DNA of 64,000 bases from Calcarisporiella thermophila CBS 279.70. Its lineage: Eukaryota > Fungi > Calcarisporiellomycota. Positions 1 through 64,000 of the stretch are shown piece after piece. The notes under the pieces were generated by a model. The model was not told the origin of the DNA, did not search any database, and saw only the letters and a list, made by a program, of their open reading frames with translations. The stretch's first letter is position 1. Every line of letters starts with the position of its first letter. A program made the translations under genes and the position numbers. Location: positions 62,001 through 126,000 of the forward strand of contig NW_027192203.1 of NCBI RefSeq assembly GCF_041956535.1, given 5' to 3'.

Positions 1-2
1 GG

Positions 3-2600
3 TCCGAGGACCGGGATGACCGTGAATACCTCCTCACCAGCTGCACCGGCGTGGTGCGCGCAGTGGGTGAACTGGTCTCCTCCACGAACATGTGCCTGGA
101 CACCGATATCCCAATGGTGTCGACCCCTAGAGCCTCAACCCACGAGGACGGCCCCCTCAAGAGCGGGCAAAAGCGTTCCATGCGCCAGAAGCACACCCTC
201 AGTTTCCTGGGAAGAAAGGCGATCAGCCTCAACTGTTTGCATGAGCGCTTCGTCCGAGACGCGACCACGTCAGGAGACCAGGCCTCCCTGAGCTCGCAGG
301 GGTCGGGTGGGTCTGGTTCGAGTAGGGTGGAGATGGAGCAGGAGAGGAACCTGCCAAGTGGCCGACTCAACCCCATGGCCGTGGAGGGGGCGGACCCCTC
401 CGCCAAGTGCGATGGAGTGCGAGCCAAAGGCAGATTATCTTCGGCATCCCCCCTGATGGAGGAGGCCGAAGAGCGTGAGGAGGAAAGGGAGGAGGCCGAG
501 GTAGCGGAGGTCGGTGATGAGGGCGAGGACGAGGATGACGAAAACGATGCCCACTCCGCAAGAAGCATTGACCGAATGGTCCTCCCCCCTCCCAAGCTCA
601 AACCTAATGGATCGCATGGTAACCGTGCCCGATCCGGTGGCAAGAGCTCCGCTTCTTCCCCCCGCCACTCAGGGTTCCACGAGGAGTCGGAGGAGCTCCC
701 CCGAAGGCGGATGCGCACCGCCAGCGACTCCGACGAATCGCGCATGGCCCATAGTGTGGCATCGATCAGCGACCTCAGCGAGAGCTCCCCCACGCTGGCC
801 CCTTCGCATTTCTCCGCCGACATGGATTCCATGAGGCTGAGGGATGGAGCCTCCCCGGCGAGGCGGACCCGACTGGTCGAGGCGTTCTCGTTCCGCCGCA
901 AGAACCACATGTCCTGGGGCATCTCGTCCCTCAAATCCCCCTCGCGATCCTCCCTCCTCTCCATCTCCCAGTCCCCGCGCCATAGCTCCACCTCCCCCAC
1001 CGCCCAGCACGACGGCCCGCTCACCGCGCCGGCCTCGATGGACTCGGAGGGCAACGTGTTCAACAAGCAGTTCCAACTCCGCCCCCGATCCTCGGAAGCC
1101 CAGATGATGAAGGCTGCCTCCGCCCCACGGGTGGACCCGTGGTTCCTCCAGCCCCGCCACGATCCGGAGGAAATCCAGTTCACCGCCGAGGGACAGGTGT
1201 ACGCGGCAACCCTGGGGGCCCTGGTGGAGCGCCTCACGACCCACCACGCCACCCCCAATGCCCTCTTCTCCAACGCGTTCCTGCTCACGTTCCGCCTCTT
1301 CTGCACGCCCGAGCAGCTCTGCGACCAGCTCATGCAGCGCTTCAAGCTCCAAGCTCCGGACCAGCAGCCGCTCAGCGAAGCGGAGATGGTGGTCTGGAGG
1401 CAACGGGTCCAGCTGCCCGTCCAGCTGAGGGTGTACAACGTGGTCAAGACATGGCTCGAGACCCACTGGGATCCAAGGCAGGACCACGTCGTGCTCGACA
1501 GGCTTGCCGAGTGGGCGAGCTCCCTGCAGCGCGACGGGATGCCTCCCCACACCGCACGCCGCATGATCGACCTCGTGCACAACAAACGATCGCCGCACCC
1601 CGCCAAGTCGGCCCATCCGCGCACCCTGAAGCACCACTCGCTGGACTTCGAGCCCGCCAACGCCCACCATGGCGAGAGCGAGGGCATGAGCCCCACGGCC
1701 GTCCCGCAGATCACCAAGCACCTGCTCCACGCGCTGCACCATGGGCAGGAGGTGCACGTGATTGACTTCGAGCCCCTCGAGATGGCCCGCCAGCTCACCC
1801 TCCTTGAGAGCAAGATTTACCGCGCCATCCGGCCGTCAGAGCTCGTGGACCGATCATCGGCCGCGGACAACGTCAAGCGCATGGGGCAGCTGAGCACGGG
1901 GATCACCTCGTGGGTCGCGCACACCATTCTCAGCGAGGCCGACGATGCGAAGCGCCGGGCCACCCTCGTCAAGTTTTGGATCAAGGTGGGCGAGCGCTGC
2001 ATGCAGCTGCAGAACTTTAGCACGCTGATGGCCGTCGTGTGCGCGCTGAACTCGTCGACGATTTCGCGCTTGCGGCGCACCTGGGACCTGGTGCCCGCCA
2101 AGTACAAGGCGGCGTTCGAAACACTTCGCAAGGCAACCGACCACAGCCGCAACTTTGCCGAGTACCGCGGGCGGCTCAAGAACCTGGCCGCGCCCTCCCT
2201 GCCCTTCCTCGGCGTGTACCTGACGGATCTGACGTTTGTGAACGACGGGAATCCGGCCTACCGCCTCTCCCCCCGGGGCAACCGCCTCATCAACTTTGAC
2301 AAGCACATGAAGACGGCCCGCATTTTGCAGGAGGTGCAGCGCTTCCAGCTCCCTTACCCCCTGCAGGAGATCGCCGAGGTGCAGGCCTATCTCCGCGCCA
2401 AGCTCCTGGACCCCCGCGGGCTGGCCGAAATTGGCGACGCCGCCGAGCTCTATCGACGCAGTCTGACGGTGGAGCCTCGCGAGGAGGGCCACGGCGCCGA
2501 CGAGAGCGGAATCGCGGCGGCAAGCAAGAGTTTGAGTGACTTGCTGCGGCTGAATAGAAGCGACAGCAATAGACAGCGCAAGGGGCTTTTGATGGCTTAA
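3..2600 (+). CDS. Ras guanine-nucleotide exchange factor (Cdc25-like; REM + RasGEF domains), 5' part outside the window
   Basis: Frame is open from position 3. REM motif (AATLGALVERLT...FLLTFRLF...LRVYNVVKTWLE) and RasGEF motifs (EMARQLTLLE, NFSTLMAVVCAL, LPFLGVYLTDLTFVNDGNP, INFDK). Stop TAA at 2598-2600. Confidence 0.95.
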   Translation, partial: SEDRDDREYLLTSCTGVVRAVGELVSSTNMCLDTDIPMVSTPRASTHEDGPLKSGQKRSMRQKHTLSFLGRKAISLNCLHERFVRDATTSGDQASLSSQGSGGSGSSRVEMEQERNLPSGRLNPMAVEGADPSAKCDGVRAKGRLSSASPLMEEAEEREEEREEAEVAEVGDEGEDEDDENDAHSARSIDRMVLPPPKLKPNGSHGNRARSGGKSSASSPRHSGFHEESEELPRRRMRTASDSDESRMAHSVASISDLSESSPTLAPSHFSADMDSMRLRDGASPARRTRLVEAFSFRRKNHMSWGISSLKSPSRSSLLSISQSPRHSSTSPTAQHDGPLTAPASMDSEGNVFNKQFQLRPRSSEAQMMKAASAPRVDPWFLQPRHDPEEIQFTAEGQVYAATLGALVERLTTHHATPNALFSNAFLLTFRLFCTPEQLCDQLMQRFKLQAPDQQPLSEAEMVVWRQRVQLPVQLRVYNVVKTWLETHWDPRQDHVVLDRLAEWASSLQRDGMPPHTARRMIDLVHNKRSPHPAKSAHPRTLKHHSLDFEPANAHHGESEGMSPTAVPQITKHLLHALHHGQEVHVIDFEPLEMARQLTLLESKIYRAIRPSELVDRSSAADNVKRMGQLSTGITSWVAHTILSEADDAKRRATLVKFWIKVGERCMQLQNFSTLMAVVCALNSSTISRLRRTWDLVPAKYKAAFETLRKATDHSRNFAEYRGRLKNLAAPSLPFLGVYLTDLTFVNDGNPAYRLSPRGNRLINFDKHMKTARILQEVQRFQLPYPLQEIAEVQAYLRAKLLDPRGLAEIGDAAELYRRSLTVEPREEGHGADESGIAAASKSLSDLLRLNRSDSNRQRKGLLMA

Positions 2601-3226
2601 ACTTCTCTTTGTTTGGCTCTGTTTCTTCTCTGGGATCTTTTTTTTTCTTTCCTTAATTATGACTATTACTATTATTCTTATGATGATGGCTTTCTGTTTT
2701 GCTTTCCTTTTGCATTTATAATACCTGTTTAGTCTAATTGTTTTACATAGCACAACTATACTCAACTTCAGTACTATACTTAGCCAAAACCTTTTTTTTT
2801 CTTCTTTTGTTTTTCCCTTACATATCTGTATATATATCTCTCTCCTTATTGTTTTTTTTTCTTGCCTCTACCTCAATCGATTATCTGTTAGCACAATTCA
2901 CCCCATTATTTTAATTTTATCCATCCTTGATTAACCTACAGCTTCTTCGATAAAATTGTTATTTAATATGAAGTCTAAAGGGTCTAGAAAGCATGGAAGA
3001 AGTGGCGACTTGATTTTGCTTGAAAACTTGGAAAAACAACGATGAGAAAAGAGATGAGAAAATAAGAAATTACTCTACTGACGGAAGTTTGGGGACTAAC
3101 ACAGATTAGGTATGGATTGATATCGAGTACAAATAAACAAAGCCAACCAACTAACACACCCAGAGGATGTATCCAGTTCTATTGAGGAAGGGGTGGCCGA
3201 GACGGCCCTCCCAGCCCCCCCTTCGT

Positions 3227-4681
3227 CTAAAATCCACTTTCCCCTACTTCGCCCACGAGCTGGGCCTCCTTGTAGTGAGTGCGCCGATGCACGCTAAGAA
3301 TGTCCGAGCGGGAGAATCTTTTGCCGCAGACCCTGCACCCATAGAGCCGCTCCTTCGTGTGCGAGCTGCACACGTGGCGCTTGCAATGCTGCTCTCGTTT
3401 GAACGAACGGCCACAGCCCGGGTAAGGGCATGGAAAGGGCCGTGACTCCGGCGGCGGGGAGGAGCGCGACGAGCTAGCCTCGGACGGAGGGGGAAAGCCG
3501 GTGGAATGTCTTGTGCGAACATCCTCGCTGCCCTCGCTGCCCGTAAAATAGTGTCTTGTGCTGAGGTACTGAGGGGAATAGGTTGGGCTGTGTGGGACGG
3601 CGTCCGGCATTGGCGAGTCCAGACTCAGGGGCGGGAGGGATTCCGCATACCCGGGAATGCCGGTCTCCCCAAACTCTTGCGAGGGAACGCTGCATACGTG
3701 CAGCGGAGACAGGTACTCCGAGCCGGAGGAGCTGGAGAGAGCGGCGTCCACGAGCTGGGTAGCATTTTCAGCCAACTGACTCTGGGCTGCAAGAGGATGC
3801 ATCAGGAAGGAATCGGAATAGGCCCTGCTGGTGAGCCTACTCGGCATGGAGAGGGTGGAATCGGGGAGGGAGGAGGGGGTATCTGCATGAACTCCTAGGA
3901 TATGTGTCGGGGGCAGGGGTGAAGAGGAAGGGGTGGCGAACTTGCCCTCGGCCAGAAAAGGAGGAACGAGGGGCACCGACGGACCCCCCTTAGGTGAGGC
4001 TCCGTATGCTCCGGCGTTTCCCCCCATCCAATCTCCACCCTCTCCTTTTGGGCCGCCGGTGAGGCACGACAGCTTGTAAAAGAGATTCGCCGCGTCGTCT
4101 CGCGCCAACCCTAATGCCGGTTCGGCCACCGCCACCGTGGCCGGGGCCAGTCCGTTCGACTCGCGGCGTAGGTCCCGCTCCAGCACGTCGAAGAAGAGTT
4201 TGTCGTGCGGCACCGAGAACCAATAGTACACCTTTTGCTTCTTGAGGGTGCGGACGCATCCCGCCCGCAGCAGCTGCTCCAGAAACTCGGACCCAGCCTC
4301 CTCCACTCTGGCATCCTCGCCCTGCCGGAGGTTTCTTAGGTCGCTGAACACATACTCTTCGAACTTCTTCTGGTTGACCACGGGCCGCCCAAACGCAGCA
4401 AAGCGGAACACCAGCGCGCGCAGGATGTCGGTGGACGAGATGTAGAAGGCGTCGCGGTAGAAGACGCACGAGATGTCCTGGTCCACCATGGGGAGGGGGT
4501 ATCGATAGAGAGGTGAGCTGAAGTCCATGGCCATTGGGGCGGTGGCCAGGAACTGCCGGAGGGCGGCGATCTGGCTGAGGCGCGTGGAGGCGGCGACGCT
4601 CGCGGCATAGTCGACCAGCCTGCTAGAGCTAATGTCGATATCGCGCTTGGATTTTACAGAGAGGGTGTATTTTCTGGTCAT
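3227..4681 (-). CDS. STE12: Ste12/SteA-like transcription factor (STE domain + two C2H2 fingers)
   Basis: STE-domain motifs (FLATAP, ISCV, DILRALVFRFAAFGRPV, KKFEEYVFSDLRNL, KKQKVYYWFSVPHDKLF, LERDLRRE) and two C-terminal C2H2 fingers. First ATG at 4681 (the ORF track starts at an upstream GTG). No introns. Confidence 0.92.
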   Translation of the reverse strand: MTRKYTLSVKSKRDIDISSSRLVDYAASVAASTRLSQIAALRQFLATAPMAMDFSSPLYRYPLPMVDQDISCVFYRDAFYISSTDILRALVFRFAAFGRPVVNQKKFEEYVFSDLRNLRQGEDARVEEAGSEFLEQLLRAGCVRTLKKQKVYYWFSVPHDKLFFDVLERDLRRESNGLAPATVAVAEPALGLARDDAANLFYKLSCLTGGPKGEGGDWMGGNAGAYGASPKGGPSVPLVPPFLAEGKFATPSSSPLPPTHILGVHADTPSSLPDSTLSMPSRLTSRAYSDSFLMHPLAAQSQLAENATQLVDAALSSSSGSEYLSPLHVCSVPSQEFGETGIPGYAESLPPLSLDSPMPDAVPHSPTYSPQYLSTRHYFTGSEGSEDVRTRHSTGFPPPSEASSSRSSPPPESRPFPCPYPGCGRSFKREQHCKRHVCSSHTKERLYGCRVCGKRFSRSDILSVHRRTHYKEAQLVGEVGESGF

Positions 4682-5287
4682 GGGAGGGGAATGTGAAGGG
4701 AGGAGAGAGAGAAGACGAGAAGAAGAAAGGATTGCAATCCGGGGAGAGAGTTGAAAGAGGAAAGCCAACATTGTGAAACATAGGTTAAGATAAAGGCGAC
4801 ACGTCACCGAAGCCTTCCGAAATGGCCAGTTAAAGGGGTAGGTGCGTGCAGAGCATAGGTGTGAGGTTAGGAGTTAGCCTACCAAAAAGAAGGAGAAGTG
4901 AGGTCAAGAGCGATCGAGGTGCTGGCTCGGGAACCTATCCTTGTCCCCGCATAAGAATAGGTGTCGCAGACATTTGAAATTGGATTTGTTGCACCTTTCA
5001 AGGTGGCTCCCCTTTGTTATCCCAGGTCTCGGAGAGGTTCCAAACTCTAGCAGACAGCTGAAACCTTGACGATTTCACAAGGAACCTAACAAAGAGTTAG
5101 GTATTCCTATGTTTACCATCATACTTTTTTTTATTTTTTAGAAGAACATAGAAGGAGATTAAAAAGAAATGAAAATACCACTAAAATACTAGCTCGGTGG
5201 TCTGCATGGCTCGAGCAGAATGAAAAAGGGAAAAGAAGACGAAAAAGAAAAAAAAAGGATGCCCAGAGAAGACTCGCATGAATTGGG

Positions 5288-6758
5288 TTAGGCCGTGCTG
5301 TTGGCAGCGCTTGTCGACTCCTTGAGTGCCATCAGCTGCTTGGATCTGAAGGATTCATAATGGATCAATGCCGTTGTCTCGATCAGGTCCTGGAGATGGG
5401 TTCTAGATTTGGAACCAGTTAATTATATACGCAACCACCAGGTCTACCATTGGAGCTTACCTTGTCAGGAAGTTGCGGAGATGAACAAACTCGCAGTGGT
5501 TCTCATCCTCGACTACGGAAGTGGGAAAAAAATATTAAGAGTAGGAGCCAGTTAAATAGGGAAGGCAAATATATTACCGTTGATGACGCCCCAGCGAGTC
5601 TTACGACCACGCACCACTTTGCCATCCAGTGGCACTGTTTTCTCGGAACCAACCACGGCAAATGGAATGATTTCCTAAAGTCAGAACGAATTGGTTATTG
5701 CAAGCGTGGAAGGATCGAGTGCCGCGAGCGACTACCTTGATGCTCTCGTTCAACTCAACCTCCTGCTCGTCATCCTCGTCGCTTTGGTACGGGTAGAGGT
5801 TGATGTTGTGGAAGGCCAGCTCTTGCTTGATCTGAAATCCAAAATTGAGCTATGCAGTCTAATACATTGGAGCTGAATGAAAGGAGAGTTACCCTCTTCT
5901 TGAATGCGATTCTCTCCTCCATCGTCAGGGAATCGGCCTTGGCGATGACCGGGACCACATTGACAACGTCGGTGAGCTTTTTAAGTACCACAATGTCTAT
6001 CGGTTTGAGCGAGTGACCGGTGGGCGAGAGGAAAAAGAGGCAGCAGTGGATTCGGGTGTCGTGGATGTAGCGATCACGCTGGGCTGTGAGCTCTTTGCGT
6101 AGATAAGCAGAGTGCTGGTCTTTGATGTATTTAATGATAGGCTCCCAGCTATGAAAATATTGAATGGTCGTCAGGAAAACGGGAGAAAGACTATGGCCAA
6201 CAAGGGCGCATCCATTACCAGTTCTCATTATTCACTTGGTCGCCATAGCCAGGGGTATCCACAATGTTGAGTTTGAGACGAACACCGTTTTCTTCTATCA
6301 CTAGAGTGGAATAAAAACCATCTTAGATGTTGCACAGGGCGGCCATCAAGCCCAATTTAGCTATATATACATACCATGCGAGACCACCTGGATTTCAGTA
6401 GTTTGCCGAGATGGCTCATCGGCGTTGATGCGGCCCTTACTGTCGATGAGATGCGATGCGAAGATGGTATTAATGAGTGTCGATTTCCCTAGTCCGGATT
6501 GTCCTAAACACCAGAAGAAACCATATAAAAAAGTAATCCAGGACCATCAGGAGATATCTTACTTACCGCACACTAGGACGTTGAACTGAAAACCTCGCTT
6601 AAGTAATTTCTTTTCGATTTGGCTAGTAATGGTGTCGAAACCAACGTAACCGTTAAGCGCGACCTGTGCAAAAAAAAAAAGGGATTGTTACGAAGTCGGA
6701 ACATCTCCAGCTTGAAGGGCAGAATGGGACGGCTTACTGCTTGCATCTCGGTAGCCAT
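5288..6758 (-). CDS. CDC10: Septin, Cdc10/AspD group (multi-exon)
   Basis: Spliced translation gives [19 protein letters not shown]-loop [51 protein letters not shown]. The short C-terminus without a coiled coil fits the Cdc10 group. Confidence 0.88.
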
Positions 6759-7919
6759 GATTAATAGATGAAGCTTTAATGAAGGTTAGAAATGAACTGT
6801 CGATATCTAGATGGAATATGCAGGCAATGGATGACCAAAAAGTTGATGAATCTAGGAGTTAGTAGGACTCGCTTGGTGAGACGGTTTCTCCTCAATTTTA
6901 TTTGAAGTAGAGGGCAGTTAGGGATCTGCATGATTACATATATCCCTTTTCAGGAGAAAAGCAAAACCATAAGCCAGAAATTCTTGGGCAAACCACCCCA
7001 ACCACAGCGAAACGGTCTTGTTTCCAGTTTGGATGACCAGTGGATATTGGTGAGTATATTAGGCTTTTTCAAGGTAGACGTACGATTGCAAGTACGATTG
7101 CGGCCGTAGGGGGAGGACAATACCAGCAAGTATGGTTAAGAGAAAGCGAGACACGAGTGTGCAGAAATGATTCAGTAGGCTATTAGAGGGTAAATGGAAG
7201 AGCGTATAGAACCGCTGGATGATATGCAGCCCCAATATGGCGGCACCAAACTACGTGACCAGCTCTGAAAAAGCGGAACTACAGACAGGCTTCTCGCAAA
7301 GGAAGATACATCTTTTTTAGTTGAGATAACGGTTTTGGAGCATCGGCCCCTTCAAGCCCGGCTACCTCGCTCATTCTTCTCGTGGTAGTGCCTATTTCTT
7401 TAGCAAAGAGCCTCTATCCGCTTGTTCTTATCCGGGAGTTGGAGCGGCCGATTTTAGCCTTATTTAATTAGGCGTGCATGTCATTTTGAAAGTTTGAATG
7501 CTTGCTCAATGATATATTCAATTAGGAAATGAGTGCTCTTTATTTTTTGTTTATGACGAGCTACTGGCCACAATTCATAGAAAGAGCAAAGGAATTAAAG
7601 TACTAGAAACTTATACATACTTCTAGAGCATTGGCTGACGAGTTCACTGGAGCAAAGGATATGTCATAGATATTTGCCGGAAATCTACAAGTTTATTTGC
7701 TAAAAATGCAAGGATTGATCAGAAGGCAATACAGCGAGTCCACCATGACTTGGATGACCCAGCCATATAAGAATAATAGACATAGCTAGCATAACAAATA
7801 CCAAGACTTACATATGGATCTAGACGTTGGAGGATATTTCAAAGCAAAAGCAGAGTTAATCGAATAATAGCCAAAACATACAGCTAAAGTGACCTTGGCG
7901 TGAGAGGGCGCTCCAAGTA

Positions 7920-8752
7920 TTATACCCTTAGAAAGGGTGCCAAACGCTGGATTTCTTTCTTCCTTTTTGAAGTTAGATTACGCTCCTACATTTGGTCAAG
8001 ATAAGGGTGAGATGTTTTGAACTAGATATATGATCAACAGATGAAGCCCTACCTTCCAATTGCTCTTTCTCAGCTTAATAGGCCGATTTCCCACATATTT
8101 CCCATTCATCTCACGCAAGGCCCGCACAAAGTCATCTCCATTACTAAAGCTCACAAATCCATAGCCTCGCGATTTATTAGTGTGCTTTTCACGGACGACC
8201 CTTGCACGCTGGAATGAAGGGTATTTCTTGAATGCCTCTTCAAGCATCTGATCTGTCACCTCCTTGCCCAAATCGCCGCAGAAAATGCGAAAATCGTCTG
8301 AATTGGAGAACAGTATTAGAATGAGCTAAATGAAGATGAAACAGAAGAAAATACTCACTTGGATCCCACATCTCCAGAGTTGGATCCTCCCAGATCTCAC
8401 CTCCAGCCGCACGCATAAATCGTTTCTTCTTTTCCTCTTTTTTAGTTGATGATTTATTGGATTTAGTCTTGGTGTGTTCAGGTGGAGTAAGAAGAGGTGG
8501 CGGGGGAAGATCCGAAATGGAGGTGGCAGAATTGGACGGGTAGTAGGTGGCATAATCGGAATGATATGCCGGTGTAGAGAAGTTTAGGTTTTGATAGGCC
8601 ACTCCATCAGTGAGGTAGTTGGAATGATAACTTTGGGAAGGAAAATAATTGTAATAGTCAGTGTAAGAGTAAGAGGACGGATCAGCATAAGCCGAGAATT
8701 CATAATTATTAGCACCAGTAGTAGCAGTAGTAGCAGTAGCGGCGGCAGTCAT
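7920..8752 (-). CDS. RRM RNA-binding protein, RBM42-like (3 exons)
   Basis: RAAGGEIWEDPTLEMWDP|NDFRIFCGDLGKEV...SRGYGFVSF...REMNGKYVGNRPIKLRKSNWK is the RBM42 signature. Two GT-AG introns. Stop at 7920-7922. Confidence 0.9.
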
Positions 8753-9134
8753 GGTGTAGAAGCCAATTGATGCGTTGAAAATCTATCAAGGTTTTTGAAC
8801 AAGAGCAGGAAATTTGAGAGGAAAAAATCGTCCTAAAATTTCTACGACTTTCTCCCAATCTTTTGGTCGACTTGTGGCTGATGGAGCCCATCCTAAAAAT
8901 AAGTGGCGTATTAATCAATGCACATTGTTTTGAAAATCAAATAAGAACATTGCGGCAGAGAAATAGAAATACAAGGACAAAAAAACCAGATTATTTACAA
9001 AACAAAACAAAATGGGAACAACACGCGAATGAAATGATGCGAACCTAGTGCAGTCGCCATCTAATCATCCTGGAATCCTATATAGGCGCTCATTCAGCTT
9101 GGTTTATATGCATATAACTGGGAGAAAAGCGGGG

Positions 9135-9437
9135 CTATTCTGTCAACACACCTGCCATCGCATCCTGGCGTGCGGCCAAGAGTCGCCCAAACCGCTGATG
9201 CATATCTTCCTTTAATTGTTCCATCGCGGCAAAATTCAGCTGGTGGCGATTCAGCGTCAGCGCGCGACGTACCAGCTCTCCCTCAGTTTTGGGGACCGGA
9301 AGGTCAAGGCTCGTGCATCTAGGTACCGCCGAGGTGGCGTGCACAAGCATGTTGGTTGTGGCAGCCGTTAACAGACTAAATGCGACAATGATCCCCAAAA
9401 GAAAGAGCTGAAACATAGTAGCCTTTAGCCGCGACAT
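9135..9437 (-). CDS. Putative small secreted protein (signal peptide, possible RR processing site)
   Basis: 100-aa ORF with a hydrophobic N-terminus (FQLFLLGIIVAFSLLTAA) and an LVRR dibasic site. No recognised homology. Confidence 0.45.
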   Translation of the reverse strand: MSRLKATMFQLFLLGIIVAFSLLTAATTNMLVHATSAVPRCTSLDLPVPKTEGELVRRALTLNRHQLNFAAMEQLKEDMHQRFGRLLAARQDAMAGVLTE

Positions 9438-10886
9438 CCTAAGGGCAATTGCAAGAGGCTCGTTTGAAGAAGAGAGAGAGAACAAGAAGAGCTACATTGA
9501 ATATAAACCAAATTCGTGTGCTGCTTAGTCGAGCGGACGAGTGAGAGTTTAAGGATCCAGATGCGTATAAATCTATCCCGGGTCAAGTGAGAACGGATGG
9601 ATCGGGAAAATACAAACTACAGACGGAGATGCTGCCTGATTGGATCGAAGAGTAGTCACAGAGTAGATCGAACAAACAACAAATCCTGCTGCTTGGGCCC
9701 GATCTTAAAGATTGCTGCTCAAATGCGTCTTTATCCATCTTTCGCGAGGGTGGGCTGGATATCAAGCAAAGGCATGCATTCTCCGCTAGGGGAAGCTCTT
9801 CTCTATATTTGCATATTTGCTGCATGGACCGGTGGTCTGTGCTGACCAGCATCCTCAACACATTCTTTTTATGGGCGCCGAGAACAAGAATTCGGCGACT
9901 ATGGAGGGGAAAGGAGAGGGGACAAGGGGGGCCAAAAGCGGTTCGGGGAGAGAATCGGTCAAGAGGCCTAGACCTAAGCAGCGGGTGCCTAGCCGAGAAA
10001 TGTATAGAGTAGTATTGACTTTGATGCAGTCTCCTTTATATGTGTGATGTGCACAAATAGCCAATGACTAAGGTGATCCTCGACTCATTGGGTCAGGCCT
10101 GATTCAAAGTCAGGTGCCTATGTAGCCTTGAAATTCTAGCTTTTTGAAAACTTCTTGCCACTGCGTGTTATTCAGGGTTTTTGGGATATTCGTCCGTAAT
10201 TGTTGTGTAAAGTATACGGGCACTTTATTGAATACGATCGAGACGATATGGCCTAGTTGAGTTTGCTGTCGAATGGATAATCTGTCAGTTTTATAGGGGT
10301 AGTGGAGGAAAAAGGGTTGCGTGGACTCGATCTAAGGCGAGCTTATTGAGGGAACCCTCCTGGTTGGATTGTAGAAATGCTACTCAAGCATCCACCCGCT
10401 CAAATACACTTGTGCAATGGCAAACGGCCAGGATAGGTCGAAACATCTAATGGAGGGTGAATAAGAGGCAATTTTGCCGTGATAAAGCCATAGTGGGCAT
10501 TCAGCTTTACTATAATATGGTTCCTGATATATGTCTTCTGCAGCATATCACCCTGATATTAGCAGTGGTAGCTTTTATTGAGAAAAAGAGAGCGTTTAGC
10601 TATGCATATGTACAGATACAAGTTGTGTTCCTATTATTTTAGAGGTTAATAATATACTCATTCACATATGGCCATCTGGTTCATCTAGAAACATGTGTAT
10701 GTTCTTGTAATATTGAATTTGCGATGATCATATACTATGTGCCTTCCAATTTTCGCAAATTGGTAAAAATATAGTCGGCCCATTCTAAGCCGCAGAACCT
10801 GCCCTCAATTGCTTCAATCCAAGTCAATTTACCTCAAAACACGAGAAAGACGCGAGTAGCAGCACATAATCCACCATTCGCATACA

Positions 10887-12389
10887 ATGAATACGGTTAA
10901 TAAGATGCAACATGGCCACGATGATCTCATTCATGATGTAGCTTACGATTTTTATGGCCGACGATTTGTTACCTGTTCATCGGATCAACGGCTAAAAGTG
11001 TGGGATTGGAACGAGGAGAAAAAACAATGGGATTTGAATGATTCTTGGAAGGTAGCAACGACATTTCTCTATGCACAATAGCTGAGCCATATATCAGCAT
11101 GGCATCCTTAATGTCACCCCATGCTATCCCACTTTACTGACTCCTGTTTATCTCTAATGAAAAACAAGGCGCATGATTGCTCGATACTCAAAGTTGCTTG
11201 GGCACATCCCGAATTCGGGCAAGTGATTGCATCATGTTCATTTGACAAATCAATCCGTATCTGGGAGGAGCAAGAGAGAGGTTTGTATCGCTTTTTGCTT
11301 TGAACTGGGGAAATGGTTATTCATTTTGGTGCCTTTTGATTTCAGAGGCAAAAAATAGCGGCCGAAGATGGATCGAGAAGGCACGTCTCGTGGAGAGCAG
11401 TGGTTCAGTGCAGGATATCGAGTTTGCACCAAACTATTTCGGGCTCAAACTGGTGATTATCCTCTTCATTTTTATTTTACTCGTCATTAGGGCGTCCGCG
11501 GAGGCTCTCCTCGTGCTTCAATGGCTCAGGGCACGGTATCTTACTCTCTCCAATCGTCTCCATCTTAGGCATCTATAGGGGCGGATGGCATGCTTCGCAT
11601 CTACGAAGCCACCGAAGTGATCAACCTTGCCTCTTGGACTATTATGGAGGAAATCAGCGTCAACCCGACCGGAGCGGAGAGCAAGGGGATGGAGGCGAAC
11701 TACTGTTTGAGCTGGTGCCCGAATCGCTTTATGCCGGAGATGATCGTGGTGGGATGCGGCCGCGAAAACACTGCCAAGATCTTCCGCTGCGACCAAACCA
11801 GCAACAAATGGCATCCCTATGAAATCCTCGAGGGCCATAACGATGTCGTACACGATGTGGCTTGGGCGCCATCTATGGGAAGGTGCAGTAGCCCGTCCAA
11901 AGTGAAACGGTCTAGTACGGTCGACTCTGTTGCTAAGTTGGCGTATTTTTTTTTCCTTCTTTATCTCTGTGTATAGGAGCTATCAGTTGATTGCAACCTC
12001 GTCCAAGGACCATCGCGTGCGAATTTTCAAGCTGACCGAAGACGGGGCCACCGGAGCTTACTCCCAGACCACCGGCGCCCCTGTGCAACCATCCGCAATT
12101 AACGTCAACAGTAGCAAGAAGAGGTTCCGGATAGAACGAGTGATGGAGTCGAATGAACACGAGGCAGAGGTAAAAATATTACTCCTCCGATTATTAAGTT
12201 AAAAACTAGTTGAACTCTCTTCTCCATACTGTGTGAAAAAAGGTATGGCGTGTCGAGTGGAACATCACTGGAACCATCCTGACCTCATCGGGCGACGATG
12301 GGAAACTGCGGCTATGGAAGTGCGGGTATGATGGGGTATGGCAGTGCGCCAGCATTATTTCCGCAGAGCAACGAGATGGGGGCCGATGA
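10887..12389 (+). CDS. SEH1: Nucleoporin/SEA-GATOR2 subunit Seh1 (WD40; multi-exon)
   Basis: [89 protein letters not shown]. Stop TGA at 12387-12389. Confidence 0.95.
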
Positions 12390-12430
12390 ACTGTAGTGAT
12401 AGCATCTGTTTATTTTCCTGTGTTCTAATT

Positions 12431-12548
12431 TTCTTTTCTCTTCGCTTCTCCCCTCTTCTCTTCTCCGCTTCTCTCCTCTCCTCTCCTCTCCCCTCCCCTC
12501 GCCCTCGCCCTCGCCCTTCCCCTTCTATTTGCCTCCCCTTTTTTTTTT
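12431..12548. repeat. Polypyrimidine low-complexity tract ((CTCTC)n, (CTCGCC)n) in the seh1 3' region
   Basis: Directly visible CT-rich degenerate microsatellite. Confidence 0.7.
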
Positions 12549-13265
12549 GTTTAATCCTTTCGCGCTGACAAACGAACAAGATCTTTTTCCCGTTAGCCAT
12601 TTTTATCATTAAACTTTGAGAAAACGAGTAAGCCAGCGCTTAAATCAATAATTAAGGTCTGGCATTCACCTTGTGGCACCATGCGCCTAAACTCAGCGAC
12701 CACGTGTCTATTCATTCTGAGAAAATCTATTTCTTGCCCCTTGAAACGTGCAACCAAGAACCAAGCAACTGCCTTCCATAGAAGTGAACCAGCGGGCCCC
12801 TATACGGCGAGGCTGAATCTCAGAGCGCTTGTGCGGTTGACAGCGCGAAAGTTAGAACGGACAAATGGAAGCGGCGGTCTGCTAATGTGTGTTTACATGG
12901 AAATGGGCCAAAATGAAAAATTTATATTCAAGGCACGTTTTCCTTCTCGTTTTCATCCTTGTGCGCTCCACAATGTAACCGATAACCTTGTTTATAGTTC
13001 TAGTTTGATTTGACACAAAATTCTAAAAAAAAATACATAAATACGCTGGCCTGGCCCGTTTCCTTCTTTTCTCCGCCTAATTGCCTCAAGTATTCATATT
13101 TTTTTTTAGAACTTTAGCCCCCCCTCCTCTGCTTTTTTATTTTTCTTTTTTTTTCCCCTAATATTTCTTGTTTTCCATCTAGCATTATCTAAATATATAT
13201 CTACATATATATTTACCAGTAGTCTTTTCTCTTCTGATCTCGCTCCTACCGCCCGTTGTATTCAT

Positions 13266-13844
13266 ATGGATATCCAGAGTCTTCTAAATACCAGCGAAGA
13301 GCACTCGGCGGCGGAGGAGCGCCCCTACTTTTGCAGCTGGCAGGGCTGTGACCGCAGCTTTTCGCGTCGAAGCGATCTCTCTCGCCACGAACGGATCCAT
13401 AGCGGCGAGCGCCCCTACCACTGCGACTGGGCCGGCTGCGGTAAGCAGTTCATCCAGCGCAGCGCGCTAACCGTGCACCGCCGAACCCATACGGGAGAGC
13501 GCCCCCACAAATGTGAGTCTTGCACTCGCGCCTTCTCAGACTCCTCTTCGCTGGCGCGGCACCGCCGCACGCACACCGGACGCAAACCTTACGAGTGTCC
13601 CGAGTGTGGCAAGCGTTTCACTCGCCGAACCACCCTGACGCGTCACATGCGTTCCCACGAGGATCGTAGCCGGTGTGAAAGTGCTGAATCCGGCTCTCCT
13701 CCCCCCGAGCCCTTGTCTCCTCCGCCCGCATCCAACTCCATAGTATTTTTGGCCGCCTCTCCCCTCATTCCAGCCCCTGGGTGCTGGTCCCCTCCTATAC
13801 CCAATGCTAAATATCTGCCCTGGTATTCAGCGCAAGTTCGATAG
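13266..13844 (+). CDS. C2H2 zinc-finger transcription factor (4 tandem fingers)
   Basis: Four C2H2 fingers with canonical HSGERPY/HTGERPH/HTGRKPY linkers. N-terminal MDIQSLLN motif. Intronless. Confidence 0.93.
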   Translation: MDIQSLLNTSEEHSAAEERPYFCSWQGCDRSFSRRSDLSRHERIHSGERPYHCDWAGCGKQFIQRSALTVHRRTHTGERPHKCESCTRAFSDSSSLARHRRTHTGRKPYECPECGKRFTRRTTLTRHMRSHEDRSRCESAESGSPPPEPLSPPPASNSIVFLAASPLIPAPGCWSPPIPNAKYLPWYSAQVR

Positions 13845-16411
13845 TTTGTATTTTTTTTAAAAGAAGATTTTCTTCTCATTTCTTTTTCTCTTCTTTTTCA
13901 TTTGTAATATGTCGCCTAACTTGTAAATAGAATATAGATCTTTTCCTACTTCCGTTTCCTTTGTTCTTTGCCTTTTTAATCCCTTTTCTTCTGCCCTTCC
14001 CCTGGGGAGGGCTATCTTCTATATACCTTTTTTGCTCGCTGTATAATGATTCTACACCACAACAATGGATCTTCTATACCAATGAAGGAAAACGACTAGA
14101 GAGGATAAATGTTCATCACTCGAGGTAAAGAGGGAGCGCCTCACGTCTCACACTCGGCGGACATCGACGCTGTTCTCCCTCGTATAAAATTTCATTTTAT
14201 GCATACTCTAAAAATGACTCCTGGTCGTATGCCCGCTATGAGTGGTGGTAGGATCCCGTTGCGTACCTGAGGTGTACGAATTCTAATACAAAAAAGCTTA
14301 ACTCATCTGAGCCATCTTCTGGTTAATACTGGCCGATATGTTGTCATAAGAAGGCTATTTCAACTTAATATTTCTCGAACGGGGTCCGTGCTCAACACAT
14401 GGCATCCGAAGGTTTTCTGAAGTCTAAAGAAGGTTCAGGTGGGGCGAGGAAAATTATACCCGGGTCTATTCGTGTTATGAGCTAAGCCGAAGTATTAGAG
14501 TACAGGCCGGTTGCCTCGAGTGGGTCGCGTTGGGGGGCTTCACAGAACCACAGTATCTCTCGCTTCCAATGGCCTCTTGGTGGCGCAGTATTTTCATATA
14601 TTCTCTTTTATATTGTCGTGTTTCGCGCCTCATCAACAGAAACTAACTTCCAAGTAATACAGCGCTGTTTCCCTCTCACAAAGCAATTCAGAATGCTACT
14701 TCCTTTTCCTCACATTTCCGCCCGCCGACTGGCTCTAAAGAGTCCGCGCGGGATGGTGCCCAATAGTTATTCGCGAGTTACCAAGTGCATAAAATTGTCG
14801 CTCGCTATTCTATGGGAAACTGGCCCATTACATGTGCATTGGCAAGAGATCTGAGAGCATGGAATCCCATCGAACCTGCGATGAAATTAAGTTAGAATTC
14901 AGAACGTGGGTATGACATCTTTCTCGCTCTGCATTTCTGAAGACATACTTGCATGAGTTCTGTGAGATTTGCATTTCAATTCCTATTGTGTTCTTTAATA
15001 ATGCTTTCTATGTGATTGAAGTGTAATGGACATTTAAAATCATATCTATTGAAGCTAAGGAATCAGTAGATGGAGAGCTGAAGCTGGCTTGCCTATGTCC
15101 ATGGGGGGATCTTGGGCAAGTTCAAAAGGAGAAGGGATACCTGTACCAATTCCCGGCTATTGCTCCTTCGTCGTCCCAGTTCACTCAATAAACTAGACTA
15201 TAATATCCGCTTAAGGCAAGGGCAATTTCGTGGGGGTAATGCTTGGTGCTGCTTAGAAAAGTCAATGTCCGTTCCGATACTCTCAAATTTGTTCAGATCT
15301 GCTGGACAAATCTAAAGTATTCATATTGACTTAAGTTTGGATTTGGAGTTTATCCAGTGCTCTATAAATATCAAATTGGAGCTCTGAAACCTTCGCTACC
15401 TAGCAGAATGGCTTATATTTATATGGTATTCCTGCCCATTTTCTTATTAGGGACATTAGAAATGGTCGTGGAAGCTTTCGGTTAGGTACTCTAATTTCAC
15501 GCTGTGCTTGTGACTCATACAATAAGATTCGCCCTGTGGGCTGTAGAATATATTCTCACTAAAGTGCGAACCATTGTTTGCACGCTGCTTTTGGCTCTCT
15601 TGTTTTCCATTTCTTAATTTTATTTATTTTTTTTTTTAGTTTTTCCTATTACTTGCGTTTGCATATACTTGTATTATCACATCAATTTTGGGGACCATTG
15701 GTGATTTTAAACACAATAATCTTGACATCCCTACCTTTACCAATAGTCTCCAATTCTTTGATAAAGTAATCGTCAGCACTCTCTAATTCGACGATTCTCA
15801 CCATAGAATTTTGAAGGGCAAAGATCAATGTTGTGTCTGTCCAGGATCCAAAAGTCGAGAACATTCCTCGAGAACTTTACCAAGGTGAGTTCTACTAGAT
15901 GGTTAAGAATAAGATCGACCTCGTTTAGCCCGCGGGATCTCGATCATAGCTAGATGGAAGGTTGGTTGATTTCATTTTGGTAGTTTTCGAGAGGAGATCG
16001 GAGGCTCGATCATTAAGCTAATTTCGTGGAGACCCTATGTTGAGCATCCCGCGGCATTAATATCATGCAGTGCAGGTTAGGTTTTGTTGGGTGCGTTTCT
16101 TTGTTCCATCCCTTTGTAGCTGTCCCGTGGTGAGTGGATTTTTTTTGTTACTTTTTTATTTCAAAGGAAGCTCAGGTCTAGCCTTCAATTTATCTTAGTA
16201 GTGTTCAAATAAATTCTGGTGAATGGTTTTATTGCCTTAGAAATGCAGGCGATAATGTTAATAAAAAGAGGGACTAGCCAATATCACCTTAATAATGCAA
16301 CCTGCCATTAAGTTTAAATCAATAATAACGCCCATGGATACAAAAAATGAATAAAAACCCTCGTTCTTCCTAAGGAGCGAGAACATATATATCCATAATA
16401 GCAGTTCTCGA

Positions 16412-17502
16412 CTATTCACGGGGGATCTGTGAACGCCTGACATTGCCCTTGACCCCTCCCTGAAGACTCACATTCTCGGTACCTATCAATTCGGTGTGCA
16501 CCCTCTCGATGCTCTTGAAGTATTTCACGGTTTTGACATGAAGTTCCAGCGTGGCATCCTCGTCGCACACTATCATGCCTTTGGGGTGTTTTTGGATGGC
16601 CGACACAGTCCACATATGGTTTACGCCATCCTCTATGCACTTGGCGAGTGCAATGGACTTGTGAGCTCCCGTGATGAGGACGACCACTTCGCGCGCATCC
16701 ATCACGGTTCTATCGTAAGCATCGTAACTGGTCGTTAAATCAATCTATGCGGGCGTGACTATGCCAATTCTCCACTTACCCTACTCCCACCGTCAGCGCC
16801 AAGGCGGGCACCTTGGAAAGATCGTTGTCAAAGAACCGAGCATTGGCTAGAATGGTCTCGTAGGCCAGTGTCTTGACGCGAGTGCGAGAGGTCAGCGAGG
16901 ACCCCGGTTCATTGAACGCTATATGTCCGTCCGGACCAATCCCTCCGAGGAACAGCTCGATCCCCCCAGCTTGCCTTATCTTCTCTTCGAATTGTTGGCA
17001 CTCTGCATCGAGGTCAGTCGCGTTGCCATCGAGGATATGTACATTTTGGGGTAAGATGTCGACGTGCTTGAACAGATGTTCCCACATGAAAGTGTGGTAT
17101 GACTGGGGATGTTCCCTGCAAAGCACCAGCCACACTCATGTTAGCACAACCTTCATTTCGAACGACTTTCTGGTTAAACTATACCGAGGAAGCCCAACAT
17201 ATTCGTCCATGTTAAATGTAACTACGTTAGCAAAAGAGAGCTCGCCGTTCTTGTTCATTTCCACGAGCTTCCTGTAGCATCCGATGGGCGAGGAACCCGT
17301 GGGCAGCCCCAAGACGAAGGGCCGTTCAGGGGTGGGGTTGAACTGGACTATTCTTTCCTTTATGTAATTCGCTTTGGTTGAAATGAGCAGTTTAGCAGAG
17401 TCGGCGCAGGTCATTACACATTCTCATTCCTCCATCAGGACTTGTTCCCTTACCGGTGTATTCGGCCACAGCGTCGTAATCCGCACGTATAATGAGTCTC
17501 AT
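16412..17502 (-). CDS. NAG1: Glucosamine-6-phosphate deaminase (4 exons)
   Basis: MRLIIR..., [71 protein letters not shown]. Confidence 0.97.
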
Positions 17503-18037
17503 GGTTCGAATTCCAATGCCTGTGTATATTCAATAAATAGTGGTAAGAGCAAAACAGGCATACTCGAGCAAGAAAAGGAAAGTGATTTAAAATGTGTGGT
17601 GATAAAGCGCCCTGATTGGCCCGAGATCGGATGAGAGGGGATTGGGCGAAGATTATCTGGGTTGGGGAGGCAAGATCGACAAGGCAAGGACACCGAGGTT
17701 CCTCAGCGTGCTATGATATTTCACGATAATGACCAACCTTGAACCAGCATCACGGCCCACACACTCCAGCACGTGCGGCCGTAGGCTTGAACCTCAAATC
17801 TTGCTCCGATCCTACTCCCCTTGCACATCTGATCACACGCGATCCGAGTTTATTCTCGAGGGCACCCTAGTGCAACTACAATCTGGGGCAATGAGCAAGA
17901 TTTGTACAGACTGCCAAAAGCAATGATATTTTCATTTTATAGATTAAAAAATAAAGCTAGTGTATGTAGATAGTACAAGAGTAAACATGCAAAGAAGATA
18001 TTTAAGCAGAAAAAAACTGTCTCGTATGCGCGGTTTC

Positions 18038-18678
18038 CTATGTGTCTTCCACCGCCAATTCAAACTGGTCGATCTCGAGGAAGTGAGTTTTCAATTGTTC
18101 AAACCGCTCTCGTTGCTATGTGAAATAGTCAGAGTGAATGATTAGGGATGGCTTTAACAATTCAAGCGTCAATTTGTAAATACTACCTCATCACTTATCT
18201 CAAATGCTCCCTTGTCGTCTTCATTCTCATCAGATTCTGCTTCCTCCTCTCTACTCTCGTTATTCAATGAATTTCTGTTTTCTACATCGGTCGACCCCAC
18301 AGCTTCTCTTCTTCTCCGTGGCAATTCGAGTATTCTCTGCATGGTTGGAGACTGTTTGTTCTTCAGGACGTTAGTCCCTGTCGCTGATCTTCTCCTCGGC
18401 GTCTGTGGCTTCTTATGATCTCTCAGCAGATGCTCTTGTTGAAGCTCACTCTCTTCCACCTGTGGAACTACTTCCTGTTGCATCTGCTGCTTTGTGAGCA
18501 AACGGCGGCGTCGTACATCATTCACCATGCCCATGGTGCGTGATACTTCATTTTGTGGAGGAGGAGCAGCAGCTCTCTTTTGTTTTCGAGGAGAGATTTT
18601 GCTGATTTTACTCGGAACTATCTGGTCTTCCTCGTCGTCTACAATCCGTTTTCGTCTGGATCTTAAGGGGGAGGACAT
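18038..18678 (-). CDS. Sororin-like cohesin regulator (Sor1/CDCA5 C-terminal motif), 2 exons
   Basis: Basic, disordered N-terminal exon. After a GT-AG intron (about 18118-18186) the last exon reads QRERFEQLKTHFLEIDQFELAVEDT*, matching the Sororin C-terminal F-x-E-[VI]-D-x-F-x-L-x-x-E pattern. Confidence 0.7.
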
Positions 18679-18800
18679 TTTGTTTATGGCTGATTTCAAT
18701 GGTTCAAACGAATTCCAACTTTTGAATTATGTATAATTATAGGTTGGCACCAACGGCCGTGAGTGGTTTTATATTAACCAATTTCGGGGGGAAAAAGCTT

Positions 18801-18821
18801 AACGCGAAATTTTTTCGCGTT
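18801..18821. promoter_or_regulatory. Palindromic pair of SCB/E2F-like elements (AACGCGAAA-N3-TTTCGCGTT)
   Basis: Perfect 9-bp inverted repeat containing CGCGAAA on both strands, about 120 bp upstream of the Sororin-like ATG. Confidence 0.55.
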
Positions 18822-19346
18822 GAGAGCAGTCACTGGGCAAGCTAAAATTTTTCAATTTAGCTAATTAGTATGACTCAAAAAAGCGTGTTTCTCTCAACAC
18901 GTTACTTGGTCTACAGCCATTAATGAGATTATGCAAGATACCTCTTATATAGAGTGATTGTAATGAGATTCTAATAATAAGGGCCACAGCCTAACGAACA
19001 ATGCCATAAATGAATTCTACTCTACGCATTGCTGTTCAAATGTTCGAATTGCTCGATTGTGTTGAGCCAATCACTCCAATCTGTATGATCTTTGCCGTTT
19101 TTTTTCTTTCAAAAACACAAGTCATCCACACATCAAATACAAAAATGAAGGCCAGCTATTTCCAGATCAAAGAGTTAAAAGCTCTGCTGTTTTCCATATA
19201 AAAGCTAGGACAGTTGAAATGGATATATACTCATTGAATTCAGATATTTGAATTTACAATATACAATGTGAGACAACGAAAAACAGACATATTCACACTC
19301 TTTTGGCAGACAGATAAGAAAGGGTATCTTGGGGCAGTGACCGGAA

Positions 19347-19894
19347 TTAACGGATTGCTTTTTCCAAGGCATCGAGATTCGATTTTATTGTTTTTCTATG
19401 TTGTAGTTAATTGATTAATCTCTAAATCCATTTGAGGCATCTTAACAACACTTACATTTGGGCTGCTAATATTTCCACCCCGCTCATATCCTTGTCAAGT
19501 TGATCACATCGCGTGATGAGCTCCAAGGCGCGCGCGGTTGCGGAATCCACTGTCTCACACCATGAATTGGTTGCATCGAAAAAAGCATCGAAAGAATTTC
19601 GCGTTTGTGTCGACATCTGAAAATAAAATGGAGAGTTAGCAGTGGCCGGGAGCAATCGAGAGGGGTCAAATATTCGAGCATGCGGATCTCCACTCTCCAT
19701 CGGCAAACTTTTCCTACCTCGAGCATTTCGCTCCGCAACTGATCTAGTAACGCGTCTAGTGACTCGGCCACGGCTCGAGCTTCTTCCTCAATCTGCTCGA
19801 CGAGATGCGGGTCAATGGGCACTTTATGCCCCACCAAGTTGGAGGTGGAAGTGGAGGGCTGTGCATCGAGAGTATTTGAATCGGAGGACTGCAT
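19347..19894 (-). CDS. BORC subunit 6 (BORCS6/Lyspersin-like), 3 exons
   Basis: Spliced protein PIDPHLVEQIEEEARAVAESLDALLDQLRSEMLE|MSTQT...LITRCDQLDKDMSGVEILAAQI|KTIKSNLDALEKAIR* resembles the BORCS6 C-terminal coiled-coil domain (PIDP..L...ARCEEL...LA.Q.R.I...LE). Confidence 0.75.
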
Positions 19895-20263
19895 TTTGGT
19901 CTTTTTTTTTATATTTTTTATATTTTTCCTCAGTTAGTATCTTATATGGCGATATAGGTTCGAGATCCCCTATCTGTTATGATTAAAAGATCGCCCTCAA
20001 CATATGCATTTACACGAGGGAATAAGGATGGTCTAATCACAAGACTGCCGTAGCCATCCTATAACCTTATTTTATCCAAGGCCATGGTGGTAGTTTTGAA
20101 CACCCTCCCAATAACCCTCATCCTTTAAGAGGCAAGCGTACTTCTCGCCCTCTCTCCACTACCTCCCCCTTTTTCTTCATCCTGTAATTGCCATCTTTTT
20201 AATTCCTCCAAATCCATTCGTCGTTTTTCATAATGTCGGTTTACTCGCCCATTCGCCTCTGAC

Positions 20264-20851
20264 ATGGAAAACTTTCGTAAGTACGCCAATGCTTGGGACA
20301 CGCCGGATATTCTCGCCTCCGTGCCAGGCATGAACGACGAATGGCGTGATAACTCACCCATTTCGTCGCCGCGTGTAAGATCACCGACTAATTTTGACAA
20401 TGTGCCAACCACCCCTCTGTTCTCCATATCCTCCGCCTCCCCCCCTGGCGTAAAATCACAAACATCGCTTCCTTTTCCGACGGGCCCCCCTCACCGACCC
20501 AACTTTTCTGACAAGCTCCCGAAGCCTTTCACCGCCGATCTCGCCGAGTGGGAACAAGAGGTTGAGCGACGCCAGGAGGAGATGGCTCGGAGAACTCGAG
20601 GGCGACTACGGCTTCCCCCTCGAATATCCGCCGTTCTCCAGGTAGAGAATACACTTAAGGAGCCGCCGGCCACGCATGACCCACTAGCTACGCGAGAGAC
20701 AGGCGTACAGGCGACAGACGAGAATATCGAGGCACTTTTGCTACCGCCACCCGTCTCTTTGGCCACTGCCTCTTCTGCTTCAAAAAAACGGGATAATTCG
20801 CTCTATCGGAGGTACCGATGGGATACCGATGAGCTATTAGGCTTGAAATAG
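20264..20851 (+). CDS. Hypothetical protein (195 aa)
   Basis: Intact ATG-initiated ORF between two recognisable genes, followed by a pyrimidine/AT-rich 3' region. Contains YANAWD and YRWD motifs. Confidence 0.7.
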   Translation: MENFRKYANAWDTPDILASVPGMNDEWRDNSPISSPRVRSPTNFDNVPTTPLFSISSASPPGVKSQTSLPFPTGPPHRPNFSDKLPKPFTADLAEWEQEVERRQEEMARRTRGRLRLPPRISAVLQVENTLKEPPATHDPLATRETGVQATDENIEALLLPPPVSLATASSASKKRDNSLYRRYRWDTDELLGLK

Positions 20852-21102
20852 GTGGAATACTGAGCATGCTTCTCTATTTTTTTTTACATCCAACGATACC
20901 CCCTCTCCCTCTGCCCCCTCATCTCTCTCTCCCTCCCCTTGCATTGATCTCCACCCTCTTGTGCGATGCCTTATACAGTTTACCTTCACTATTTCTCTTT
21001 TTGTTTTCATTTCTTTTGCATTTCTTTTTCTGGTATTATTTTATTGAGATAGCACTATACGGTATATACAATTAATCGACAATATAAAGGGAAAAAAATT
21101 AA

Positions 21103-24100
21103 TCACAATTCCAACTCCTCTCTCCCCTCCTGAAGCCACTCTGGCCAATGTGGAACATGGCCGACAATGGCGTCGAGCACTTCGAGCCATCGGTCACGCT
21201 CCGCATCGTCGTCAAGATAAAAGTCGATGCGCTCCCCATTGGCGAACACGAGGCGGAAGCTGTGCGCCACGGGGAGCTCCTCGACATCATCGAACTGCTT
21301 TGATCGAAGGGAGGTTGTGGAGGAGGCGGTGGACGAGGTAAAGGAGGAGAGGGTGGAGGATGACGTGACCATGATACTGCGATGTTTCTGGCCGGGGGGA
21401 AGTGGCGGGAGGGCGGCGGCAAACTGCACCGACACCGGCCGCCCCGTCGTGTAATCTGCCGCGGCGTCAGGCTCTGTTTCGTGGGCGGGGGCGGAATTGG
21501 CCGTCGCCCCCGTGATCACGGACACCGCCTGGCTCACGTCGATTCCTGCGCGTGGAAGCAGGGTGGCCTCGTGATAGGCAAGTAATCGGGCCCCCACCAG
21601 GCGATAGTACCGTCGTCTCCAGTACTTCAGATCCCCGCCCATTTGCGTCATATAGCCGGACTGCCAGCACATGAGGTGCCAGCGGCGGATATTGAGCGCC
21701 TCCTGGCATTCGGTGAGTCTCTTGGGTAACGACGGGTCCATCTACACAGTGGGCAAATCAAAAATGACAAACATTGCAATCGGTCAGTGAATAAAATCTC
21801 GCCCCATCCACTCAAATCATGTCCTACCCCGTCTACTCCTGGCAGATAAAACATTTGGACGCCCAGCGTTCCCACCTTCTTTGGCCGAACCTGGGGCAGC
21901 ACCTGCAGGTTCTTCGTCGCGCCAAATTTCCTGCTCCCCGACGGGTCCGCCCCATGCCAGTCATTCTGGCAGTCGAATGCGACGGAGCACATGGTTGTGC
22001 GGCATTTCGGCAGCAGTGCATTGAAGGGAACACGTGACAGCGCGATCGCCTGCGAGTCGCGGTCAATGTAGGAGGAGATGTGGTCGGCAAGCTTCTTGGG
22101 TGAGGAGAAGACTCGAGAGAGTGCGCCGGGGGGTTTGGTATGGCTGTCGGGGCGAACGTGGAAGCTTATTGTGAGCACGGTTCCGGGGTGAGCGGAGCTA
22201 GAGGAGAGAAATGGTCCCCAAGGGATGATGGCGTCTTTAGCATCTGGTCTCACAACAGAAAAAAAAAAACGGCGTACAAGGGGAGAATGGTGTTCAGCAC
22301 TTACATGATAAACTCGTGGTGAATGTCTGTTCGGCTTCCTAGGGACACATACTCGCTCTGGTACTGGTGGGTTCCGTCGCTGAGCACACAGCGCACCATG
22401 GTTTTCTCTTTTGGCAAAGGAAGCGTGACGTGCTCCAGCGTCAACACGCGGATGTACAGTCGACCAAACTGATCGCGGATACGCGCATCGGACAAGCGCT
22501 GCTTCAACGACATGCGCTTATACCGGCTGAAGGTGCCAAATTTCTCCGGGTCCTTCACCGTCTTCCAAACCGGCCTGCTTTCTATCCTGTCGCTCCATCT
22601 AGGCTTCACCTCCTCACTCTCCTCGCCGCTGTCCTTCATCTTCTCATCCTCCACCTCCACCAAGGCTTCTGGGCTCATTAGGTGCAGGACGTGGGAGTTT
22701 CTTCGCTGGATATAGGATCGCGGCCGCTCGCCCTCGAGAATGCGGTCAAACGAGTCGAGCAGGTAGTCCTGGAAGCTACGAGACATGCGTCGCTGTGGGA
22801 CCTCGAGTATGTACCGCCGCGCTTCACGCTCCTGTAGTTGGTTCTGCCGTTCGGAGAGTCCTTCGGTATAGGTCAACCGCTTGAGGCGTTTCTAAAAATA
22901 AAACAGCCCTTAAGTATCTTCGCCTCCACAATTGGATGCGCTAAAGCAAAATCACTAAAACTTAAAAAAAAATAATAATCACATTATTCATGATTGCATT
23001 TCTTCTCTCCTCCTCCTCTTCGTCCTCCGGGGTCTCCTCTCGCTGTTTCGCCTTCTCTGCAATCAACTTCTGCCGACGCCATTCCGCAAGGCTCTGCGGA
23101 GGGTTGTATTTGGAGCGTTTCGGCAAATGGGCATCATTGTTTGCGCTGGCTGATTCACCAGGAGCGTGTGCTTCGGAAGCATTTTCCTTGGGAACTTGAT
23201 CGAAGTTGGCCGGCAATGATGCATGTTTAGATTCTGGGGAGTCTTCCTTCTTCTCTTGATCTACACCGGCCTCTTCTTGTTCCTCAATCGGAAAATTGGA
23301 AGCGGAGGTGTCCTCCCCATTCAAGGATTCCTCTTTACGCTTTTTGGACTCTGCTTCGTGGACCTGGACCATCTCGTCGCTTGTATTCATGGAATCCGGC
23401 TGGGGTTCACTCGTTACCTCTCCCCCACCAAGTACCTCCATGTCCTCTTCTCCACTCGTCTCCTCCTTCTCCACCTCGAACCCATTATCCGACACTACAT
23501 TCCCCTTTCCGTCCATAGCAACCATATTCCCGCTCACTCTCCGCCTGAAGTTTGCATTCTTTGCAAACATCTTCCCAAAGAGCGGGAGTGCCTCGAAGGT
23601 TTCTGTTTCTTCGGCCGCGTCATCGTCAACCTGGGCGGAGCTCGGCGCTAACGGCGGGGGTAAGGCCATGGAGTCTCTTGTTTTGCGCCTCTCAGCAAGA
23701 CGCGAGAGAACATCTGACCTGCTGATGCGGGTCCGTGTGGGAGAATCGAATTTGGTGGGGGAGCTGTCCAGACGGGTGAGTGTGATACTGCGTTGAGGTG
23801 GCATACTGACTGCTTCAGCTTCGGATTCTCTCGGGAGAGACCCGAAGTAACTAACAGGCCGCGGCTTCCCCTCTAGTTCGTCTCGCGTGGGAAGTTCATT
23901 TCCGGAACTCGGTTTATCATCATGGATCGATTGGGCATCCGCCTCCGACGTCTGCGGCACCGACGATTCTCCTCCCCCCTCTGCTTTGCATTTCGGATGT
24001 AGGGGGGGCGGCGATCTGTACGATTCTACACCTCCGCCATTGGCTCTTTCAGCTCCGCTCACAGCTTCTTTCTGAGGACTCCTGCTTCGGCTCACCCTCG

Positions 24101-25929
24101 CCCCCCTTCTCGCGTAGGGAGTGGGCCGATCCCTAGGGCCGCGTACAAAGGAGGGTCTTGGAGGTGTTTTCTTTCGTGCGGTTGATTTTGCTGGCTCATC
24201 CCTCTCGGACCAGTCGGATTCTTCACTGATTGCCTCCCCGTCGCCTCTCCTCGACCGATGGGTTGATTTTGGATAAGAGTCATTCTTCTCCTCTGGCATA
24301 GACTCTTCATCAGAGGTATCGTGGATATGCGCTGCGTTGGAGCGGCGTCTTATTGCCCGTAGCCGGCTCAGCGACTTCCTCCGCTTCTCGTCATCAGCAA
24401 TGCTCTCCTCTTTATGCTGCTGGGCCATGGCAGGATAGGGTTTGTCATCGCTTTTAAATGGATCCTCAAATTCAATTCCGCTATCGGCGGAAGCGTCCTT
24501 GCTTTCGTCGCTGTTCTCCTGACGAAACACGCTTCTTGAAACTAGCGAACTCGATCGGAGAACATCAAGTGAAGCTTTGGATTTGCCGTCACCCTTGTCG
24601 TGCTCAACCTCCTCCGCTAAGGGCGAATGCGGAGGGGGAACTGGATTTCTCGACCCAGTCACGGCGGTAGGAGTGTCTGTTGCTGCGCTCAATTCGGCCA
24701 TTCTCTTCAGATCAATAAAATTGCTGGAACGCTTCATCGGGATGTGTTGCGGCTTGCTCTCGGGACCCTTGGAATCCTTGTTGCTGTCTGCACCCGATTT
24801 GAGAAACACGCTATTCGACACGAGAGAGTTCTGGCGCAGTAATTCGATTCCTCTTATTCGGTTCTTGTCGACCGACCCAGCCGTATTTTCTCTGGGAGTT
24901 CCCTCCGACGTGACAGAGCTTCGGCGCTCTGTAGAGAAAGACAGCGGGGTCCTACCCTCAGATTTTCGAAGAGAGCTGCCCACTTTCACGGGAATCATGG
25001 AAGGAGTGGAGGATTGGGTGGAGGAGGTGGAGAGCTTTCGCTGGCGCGGGAGAGGGATATGGGTGTCCGGCGTCGACGGAATAGGCTTAGTAGGTGCAGA
25101 AGTGGGCGTGCCAGGATGTTTTTCCTGGTCCTTAATAAAGCTGTCCAACATCTGGAGTACTAAATCCTGTCCGCTTCGCCGCCTACCGTTCTCGCCGCCA
25201 CTCGAGGCACTCGAGATGGATGCTTGGTTATTCGAGAGCGAGTTGGAACGAGACCGTTTCTCTTCGCCCGTATCTTTGACCGGAGATCGGCGACCGGCTT
25301 TGCTAGCGATAATAAGCTCGTGCTGTTGTAGCACCATCTGCGTCTCACTATCTAATGCCACGTCCATAGGGGTGAGCCCGAGGTCATTTCTGGTAAACAG
25401 GGAAGCTCCTTTTGCCAGCAGGTGGCGGATAATAGCCTTTTCTCCCAAGAAAGCAGCGAGGTGCAATGTAGTGTTTCCACCTCCCCAACGGTAAAAATTT
25501 AGGTCTCTAGGAGTGGAAGCCTAAGAAGGATGGAGTGTATAAGCACGAATGCCGAATAATAATGCACAAACCCAGGGAAGGGGGGCTCACCTCGATAAGC
25601 ATCTCTATAATGTTTCGTCTTAAAATTATCAAATCTTCTTCTCTTCGATCCTGCTCGGGATCGGGATCCTCTGCGTCCAAACCAACAAGTGCATACTGTA
25701 ATGCGGTCATATTACTGGTGTCCTCTCCAAGCAAACGCACTGCATCCTTTGCCATGGTTGGATCGTATGCTACCGAATCAATACACTGCAAGTTGAGCAT
25801 CTGTGGATTGACTGAGTAGAGATGCTCTATTGCCTCGGCATCTGCATTGTGTATGGCCTCAAACCATTGTAGGTACACGTGGGGAGGAACCACGATGTGG
25901 GCAGCGGATTTTCTTACGCCGCCGGACAT
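21103..25929 (-). CDS. Bud4/Mid2 anillin-like septin organiser with N-terminal ankyrin repeats (multi-exon)
   Basis: N-terminal ankyrin repeats (GNTTLHLAAFLG..LLAKGA..RNDLGLTPMDVA), a long disordered linker, an anillin-homology/C2 region (GRLYIRVLTLEHVTLPLP) and a C-terminal PH domain (SGYMTQMGGDLKYWRRRYYRL...FRLVFANGERIDFYLD...W). Exons join through GT-AG introns. Confidence 0.82.
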
Positions 25930-27078
25930 TTGACTAGGACACTATTTCTATTGAGAGACCGCAACCATGACCGAGTTAGAAAACCACAACACCATGATAG
26001 CAATCAATAAATTATTTACGCGTTATTCCTCGAAAATGGGAATCAGAATACGACATTTACCTAGCCCAGATATTAATTACCCAAAAATATAGGCCCGCTC
26101 TTTTCTCGATTTAGATGAAGATGAGGGGGTTGAGAGGATTAGAGGCTACAAAAACAATTAAGACGGTTGTTAACGCGTGCGCACAGAACGATGAAACCAG
26201 TATTGAAATTTCATAGCCAATCAAAATCGAGATAACAATGCCCGATAAAAATAGTCTCTTTGTTAACTCCAATATTGAAAAAAAAAAAAAGCTATTGAGC
26301 TGGCGAATGATAGTAAGCACTCATCATTGGAAAATCAATATCACCAAAGACTAGGACCATATGAATTAATATAGGTTTAATTTATTGGCCAAACTATAGT
26401 AGGTGGGATATTTTAGCAATAGGACAAGTTTATACTCAACGGCTGAATACTCAAGTAAACTCGATTGCTTCGGAAAAGCTATCAATTTTCTAGCGAGTTC
26501 CTGCGCTCTCTCCACTCAACCTCATCCATCTTCACCATTCTTCATCCGATTCACCGATTATTCTGCCCAGACTCTGATCTTCACTGAAAGCTATGTTGCC
26601 AGCATGAAGTTTGCTAAAAGCTATGGAGGGAGATACATTCTCTCTCGACCCAGGAAAACTTTCGGAATGATCGCGCTATTCAAACTTTGTGGCAATCTAC
26701 TTCGGTCATTTCTACTTAACTACTAATCAGGGAGGAGCGATTCGTATTTGCACTGCTGCGGAGTAAAGCATACCCCATACCCCATACCTCCTCTTTGTGC
26801 TCTCCAGTATATGTAACCCGCTTCTCTTTAACAAGTGCGATCAATCTCCTTGGCACTTCATTTGGCTCGTCGATTGCTGACAGCCGCTTATGAATGCAGA
26901 GGAGAAGGTGACATTGACAAGCGGTCGAAGCTTGCAGTAGAAACACGCCGAGTGCTCACTTCCAAAAAGAGCAAGGTGACTCTTGGGTGAATCATTTCAT
27001 AGGCAAGTTCTCAAGCCAAAAAGTGTCTCGAGACTTGCATTTTTTTTACACGAAAGAATCGATTCTTTCTGAGGATTG

Positions 27079-29990
27079 TGTTGAAACCGGCGGTAGCCAG
27101 TTAAAATGCAGGGATCCGCTTAATTTCAAGCGTAGATGCGACAAGAGCGGTAGCGCGAACACCCCCTTTGCTCTGCGTCGGCTTTCCCACAACTTCTGCC
27201 TCGGCCCTTTCGCCCGTTGGATGGTGCGGAATTTTCTCGCCTGCTACAGCTGGGCCAGAGGGAGCCCAAGAGACCAAGTGGAGCGGGCAAGGTCGCCGAC
27301 AAACATGCCCTTGGTTTAATTTTCACAAAATTGGTCCGCTTCCTCCACAGTTCCTCCAAGTTTCCACAGCCTTTCCGGTGGCTCAACTGGGGGGAATTCA
27401 CCAAAGAATATTCGCCTTTGCCACCAAAAATATAACACTCGTGCGGTACTCCTCCCGGATTCTTCAACTCTCCCTCCTTCCCTCTCTCCCTCATCCCAGT
27501 GACTCGACACCTCATTCTTGCAGGCCAAATGGGCATTTCTCAATCAACCTCCAACATAGCCCCGGTGGCTGGCCGCCTTGCTGGCACAGCCATCCGGAGC
27601 GACTCCAAGAATTCTGGGTGCTGCATGTACTCCAGCGGAGGCATCATGAACAAGGCCGACCTCGGCTGGCTAGAGGCATGGCGGCACCAAGGGAGGCAGC
27701 CTGTGCATGTTTCGGAGCTGGAGGTGGTGGTTCCCGCCGCCAATGCCAATGCGGGAAGCGAGAGATTGACCACCCCAGCGGGGCTGATTGCACGCTGCGC
27801 TTGCAGTGGGACCCCCTTGGTCGAACTACCCAGCGGAGCACAGACACTGACGCACTGGTGCTCGCAGCAGCCTCTGCACTCCATGCAATCCGCCGTCGAG
27901 GAGCTGCGCAGCTTGGGGATCCGTGCCAGTGGAGTGGACACCCTGACTGGAGTGCGCAGGCCGTTGGCGGCGCACGACCGGGCCATATGGCTGCTGGCGG
28001 ACGCTGGTCTGCGGGCGGCCAATGACTGGAGCGCGCGAGAAGATGATTTGAATGATCTACTCCGCGCGGGCCGAACGGACGGATACTCCATCGGGTTGGT
28101 GGTTGGCAGCGACAGCGTGGCGGGCGTGGGCAACTCGCACCTAAAGCGCCCGGCCGTGCTACAGCGTGTGTGCTGCCTTGCCAGTGCCGTGTACGTCACG
28201 AGCCATCAGTCCCAGGTGGTGAACATGTGCAATCGGCTCTCCGTGACCACTTGGGCAGTCATACAGGCGAGCAGACGCATGTTCGTGCTTACGCCGTTCT
28301 CGCGTCAGATGGGCCCAGGAGACCCTAAAGGCCAGTTGACCGTCACCCATGCCGCCATTTGTAAGAGTGGGCGTATCCCGCTGCCGTCGCTGGCCGGACT
28401 GTTAGGGCTGTTAGAGGACTTCGGGCAGCTCTCGCTATCCGCCTTGGAGGCCATTTGGATGCCGCGTTTGCCACTCCTGGGATATGACGAGCTACCGGTG
28501 GCCGAGGAATGGGCGACGTCGGTGTACCGCCTGCAATCCGCCGATCTACTGCTGTGGAGGCGACTCGCTTCGGACGACCACCTTCGCCCCGCCTGCTGGC
28601 TGCCAACCACTCTAACCGAGTACAGTGCGAGTTTCAGCAGACGGGTGAAGGGGCGCGGCACGGGAGCAGGCCTCAAACTCCTGGGCGACGCGCTGCACCT
28701 AGTGCGCCGCCACTTGAGTGCCGTCGGCCACTACGGGCTAACGCAGATAGACGACGAGCTTCTGCTCGAAGTTGTCTTTCGAGGGCGGCTTGGGTCACGC
28801 CCCGCCATCTTCAGGAGCACCATCACCATCCCTGACCCGACCGGTCATCTCGGCGCTGCTATTGTTGGCAACGGCCGCTGTAAGTGGGACTTGGTGGCCG
28901 CTGAGGATGGGCCAAGTGGGCTGCTGCTGGTGACCACGTTCTCAGATGGCACTCAGCACCTGTGCGCCTCTTGGGAGCCAGGAGAGGAGCCTGCGTCGCG
29001 CAGATTGCTGGCCGCGTTGGCAGCGTCGACCCCTAAGCTGTTCTGTTTGACCGGCGTGGCAAAGAAGGGGAGGAGAAAACTCTGGCCAGTCGTGTGATCG
29101 CTTGCTCGCTCGCATACCCAACTACTCCGAGTGCCATCTAGCTGATATGGCTCCAATATCGCACCCGAGTCCTTTCGCACCCGAGATCAAGCGGAATTCG
29201 CGATCTAGACTGGGAATCCGGGAACGATAATATTGGTGACTCAGTTAGGATGGAAAGCTCCCTCCTCTTTCCTCCCCACTTCCAAGGCTGGTGTTTCCGT
29301 GTCAACCATTTCAGAGGTCGTGTGATCATCCTGAACTGATACACTTTTTGTCGTCCATTTCCGGCCAACCTTTGAATACCGCGAATATATATAATGTTGC
29401 TAGGCGTGGGCATCTCCTCGATTTTTTTCGGATCCACCGCTACTCCCACGAGAAATAGAACATGCCCCAAATACTTAAGTTCCCATTGCCCGAGATGGTT
29501 GGGCTTCTCTCGATTCATTTGCAGATTGCTCGGGAGCACTCTTTAGTAAACTCCATGTAAGCTTTCAAGATGTCTTGAAAAATTCCTTGAATACATGTTA
29601 ATAACATCCATGAATACTATCTAGTTTATCCACAATAGTCCGTCTAATGCTCTCTCCATCCTGGAAAGTGAACGGCGCCCGAGTCAGATAGAGCCTCATT
29701 TTCCCTTTTTTTTTTGTCACCAGGACGACGGGAGAAGATTCAGGGCAAAATACAAGACTCAATGATGTTCTGCTCCAGAATCTCCTTAATTCTCCGGCTG
29801 ATTATTTCTTGAGGCTCCCAGTTTGAGCGAGAGGGAGCACATTTAATCGGAAGAGTGTCTCCCGTATCCCTTTCATGCCCCACAACTAGGGTGCGTCCCC
29901 AAGCCTTCGAATATATCTTCATATTCGCTCAGTAGGGCGTCAAGCTACCCCTGTTCAAACTCGTTTTTAAGAAGATTGCACCCACCTTTG
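27079..29990 (-). mobile_element. Decayed Ty3/gypsy (chromovirus-type) LTR retrotransposon interrupted by a foreign ORF
   Basis: Minus-strand RT remnants with stops and frameshifts (GRTLVVGHERDTGDTLPI, SPVVLVTKK, APFTFQ, LKYLGHV, VAVDPKKI, RPLKWLTRK..WKWG). RNase H start (GAIL...VVGYAS) ends at about 29100. Chromodomain-like relic at about 27340-27500 (W*IPPS*ATGKAVETWRNC). Purine tract GAGCAAAGGGGG followed by TGTT at 27161; TGTT...AACA-bounded segment 27079-27161. Confidence 0.85.
27529..29097 (+). CDS. Intact intronless ORF of unknown function embedded antisense in the retrotransposon (candidate captured or endogenous viral gene)
   Basis: More than 520 stop-free codons, GC-rich relative to its flanks, Ala/Leu/Gly/Trp/Cys-rich. 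No recognisable host or retroelement domain. The start codon is uncertain. Confidence 0.7.
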   Translation: MGISQSTSNIAPVAGRLAGTAIRSDSKNSGCCMYSSGGIMNKADLGWLEAWRHQGRQPVHVSELEVVVPAANANAGSERLTTPAGLIARCACSGTPLVELPSGAQTLTHWCSQQPLHSMQSAVEELRSLGIRASGVDTLTGVRRPLAAHDRAIWLLADAGLRAANDWSAREDDLNDLLRAGRTDGYSIGLVVGSDSVAGVGNSHLKRPAVLQRVCCLASAVYVTSHQSQVVNMCNRLSVTTWAVIQASRRMFVLTPFSRQMGPGDPKGQLTVTHAAICKSGRIPLPSLAGLLGLLEDFGQLSLSALEAIWMPRLPLLGYDELPVAEEWATSVYRLQSADLLLWRRLASDDHLRPACWLPTTLTEYSASFSRRVKGRGTGAGLKLLGDALHLVRRHLSAVGHYGLTQIDDELLLEVVFRGRLGSRPAIFRSTITIPDPTGHLGAAIVGNGRCKWDLVAAEDGPSGLLLVTTFSDGTQHLCASWEPGEEPASRRLLAALAASTPKLFCLTGVAKKGRRKLWPVV

Positions 29991-31255
29991 CCAATTCTCT
30001 GACCTATCCCTGGCTCATCAGATCGTTTCCGCCTGGTTTCCACGTCCATCCTCCGCACTTCTACTCGAAATTGGGACCTATACTCTTGAGAAAAACCGTT
30101 CGGACGTGCCTCAGTTGTCTAGACCGGCCTCATGACGTTGATACCACGTGGCTACGTGGCCCAAACGGTATATTCCTACGGCTTTGTATACCATTGCGTC
30201 GCTCCAGTGGTGGGCTACTGCATCGAAAGTGCGAACCGGAATTCCAACCAGAACTTCACTTGGTATACCGTATCAGGGCACCAGTTTATTGTATACTAGA
30301 GAGATCAATCCAAGCGCCTTGCCGCTGGGTCTGACTTTCTACGTGCACTTTATTTTTTGCTATTCTTGATATCGAGGATTATACTTTTGAGGCAGGGTAA
30401 ATATCTAAGTTGGGCTATTTTCACAGTTGAACCCCCACCAACGTTACATGAAGCATTGGAATTGTGGAGGAGACGTGCCATATTTTATAGCAATTAAATA
30501 GCGTTCATTATTGATCTTTTCATTTTTTTTTTATTGAAAACTTATATAAAATAGATGATAAATATTTCAGAATCAAATGAAGAAAGCACTGATACAAAAA
30601 AAAAAAAATTAGATGCGTAATAAAATATAACAGTTAGTAATTATCAAGAAAACAACTATATAAACTATCTTGGATCAAAAACTGGCTATTTATCTCTAGA
30701 AAACGAACATCCTACATCATACTAAAGGATGCGAGAACGTCAAAGGTAATTTGGGTGGGTATTTTTGTTAGAAGAATCTTTATTAAAAAGTATCCTTTTT
30801 GTTCTTAATAAAGGGTATTGATAGAGAACAAGAAATCCATGCAAGAATTGAGGATGTACAGTGAGTGTGTATACCTTTCCTATTTTTTCAAGGAGAGAGG
30901 AAAGTAGAATAGGGGAGGGAGAAAGAAAAATTAGAATACGGATGGTAGGGTATTCGGCAGAATCGTATTGGAGCTAAGTGTGTTGGATGAAGGACATTTC
31001 ATCTCCTTGGGCTTGTATCCAACTTTCTTTACACCAAAGATCTTGGATATCTTCTTTTTATCCTTTATGGATGTGGATCACCATTTGGACCTAACGATTT
31101 TTTGCATCTCGTGTCCAAGTTGTTCAGCGAGTGTAATTTCGCTCGGTTAGGCGATGTCCATTATTCAAAAGGTAGTTCGGGAGGAAAGCCCGAAAAAAGT
31201 GGAAAAATTGGCTGATAAATACAAGTCCCGTTTCGATTATAAGCGGAGTAAGAAA

Positions 31256-31326
31256 GCAACTGTGGTCTAGTGGTAGAATTTCACCCTCCCAAGGTGGAGA
31301 CCCGGGTTCGATTCCCGGCAGTTGCA
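31256..31326 (+). tRNA. tRNA-Gly (CCC)
   Basis: Acceptor stem GCAACTG/CAGTTGC, D-arm with TAGTGGTA, anticodon loop CT-CCC-AA, T-arm CCGGG-TTCGATT-CCCGG, downstream T-run (Pol III terminator). Confidence 0.97.
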
Positions 31327-31646
31327 AGTTATTCCCGTTATTTTTTTTCGCCTTTTCATCTAGACATAACCCACCCTATGTCTTGTCCCAATTCTCTTGT
31401 TTCTTTACCACCATGGGCCGAAGAAAGCGCTTTCATCGTGTTGGAATTTAAGAATCTGGGAGCTGTATGACGTTTTATTACATCCAAAGCATGAGAGGAA
31501 AAGCGAGCATAATTATGAAAAATATATATATACGTTTAAATATGAAAATAAGGATAAAGAAAAAAAGAAAGATGGGTTGATATAGCGATGATGGTGGGAA
31601 GCGGAAAAAGTGATCTGAAGCATTAAATATGGGAAAAGCTTTAAGG

Positions 31647-32468
31647 TTAGGTTGAAAGATGCCACGCCGAATCTACACTATGAATGCGCGAAACTCTTTG
31701 CTGCTGGTTTGGTACGACCAAATGCGGCTCTAAGCGAAATGGGACTGGCACGGGCTGCTCTTGGTGCTGAGAAATGGGATGCGGTTGGAGGTGTTCAAAT
31801 GCAAGATTGGGTACATGGTAATACCCTGCGGGGGGGGGCGGCGGCGGGAAGAAGATCGGCCGCTGGTGGATTAGGGGCATGGAGTTCCTCCGCTCTCCAA
31901 GCTCGTCCTCGTCGCACGTCTCCGCGAAGGTGTGGACGCCTTCTGCCGTCGCCTCGCGGCCAGTCTGAACCTGGGTCCATTCCAGTTCGAAAATCCCTTG
32001 CCCCTCCTTTCCCTCCTCTCCACTGTTGCCCTCGCCATCGCCGCCCTCCGACTTGGGCTTAGCTTTCGCCTTTGCTTTTGCCCGGCGATTCTGGAACCAT
32101 ATCTGGACACTCCTAGGCGACATCTGCAGCTGCTCTGCAAGCTGATTTCGGGTCATCGCGCAGGGCTTCGGATTGGTAGCAAACACCTTCTCAAGGATGC
32201 GCGATTCAGCGCGTGAAGTACGGCGCCGATGGCGGGTCTCGAAGGGATTATAGAATGTAAGATTGAATTCAGAGCTTGATTTGTTCCATCGCGCCCCACT
32301 GCCATTGGTGATTGCGTTGCCGGTGCTGTGGCGGCGCAGAGCAGAAGCCGGCTCCGGGACGAGCGAAGATGGCTGCTGGTCCATGGGAATCATGGCGGCG
32401 GGCGGCGAGAATGCGGTAGATGGGGGCTCGAGGGGATGCGGAATAAGGGGAAGGCTGAAGTAATCCAT
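31647..32468 (-). CDS. Homeodomain transcription factor
   Basis: RHRRRTS...LEKVFATNPKP...RNQLAEQLQMSPRSVQIWFQNRRAKAK. Intronless. Confidence 0.93.
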   Translation of the reverse strand: MDYFSLPLIPHPLEPPSTAFSPPAAMIPMDQQPSSLVPEPASALRRHSTGNAITNGSGARWNKSSSEFNLTFYNPFETRHRRRTSRAESRILEKVFATNPKPCAMTRNQLAEQLQMSPRSVQIWFQNRRAKAKAKAKPKSEGGDGEGNSGEEGKEGQGIFELEWTQVQTGREATAEGVHTFAETCDEDELGERRNSMPLIHQRPIFFPPPPPPAGYYHVPNLAFEHLQPHPISQHQEQPVPVPFRLEPHLVVPNQQQRVSRIHSVDSAWHLST

Positions 32469-33300
32469 GGAAATGGGCAGGACGGGAACAGGGCAGCGGG
32501 GTGGAGGGGAATAGAGGGAAATACAAGCGAGTCGAGGATCAAGTTTTTTTTTTCAGCGAGAATGTTGAACAATCGGCGGAGAACGAAACTGGGGGAAACT
32601 ATAAAACTTGGCACAGGAAATGAGAAGCGATGGCAAACAAATAACCAGCAGGAAAAGCGCGCTCTCCGGGCCCTCTCGCCGCCAGGCCCCCCTGGACTCC
32701 TCGGCTCGCTCCCCTGCTTCCTAGGAATGGGCTCTGGAGCACACAACCTCAACTCTATTGCCCCGTATGGCTCGGCGCAAGCCAGCCCCACCCCAATCGA
32801 TCCGCCCACCTGTACACAAGGCAAAACAGTTTGGTACGCGGAGGCAAAATAGAAAAACAAATCTGCGGAGCCCGGCGACCCGGCCAGAGCACCGCGAAGG
32901 GTTCTGCATCCTGAGGCTTGCTCTTCTCCCGAAACCCGTTCGCCGGCCTTGTTCACTAAGCTTCGCGGTCTCTGGAGCGATTATGAGAGAAATCCTTTTT
33001 CCATTGTTTTTATTTTTTTTTTCCTTCTTATATGTTTTTTTTTGTCGCGCGGAAAGCGAGAGAAAGAAAGAAAAAAAAAAGAATATGGCACAAGAAAAAG
33101 GATTATATACATGCAAAATTATAAGTAGGAAAAAAAATAGGGGAAGGGGGGGGAGAGGGAAACAAGGGGAAAAGGGAGAGACACACTACAAAACAGACTT
33201 TTGGCCGTGGAGAGAGCTCTCCACAGCACACACAAGACAGTGAAAAAGTACAAATACTTATATTTTTTGGATTGGCGGGGGCGGCCGAGAGCCAGGGCGC

Positions 33301-34384
33301 TTAGTGGGAAGCCGTCTGGCCGTGGGAATGGTGGAGATGGTAGCGCAGTCCGTTCTGGTTCTGGCAAGAGAGCAAAAGTATCAAAGGTTATGGATCCACT
33401 ACAAAACAGGCGAGCAGGAGATCGGGAAATTTACTTTATATCGCTTCCCACAGTTGCCAATGTTGCAACGGAATCGCTTTGACTCGTCGTCCTCCTCGAC
33501 CTCAGAGCAGTGGCCGTGCTCGTGATGATACTACCAGCAAGCATAGCCCCGGTTAGCGCCCCCGCATGCGCGGCAATGTACCCCTACGAATGGCTTACCT
33601 TTAATCCATTGGCTGTCTTATACACTTTTTTACAGCTCCCGCATTGGTGACGCTGCCTCTCGGCGGTGGGGCGCGAGGCCGACTGCTGAAGATGTTGCTC
33701 CAGTAGCGAGAGCTCATCGCGGCTACGCGCGGCAAGGAGGATGTCGTCCGATAATGCGGTAGAACCAGCTGCCGCAACCAGCAACAGGGTGTTCATGAGA
33801 TCATCATCCTCGCCCAATGGGCCGGGGGCGGGATGCATGCGTTTGGCGATGGGGAAGAAATCCGGATTCGAGTTCGAGTAGGCTCGTTTCCTCGAAAGGG
33901 CGGGCTCATCTTCTGCTTTGCGGCGCGGGAGAAGGACCGGACTGCTGGGGGCGGAGCAGTCCTCGCTCTCCTCATCCTCATCTGGGTAGACTGAGTATTG
34001 CTCATCGTCTTCGTCAAATTTCACGTGAAACTCTTCCCTATAAATAAGCAAGCGTGAGCATTTCCGGGCGACAAGGCAGCGCTTAAGGAGGCGGGCCTAC
34101 CAGTGCTGCAGGAGGTCATGCATGTCGCTCAATTGGATATTGCAACACTGAAAATCCCGGCAGAAAGACGCCTCCAGTTGCGCGAGCTCCTGCGGGTGGA
34201 AATAGTCTTTGGTGGAGAGGGCATCTTCCTCCTCGTACGGGGTGGGCAGGAACTCGTCGTACCAATTACTGGGCAAAATGCATAAAAAATTAGCCCATCA
34301 CGATGAGGCAAGAGGGATGGCAGGGGGGGGGGAAGCTTACTCGGTACTGGTCCGCGGAAAACTAACTTCGATGGGTGCAGGCAT
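33301..34384 (-). CDS. Sfp1-like split C2H2 zinc-finger transcription factor (5 exons)
   Basis: Spliced protein has the Sfp1 N-terminal motif FCRDFQCCNIQLSDMHDLLQHW|EEFH and fingers CKKVYKTANGLK|YHHEHGHC and CGKRYK|NQNGLRYHLHHSH. Confidence 0.8.
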
Positions 34385-35088
34385 ATTGTGATTTCCGAAT
34401 GATGGCTGCGGGTAGGTCTCCTTGCGTTACGCCTTTATGATGCGCTGCTGAGCGACAGTGGACGGGACTAGCGCGGCCGTGGTAGCCTGAAGATGGCGGG
34501 CAGAGGGAGAGTGTGAAAGAGGAAGAACAAAACGTGAGCCCCCGCCCGCTGCTCTCTCAAATGCTGGCTTTGATCCCCGATTTCCCCATTAGGAAAGGGT
34601 TATTTCAGAATGTCTAGATTCCGCATTGTGCACCCGCGAGTGCGGCGGCGATTGGAGGAGGGCGAAATAGCTGACCTAACGAGGTGCAACAAAGGAAGGC
34701 CATCTCTTCCTCTGAATTTCAAATTCCCCCTTGACACTAGGCTTGACGTTGCGGCCGGAGGCCAATATGAGCTAAGCGGTTGCTTCGGGCCTCGCCATTG
34801 GCGATGGCGGCGGCCCCTCTTTTCAAAGCACTAATCCCGGCCACGAGCATCCCGTCGGGATTCCATTGCCCGTCACTGCATCCAGCTTTTCTCTTCTCTA
34901 GTGACCCCCTTGCGAGGGCCGGCAGATGTATTATTGAGGTTGGATATCCAGCATAGACAAGGATGCAGCATGGCGCATGAAGACAAGGGGAAGCAAAGGA
35001 ATAAGAGGCAAAATAGAGTCATATTATTACAAAAGCAAGTTTCGAAATGTTCTATGTGATTTTAAACTTTCGTCACGCTCCATCTCCC

Positions 35089-35827
35089 CTACTGTGTCGC
35101 CAGAGCAACAGGGATGCGTTTCTCCTGTGGGACAGTGTGACCCTCTATGGGCCCGTCTCTGGGTAGGCCAAGGGCTATTCTAAGCTGCTCGTCGACGTGC
35201 TGGCCCGACGAGCCTTTGCTGTCCGTGGCCGAAAGCGCGGCGGACACCATCAATACGCCAAGGGTCGCAGCCTGAGCAGTCATACGGGCATTAACCATTT
35301 TCTGTGTCATAGTAAGGTTGCTAAAGGATAGATACCCAAGTGGAAAAAAATTGGGAAATGGCAGAGAATGAGTTCAGTCACTTCTACGCCGATCACAAAC
35401 AATTTCTCCCTTACCGTTTAGAAAGAGAATACGCCAAGGATCCAGCAATGGCGACGACCCAGCTTCCGCCCACAAGCGTCCACCGATGTTCCCTCAGAAA
35501 GTCTATTGCTCTCTCTCCATTGCTCTTCTCTACCACCGGTTCTTTTCCGCGCGCATTAACTTGATACGAATACTGATCAAGCTTTGCCCACTGTTGCCTT
35601 TCGAACTCGAGCGATGCCTTATCGGCCGCAATGACCATCCCGGCGATGGAAGCCGAAGAGATAATGAAGGCCCTGAGTGGCAATGTGAAAATCGCCGGAT
35701 TGAGACGCAAAACACGCTGTGCAAAGTAAACACCTCCCGATCCGATCCCTAGCCCTATGATACCGCCCTTGATCCCTCCCCGAACCGTTTGTTCATAGTG
35801 GGCATTAACACGCTCTTGTTGCTGCAT
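35089..35827 (-). CDS. RCF2: Respiratory supercomplex factor Rcf2 (HIG1 domain), 2 exons
   Basis: TLPLRAFII...ADKASLEFE, HRWTLVGGSW, QKMVNARMTAQAATLGVL. Confidence 0.88.
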
Positions 35828-37123
35828 CGTATTGGAATTCTATGACTTTTCGAATGTTGGTATGCTCCCCTCTTCTATTTATATAAATATGAAACCAATG
35901 ACATTGGGTGATTACCTGGCGTGACTTTTCCCGAATTTCCCCGCAAAAGTTAAGCGTCTACCTCTTAGAAATCTCAAGAACTTGCCCGAGTTTCGCCAGA
36001 TATGCAACCTAACCAAGTAGATTTTAAGATTAAATTGGAGGGCCTCTCGTCTTCCAACCTTTCCATCATGGGCGTCTTGCCCTCTTGTATGGCCTGTTGC
36101 CGGCTTTTAATTAAATTTTTTAATTCAGTATGAGAGTTCATTGTGACAGAGGAATAATGGCTCCTTCACATCGCATAGATTGGTAAAGAGCTCGGGAAGA
36201 AGTGACTCTGTACCACGAATTTCATACATTAAAAAAAGATCCTAGATATGGGAGAGCTTGGAAGCCCGAGTATCAGATCCCTCCCTCAAGCTTATTTGTC
36301 GATGCCTCCGAGAATAAAATTTCGCCATGTTTTGCTTCATAAGGTCGCTAAAACATATATGATTAACGATTAGCCGCAATTCCATGGAGGGGCTTCCAGT
36401 CGCGCTAGACAGGAGAATAGATTGGGGAATAATATGCGTATGATTTCTTTTTGTGCACTCGAGGCTTTCCCGAAAACAAACGACCTAATTGTATGAATGG
36501 AATTGGGCTAGTGACGACTTATTATGGTCCAAGGGCCGATACAACCGAGCATCTCATTGGATTGCTCAAAGTGCCTCAGCCCTTGGAACACTCTGATGGC
36601 GCTGTATATTCCTTTCTAAAAAGGCTAACGAGATTGTTAGTTTACTATGCCTTTTCCAGGTATTACATATCTGCGACATCTTATATGCTGCAGTAGGTGG
36701 ATGCCAGAGTAAGCATCTCTCAACAAATTAAATTATACAAACCTACGATCAAGGTATAATTCGTAAGAGCCTTCAACGCAAAAATATTAACATTGTGCTT
36801 CAAATACATTGACTGTATATCCTAAGCTCTCGTTTGATTTAATACCTATCTCCAACATGATATAGAGGCTATTGTCCGGTATTTGATGTTCATGTATTAC
36901 TTATATAAGGAATGGATACAGGATGCATGCGTGCGGATAAGAAGCTCCTATATACTTCTTTGACAACGTTACGTTGATGGGGAGGGATATGGGAAAATGC
37001 AGTTATTATTATATAAAACCAAGTAACCATTACGCTTCGGCCAGCGTAGATTATTTTACAAGCAATTGGATACATACAAAATGGATAAATAATTAGCGTA
37101 CCTGGGATTGGTTCGACGTGGTC

Positions 37124-38084
37124 CTACGAGGTGAGGTAGATGCTTTCTTCCAAGTCAGTCTCAAGGGTCGTAGTTGTATGAATAATACTGTCTGTTTCCA
37201 GAGCTGCACGGTGTTCTACCTCTCCAGACAAAGTATCACTTGAACCAATCTCTAAAGGAGCTCCCGCCACTTGCTGAGAGAGTGCATTTAAATCGGTATG
37301 ATATTTTTCCCTCTTTGTAGGGCACATTTCATGATTGCTGAAATAGCTCTGCTGTTGGTGTTGCAGTAAGGGTATCCTTGCGGTGGGAACAAGGACGGGT
37401 GGAGGAGGAAGCGGAGAAACGGTCGATACCGTGGATGAATAAGACGTTATAGGAGACAATACTTCAGCGTCAGGTTTTTTCCGTCGTTTTCTCGGTTTAT
37501 ATTTATATTCCGGATATCTGCTCCATTTCTCAGAACATTAGCATATACCGTGTTCTATAAAATGAAAGGTCAGCGATTTACCTTTCCTTGTGAAGTCGTT
37601 TCTCTTCTTCAGCCAAGGCTCTGTAGGCCTCTTTCACTTCATCGCTTTCTAAGCTCCACAGCTCCCCAACAATCTTTGATATATCATTGTTAGATATCCC
37701 TGCGTAGACATTATTTATCTCCCGCTGACGCTCCTGCCGATAGATAATGAAGGAATTCCTTGGCCTGGGGATCTTCTTTCCGTTTCTAATATTGGTAAGC
37801 CTTGAGGTGGGAGTGGTCAGAGACGGAGCTCCGGATTGGGAAATGCTCGGAGCTGAGCAGAGCAACGGCGTGATGGATGCAACTACTTGACGGGGTGTGG
37901 AGGTCCCACTGGAGGAGCCTACGGGATCCCTATCATACGCGATAAGTGGGCTTGTCGCATCGGAATCTGGCACCAGTTTGTAGCCGGTCGGTATCACTAC
38001 TAGGGCTCCTTTTACATGTACAAGTTGGAGATCCTTTGACGTATTAAGAATGTCGGGTGTGTAGAGTGGAAAATATTCAGACAT
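37124..38084 (-). CDS. MATA-type HMG-box transcription factor (2 exons)
   Basis: KIPRPRNSFIIYRQ...ISNNDISKIVGELW...YRALAEEEKRLHKER|YPEYKYKPRKRRKK. Intron 37518-37581. Confidence 0.92.
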
Positions 38085-39043
38085 ATATAAGGCAATAATG
38101 TGAGGTTGAAAATGCTAAAGACTTTTGCTACGGGTATATGCAAATAGAAAAGTAAGTGATGAACAAGCCGTTTGAATTTACTGTATGAAAAGTATATATA
38201 GAAAAGGAGAAAAAGAAGGAATAGAGAAGGGCTGCAAAGTGCTGCGAGGTTCGAGGTAGGTAGGTTGGTGAAAGAGGTGAAAGATGGGTGACGACTGCTT
38301 GGAGAGTCTCCCGAGCGTTTTCTCTTCAAACCCTCCTCCAAGTTCCTTTGTTCTTATCTCCCGGAAGACAAAGAAATCATGAAGTGGTCGTTCGCGAAAA
38401 AAACTTTTGTGCTACGTAGAAGAGCGTTCATTTGGTTCATTTCACATAATAAAAGTATAATTAAACTCATCCATTTCAATAGTAACTCTGCTGTGTTCTG
38501 TATTATTTGAAATGATGGCAATAAAATTCATTTTTTTGTGCGCAACTCAAGCTTGTGTGGGTGGAGTTGGAAGAAAAACAGCAACCAAAAATAAGCGAAT
38601 CCCATATGTTCCATCATTCCTCTGACGCACAAAGCCTTTATTTCTTGCCACATTCAATCCCACCATGTTCAATTGGTGTAATGCGAACAGGCCTTTGCTC
38701 TTGTAAACCCGAACCTTTTGTCATTAAGTACTGAGAGTTGAGGATTTTGTAAAATCATTGGGTCGGTAAATCCAATGATGTTTGTACAAGTCCATGGCGC
38801 AATAACTCTATGTTGCTTTAGCGCTGTTATCCGGAATTCTGCTACAATACATATATCGTCGTCTTGACACTCCTTGCTCAAACTGAGCTGTCTACCTGCT
38901 TGTACCAATAGTACTTTTAAATTTGATATAAAAGAGTGAAAGTTGAGACCATGTTCTCGTCAAATGGCTCAACATCAACGAGTCTGTATCCAAAACATAC
39001 GATTTTCTTAATGAATACTTTTTCCTCATTTATTATTTTTTAA

Positions 39044-39373
39044 TTGGCTATAGAGAATATCACACTGGGTCAAGTGGCTGCTTATTTTATTGCCCTGTCG
39101 CACCTCGTTGCGTTATTTGGAACAGCAGCATGCGCTTACTCTCTCGGTACCCCCTTCTCCGGAGAGGATTTCCAAGAGCGATTTTTCGAAAACAATTTAT
39201 GCGCCCTAAATGCTCTGGCACGAATATATCGACAGGGTCATGCTCTAGTGGTGGCTGCGCACGATCAACGAAGCGAAGAATATTCACACTTTGCGAATAC
39301 AGACAGCCATATCCGGGTCCCTCTTCTTAGCCGCCTGTCATGGCGAGAGATCGATACCAGTATGTTTTATTAA
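39044..39373 (+). pseudogene. Possible degenerate HET (heterokaryon incompatibility)-domain fragment
   Basis: Motifs YFIALSH, ARIYRQGHALVVA and LLSRLSWRE loosely match HET motifs (YxALSH.WG, IYxxA, WxxRxWxxQE). No ATG start and key Trp residues are missing. Confidence 0.3.
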
Positions 39374-40300
39374 TACCTGATGTCAATTCAGGCCCTGTGT
39401 GTCGTCGGGAATGGAAGCTGAATGCGAACGGAGAGTTCTCTGACGGGATTTGTGTCTGTGGACCCAATATGGTCTTAAACATCGAATAAAGTAGAGTGGA
39501 CTGACGCAGAACAGTTGAATACGGGCCGCATAATGTCATCAGATTGGTTGCGTGTTCTCTTGGCAACAATTCAAATTACTGGACTCCTTGTGTCTGTAGT
39601 GACTCCGACAGTTTTTGAAACGTGCACGTTTGTCATAGAGCCGGTGGTTCTTTATATTTGCCACCGCTTTTTTGCGGCTTATGTTGGAGTCTAAATGGCG
39701 AGCATGGGCTCGTCCTTTGATACTGTGGCCAAAAAAGGATGTAGATGGAATAGAGGCTTACCGACGAGTTTCAGTCATCACACCGCCAGTCTTGATGTGA
39801 TCAGGGATTACTGGAGGAACGGCGGCGTATTTATGGAGCAATGAAATCCTCCAAGGGCCTAGTACGGGGATGACGGGGCTCCCTGTGTTCGCACTGATAA
39901 GCTACGCCGCGAGCTCTATTTTATCGGTTATTATCCTTGCAATATGTACACAGTAATTATAAGAATACCACTGCAATTATTGTATATTTTGCAAAACCTT
40001 ATAATATCGGCTCTCATTCCATGTGTATCAAATGGTATTTATATTTGCAATTTTGCAAGGGTAAAGGCGCTTCAAACTGAAAATTTTGGTGACACTTTTG
40101 CTCTTTTAATTAGGGTAGGATCAATATCCTTGTAGCTCAACAAAATAATGCATCCATGGCCCGAAAATTATCCCATATTTTTTGTCAGTCTCGCATCTTA
40201 TTTCAACGGATTCAGAGAGCACTCTTGTTACGACCCATTTTCAACTAAATCTGACAGGAAAAAATAAAAGCCTAGCAACGGAACTTTTTTTATCGAGTTT

Positions 40301-40648
40301 GAATAATTCTCGGCATTTTCATACAATTTCAGAGATGTTATGTGATAGAAGTAATTGGCGACTTCTGGAACTCCTATAGTAGAATAATAGTAAAAATAAA
40401 AGAAATATGGGAAAAAGGATCAGAAAACAAATATCTGAACAATTTAAAGAAAAGCAAGAAAACCGGGAATTTCCATTTACAGACAAAAAACAGAATAATA
40501 ATTGATGCATATAAATTAAATAGGCTCAAATTGAAAATTTTAACAGGTGGTTCATATATAGAAAGCTGCAATATTTTTCAATTAAATTAGGAAAGAGGGA
40601 AACTATTTTTTCAAAATTTTTATGCATTTGTGACTTATTTTTTGTACT
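40301..40648 (-). repeat. Diverged direct duplicate of the promoter and first codons of the 41248-41601 gene
   Basis: Aligns by eye with 41580-41933. Encodes only MKMPRIIQTR* versus MKMLRIIHTI... Confidence 0.9.
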
Positions 40649-41247
40649 AGTTTGTGTGACGTTTTTAGCATAAGGGAAAGATTTAACTCCGTATGATTTA
40701 TTACAATCTCAAATATATCAAATAAATGTTGACGTAGATACGTAGATAAAGGGATTAAGAAGATCTTAAAGTAACTCAAACATTTGTAATTGATTTCATT
40801 CGATTACGAAGATCACTCACCAATTCCTCGACTGCGACGTCATCAACTTCATCTTGATTTGTCCGATTTCCTTTTATGAACCTTGAATTTCTTACCATTT
40901 ATTTACTACTTATTACTTTCCATTTTACTTACCTTGTAGAATATCACTCTTGCTTACAATTAGATATCAATAAAAAGGACCGTAAACCCCCCTAGCCTAA
41001 TGTTACTAGGATAGTTTGAGAAGGGAGTGTAGGGTAAAAACACCGATTCTTATTCCAAAACGCAAATTGCTCAAAATATGTATCCAAATAGCGCTGTAGT
41101 CAACAAGAGGCCAGAAAGTATAAAAAATTTCTAAAAATAATAGGGAATTAGCTTTAAAAAAGGCAGTTCATCTTAAATTGATGCAGAGCAAAGGAAGCGG
41201 CAAAGTAATTCCCAGCTCAATGCATGTTGATAATGATGAGGGTTTGT

Positions 41248-41601
41248 TCAAAAATGGACTTCTTCGCATGCACGTCCTCGTGACTCAAGCCTACCTCCTA
41301 CGTGTTCCCAGCCCTCTGCGCAAAGTACTGCACCATTGGGTAGGTCGCGGTGTATCGGAATAGTGTATTTTTGATGATAACCCCAAAATTGTGTAGCGCT
41401 ATTCTGATCTATACCACCACCCCAAATGTGGAAGTGCCCAGTAAAGTCACCGTTCCATGTTGTCGATGCAGACACAGTTTCGACTCTAAGACCAGAGCCA
41501 TCAACGGCAATACAGGTCCTACTATTACATCCATTGCTTCCAGCGAAGGCTGTGGCGGTAATAAGCACAATAATAGTATGAATAATTCTCAGCATTTTCA
41601 T
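41248..41601 (-). CDS. Small secreted 4-Cys beta-rich protein (117 aa)
   Basis: Signal peptide (MKMLRIIHTIIVLITATAFA), then GCNSRTCIAVDGSGLRV...GHFHIWG...LCAEGW...GRACEEVHF. Intronless, with AT-rich flanks. Confidence 0.85.
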   Translation of the reverse strand: MKMLRIIHTIIVLITATAFAGSNGCNSRTCIAVDGSGLRVETVSASTTWNGDFTGHFHIWGGGIDQNSATQFWGYHQKYTIPIHRDLPNGAVLCAEGWEHVGGRLESRGRACEEVHF

Positions 41602-41959
41602 ACAATTTCAGAGAGATGTTATGTGATTAAAGTAATTAGCGACTTCTCGAACTTCTATAGTTAAATAATAGTAAAAGTAAAAGAGAACAATGAGAGAAAG
41701 GATCAGAAAACCGATATCTGAACTATTTAAAGAAAAGCAAGAAAACCGGGAATTTCCATTTACAAACAAGCAAGCATTGTAATTATGTATGCACGTAAAT
41801 TAAGTAGATTCAAATTGAAAATCTTGACAAGTGATTCATATGTAGAAAAGAGCCGCAAAATATTTTAATTGAATAAGCTACATGGAAAGATTTTTTTCAA
41901 AATTTTTATGCACGTGTGGCTTATTTTTGGCACGAATTTACTACATTTGTTAGTTTTAG

Positions 41960-42427
41960 ATCTTATACTTTCGCTTCAAATCACTCCAGACATGCTCTTT
42001 GATGTTCGTGCAATAGAGTGCAGCTTCTAGCCCTCCATCGATACGACACAGATTTCCAACCTTGTGATCAGTAACACAGACCCACACCATTAATACGTTC
42101 CCTATCTGATTCAGTGCGGATTGAATATTTCTACTGCGAAGCAGTTCTCCCTTGCGCTTGTAATAGTATTGTTTCCTGACGCATTCGTAAAGCTTAATTT
42201 GATCCCGTCGGAAACACTACCCGCTTCTAGTCTTCCACAGTCCAATTTATATGCTTCCTCGCGAACTTAGAAAACTGAGCAAAGACCATTCAATTAACAA
42301 AAATGTAGTCATAATCCAAAAACCAACAAAATTTAGCAATGCACTTTTTCAAATACCGCTACCGGTAAGCTGGCTATTCTTTGGTAAACCGGGGTAGCAT
42401 GTATCTCTGAAAATAGGGTAGACACTG
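41960..42427 (-). mobile_element. Truncated, internally deleted Tc1/mariner transposon relic
   Basis: Minus-strand translation LKFARKHINWTVED*KRVVF, VLMVWVC..VGNLCRIDG, EHVWSDLKRK matches Tc1 DDE transposase. TA|CAGTG terminus at 42429-42423. The second TIR was not found. Confidence 0.85.
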
Positions 42428-42808
42428 TAGTTTTATCTCAACATGTTTTCACTATCCCTCGGAAAGAGGATACTGAAAAATCGAGGTTTTAATATATAAT
42501 TTCAATTTGTTGCTATGGTTTTTCGTTCGGATGTACGTACCCTGGAGACGGAGACCTTGACTAGTTTCAGTCCTAAAATTAGATAAGGGTTTGGCCAAGG
42601 AAACTAGAAGTTGCTTTTAGGGTGTCAATCACCATAGCTTGTCTTGATAGACTGTGTGGTTGCTATGAAATTCATTCTCTATTGTGCTTAAGATTAGGTC
42701 AAACAACGAACCATTTAGATAGAAATAGTGATCATCAATAAAAACTTATAATACAAAAACAAAAATAACAAATGCAAATGGGCAAAGAACAAAACGGGCA
42801 AAGATAAC

Positions 42809-44100
42809 CTATACTCCATCGATCGTCCCCACTACTTCCACGTCGGCCTCTTCCGCAGCCTTAACTCGCCTTCTCCGTTTTTTCGGGGGCGGCTCATACT
42901 TGGGGGCCGAAGATTCCCCCTCTAATTTCGCCTCTGGCTCCATCTTTTCCTCCTCAGCCACTGGCTGCTTCTCCTCGACCGTGGAACTTGCTTCTCCATT
43001 CTCATTTGTTTTCGATTCGGACTCTGGAGAGGGTGGCATCACCACATTACCACTATCATCCACCTTCAGCCCAATCATCGTGACGTCGATCCGAGTTCTG
43101 TTCTGCAGTGCTGCCGTGATCTCCGAAGGGTTAGTTCTTTCCTCTTTTTTGAATTTGTTGCGGATCTGACGCCGATTGCGGCGGTTATTAAACATTCGCG
43201 CTATTAGATCGAAATCGGTGCCGAACATGGATAGCCCCTATAGAGAAGATCTCTCGATTGTCAATTATCTTGCCATTGAATCATGCATCGCCGGCAGTGG
43301 ATTACCTGGTAGAATTTTTCGTGATCCTCCTTTGTCCATTTTTCCACTCGCTTATACTTGGAATAGGTCAAACTGTTCACAAAACGGTTCTGATCGGACT
43401 CCTCGACAAGTTCCATTGGGCCGGTGTTGGTGGGCCGTGTAATGCGTTCACGGTCAATAGTCAGAGAATCTGCATCGACAACCACCTTGCCATCGACCAG
43501 CTTCACTTGTACCGCAACATTTCTGTAAGATGTGCCAATGAGTGGAGGTAAAATAAAAAAAAATCAATACAATAGATATTCAATTTCCTGGGAAAATAGA
43601 CAATATTACTGTTCTGGTAGTTCCTCTGTTTTCTTGTTGTCACTCTTATTCGCTTCGTCCTCGTCCTCATCTTCGTCCTCCTTTATCTCATTCAATTCAC
43701 CCTTAACACTAGCATTTTCTTCCTCCTCTTTCCCTGCAGTTTTCGCAATCCCATTTGCTTTCTCTCTCTCCGCTCTCTGCTGGGCCTCGATTCTTGCTTT
43801 AAATGATGATGATACTACACCCTCCTTTAAATCCCTGCAGAAATGGCTAATCGCCATGTCAAGGTATTCTGGCCGTTGAGGATTGGGCTCGTCCTCAAGA
43901 GTCTTGAGCTCAGCGAGAGTGGGGGGCGGGCGTGAAGATCTCGATTTAGAGGAAGAGGAAGACGATTCCTCATTTGCATTTTGCGAAGTGGTAGGAATAG
44001 CGATCGGAGTGGCCTGTGGGGGAAGAATGGGGGTGGGTCGAGTGGGGATATCAATCAAGTTGCCAGTGGCTTTGCGTTTGCCTCCTCGAGTCGTACTCAT
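42809..44100 (-). CDS. BDP1: TFIIIB subunit Bdp1/B'' (SANT domain), 3 exons
   Basis: QVKLVDGKVVVDADSL, FVNSLTYSK...KWTKEDHEKFYQ|GLSMFGTDFDLIARMF..RRQIRNKFKKEERTNP. Confidence 0.9.
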
Positions 44101-44292
44101 CTTGACAAAACATGATATTAAAAGACGGATTTTAGGTGAAGAGCGGTCATATTTATCACATAAAACTGCGCCACTTAATCCTCTATTGAGAAATCTAGAG
44201 GTAGTCAAAAGGAAATTTTCCATACTTTGGCGAGTCCATCCAAGACATATCCTTCAGCTAGTTCTAGAGGGGTTTCTTTAAAGAAAGTGTCC

Positions 44293-44922
44293 ATGTCGCA
44301 ACCAGTTCGGTAAGTCTCTTGTTTCTTTTCGACGTGACTTTTTAATAGATGGAATGGATGGATGGATGAGAGGATGTATTGGTCTTATCTTGGTACTTGG
44401 ATTTAAACAGGGTTATAGACTGCTTTATTTTTTCATCGCATTGGATTTCTCGATCCATCATTAATTTAATCGATTGAATTGACTCTCTTATATACATCCT
44501 ATGCATCATGATATATATGCGATCTAATCCCTCTCTTTTTTCTAAAGTCTCTACGCAAAAGGCCGTGCTCTTGGCTTCAAACGTGCCAAGCGCAATCAAT
44601 CTCCCAATACTTCCCTGATCCAGATCGAGAACTGCAAGACATCCGCTGATGCTCAATTCTACCTCGGTAAGCGTGTTGCCTATGTCTACCGTGCTAAGCG
44701 TGAGGTCAACGGAAGTAAGATCCGTGTGATCTGGGGACGTGTAACGCGTTCGCATGGCACCTCTGGTGTGGTGAAGGCGAAATTCAGGTCAAACCTGCCT
44801 CCAAAGGCATTCGGTGCCTCTGTGCGTGTGGTATGTAGAAACATTTGCTTCTGGCCATTAGTATGTGTATTTTAATAGTTACCCTTTCTGTTTTGCAGAT
44901 GCTCTATCCCTCGAATATCTAA
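44293..44922 (+). CDS. RPL33: 60S ribosomal protein eL33 (L33/L35a), 3 exons
   Basis: MSQPVR|LYAKG...[14 protein letters not shown]...[37 protein letters not shown]|MLYPSNI*. Confidence 0.97.
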
Positions 44923-45170
44923 TTGCGTATCTGGATCCTATTCGTTTTTGTTCACACTTTATTTTGTTTTTATACATGTTTATATTTTTTTTCTCCCTTG
45001 AATTACTCTATTTCAGCAAACTCCCGAATAAACACTGTTCCCGCTACAAGTTACCGTATTACCTTAATTGCTCACAGAGTATTTGCTTCGACTTCGAAAA
45101 TTCTCGTACCATTTCTCACAATGTAACTAGAATTGAAAAATTAAATCTTAATATGAGGCTTATGCGTTTA

Positions 45171-45636
45171 CTTTTAAGTTACATATATTAGTATCATTTC
45201 TTCTTAATCTCAGTGACTACGTAGCAACGTCAACTTTTATAGTATATATATTGGTATGTATGAGGTTATAATAAATTATTTGGAGTTATATCCGTATATA
45301 CGAGCCCAACCTGGTCATTGTCCTAAAGATTCTTTCGCGTTTTGCAAGAGGCTCGAGAAGCTTGAATATGCTGCCAGTCTTAAAGCCAGGCCTGATGAGC
45401 TAAAATGCGTGCACCTAGTCAAAAGCTTCATAAGGGCGCCTTACGATGGATCATCGTGAGGTACACCCTTGTTCTCCATCAAAGGTTACTAGGGATTTTG
45501 AGATAGAGAGAAAGATATAAATCTGAATGATTTATTACAGCCTCATATGTACTAATATATCAATTTTAAAAGATGACGTTGCTAAGTAGTCACTGAGATT
45601 TAGAAGATCTGATACTAATATATGTAACATTAAAAG
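45171..45636. mobile_element. MITE / non-autonomous DNA transposon with ~120-bp imperfect terminal inverted repeats
   Basis: 45171-45292 is the reverse complement of about 45515-45636 (e.g. GTTACATATATTAGTATCA / TGATACTAATATATGTAAC and AATCTCAGTGACTAC / GTAGTCACTGAGATT). Confidence 0.85.
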
Positions 45637-45668
45637 CGGTACCGTCCATGCCTCGAAAGTGATAAAGC

Positions 45669-46271
45669 ATGTCAATAGAAGATGACGGGTGGGATGATTT
45701 AAAGGCATTGGAGACCAGTCTTTTTGACTTAGAAGGTTAGGGCTAATACTGGTCGGCTGATATATTTTTTAATATCTCCTTTTCATTGCTTTAAATATAA
45801 TGCTATGTAGATGTAGTGGAGGCAGAATTTGAGCGGTTGAGCACGATTAAAGCAGATGATGGGCTATTGTTGGAATACTGGTACTGGGAGCTTAAACGTG
45901 AACTACTTTCAACCATGGATCAGTGTACTACTACCGATAGTATATTTTTTTTTTCCTCAATTCTCCTGTTGGACTTCAAATTAATTCATGATTGATTCAA
46001 TTTTATAGAAGATAATGTTTTTCCCGAAGCAATAGCTTTTGACATCGAGCGACCTCTTCAGTTTACAACACGTTATAACGGCTATGTTCTACGAATACAG
46101 GTTGAGCATACCGAGAAACTAGGTCGTGTCTACAAATTGCGAACGGATCCTTGTTTGAAGAGAGTAGACCAGGAGTTTGAGGCAATGACAACACATAACA
46201 ATAATTTCTCGATGGTGGAATTCATTAAAGAGAAAGTATGGCCAGAGTTAAAGCGGCTGACTACGATGTAA
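45669..46271 (+). CDS. Hypothetical ~150-aa protein, 3 exons (absent from the ORF track)
   Basis: Exons 45669-45735, 45811-45939 and 46009-46271 join in consistent phase through GT-AG introns, giving MSIEDDGWDDLKALE...EYWYWELKRELL...VEFIKEKVWPELKRLTTM*. Confidence 0.65.
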
Positions 46272-46956
46272 ACATTCCATTTTGTTTGTTGTTTTTCCTA
46301 ATATTGTAAAATACCTCGTTTCTTACATAATATCGCCCACTATCTGCATTTATTTTCCCCAACTTTGTTACATGGGGAGTTTTTACGGAAACTCTATTGC
46401 TTAGATGAAATAATAGTACAACCGACTACTGCAAAACCGTTCATTTTAATATTGGGGCACTTTGTCTGAGAAGGGTCCTAATTGTATATAGGGTATCCAA
46501 TGTGTTAATATACTAAACCCTAGTGAGGACTCTAGTTAAATAGAGCATTCCTGCATATTGAGGTTGCGATACAATTCCAACAAGCTTAAAAATTTTTGTT
46601 GAAATCTTCCTATTAATAAGAAGTCTTGTGCAAGACAAAACTTCGAGCTTGTTGCCGACTCTCGACAGAAGACTCGAGCTGTAGATTTTGTTAAGGTATC
46701 TTCAATGGTCCTTATTGTATAGAGCACCCAAAGAAGACGTCGAGAGCGCTAATGTAGTGGGCTCAGATTCTATTCGCTGAGGTGGGTGGGATTGGGAAAC
46801 AGACTTCACAGAACAACGTAGAACGCAAGAACGCGTGAATGAGCCCCTTTTAGAGTTAATAGAGATAAATCAGATTTAATTTTACTTAATCTGTCATTCC
46901 CAACGGGAATTGATATTCAGGGTCGTATTTTCGTCTCTCTCGTCTCGCCCCTTTTT

Positions 46957-48137
46957 ATGGCAGAGACATCAGCTAAGTTGCGCTATCAGAAGCGGCGTGA
47001 GGCTCGGCAACGAAAAATACTCGCCTCCGCAGGGGATAGACTGAGTCGCATCACCGCAACTGTGTATGATGAAATGTCAAATGATTACAAGGTTGTAATC
47101 AATTCGCCTTCTAGCTCGGTGCTGGCTGCTTCACCGCCGTCATCCCCATTGGAAAGCAAGTTCCCAGAAGGTTGGTTAGAGTAGTTTGGACCCTCAAAAG
47201 TAGCGTCTGTATAAATCGAACTAACGTGTGATGTTCTGATGCTTAGGTGCTTTGGTAGAAACCCCACTCAATGAAGATAAACGATTCCAAGCACCCTTCC
47301 AATGGACCCAAAGCCAAACCAGCTTTGAAGGTTATAAGCATCCTTATTCCCATTACACTCACTGTGTCTCTCCAGTTCGTACTTCTCAGCCATTTTCTCC
47401 TGTGGCACTGCATTCTTCGCCCCGCATTGCGCGTTCAACGTTCGCCCCTGAGATTATCAATACTGAGGATGGGTTTTTTGGTCATGGGCCTATTTTATGC
47501 GAGAGAATTGCATCCCAGCGGGCAATGTCCTCAACTTCTCCAAGTTATTTTCTAAACTCGGAACAACCAACAAGTCCTATAGGCTTGAATGATGTTAATT
47601 TCAAAAGGCGGGCTTTTTGCTGGCGAGTTGTGCACATGGCTTGTGCTCTTACGTTGGGAATGCATTTTGTAATTAGAGAATTGTGGAGAGAAAAGGGGGG
47701 AATAAGGCGATTGAGCATGTTGGGTGGAATTGGCGCTGGGGAATCCACGATTGCGCCAGCAGTAAGTTGGCAATTAGATTACAGTTGGAAATCGCGCTCT
47801 AATCACTGTATCTAATGTAGCCATTACTCGGGTGGTTCACCACGCTTGAGCTTATTTTACTATCCAGTAGTCATTTTTTCATATCCAAGGTACTTGCTGG
47901 TTAATTATTTCTTTTTCTGTTTTCTTAATACGCCCCATTTTAAAGACTAGAGAGTCTTCCTATAATACGCTGAACCTGCTGATAGCCATCCTTCCTCCTG
48001 CTGCCAGCAACACCATCCGATTTTTCTGCTACCATCGAGACATCTATGACCAGTTATGGCGAGATATCAGCGTGCTTCTGTTTGTTTTTGGGTTGGCAGT
48101 TATGGGCGCGCGTTATGCATCCATGTTGCTTTATTGA
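46957..48137 (+). CDS. Get2/CAML-like tail-anchored protein insertase subunit (multi-exon)
   Basis: N-terminal KRREARQRKILASAGDRLSRIT motif, low-complexity middle and C-terminal transmembrane helices. Confidence 0.78.
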
Positions 48138-48288
48138 AACATGTATCCATACTTATTTTGACACCTACTTCGCTGTGTACCATCCATTACAAGGTTTATG
48201 AAAACTTCAAAATATAATTTATCTATATTTTATATGAACACAAGAGCAATGAGAATGGACAAAAAGAAAGGGGAGGGTGGAAACGAAA

Positions 48289-48856
48289 TTAATTAGAGGG
48301 CGGTATTGTGGAGGAGGGCTTGGGGGAAGAGGGAGTGGCGGCTTCGCGTTTACTTGCGATGTTCAAGAATTTGTTACAAATCTCGGTCGAGTTCATCATA
48401 GGTACCTCGAGCTTTTGAACTGTGGAGTCAGCTAAGATCCCAGAAATAAGTGCGTCAGCCGTTATCTAAAGAGATTGGATTTGAGAAAAATAAAATGGCT
48501 TACCAAACTCGACTGTAACCGATGGGATGGTACCAGGATCCTTCAATTTTGTCACTACGATTTCAACATTAGGATTATTGTACTGAATGCGCGGTAGATT
48601 CTCGCGAAGAAAATGTCTAGATTCGTGAATGAATATAGGATAAAAAGATGTAAGCATTGCTCTGGTGAAGGCTCGAGTGGGATCTCAATAAAAATTGGTT
48701 GTATGAAACTCACTTTGCTCCCATGCTCTTGTTCTTCCCCTGAAATGCGTAGACAAGCGACACGCGGCGTACATCGGGGCTCAGTTTAACTGCCCCCTGG
48801 CCCTGGATCAGATTATCGATGAGCTTCTGTGTCCGACTGCCTACTAATCTTGCCAT
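48289..48856 (-). CDS. Mitochondrial ribosomal protein Mrp49-like (L51/S25/CI-B8 domain), 3 exons
   Basis: GQGAVKL..V..VSL..., GAK|HFLRENLPRIQYNNPNVEI. Confidence 0.85.
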
Positions 48857-49029
48857 TCTTGAAAATCGTATTCAACAACGAAAATGCAATTCCGAAGTAA
48901 ACATTGGAGATATTGTGACATCGAGGCGCAGCAAGTCACGAGGTTGGCCACCAAGACTTGTTCCCTTTTTCATTTGGAATAAAACTTCACCCCTTCTCAT
49001 GTCATATTTCCTCTTTCAGTCGACATCCC

Positions 49030-50542
49030 ATGGTCATTTCATTGTTACTCCTAGCTCTCTCGACCGCGCAAGCATTAAACATCCAGTTGCCATTCCTTAG
49101 CAACCCTAATTCCATCTCCTCGGCTCTGGCTCCTCAACCATTCACAGGAGAATGGGCCCGCGCTGTCGAATTTTACTACAACGTGCGTGGTCATAAGAAA
49201 AACGATTCAGAGTGTCCAGTCCCTATCCCCAAATTTAAATGTGACATCCCCACATACGATGAAGAAGAGGAGGAAAACGAGAATATACTGAAAAGGGACG
49301 CATGGCATCTAAGACCAAGGGTAAGTCCATATTGGCATTAGCTGTGTGTTGGAGAGAGCAAGTGTTCCTCTGACAGTCGGCGAATTCGTCTAGGACATTA
49401 AAGCGGTAATCACTCTCGGTGACAGCATATCAACCGGATTTGCTATGCTCTCTGGGAGGCCGCCTCTTGCTTCCATGCTTGAATATCGCGGCAAAGTCTT
49501 CTCTATTGGCGGTGATGAAAATGAACTGACCATTGCAAACTTTCTTGCTGCCTACTCGCCCAATCTGCGTGGCGCGCCAACCGATTATACTGCGCCATTC
49601 AGCATTGGAAAGGGCCTGAATGACGCTGTCAGCGGATCCATTGCCGGCTCGTTGAAGTACCAGGTCGACCGCCTTGTGGAGCAAATGCAAACGGAATTCC
49701 GCGATGTGAAAAGAAAGTGGAAACTTATCACCATCTTAATCGGGGCCAACGATGTGTGCGAAGCGTGCGTGGGGGATAAAATTCCCAATCCTCTCTCACA
49801 GCCTGATGTGTTTGAGAAGGAGTTGAGGCAGACGCTGAATAAGTTAAGGAAGGAGGTGGGATATGCTTTTGTGAATATAGTGGGGCTATTTAATGTATGT
49901 ATGGTTTGGGCTCAGTTTATGCTTCATTGAATGACTAATTTGACGCTCCACCAGGTTTCCAACGTGTATCTTGCAGCCCAGAACGACTCCTACTGTAAAT
50001 TTCTTTTTGAATGGGCACACCTCAATCCCTGTCGATGTGCTAGCGATAACGTAGATCATCGAAATTGTGAGTTGGCTTTTTTTTTATATCTTCTCTTTCC
50101 TCGACTCCAGCCCATCAGGTTTAAGTACTCAATGGCTTCTTATTTGTATTGCAATCTTGGATTCTAGATGCGGACGAGCTTACCCGAGAATACAATCGTC
50201 GGATGCGTCTTGTTGCTAGTGAGTTTTCGAACGCTACCGATTTTGCGGTGGTTGTGCAGCCTGGCCTCATGGACATTGACCCGACCAAATATGGGCAGGC
50301 GTTTTTAAGCGGACTGGACTGTTTCCATCCGAACCATTGCGCACAAAAAGTGATGGCCGTAGCAATATGGAACGTAAGTATGGCATTTAGGTTTAGATAA
50401 TCCTGCCGATTGCCGGCGCTGAGCTTGTCGCCCATCTTGTGCTTTTGCTTAGAATATGTTATCGCCCGTGAGCGAAAAGAGGCAAGTGGACGCGGAGACC
50501 TTGGATATTTATTGTCCTGGCCCATATGATGTCATCCAATGA
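49030..50542 (+). CDS. Secreted phospholipase B1-like GDSL/SGNH lipase (multi-exon)
   Basis: Signal peptide; HLRPR|DIKAVITLGDSI, EYRGKVFSIGG, WKLITILIGANDVC, DCFHPN. Confidence 0.92.
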
Positions 50543-50928
50543 AACCATTTCACCCCTCCCTGCTCTATTTATATGTGTCGATCGCTTAATCTAGATACAA
50601 GCTCCCTTATAGCAGTTAATATACACACTCATAATATCGGAAAGACGCGGATCGCACACACAAGTGCTCGTTAGTCGTTACAGAAAGATGTACAGCATTC
50701 TGTTCTTTGTAATTTTTACCATGCTGCCTTATTTTTGCATACACGCCTATCTATCTAACTATCTAGCTAGCATCTAATCTATATACATTGTACGCTTTAT
50801 TTAAGAGTGAAGTACGCATTATACATGGTTGAATATGGCAATAAAGAGAATAAGGCACAATACCTATATAGAAGTCCAAAACGTGAGCGGAAATAAATAA
50901 TACAAAGGAGAGTGAACAGACATGTGGA

Positions 50929-52164
50929 TCACAGTGCGCTTGTGCTCACTAGCCTTCCGCCCACGAGTTTCTCGGAGAATTCCCAGAGCCGCCTGGCGAG
51001 TTCGGGGTCGCGGGCACGCTTGGAGGGAGTATAAAGCTAACGAGGGGGGGGGGGAGAGGAGGAGAGAAATGAGACTCGGATTAGTACATTCCATGGGGGC
51101 ATGGTTGAGGTGTCGTCTGAATACCTTGGCTATGGGGATAAAATACTTGTTGTGGTAATCCTTTTCGTCTATTTCCGGGCTAGTGGCCACGTAAAGCTGC
51201 GTGAGCGACCCGTTATCCGTGTCGAGGGTGGTTACAAAGAGCTTGGCCGTCAGATCATAGATGAAGCGGCGGAGGGGCGAGAGGTGACGAGTCAGATCAG
51301 ACTAAGTGGGGAGAAGAGGATGGATCCACGGTTAGAGCATGCACAGGCAAGCCAATGGGGGGCGAGCCAATGCGGCATAGGAATTGTCATACAGAAAACG
51401 CGGCATTGCCCCCTTCTTATTATTTACCTCGACGGTCCCGGGATGCACCGAGTTGACCCTTACATTGGTGATGCCTTTCTCGCGCAATCGCCGATCGAGT
51501 TCACTGGCGAATAGCAGGTTGGCCAGCTTGGAGCGCCCGTAGGCCATCATTCTAATGTAGAGTCTAGAGGAGTTGATCTTCTTCAAATCGCACTCTACAC
51601 CCTTGAGCGGCGGGGCGAACTTATGGGCCAGAGAAGACACCACCACTATCCTTGCCGGCGCCGACCGCTCCACCACGGGCATTAGTCTAGTGATGAGCGC
51701 GAAATGCCCAATATGATTTGTGCCGAACTGGATTTCAAAGCCATCCATGGTTAAGCTGTGTGGCGTCGCCATGACTCCCGCATTGGCCATTAAAATGTGG
51801 ATGGGATGACCGAGCGAAGTGTACTTGTCCACGAATTCCTGGATGGAGGCAAGAGAGGCGAGATCAAGGGGAAGAAACTCCAGCTTTCCATTCTGCGTCA
51901 CTTTACGAATATCCTCAATGGCCTCCTTGGCCTTTTGTTCGGATCGGCAAGCGATAATGCTAGTGGAAGAGAGACACAGCATTAGTCCATCACGACAAGA
52001 CAACGACCCCAGCGCCTTCTCTACTATAGCACGTACACGTGGGCATTTTTCTTCGCAAGCTCTCGGGCACACACTTTTCCTATCCCGGTGTTGGCGCCGG
52101 TGATGAGGGCGGTGCGGCCGGCCAAATCGGGGATATCCTCGAAGGTGAAGCGCGGGGGGGGCAT
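50929..52164 (-). CDS. Short-chain dehydrogenase/reductase (retinol dehydrogenase/WWOX-like), multi-exon
   Basis: TGANTGIG, NAGVM, QFGTNHIGHF, YGRSK, VHPG, TQLYVATSPEI, LARRLWEFSE. Confidence 0.93.
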
Positions 52165-53647
52165 GGTGCGGGGGATGTCGTGGAGGGAAGGGGAGAGAGC
52201 ACTTGCAACGAGGACGAGGGGAAATCGAGCGTGCAATTTTAAGGTTGCCCGAGAGAGCCGAGGGGAAGTTCTTGCCGTGTGTCAAACAATATTCCAATAT
52301 GGGCATTGGATGACCAATTTGTTTAGGAAGAGGGGAGCTCGGACGGCGGTTAACCGGGCTTTTCTCCCGTTTTGAAATTATTAAATTACCTGCGAATTGG
52401 AGGCCGCTGGCTCTGCGCGAACTTCTATATCGGTGCAAGCCTGAGGAAAATGCGTGTCTCTTCGAGTTGAAACCCCCCACCTCCCTCCCACACTAAGCCA
52501 TTGGCCGTAGCACTCCGAGGAGAAAGCGAGCCTATGGCATCGGGGACTGGAGCTTGGGCCAAGCTGATCCGTTTGGACATGCGCATGTTAAGACACCCTT
52601 GAATTTGACTTATATAATGGGAATTCCCCCTCTTGAAACCTCGCTGCTCGATCTGATTCTTTCCCGTATTCAATAGGCTCGCCCCTATTAGTTTACTCCT
52701 CGCTCGCTATGAGTTTTACCTCGGTCTATTACTCTCGCTCCCCCAATCTTAGCGATGGCTTGAAACGGAGCGAAGCGAGGATCGCGCATCTTCCAATGCC
52801 GGCCTTGTGCAAGCTGAACGTAACCATGTCTTGGGCTTTGGTAGAATAAAAACCAATAGATCCAATATTCTCCTCCCTATTTCTTGGCCTCACTTGCTAG
52901 GATGCAAGAGTCTAGGAGGAGAAGGTCAATCCTCTGGCATTACAATAGGCTGCCGGCGTACGTATCATGCTTCAAATTCCTGGATATATTAAAGAAGACA
53001 GACCATGGTGATGTCTGATCCCTTGAACGAGGTGAGTCATACGTGTAATCACTCAGGACCCACCAGCCAGTGGCTGCTGGTCTTGTGGAATATAAAATGT
53101 CTAGCCTGTGGCTAATTAATATCGCGTTTTTCCTCCCTTTCTTCCGGGTTGATTGGGGGTTTTCAGCAAAGTTCAGTTTGAACTATGTTCCCTCCTATGC
53201 GCATTTTTCAGTAATAAAGACTGCCTCTCTTAACATGAGAGATGCTTGATCGCTATTGCGCTGCAATATATACTATTGCATCGTAGGCTCGACGTTGGAG
53301 AGGCTATCTCCCATCACGCCAATGTTCGGTATCATCCTCGATGTATTTTCAGTTGCATTATTAATTTGTTTCGTGAAACTATGCAACTTCATATGCGATG
53401 GAATGAAACTTTCTCTGAATTAAACTTGATGACAGTATTACACAAATGATACAGATAGTAGTTCCTCCCAGTATCATCTCTGATTAGACAGATAATTCTT
53501 TATGAACAATGAGCAAACGCTCTCAATTTCCAGATAGGGCTTGTATCAATAAGCATCAAGAAGCGACCAACTGTATTGACTAAAAAGTTTACAATCGAAT
53601 GGGGTTTCTGTCAAAGAAAAATAAATGAGCCATGGTTAGTTACAGCA

Positions 53648-53724
53648 AAGAATGGGCAAGTATCCTCCTAACTCCAGAGAGTTACGGAGATACTTGCCCA
53701 TTCTTCTACAGTGATCTTGTAGAA
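53648..53724. repeat. Long near-perfect hairpin followed by a second small hairpin
   Basis: AAGAATGGGCAAGTATC (53648-53664) pairs with GATACTTGCCCATTCTT (53689-53705), with inner pairing TAACTC/GAGTTA. Then TTCTACA-N7-TGTAGAA. Confidence 0.85.
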
Positions 53725-53785
53725 AGTTAATCTAAATTCGAGTATTTCAATGGAATGGATTGGGTTCCGAAACGCCTATTGATCT

Positions 53786-54360
53786 TCAGCGCGAGATCCT
53801 TTGGCATTTGGCCGTTGCACAGTGTTTGCAAGTCTGCCCCGTTACCACGCATTCATAGCCCTCTTCGCATGGCTGATTGCAAGCTACAGTCAAAATGGAG
53901 GGGAAAGGGAAGTGTTATGGGATTCGCACGGCCATGGTCATTCATGGAACTTACTGGGGACCACCTGCGCACAAAACACACAGCTCTCAACACACTTCGC
54001 CGTGGCACACCGATGGCATGTTTGTGGGAAAACTTGACACTCGAACCCCTTTGGGCAAGGTTCCCGGCAAGTTGGCATCACTTGAATGCAAATGACGCAT
54101 CTCGAAGTCTCGGACCGGACGCACCAGGCCCTGGCGCATCTTCTGCATGTCCGAGGAATTACTTTGCATTCATATCCGTCCTCGCAAGTCTCGCTGCACT
54201 CAGGCCTTCGCCGGGGACACGACAAACACACGTCCCGATCATCATATGGGTCCAATATGAGTCTTGTGGGAAGTGTGCCATTTGGAGTCCCCTTAGCAAA
54301 ACCAGCTTGCACTAATACTCCAAGGAGAAGGAGGACAACTAGAAAGAGCTTGTGGTGCAT
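53786..54360 (-). CDS. Secreted cysteine-rich protein A with three 8-Cys (Opy2-like) repeats, 2 exons
   Basis: Signal peptide, then 3 x C-x2-C-x6-C-x3-C-x5-C-x6-C-x2-C-x4-C. Intron 53884-53954 lies inside repeat 3. Confidence 0.88.
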
Positions 54361-55518
54361 AGTTCGACAGTTCTCTTGAAATGCGGGGGGTTAGCGGTTG
54401 AAAATTTGCCACGAATTAAGTTGAAACCGAATTTTAAGTGGCTCATTCCCACTTTTATAGAGCTAAATTAATTAAATATTCATGGAATTTTCGATTCTCA
54501 TTTTGAGGAACGAGAGAGGCGGGAGAAAAGAGAAGTCAATATAATAATATGTTTCTAGCGCCCTCTAGTTAAGCTTTCCAAGTTCCGTTTCCCCCCATAT
54601 CATAAACAATCCGTACGTATTCAAGAGAGAAAGATCATGATTCTCTTGCAATGATCAGAGAGAGGATATTTCCCTATTACTATGTAAAATGATAGTTCAT
54701 CAATCCTCTCTCCCCGCCCCCCTCCTCTCCCTGCCAGAGCATACATTATGAACCGATGCTTCTAGCAAATTCGGTCAAATTTGATGGCTTCTTACAATTC
54801 TTTAAGGGAGGGCTGCATATAATAGATATATCAGGGGTGGGGAGGGCGCGGGATATCAAGACATTGTTTTTCGTCCCACCGACGACAAGTTCCGACAAGT
54901 TTTTCAAACAGAGCCTGGCGGCCTACAATCTGAAATTTTTAATGATAGATTTAGATGGAAAGGGTTTCTCGGCTTGGAAGGTGGTGCTTAACAGATAATC
55001 TATTCCATCGAGGAAATAAAAAGACGTGAGGGATGAAATGGACCATTAATGCGTTCCCCTGGGAAAAATCGGCTTTTCGTGGGACTCGGCTTTTCTTTTG
55101 CGTGGAATAATGTTTTTAACTCTAAAATTTCAACAAAGACTGCCCAAATTGGACATGCTTTCAGATGTATAACCCTATTGGAAAAAAAAATAAAGCTACT
55201 TTTTTATAATTAAATGCTTATAGGGAACAGAGAAAGATTGCTTTTGGGGGGGACAAAATTATTGTCGAGCAAATATCTAGGAGTGGTCAAGGGGCGATTT
55301 TCAAAATAAATAAATATAAAGGTTTTGCGGGGAATAGTAATAATAATACTAAAACTAGATACAGGGATATTTATATATTCCTCCCACGAAAAAAAAATTT
55401 TTTTGGTAATAAATAAATATTATGCTCTGTATATTTTTTTTAGGTATCTATGAGGGAAGAGGGAGAGAGTGAAGCGATAGGGATGGGGAGGGTGGGAACG
55501 ATTTCCCTTTTCTTTTTT

Positions 55519-56103
55519 TTAGTTCTTGACCTTCAAGCACTGGGCCGTCGCGCACTTGTCACAAGTTTGCTTCGACACGACGCACTCATAACCCTGCTGG
55601 CACGGCTTTTCACAGGCTAAGTGAGAGAGAATGAAATCAGTCAGAATAGGTTTGGTTGTCAAGTCTCATCAATGGAACATACTGGGCTCACGAAGGGCGC
55701 ACATGACGCAGCCCTTGACACACTTTGCGGTTGCGCATTGGGTGCAGGTGCGAGGGAATACTTTGCATTCGTAGCCACTTTGGCATGGCTCTTGGCAGCG
55801 CGGCACCATCCCGGTGCAGACCTTGCAGCCTCGGGGACTCTTGGAAGACTTGACCCGGACGCATCTGGCCGTCGCACACTTTGTGCAGGTCTGGGGGGTG
55901 ACTTGGCACTCATACCCGGCCTTGCACGGCCCGGTGCAGTTGGGGTAGATCTGAGGGCAGATCACACACTGCTTCTCGACGTTGGGGGACATCTCAGAGG
56001 TGGATGCAGATGAAGTTTGGGACGAGCCTGCAGGAGCATCCTGAGCAAGCACACCAAGAGCAAGAGCAGCCAATGCGACAATGGAGAAAAGGTTACGGGC
56101 CAT
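55519..56103 (-). CDS. Secreted cysteine-rich protein B with three 8-Cys (Opy2-like) repeats, 2 exons; tandem paralog of A
   Basis: Signal peptide MARNLFSIVALAALALGVLA, identical Cys spacing and the same intron position as gene A. Confidence 0.88.
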
Positions 56104-59035
56104 GGTAAATTTGATGGTAGATGAGTTGGTTGTTTTTTGGTGGGGTTGCTTGGAGAAGATGTTGTTTTGAGAGTGAGAGAGGAGAAAGCTGATGAGAGTG
56201 TCCTCCGGGATGCCGCTCGTCCCCCTTTTATAGAGATGGAGGGGGAGGAGGAGAATTTCGCCCCTCCAAAAAAACTCCTTCTCCAAACTTTCTCGCCGAG
56301 TTTAAGATACAAACATAAAATGAACTTTCCACTATAGGGTGAACCATAATGACAAGCTTTTGCTCCTTCTAGTGGAGGCCAAACAAGCACCAGGAAGAGG
56401 AATAGGTTTGTGGCTTCTTCCCCCATTGTCAGTCTTGTAGAGTTTCCTCGGCTCACTAGGTCGCACGGCGCTAGTTAAGTTCACCGAAGCTCGGAATTGA
56501 GAACCCGCATTACTGTTCCATGTTCCATTTCAAACGCCGCGAGCCAAACTAGTTACTCAATTCATAGTCGCTCCATGCACAAGGTTGGTCGCCGGCTATG
56601 GCTCTACACACGGAGCATGGCTCGGAAACGCGCTGCAGCGGGATCTCCCTCTCCTACACTACGGCTCCGCTTCAACGAGCCCTCCCAGCCTAATGGATCA
56701 GGTCATTATCATTTCATGTTTGTCAGCGAAGAGCTTCTCTTTTCACACCACGTTGGTTGGCGTGTAATTGTTTGCGTGATTCTTCCAATGAAACTGAGAA
56801 GAAGAAAAAATAGAGCATCGAAAAATAAACGCAGGCCTGATGCTTTAGATTTATTAGTATAAACTTTCTACGAGTGGGCAAAAATAGATATACAAGCAAA
56901 ATAGAACCCATTTTTGAATTGCCATTTCTCGCCCCATCGATTTATGTGAGCCAAAGCACTACAAAGATGCACATTCGGGTTCCCACACGAGAGCGAGTAG
57001 CGGTTTCCCATTGAGAGTTTTATTTACGTTCTAAAAACGAAAAATCTTGGTGCGGAAACGCGGAATCAAGGAGAGTCCAAAGGGATGCTGCCCATACCCA
57101 GCCCTAGACAGCTCCCAAGGAGGACTCATCGAGACTCGGAAGCCGACCCGCCTAGTGGCAGCTAACCAGCCTATTGGGCCTATTGCGGTTTCCACTGCGC
57201 CTAGGACTAATCAGATCCACGCCCTCGCCGTGATGTCGGAGAGGGAGAGTCGGACTGGTTCACCTCAGGAGAACAAGGTTTATTGTTGCTTAAACGAGGA
57301 GGTGTCGGCTCTCCATGGTCGGGAACCAAGCTCAAATAGAGCCGGGTAATTCCGTGGATGAGTCGCCCGATTATATTCACTCCACAGAGGCTGGCGCTTG
57401 AAACTCTGAAAACCACCTTTCCCTTTAGACTCAGTCCCTTTCTTTAATGGGTGTTGCTCTTTCTTCACGCCATAAGGAGCTGGGTTTGAATGGCTCGCAA
57501 CCTCAAGCGCCATATCTCAAGGGAGTCGAAGCTTTAGGAAGGGGGCGTCCTCCTGGCTCTCCTTCAGCGAGCGGGTCCCCACGAATTATACCCTTTTTTC
57601 ACAGGCATTCTCTCGCCATGAAGGTTCCAAGGGCTTCCGAGAGGGTATTACGACACGTTCCTCTCGTTCGCCGCCGGCTATTGGTGGGGGGAGGGAAGAG
57701 CCTGACCAGTGTCCCGGTTTGACAGCTAAAGGAGTAGGTAATACTGCTCGCTGTAATACTTCCCATATTCTAACTTGGTAAAACTCAATCAAATGCCATT
57801 GTTTCCTGGTGTGCTTCTCAAAACGAATCCTTCCCACCTACACGGACCCACCAAACTCAAACCAGATTAGGCTTTTTTTTGTTTACGTTTACGGCCTCTA
57901 AAGAGACCAATGCTCTTCTTCTCCCCCCACAATGCATCCCCGAATTGGCCCGCATCCTCTCTGATTGACTTTCATTCTTTGTTTTTCGGAAGACTTCTAT
58001 TTTCTAAATGGGTGGATCGGTGTGCGGCCACAGATCAAAATTAGCACGTTCGCGCGGATGCCCAATAGGATGATCCTGGCAAATGAGGGTGCACCAGAAT
58101 TTATCGTCGAGAGGAGTGAATAATCTGGGCTTTCTGCGTTCTACGCATTTCAAAGAGCAGTAAAAGCCCAAAGGATATCGTTCATGTTCTGTTTGAATCC
58201 TCTTTCGAAAAAGGAAAACAGGTGGGGAAGGGGGCCCACCCAATCCGATCTGAGTAATGAGCTTAGCATCCCCTATTTTTTTCCACGCTGATTTTCCGCG
58301 CATAATAATGAAACTCTTTTGACTCTTGTGTACTGCACCTTGAAGGTTCGCACAAACCTAATACCTGGATCCAGAGGGAACCAATGGCGGCTGAAGCTGG
58401 GGCCACTGTGGGATTTTGAGCTTGTTTAGCCGGAGAAAGCAGCTTAGAGGGAAGAACGAGGGGAGCTGGGGGAGACTCATGGAAGGGGGAATGAGACGAT
58501 CTAAGAAGCGTGAAGCATGGGCCGACCCTGCCTCCTCCATAAGGCGATGCTTAGAAATGCTCTTAGGAACCGGGGCCAGTTATGGGGAGAAAGCAAAAAT
58601 ACAGGAGGTCAACGCCCCAGTGTCGGCGTAATATTTTTCACCGTTTATTTCGCCAAGAGAATGACAAAACAAAGTAGAATACTCCCAGTAGAATGTAAAA
58701 GAAAGCATGGACAGTTTTCTGATTAGAATTTTTTATCAAAATTCTATCAGCATATTGTTTTTAACATCGGCTATGCCCACGGCACAACAAATAAAGGTTG
58801 CTTTAGAAAAAAACTTCGCTTTTCCGCATGCCCTACCCCATCTTTACGTGAGAATGACTTAGTTTATTAGTATCCAAGAATACACACAAAATGGCAAGAA
58901 GAAAAAAAAGAGTTAAGATGAGGAAAATAGATAGAGAGGCAATATGAATACTTGACAATTTTTGAGGAAAAAAAAAGTGAATAGAAACGTGTATATCTTT
59001 TGTTGAAACAGATAGCTGCTATGTATCTCCTATAT

Positions 59036-60503
59036 TCACAATAAACCAACCTCTCTAAGGCTGGACTGCACAAGAATATCGTTCACCGAGGACATGATGA
59101 TTCTAATCTGCTGTGTATCGGTCGCGCATGTGAAATGTGTATAGATCTTACGAGAGAAAGAGAGAGAATGGAAAAAGGGGTTATTCAGCGAGGTGAAAAG
59201 AAAAATTACGGAACGCATTTTTTCTCCTATATTCTTCCTCCCTCTTACCTGTTTGCTTTCGGATCGATTCAATGCTACAAACCGATTCAGGAAATATTCG
59301 CAAGCAGAGTCGTAGTCCTGGCCGCCAGTGTAGTCTGGGAAATGTGCGTTTAAGGGGGAGGTGAGCAGCTTTTCGCGGAAGAGGTCGATCTTGTTCAAGA
59401 AGAGGATGATGCTTGTGTTCACAAACCACCTTTGTCAGGGGGACCAGAGAGGACGGTCGGTAAGTAGGGTCTCGGACTGTGATTCCTTCTGTATAGCTTA
59501 CCTCGAGTTGCAAATTGAATCAAACAGCGTCAGGGCCTCCTGCATCCGGTTCACTGACTCGTCCTCGCGCAGATTTTGGTCGTATTCCGAGATGGCCACG
59601 AGGAAGATAATGGCTGTCACGTTTTCGAAGCAATGGATCCATTTTTTGCGCTCACTTCGCTGGCCTCCCACGTCGAACACACGGTAAGTGATGTCGCCCA
59701 CATGGAAGGTCGCCTCAGTGATGCCGGTTGTCTTGACGCGGGAGCGCAGCACATCCTGATCCGTGGGGATATAGTTGGGCTGAGAGATCCGCTCGATGGA
59801 GTCAAAGTAGCTTTAGGCAGAAAGGCAAAAAAAAAACAAGTATAAGTAAAACTAGTAAATCAAATCATTGCCTATAGCACGGGGATAAAAAAGCAGTCCA
59901 TGGCTGAAGAAGGAGAAAACCCAATTTGTTTTTTTCATTTTTCCATAAAATATGAAACATACTATCTTGCCGAATCGTTCAATTGATATTCCCGGGAACG
60001 CTTCTGGCATTCGCGCACGCCAGCATCGCCCCAGAGCTCCCGAATGGCCACCGCAATGGCGGCCGGCATTGCATCCCCCTCAAACTGAGTCTGTTCGGCC
60101 GCAAGCAGGGTCGAGACATGCGCCTCGTTAGAGGGATTGGCTAGAGTTATTCCCAAGTCCTTCATGGCGGTTAGGACCACTCGCATTGACTGGTAGGTGT
60201 TGACAAAAATGATCTCGCGGAAGCTCAGTCGTTCGTCTTGGCTATAGCTCCCCTCGTTGATGAGTTTGAGCTGTTTGAGAATGGTCGATTTACCACTCTC
60301 TCCCGCCCCTAAAGAATTGGGAATTAGAATGTCAGGCATTTCCTTATTCATATAGAAGGGGGCCGTCAAACTAGGTAGGCAGTACCGAGAAGCAACATCT
60401 TGACTTCATTTCGCATGTTCATGCGATCGCGACGCAGCTGATTTTCTATTTCATCATTGCGCCTAATCCGCTCCTTATCCTCCGTGCTCATACAGCATCC
60501 CAT
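59036..60503 (-). CDS. Heterotrimeric G-protein alpha subunit, fungal class I (Gi-like), multi-exon
   Basis: MGCCMS lipidation motif, [51 protein letters not shown]. Confidence 0.97.
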
Positions 60504-61252
60504 GGTGTGGAAAACGGCAGTAACTGGTTATCTCTAAGTGCGCGAAGACAAGACAAAATAAAAAAGGCCGAGAGAAGGAAAGAAGAATAGTTATGAAGGA
60601 TACGAAGCAGCGGTATGAAGTAGGAGAAAGCAGAAGAGAAAGAGAGAGAGCTTAGAGAAGAGGCAAAGAGAAGGCTGTGGTAGGGATGGGAAAAAAAGGA
60701 ATGAGGATAACAAAAACAGGACTTGACGGGGAGGATGAGCATTTTTAATGATATATAAAACAAAAAGGTGCAAACGGGTTTCAGTGCTTTGTTCTCTGTT
60801 CAAACTCTAAAAAACCGGAGTTCACGATTTAGGTTAGATCTCCTATGATTTTCTGGGCGTTGGGAGGATTGACCGGTAAACTTGTTTATATAACTTTTTT
60901 GGCAATAAGATTCCTACAAAGTGTTTGAAATGAAATAAACAGGTACACATATCAAAAAAAAAATATATGGAGAGAAGGGAGGGGAGGGAAAAAAAAGGCA
61001 AGCACGCCCGGGTATAGGCATCTGAGCACACTCAATAAGGGAAGAAAATGGCCAGGTGGGGAGAGAAGCAGTGCACTAATCAATAAAAAGAAATAAATTA
61101 TGTCGTTTAACACATTTACAAACATAAAGTGACGAGCAGTATTATAACATATATAGAAGAATGAGATTAAAGGGAGAAGAGAGGAAGGAAGGAAAAGGGA
61201 GGGAAGAAGGGGGAGAGGATGCAGATAAAGGAAAAGAACACTGGGAGCGCCA

Positions 61253-63349
61253 CTATTCGCGTCTTCTACTCATATCCAATAATATCCCCTCCATGTCCTC
61301 ATACCCTACGGCAGCAATCTTGGTCTCCACCGCTTGAGCAACCATACTTTTCTGCTCCCCGTGGCCATTCTTCCACTTCACCGAAGTGCGATCCGCCACC
61401 GCTTCTATATCTCGCATCATCTTCTCGATGTATGAGGTCACCCTCCTCAGCTTATTCACATTCACCAGCTTCTCGCCGCATGAGCTCTCGCAGCTCAAAA
61501 ACGTTGGGTTCCCTGCGTCGAGGAATAGCAGATCCTTCACCACCACGGGCAAGAACGGGATGCCCTTCTGTGCCACCTGCCGGTACTGAGACATATTCGA
61601 TTGCAGGTCCATGAGGCGCTCAAGACGTTGCAGAACTTTGCGTGTCTTGAGGGGGACGAGCGCCCATGTGCGCTCGAGTCGCTGCACGGGTGTGGAGATC
61701 AGGCCGGAGATGATAAGCAGGGTGGCGTGGTAGTCCTCGAACTCGAGGCAGAGGCGGGCCACTTCCACGAATTGCGCAATCTGTTTGGCACGCTGCTGGG
61801 GGGTTGCGAGCTGAAGAATCTCATAGGGGACCCAGTATGATATCTGGTTGGCACGCTGGGTAAGCGGGTGGATGGTTCCGGCGCCAGTGTAGTGAGTGGT
61901 GGCATCCGACTTTTCCTTGTGGAGGCACTTGCGATCCCACCAGCCTGCATAGAACTCGTATCGGGAAATGCTGCGGAAGGAGAGGGTATCGGTGAGGGTA
62001 AGATGGTGGGCGATGTCTTTGGGCTTGAGGGTGAGGAGATCGGGGACGTGGCCGTTGCGTCTTGCAGCGGCCTTGGGGGGGTTGGTAGGTGCTTGGCGCA
62101 TTGCCATGAGGCCTTGTCTCTGTCAAATGAAAGCCACATGTTACCTCGGATGGTCTGTCTTTGCCTTAACGGCGCAGTTTACCTTTGCATCCAGGATCCA
62201 CCGGATCTGCCGGCCCTCTCTGGAGAGCCCGGCCATTTCGACGCTTCCCTCCAAAAACCGAATAAGGCCTTTCAACACGTGGCCATCCTCCAGGAAATCT
62301 TCGGGTCGCAACTCGACCCACCTCTGTATCAGGGCGAGGACGCGCTCTTGCACCCGACTTGTGAAGAAGAGCCAGCGCGCCGAGTCTTTAGGAGGCTCGG
62401 GGGCCGAAAGGAATGTTGCGGGGGGGGAGTGGAAGCGTGCAACCAGGCCATTGAGGAGATCGCCGCTTGAGAGAAACCAGGTGTGGGTTTGAAGGAGGGT
62501 GTCCGTTAAATTCCGATCTGCGAACGCAGAGGAAGAAGGGCCGCCCCGAGGCTGAACAAGTAGGTCGAGGAGATTGGTTGGGGTCGCCGCCATCAAAGTC
62601 TCTCTAGGATTGGAAATCGGGTCAGAGACGGTCCGTGCCGCTGGCACCAGAGAACAGCAAACTATTTACCTTCCATCCTGAAGCTCGCTGACTAGCTGCG
62701 CACCCGTTGAATCCCCTCGGATGTAGGCCGTGCCTCCTCTCAGTGAGGCAAAGCTCTCATTGCTGCCATACCGCCGAAGTTTTCGCATGAAGTTCCTCAG
62801 GGAGGATGCGGAAGAAACCGAGCGCACACTCTGGGTATCGACCACATTGTTGCTTAGCATCGATACCCGCGAATGAGGGTGTGGCGGAGTAGGGCGCATT
62901 TGGGGACGAGCAGGCGCAGGTGTGGTTGATTTAGGGAGGGAATGGAGTGAGTCCATGGCAAGTTCTGGGGTGTAAGGGCGTATTTTCGAGGCAAGTTTGG
63001 CTTTCTTGTGATTCATATGTTTTTCAACTGGTACTACGGGCCTATATTCCGCTTTTCTATTAAGTTGTTCCAATTCCTCTTCCTCTTCTACCTCCTCCTC
63101 CTCCTCCTCCCAGATGCAGAATTCATCTTCATCGTCCACGTAGCCGTGGTCGGCATCCAGCGCGGGGGAAGAAATATCCTCCGACGAGAGAGAGCTGGTG
63201 GAGTATTTCGAGTCGCTTTCGGCTGACATTGAGGAGAGAGGGGAATCGGGGGAATCGGAAGTATCACTAATATATTCACACGAAGGGGACGCGACAGCCT
63301 TCAACGCTCCTTTCTGGTGGATATGAAAGGGAGAAACAGTCATCAACAT
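61253..63349 (-). CDS. Second Ras-family GEF (REM + RasGEF domains, acidic N-terminus), 3 exons
   Basis: AATPTNLLDLL...RVLALIQRWVELRPEDF; DIAHHLTL, GLISTPVQRLERTW, IPFLPVVVKDLLFLDAGNP, VNVNKLR. Confidence 0.9.
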
Positions 63350-64000
63350 AGCAGTGAGGACAGCCAGGCAGATTAATGGAGAGATGTCAATTAGTAGGAA
63401 TTATATTAGCAGCGCACTGGGTGAAAACAGGAGAGAACAATAGGAGTAAACAGGAACATGTCTCGTGTGAAGGGAACAAAAACGGTTTGCATTCCAAGTA
63501 TGGCCAATGCCCAAGAACAAGAGAGGAAAAAAAACTTGTAATGCTTCCGTTGCCTAAGAAGAAGAAACTCTATTTTGCACATAAATGTGCAAAATTAAGA
63601 GCCGTGATCGGATCAAGTTTGAGGAGACATGTCAAAACAGGCTTGTTGGTGGCTGGCCAAGGTACATGAGATTGCGCCCGGTTGCCTGCGGATGAGCGGA
63701 TTCCAGATTGGGTAATCATTAGGTCCTCAATGCGTATTAATTGTCCCCGCCCGCGGGATTCTTTATAGTCAAATTGCGGGCCTTTTTCTCTGCCCGTTTA
63801 AGGGGCAAGAAAAAACGCGGTTTCTGATGGCCAGGCCCCGTTAGATCAAGGTTCCTGCTCCCCTCCGCGCCCATCCCCCCGTTAACGTCATCGCAACTTG
63901 CCAAGAAAGCGGGGGAGAGCGAGGGGGAGGAAAACAAGCCCAGGTCGGTTGACTGGGAGTGGGGGGGCGGGGGCGGCCTCCACACCGGGTCCGCACTTGG

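What the first reader, a model, noticed from the sequence alone, without database searches (positions are those of the whole stretch)
27529..29097. Intact foreign ORF in place of RNase H-integrase inside a dead chromovirus: candidate captured and domesticated (myco)viral gene
Seen: on the minus strand, decayed RT runs into the RNase H start (GAIL...VVGYAS), which stops at about 29100, a few bases from this ORF's stop codon. Retroelement-like sequence resumes at about 27520 with a chromodomain relic, purine tract and LTR-like TG. The ~1.6 kb between is one antisense, intronless, GC-rich ORF with no stops, while both flanks carry many stops and frameshifts. Known: non-retroviral RNA-virus sequences enter fungal and insect genomes by recombination with LTR retrotransposons during reverse transcription. 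Inference: an RNA, plausibly a dsRNA mycovirus segment, was captured by template switching and has since been kept under purifying selection, e.g. as an antiviral or toxin gene. I cannot name the protein family; no RdRp motifs are visible.
Basis: partly seen in the sequence, partly recalled or inferred. Interest (0 to 1): 0.85.

Follow-up and report, generated by a model that had tools for sequence, protein, structure and literature searches.

The report
Orphan gene inside fungal retrotransposon debris
An unbroken 522-codon reading frame with no relative in any database searched sits tail-to-tail against the ruined polymerase of a fungal jumping gene; it was likely picked up from a foreign RNA, possibly an unknown fungal virus, and is likely kept by the fungus as a working gene.

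Summary
The ORF (27529-29097, +, 522 aa) is real: 0 of 2000 shuffles give such a frame, and its third codon positions are GC-rich. No homologue was found among 1.84 billion protein representatives. A decayed Ty3/gypsy RT-RNase H on the minus strand (29944-29108) stops at VVGYAS, 10 nt from the ORF's stop. The claimed chromodomain, PPT and LTR on the other side are not statistically supported, so 'inside a chromovirus' is unproven. New: a decayed 127-nt inverted repeat (27315-27441 / 30373-30498, 65% identity) brackets ORF plus relic. GC content is not foreign (host genes reach 65%), but amino-acid make-up (p=8e-9) and C3:G3 codon choice (p=0.001) are. At the relic's decay rate the ORF should be broken (0 of 1000 simulations), so selection or a later arrival is needed. 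Best reading (0.45): a foreign RNA captured during retroelement reverse transcription and kept as a host gene. A viral source is plausible but unshown (about 0.3). Rivals: the element's own antisense accessory gene, or a host orphan. No fold, expression or dN/dS evidence could be had.

The parts
27529..29097 (+). Orphan ORF, 522 aa, no intron; central alpha/beta segment about aa 145-285 in a low-confidence model; N-terminal MGxxxS (myristoylation-type motif, recalled) and C-terminal basic cluster KKGRRK
   Evidence: no homologue
29108..29944 (-). Decayed Ty3/gypsy RT, connection and RNase H start, ending at VVGYAS; 5 frameshifts, 2 stops, about 70 codons of RT core deleted near 29690
29098..29107 (.). 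10-nt junction between the ORF stop and the last recognisable RNase H codon; no poly(A) tail, no target-site duplication of 6 nt or more
29945..30372 (-). Possible protease relic (by eye and position only; not significant)
   Evidence: scores at shuffle level
27315..27441 (+).
   Evidence: coding identity unresolved
30373..30498 (-). Right arm of the inverted repeat, next to the retroelement relic; 86 of 132 columns identical, JC distance 0.37
27461..27497 (+).
27160..27169 (-). AAAGGGGG followed by TG: PPT/LTR-start-like, with no partner LTR found
31256..31326 (+). tRNA-Gly(CCC), about 760 nt beyond the right arm; context only

Best explanation
The ORF is an intact, intronless frame abutting a dead Ty3/gypsy RT-RNase H; it likely came from a foreign GC-rich RNA that was likely copied into the element's cDNA by a template switch just after VVGYAS, and it is likely maintained by selection as a host gene. 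Steps. (a) SHOWN: intact frame, broken neighbour, junction 10 nt from the stop, bracketing inverted repeat. (b) INFERRED: long residence in a high-GC, non-host genome, from amino-acid and codon make-up. (c) INFERRED: capture in the retroelement particle. A switch onto a cellular mRNA would give cargo in the element's sense, so cargo antisense to RT points to a minus-strand template, as dsRNA or negative-strand viruses supply. This argument fails if the left arm is the end of a second, plus-strand copy or if an inversion followed. (d) INFERRED: after the element died, the left arm (TATA-like box plus CT tract) served as promoter and purifying selection kept the frame. (e) GUESS, about 0.15 overall: the protein is a structural or accessory protein of an unsampled mycovirus and acts as a decoy against related viruses, as shown for a totivirus capsid copy in Debaryomyces (PMC6166632, abstract).
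For: Junction geometry. No poly(A) or TSD, as reported for LTR-mediated retrocopies (PMC5131818 passages). GARP/FYMINK 174/63 = 2.76 versus 315/294 = 1.07 in six host globular stretches, Fisher p=8e-9; K+E 6% versus 9-17% in 13 host stretches; fourfold C:G 111:117 versus 582:376 in six GC-rich host ORFs, p=0.001. No homologue or paralogue among 1.84 billion representatives or 7,995 scored candidates. Neutral decay: 14 of 47 near-invariant RT columns are changed; at d=0.1 with half the observed indel rate, 0 of 1000 ORF copies stay open; Poisson chance of no frameshift is 9e-5. Arm divergence (0.37 between arms, about 0.18 each) is of the same order as the RT decay (about 0.125), so the frame around the ORF is old. 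Precedent for virus-Ty3/gypsy recombinants and a flavivirus piece inside Ty3/gypsy sequence in mosquito cells (PMC6797480 passages), and for selected totivirus-derived genes in fungi (PMC2805616 passages).
Against: No viral or other homologue at all, so the source is unnamed. GC and GC3 are within the host range and the host codon model fits the ORF well (log-ratio 0.096, higher than 8 of 12 host ORFs). One host ORF (C2H2) reaches GARP/FYMINK 2.41. No significant retroelement protein signal left of the ORF. The arms are inverted, not direct, which a simple double template switch would not produce. Without indels, 16 of 1000 (d=0.1) and 110 of 1000 (d=0.05) copies survive, and a later insertion needs no selection. 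Two neighbouring host proteins are also one-member clusters, so only one genome of this lineage is held and dN/dS cannot be computed.
Confidence: 0.45

Rival explanations
1. The ORF is the element's own extra gene (antisense aORF between pol and 3' LTR). A deletion removed RNase H-integrase up to the aORF's stop, and the host kept the aORF.
For: Antisense, intronless, homologue-free ORFs with their own upstream promoter are known in plant Retand/Grande/RIRE2 (PMC7264820, PMC11963269 passages). A Botrytis case (brtn) is cited there by title only. The relic already has a large internal deletion. With no chromodomain shown left of the ORF, it may simply lie 3' of pol. Earlier scan notes report orphan extra genes in fungal gypsy elements (unchecked).
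Against: aORFs usually occur in most copies of a family (PMC7264820 abstract), yet no second copy is annotated in this or any genome. None of 36 non-pol ORFs in 115 fetched gypsy loci resembles it. ORF GC 63% versus relic 47%. The deletion would have to end within 10 nt of the stop.
Confidence: 0.22
2. A resident, fast-evolving or horizontally acquired host gene, next to which retroelement and TIR-element fragments piled up near a tRNA gene and were trimmed by deletion.
For: Host-like GC3 and codon fit. Host-like CT leader. A possible acceptor TTCTTGCAG ending at 27523 with a GTGCGG donor at 27441. Other decayed repeats with about 120-nt inverted arms exist in the window.
Against: No 3' UTR space before the RNase H relic. 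Amino-acid make-up unlike host globular proteins. Other globular host genes in the window hit Pfam while this 522-aa protein hits nothing.
Confidence: 0.18
3. The 127-nt arms are old terminal inverted repeats of a DNA transposon (Pack-TIR type) that took up the ORF by gap repair, the gypsy piece being a nested insertion.
For: Inverted arms bracket the whole 3.2-kb unit, score 57.5 versus at most 41 in 186 real tiles and 44 in 300 Markov controls. A TIR-like pair of similar length sits at 45171-45636. Mechanism described in PMC8277862 (passages).
Against: No TSD of 5 nt or more outside the arms. No other copy of the arms in the window. No parent gene found. Captured pieces are typically about 200-300 bp (PMC8277862 passage).
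Confidence: 0.07
4. A recent, neutral insertion into an already dead element, or an assembly chimera.
For: No population or read data could be examined. Composition not yet host-like at the amino-acid level fits a recent arrival.
Against: A chimera would not be expected to join at the ORF's stop and inside an old inverted repeat. A contaminating cellular gene would usually have homologues. No LINE-type poly(A) or TSD.
Confidence: 0.08

Closest known systems
Fungal non-retroviral integrated RNA virus genes (NIRVs; totivirus capsid/RdRp copies in Debaryomyces and Pichia; PMC2805616, PMC6166632)
   Same: Long, intact, intronless ORF in a fungal chromosome; selection inferred.
   Different: Those match known totiviruses and show no obvious retroelement signature in their flanks (PMC2805616 passage). 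Here the retroelement junction is visible but no virus matches.
Virus-Ty3/gypsy recombinant EVEs of Aedes (PMC6797480)
   Same: Foreign sequence set within Ty3/gypsy sequence, attributed to copy-choice during reverse transcription.
   Different: Those are viral fragments acting through antisense piRNAs. Here a full open frame persists while the carrier decayed, and the viral origin is unproven.
LTR-mediated retrocopies (PMC5131818; maize Bs1, yeast Ty1 chimeras)
   Same: Intronless cargo joined to a broken LTR element, no poly(A), no TSD.
   Different: No parent gene found; cargo is antisense to RT; flanks are an inverted rather than a direct repeat; element sequence is proven on one side only.
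Antisense additional ORFs (aORF-3R) of Ty3/gypsy: Grande gene23, RIRE2, Retand TRP28; Botrytis brtn (title only)
   Same: Antisense to pol, no known homologue, own upstream promoter-like sequence.
   Different: Those lie after an intact integrase and recur in many copies. This one abuts a truncated RNase H and is single.

Membership tests
Ty3/gypsy LTR retrotransposon (the relic) | Gypsy-type RT followed by RNase H | tested here: met
   Pfam RVT_1 E 0.007, below cut-off
Ty3/gypsy LTR retrotransposon (the relic) | Protease upstream, integrase downstream of RNase H | tested here: inconclusive
   Protease by eye only; no integrase signal on either side
Ty3/gypsy LTR retrotransposon (the relic) | Direct LTR pair, PBS, PPT | tested here: inconclusive
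   No direct repeat above shuffles and no PBS-like match; decay or deletion could hide them
Chromovirus | Chromodomain at the integrase C-terminus | tested here: inconclusive
   Shuffle-level scores; power only 40-68% at this decay
Chromovirus | RT groups with chromoviruses | tested here: inconclusive
   Quick tree, 104 rows: relic on a 2.36 branch in an open fork beside one chromodomain-bearing and one other element
Non-retroviral endogenous viral element (NIRV/nrEVE) | Homology to an RNA virus protein | tested here: inconclusive
   No hit; fold searches used models of pLDDT 35-38, so absence is not exclusion
Non-retroviral endogenous viral element (NIRV/nrEVE) | Intronless, chromosomally integrated among host genes | tested here: met
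   contig of 833,637 bases; junctions not checked with reads
Domesticated gene | dN/dS below 1 across strains or species; expression | not testable with these tools
   Single genome; only the decay contrast is available
LTR-mediated retrocopy | Same element on both sides, microsimilarity at both joints | not testable with these tools
   No intact family member and no parent RNA; whole genome not held
LTR-mediated retrocopy | No poly(A) tail or TSD | tested here: met
   (only two 5-nt chance matches)
aORF-3R of Ty3/gypsy | Antisense to pol | tested here: met
aORF-3R of Ty3/gypsy | Between integrase and 3' LTR in most copies of the family | not testable with these tools
   No other copy available; no homologue in 115 fetched gypsy loci
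Pack-TIR DNA transposon | Terminal inverted repeats | tested here: met
   (65% identity, decayed)
Pack-TIR DNA transposon | TSD, known TIR family, parent gene | tested here: inconclusive
   None found; age may have erased the TSD

The most novel reading that the evidence does not exclude
A gene from a still-unsampled fungal RNA virus family was captured from its minus strand by a Ty3/gypsy reverse transcriptase, given a promoter by an inverted copy of element sequence, and domesticated as an antiviral protein. It would be a fungal case in which the capture joint is still legible, and the only record of that virus group.
Probability: 0.25. Interest if true: 0.8.

Novelty: new variant of a known kind. 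Interest (0 to 1): 0.52.

Why it matters
How RNA-virus genes enter fungal chromosomes is inferred rather than seen: the classic yeast cases show no obvious retroelement signature in their flanks (PMC2805616 passage). A kept, full-length frame still joined to a Ty3/gypsy RNase H would make that route testable in a fungus and would mark an unknown virus lineage. Even under the rival readings it is a 522-aa protein without relatives that outlived the element beside it. The case stays moderate because neither the source nor selection is directly shown.

Tried and rejected
Homology searches with no result: Pfam whole protein and four parts, PHROGs, NCBIfam, PDB sequences, 5.8-billion set (8, self only), 1.84-billion phmmer (21; the one other hit, P0002, E 5e-4, is a 17-fold repeat protein and was rejected), viral, metagenome and prokaryote contigs (20, 23, 81: 0 of 6, 67, 47 candidates), phages, plasmids (80: five hits at E 0.3-0.8, rejected), Atlas (18, 28: best feature score 0.77, TM under 0.5). 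Structure: two single-sequence models, pLDDT 35 and 38. Foldseek had no E under 0.001 and VIA best Z was 6.1, 5.7 and 4.5. The ribokinase/GT-B matches mean only a Rossmann-like arrangement; no enzyme is assigned. Sequencing runs: none was listed, no RNA holder listed, so no reads were laid. Ideas dropped: integrase upstream of RT (4 of 30 and 9 of 100 shuffles as high); RNase H continuing into the ORF's 3' end (not above null); arms as chromodomain, zinc knuckle or protease (best 6 of 150 shuffles among 8 tests, not significant after correction); synonymous bias between arms (fits both orientations); ambigrammatic reverse ORF (6 stops); Rfam (87, tRNA only). A search with the RT relic itself found nothing. 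The careful tree did not finish and the quick one was used, after thinning 159 segments to 103. The host lineage below 'fungus' was not determined. Literature searches listed no fungal case of a viral ORF with a preserved Ty3/gypsy joint; the library lacks most subscription papers, and the Botrytis brtn paper was not held. No supplements were read.

Full report
Setting. The window is gene-dense fungal DNA: Pfam finds STE12 with C2H2 fingers, Opy2, RasGEF, PH, homeodomain and SDR, and rpL35Ae and a Myb-like domain. No whole genome is held. Two neighbouring host proteins are one-member clusters, so only one genome of this lineage is in the collection.

The ORF. 27529-29097 (+) encodes 522 aa without a stop. 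About 15 stops would be expected; 0 of 2000 shuffles reach this length; GC1/2/3 are 0.63/0.53/0.73. The protein is annotated (NCBI, UniRef) and alone in its cluster. It has no relative among 7,995 scored candidates of the 5.8-billion set or by phmmer over 1.84 billion representatives (the second hit is a repeat artefact). Family libraries, PDB, contig scans and the Atlas were blank. Single-sequence models are poor (pLDDT 35 and 38). They suggest an alpha/beta middle part (about aa 145-285) that matches ribokinase-like and GT-B folds only at Z up to 6.1, which names no function. The sequence begins MGISQS, fitting a myristoylation motif (recalled; such a motif is noted for coltivirus VP4 in PMC12159217 passages, but many cellular proteins also have one), and ends in KKGRRK. 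No strong membrane segment (peak KD 1.55).

Right flank. I fetched 115 gypsy loci by motif and 120 polyproteins. They map a minus-strand RT-connection-RNase H relic at 29944-29108, with 5 frameshifts, 2 stops, a roughly 70-codon deletion in RT, and 14 of 47 near-invariant residues changed. It ends at VVGYAS, 10 nt from the ORF's stop; continuation of RNase H into the ORF is not above null. Protease upstream is visible by eye only. The relic's place in the tree is unresolved, so 'chromovirus' rests on the prior that most fungal gypsy elements are chromoviruses (PMC3248453 passages).

Left flank. The chromodomain is not detected, though power was only 40-68%. The purine tract is on the wrong side for a PPT and looks like the CT leaders of host genes (4 of 9 as strong). 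No direct LTR pair exists. What does exist is a decayed inverted repeat: 27315-27441 matches the reverse complement of 30373-30498 at 86 of 132 columns, score 57.5 against at most 41 in 186 real tiles and 44 in 300 Markov sequences. It ranks 6th of 952 tile pairs, below other repeats. Its nature (chromodomain, knuckle, protease, LTR promoter, TIR) could not be fixed. Both arms keep a TATAA at their inner end; the left one lies 94 nt before the ATG. The layout is arm -> ORF -> | <- RH <- RT <- (PR) <- arm, about 760 nt from a tRNA-Gly gene.

Foreign or host? Protein make-up differs: GARP/FYMINK 2.76 versus 1.07 in six host globular stretches (p=8e-9), K+E 6% versus 9-17%, fourfold C:G 111:117 versus 582:376 (p=0.001). 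By established reasoning this points to long evolution in a GC-rich genome. One low-complexity host ORF reaches 2.41, so it is not proof.

Selection. If the ORF is as old as the relic's decay it should be broken: 0 of 1000 simulations at d=0.1 with half the seen indel rate, 14 of 1000 at a quarter of it, Poisson 9e-5 for no frameshift. The arms (JC 0.37 apart) are similarly old. A later insertion escapes this argument, but no poly(A) or TSD marks one. dN/dS and expression could not be tested.

Mechanism and odds. Capture of a foreign RNA during reverse transcription followed by host retention: 0.45, about 0.3 for a viral source, about 0.15 for a decoy-type antiviral role. Precedents: PMC6797480 and PMC5131818 (passages) for the route; PMC2805616 (passages) and PMC6166632 (abstract) for selected and antiviral fungal copies; PMC7482067 (passages) for frequent and endogenised viruses in early-diverging fungi; PMC10636211 (passages) for protein-level domestication. 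Antisense accessory gene of the element: 0.22 (PMC7264820, PMC11963269 passages; earlier scan notes, unchecked). Resident or horizontally gained host gene amid debris: 0.18. Pack-TIR: 0.07 (PMC8277862 passages). Recent neutral insertion or chimera: 0.08. PMC2864245 had none of six search terms for extra ORFs; PMC10799480 passages added nothing specific.

Verdict. A real and odd locus: an intact orphan gene joined to, and outliving, Ty3/gypsy debris, bracketed by an old inverted repeat. The capture-and-keep reading is the best single account, but the chromovirus label, the second junction and the viral source are not established. Interest 0.52.

Noticed in passing
window 40296-40653 and 41575-41939: AT-rich direct repeat of about 360 nt, 82% identical, with an unrelated 0.9 kb between; no Pfam hit on either. 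Possibly two MITE or solo-LTR copies.
   Followed up: partly
window 45171-45636: Inverted arms of about 123 nt, 85% identical, also about 71% similar to 40662-40774: a TIR/MITE-like element.
   Followed up: partly
window 53600-56300: Two tandem minus-strand genes with cysteine-rich Opy2-type repeats, sharing a 95-nt match at 72%.
   Followed up: no
window 27441-27523: Possible 83-nt intron (GTGCGG ... TTCTTGCAG) ending 6 nt before the ORF's ATG; would imply an upstream exon.
   Followed up: partly
window 29095-29097: The ORF's TGA could be the antisense of a Ser codon of the element's YASRS after a 7-nt duplication, so the stop may be element-derived; score 5.7, about 10% by chance.
   Followed up: partly
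L065; L023, L076; P0087-P0122 subset: Soil-metagenome gypsy elements nearest the relic whose gag-PR-RT-RH frame ends right after RNase H; in L065 integrase follows in another frame.
   Followed up: partly
window 1-64000: Host ORFs vary widely in GC3 (0.43-0.84) over short distances; several regulators (STE12, C2H2, homeodomain, Myb, two RasGEF-type ORFs) lie in this one window.
   Followed up: no
window 31256-31326: tRNA-Gly(CCC) about 760 nt from the unit's right arm; tRNA-proximal targeting by some Ty3-type elements is recalled, not tested.
   Followed up: no
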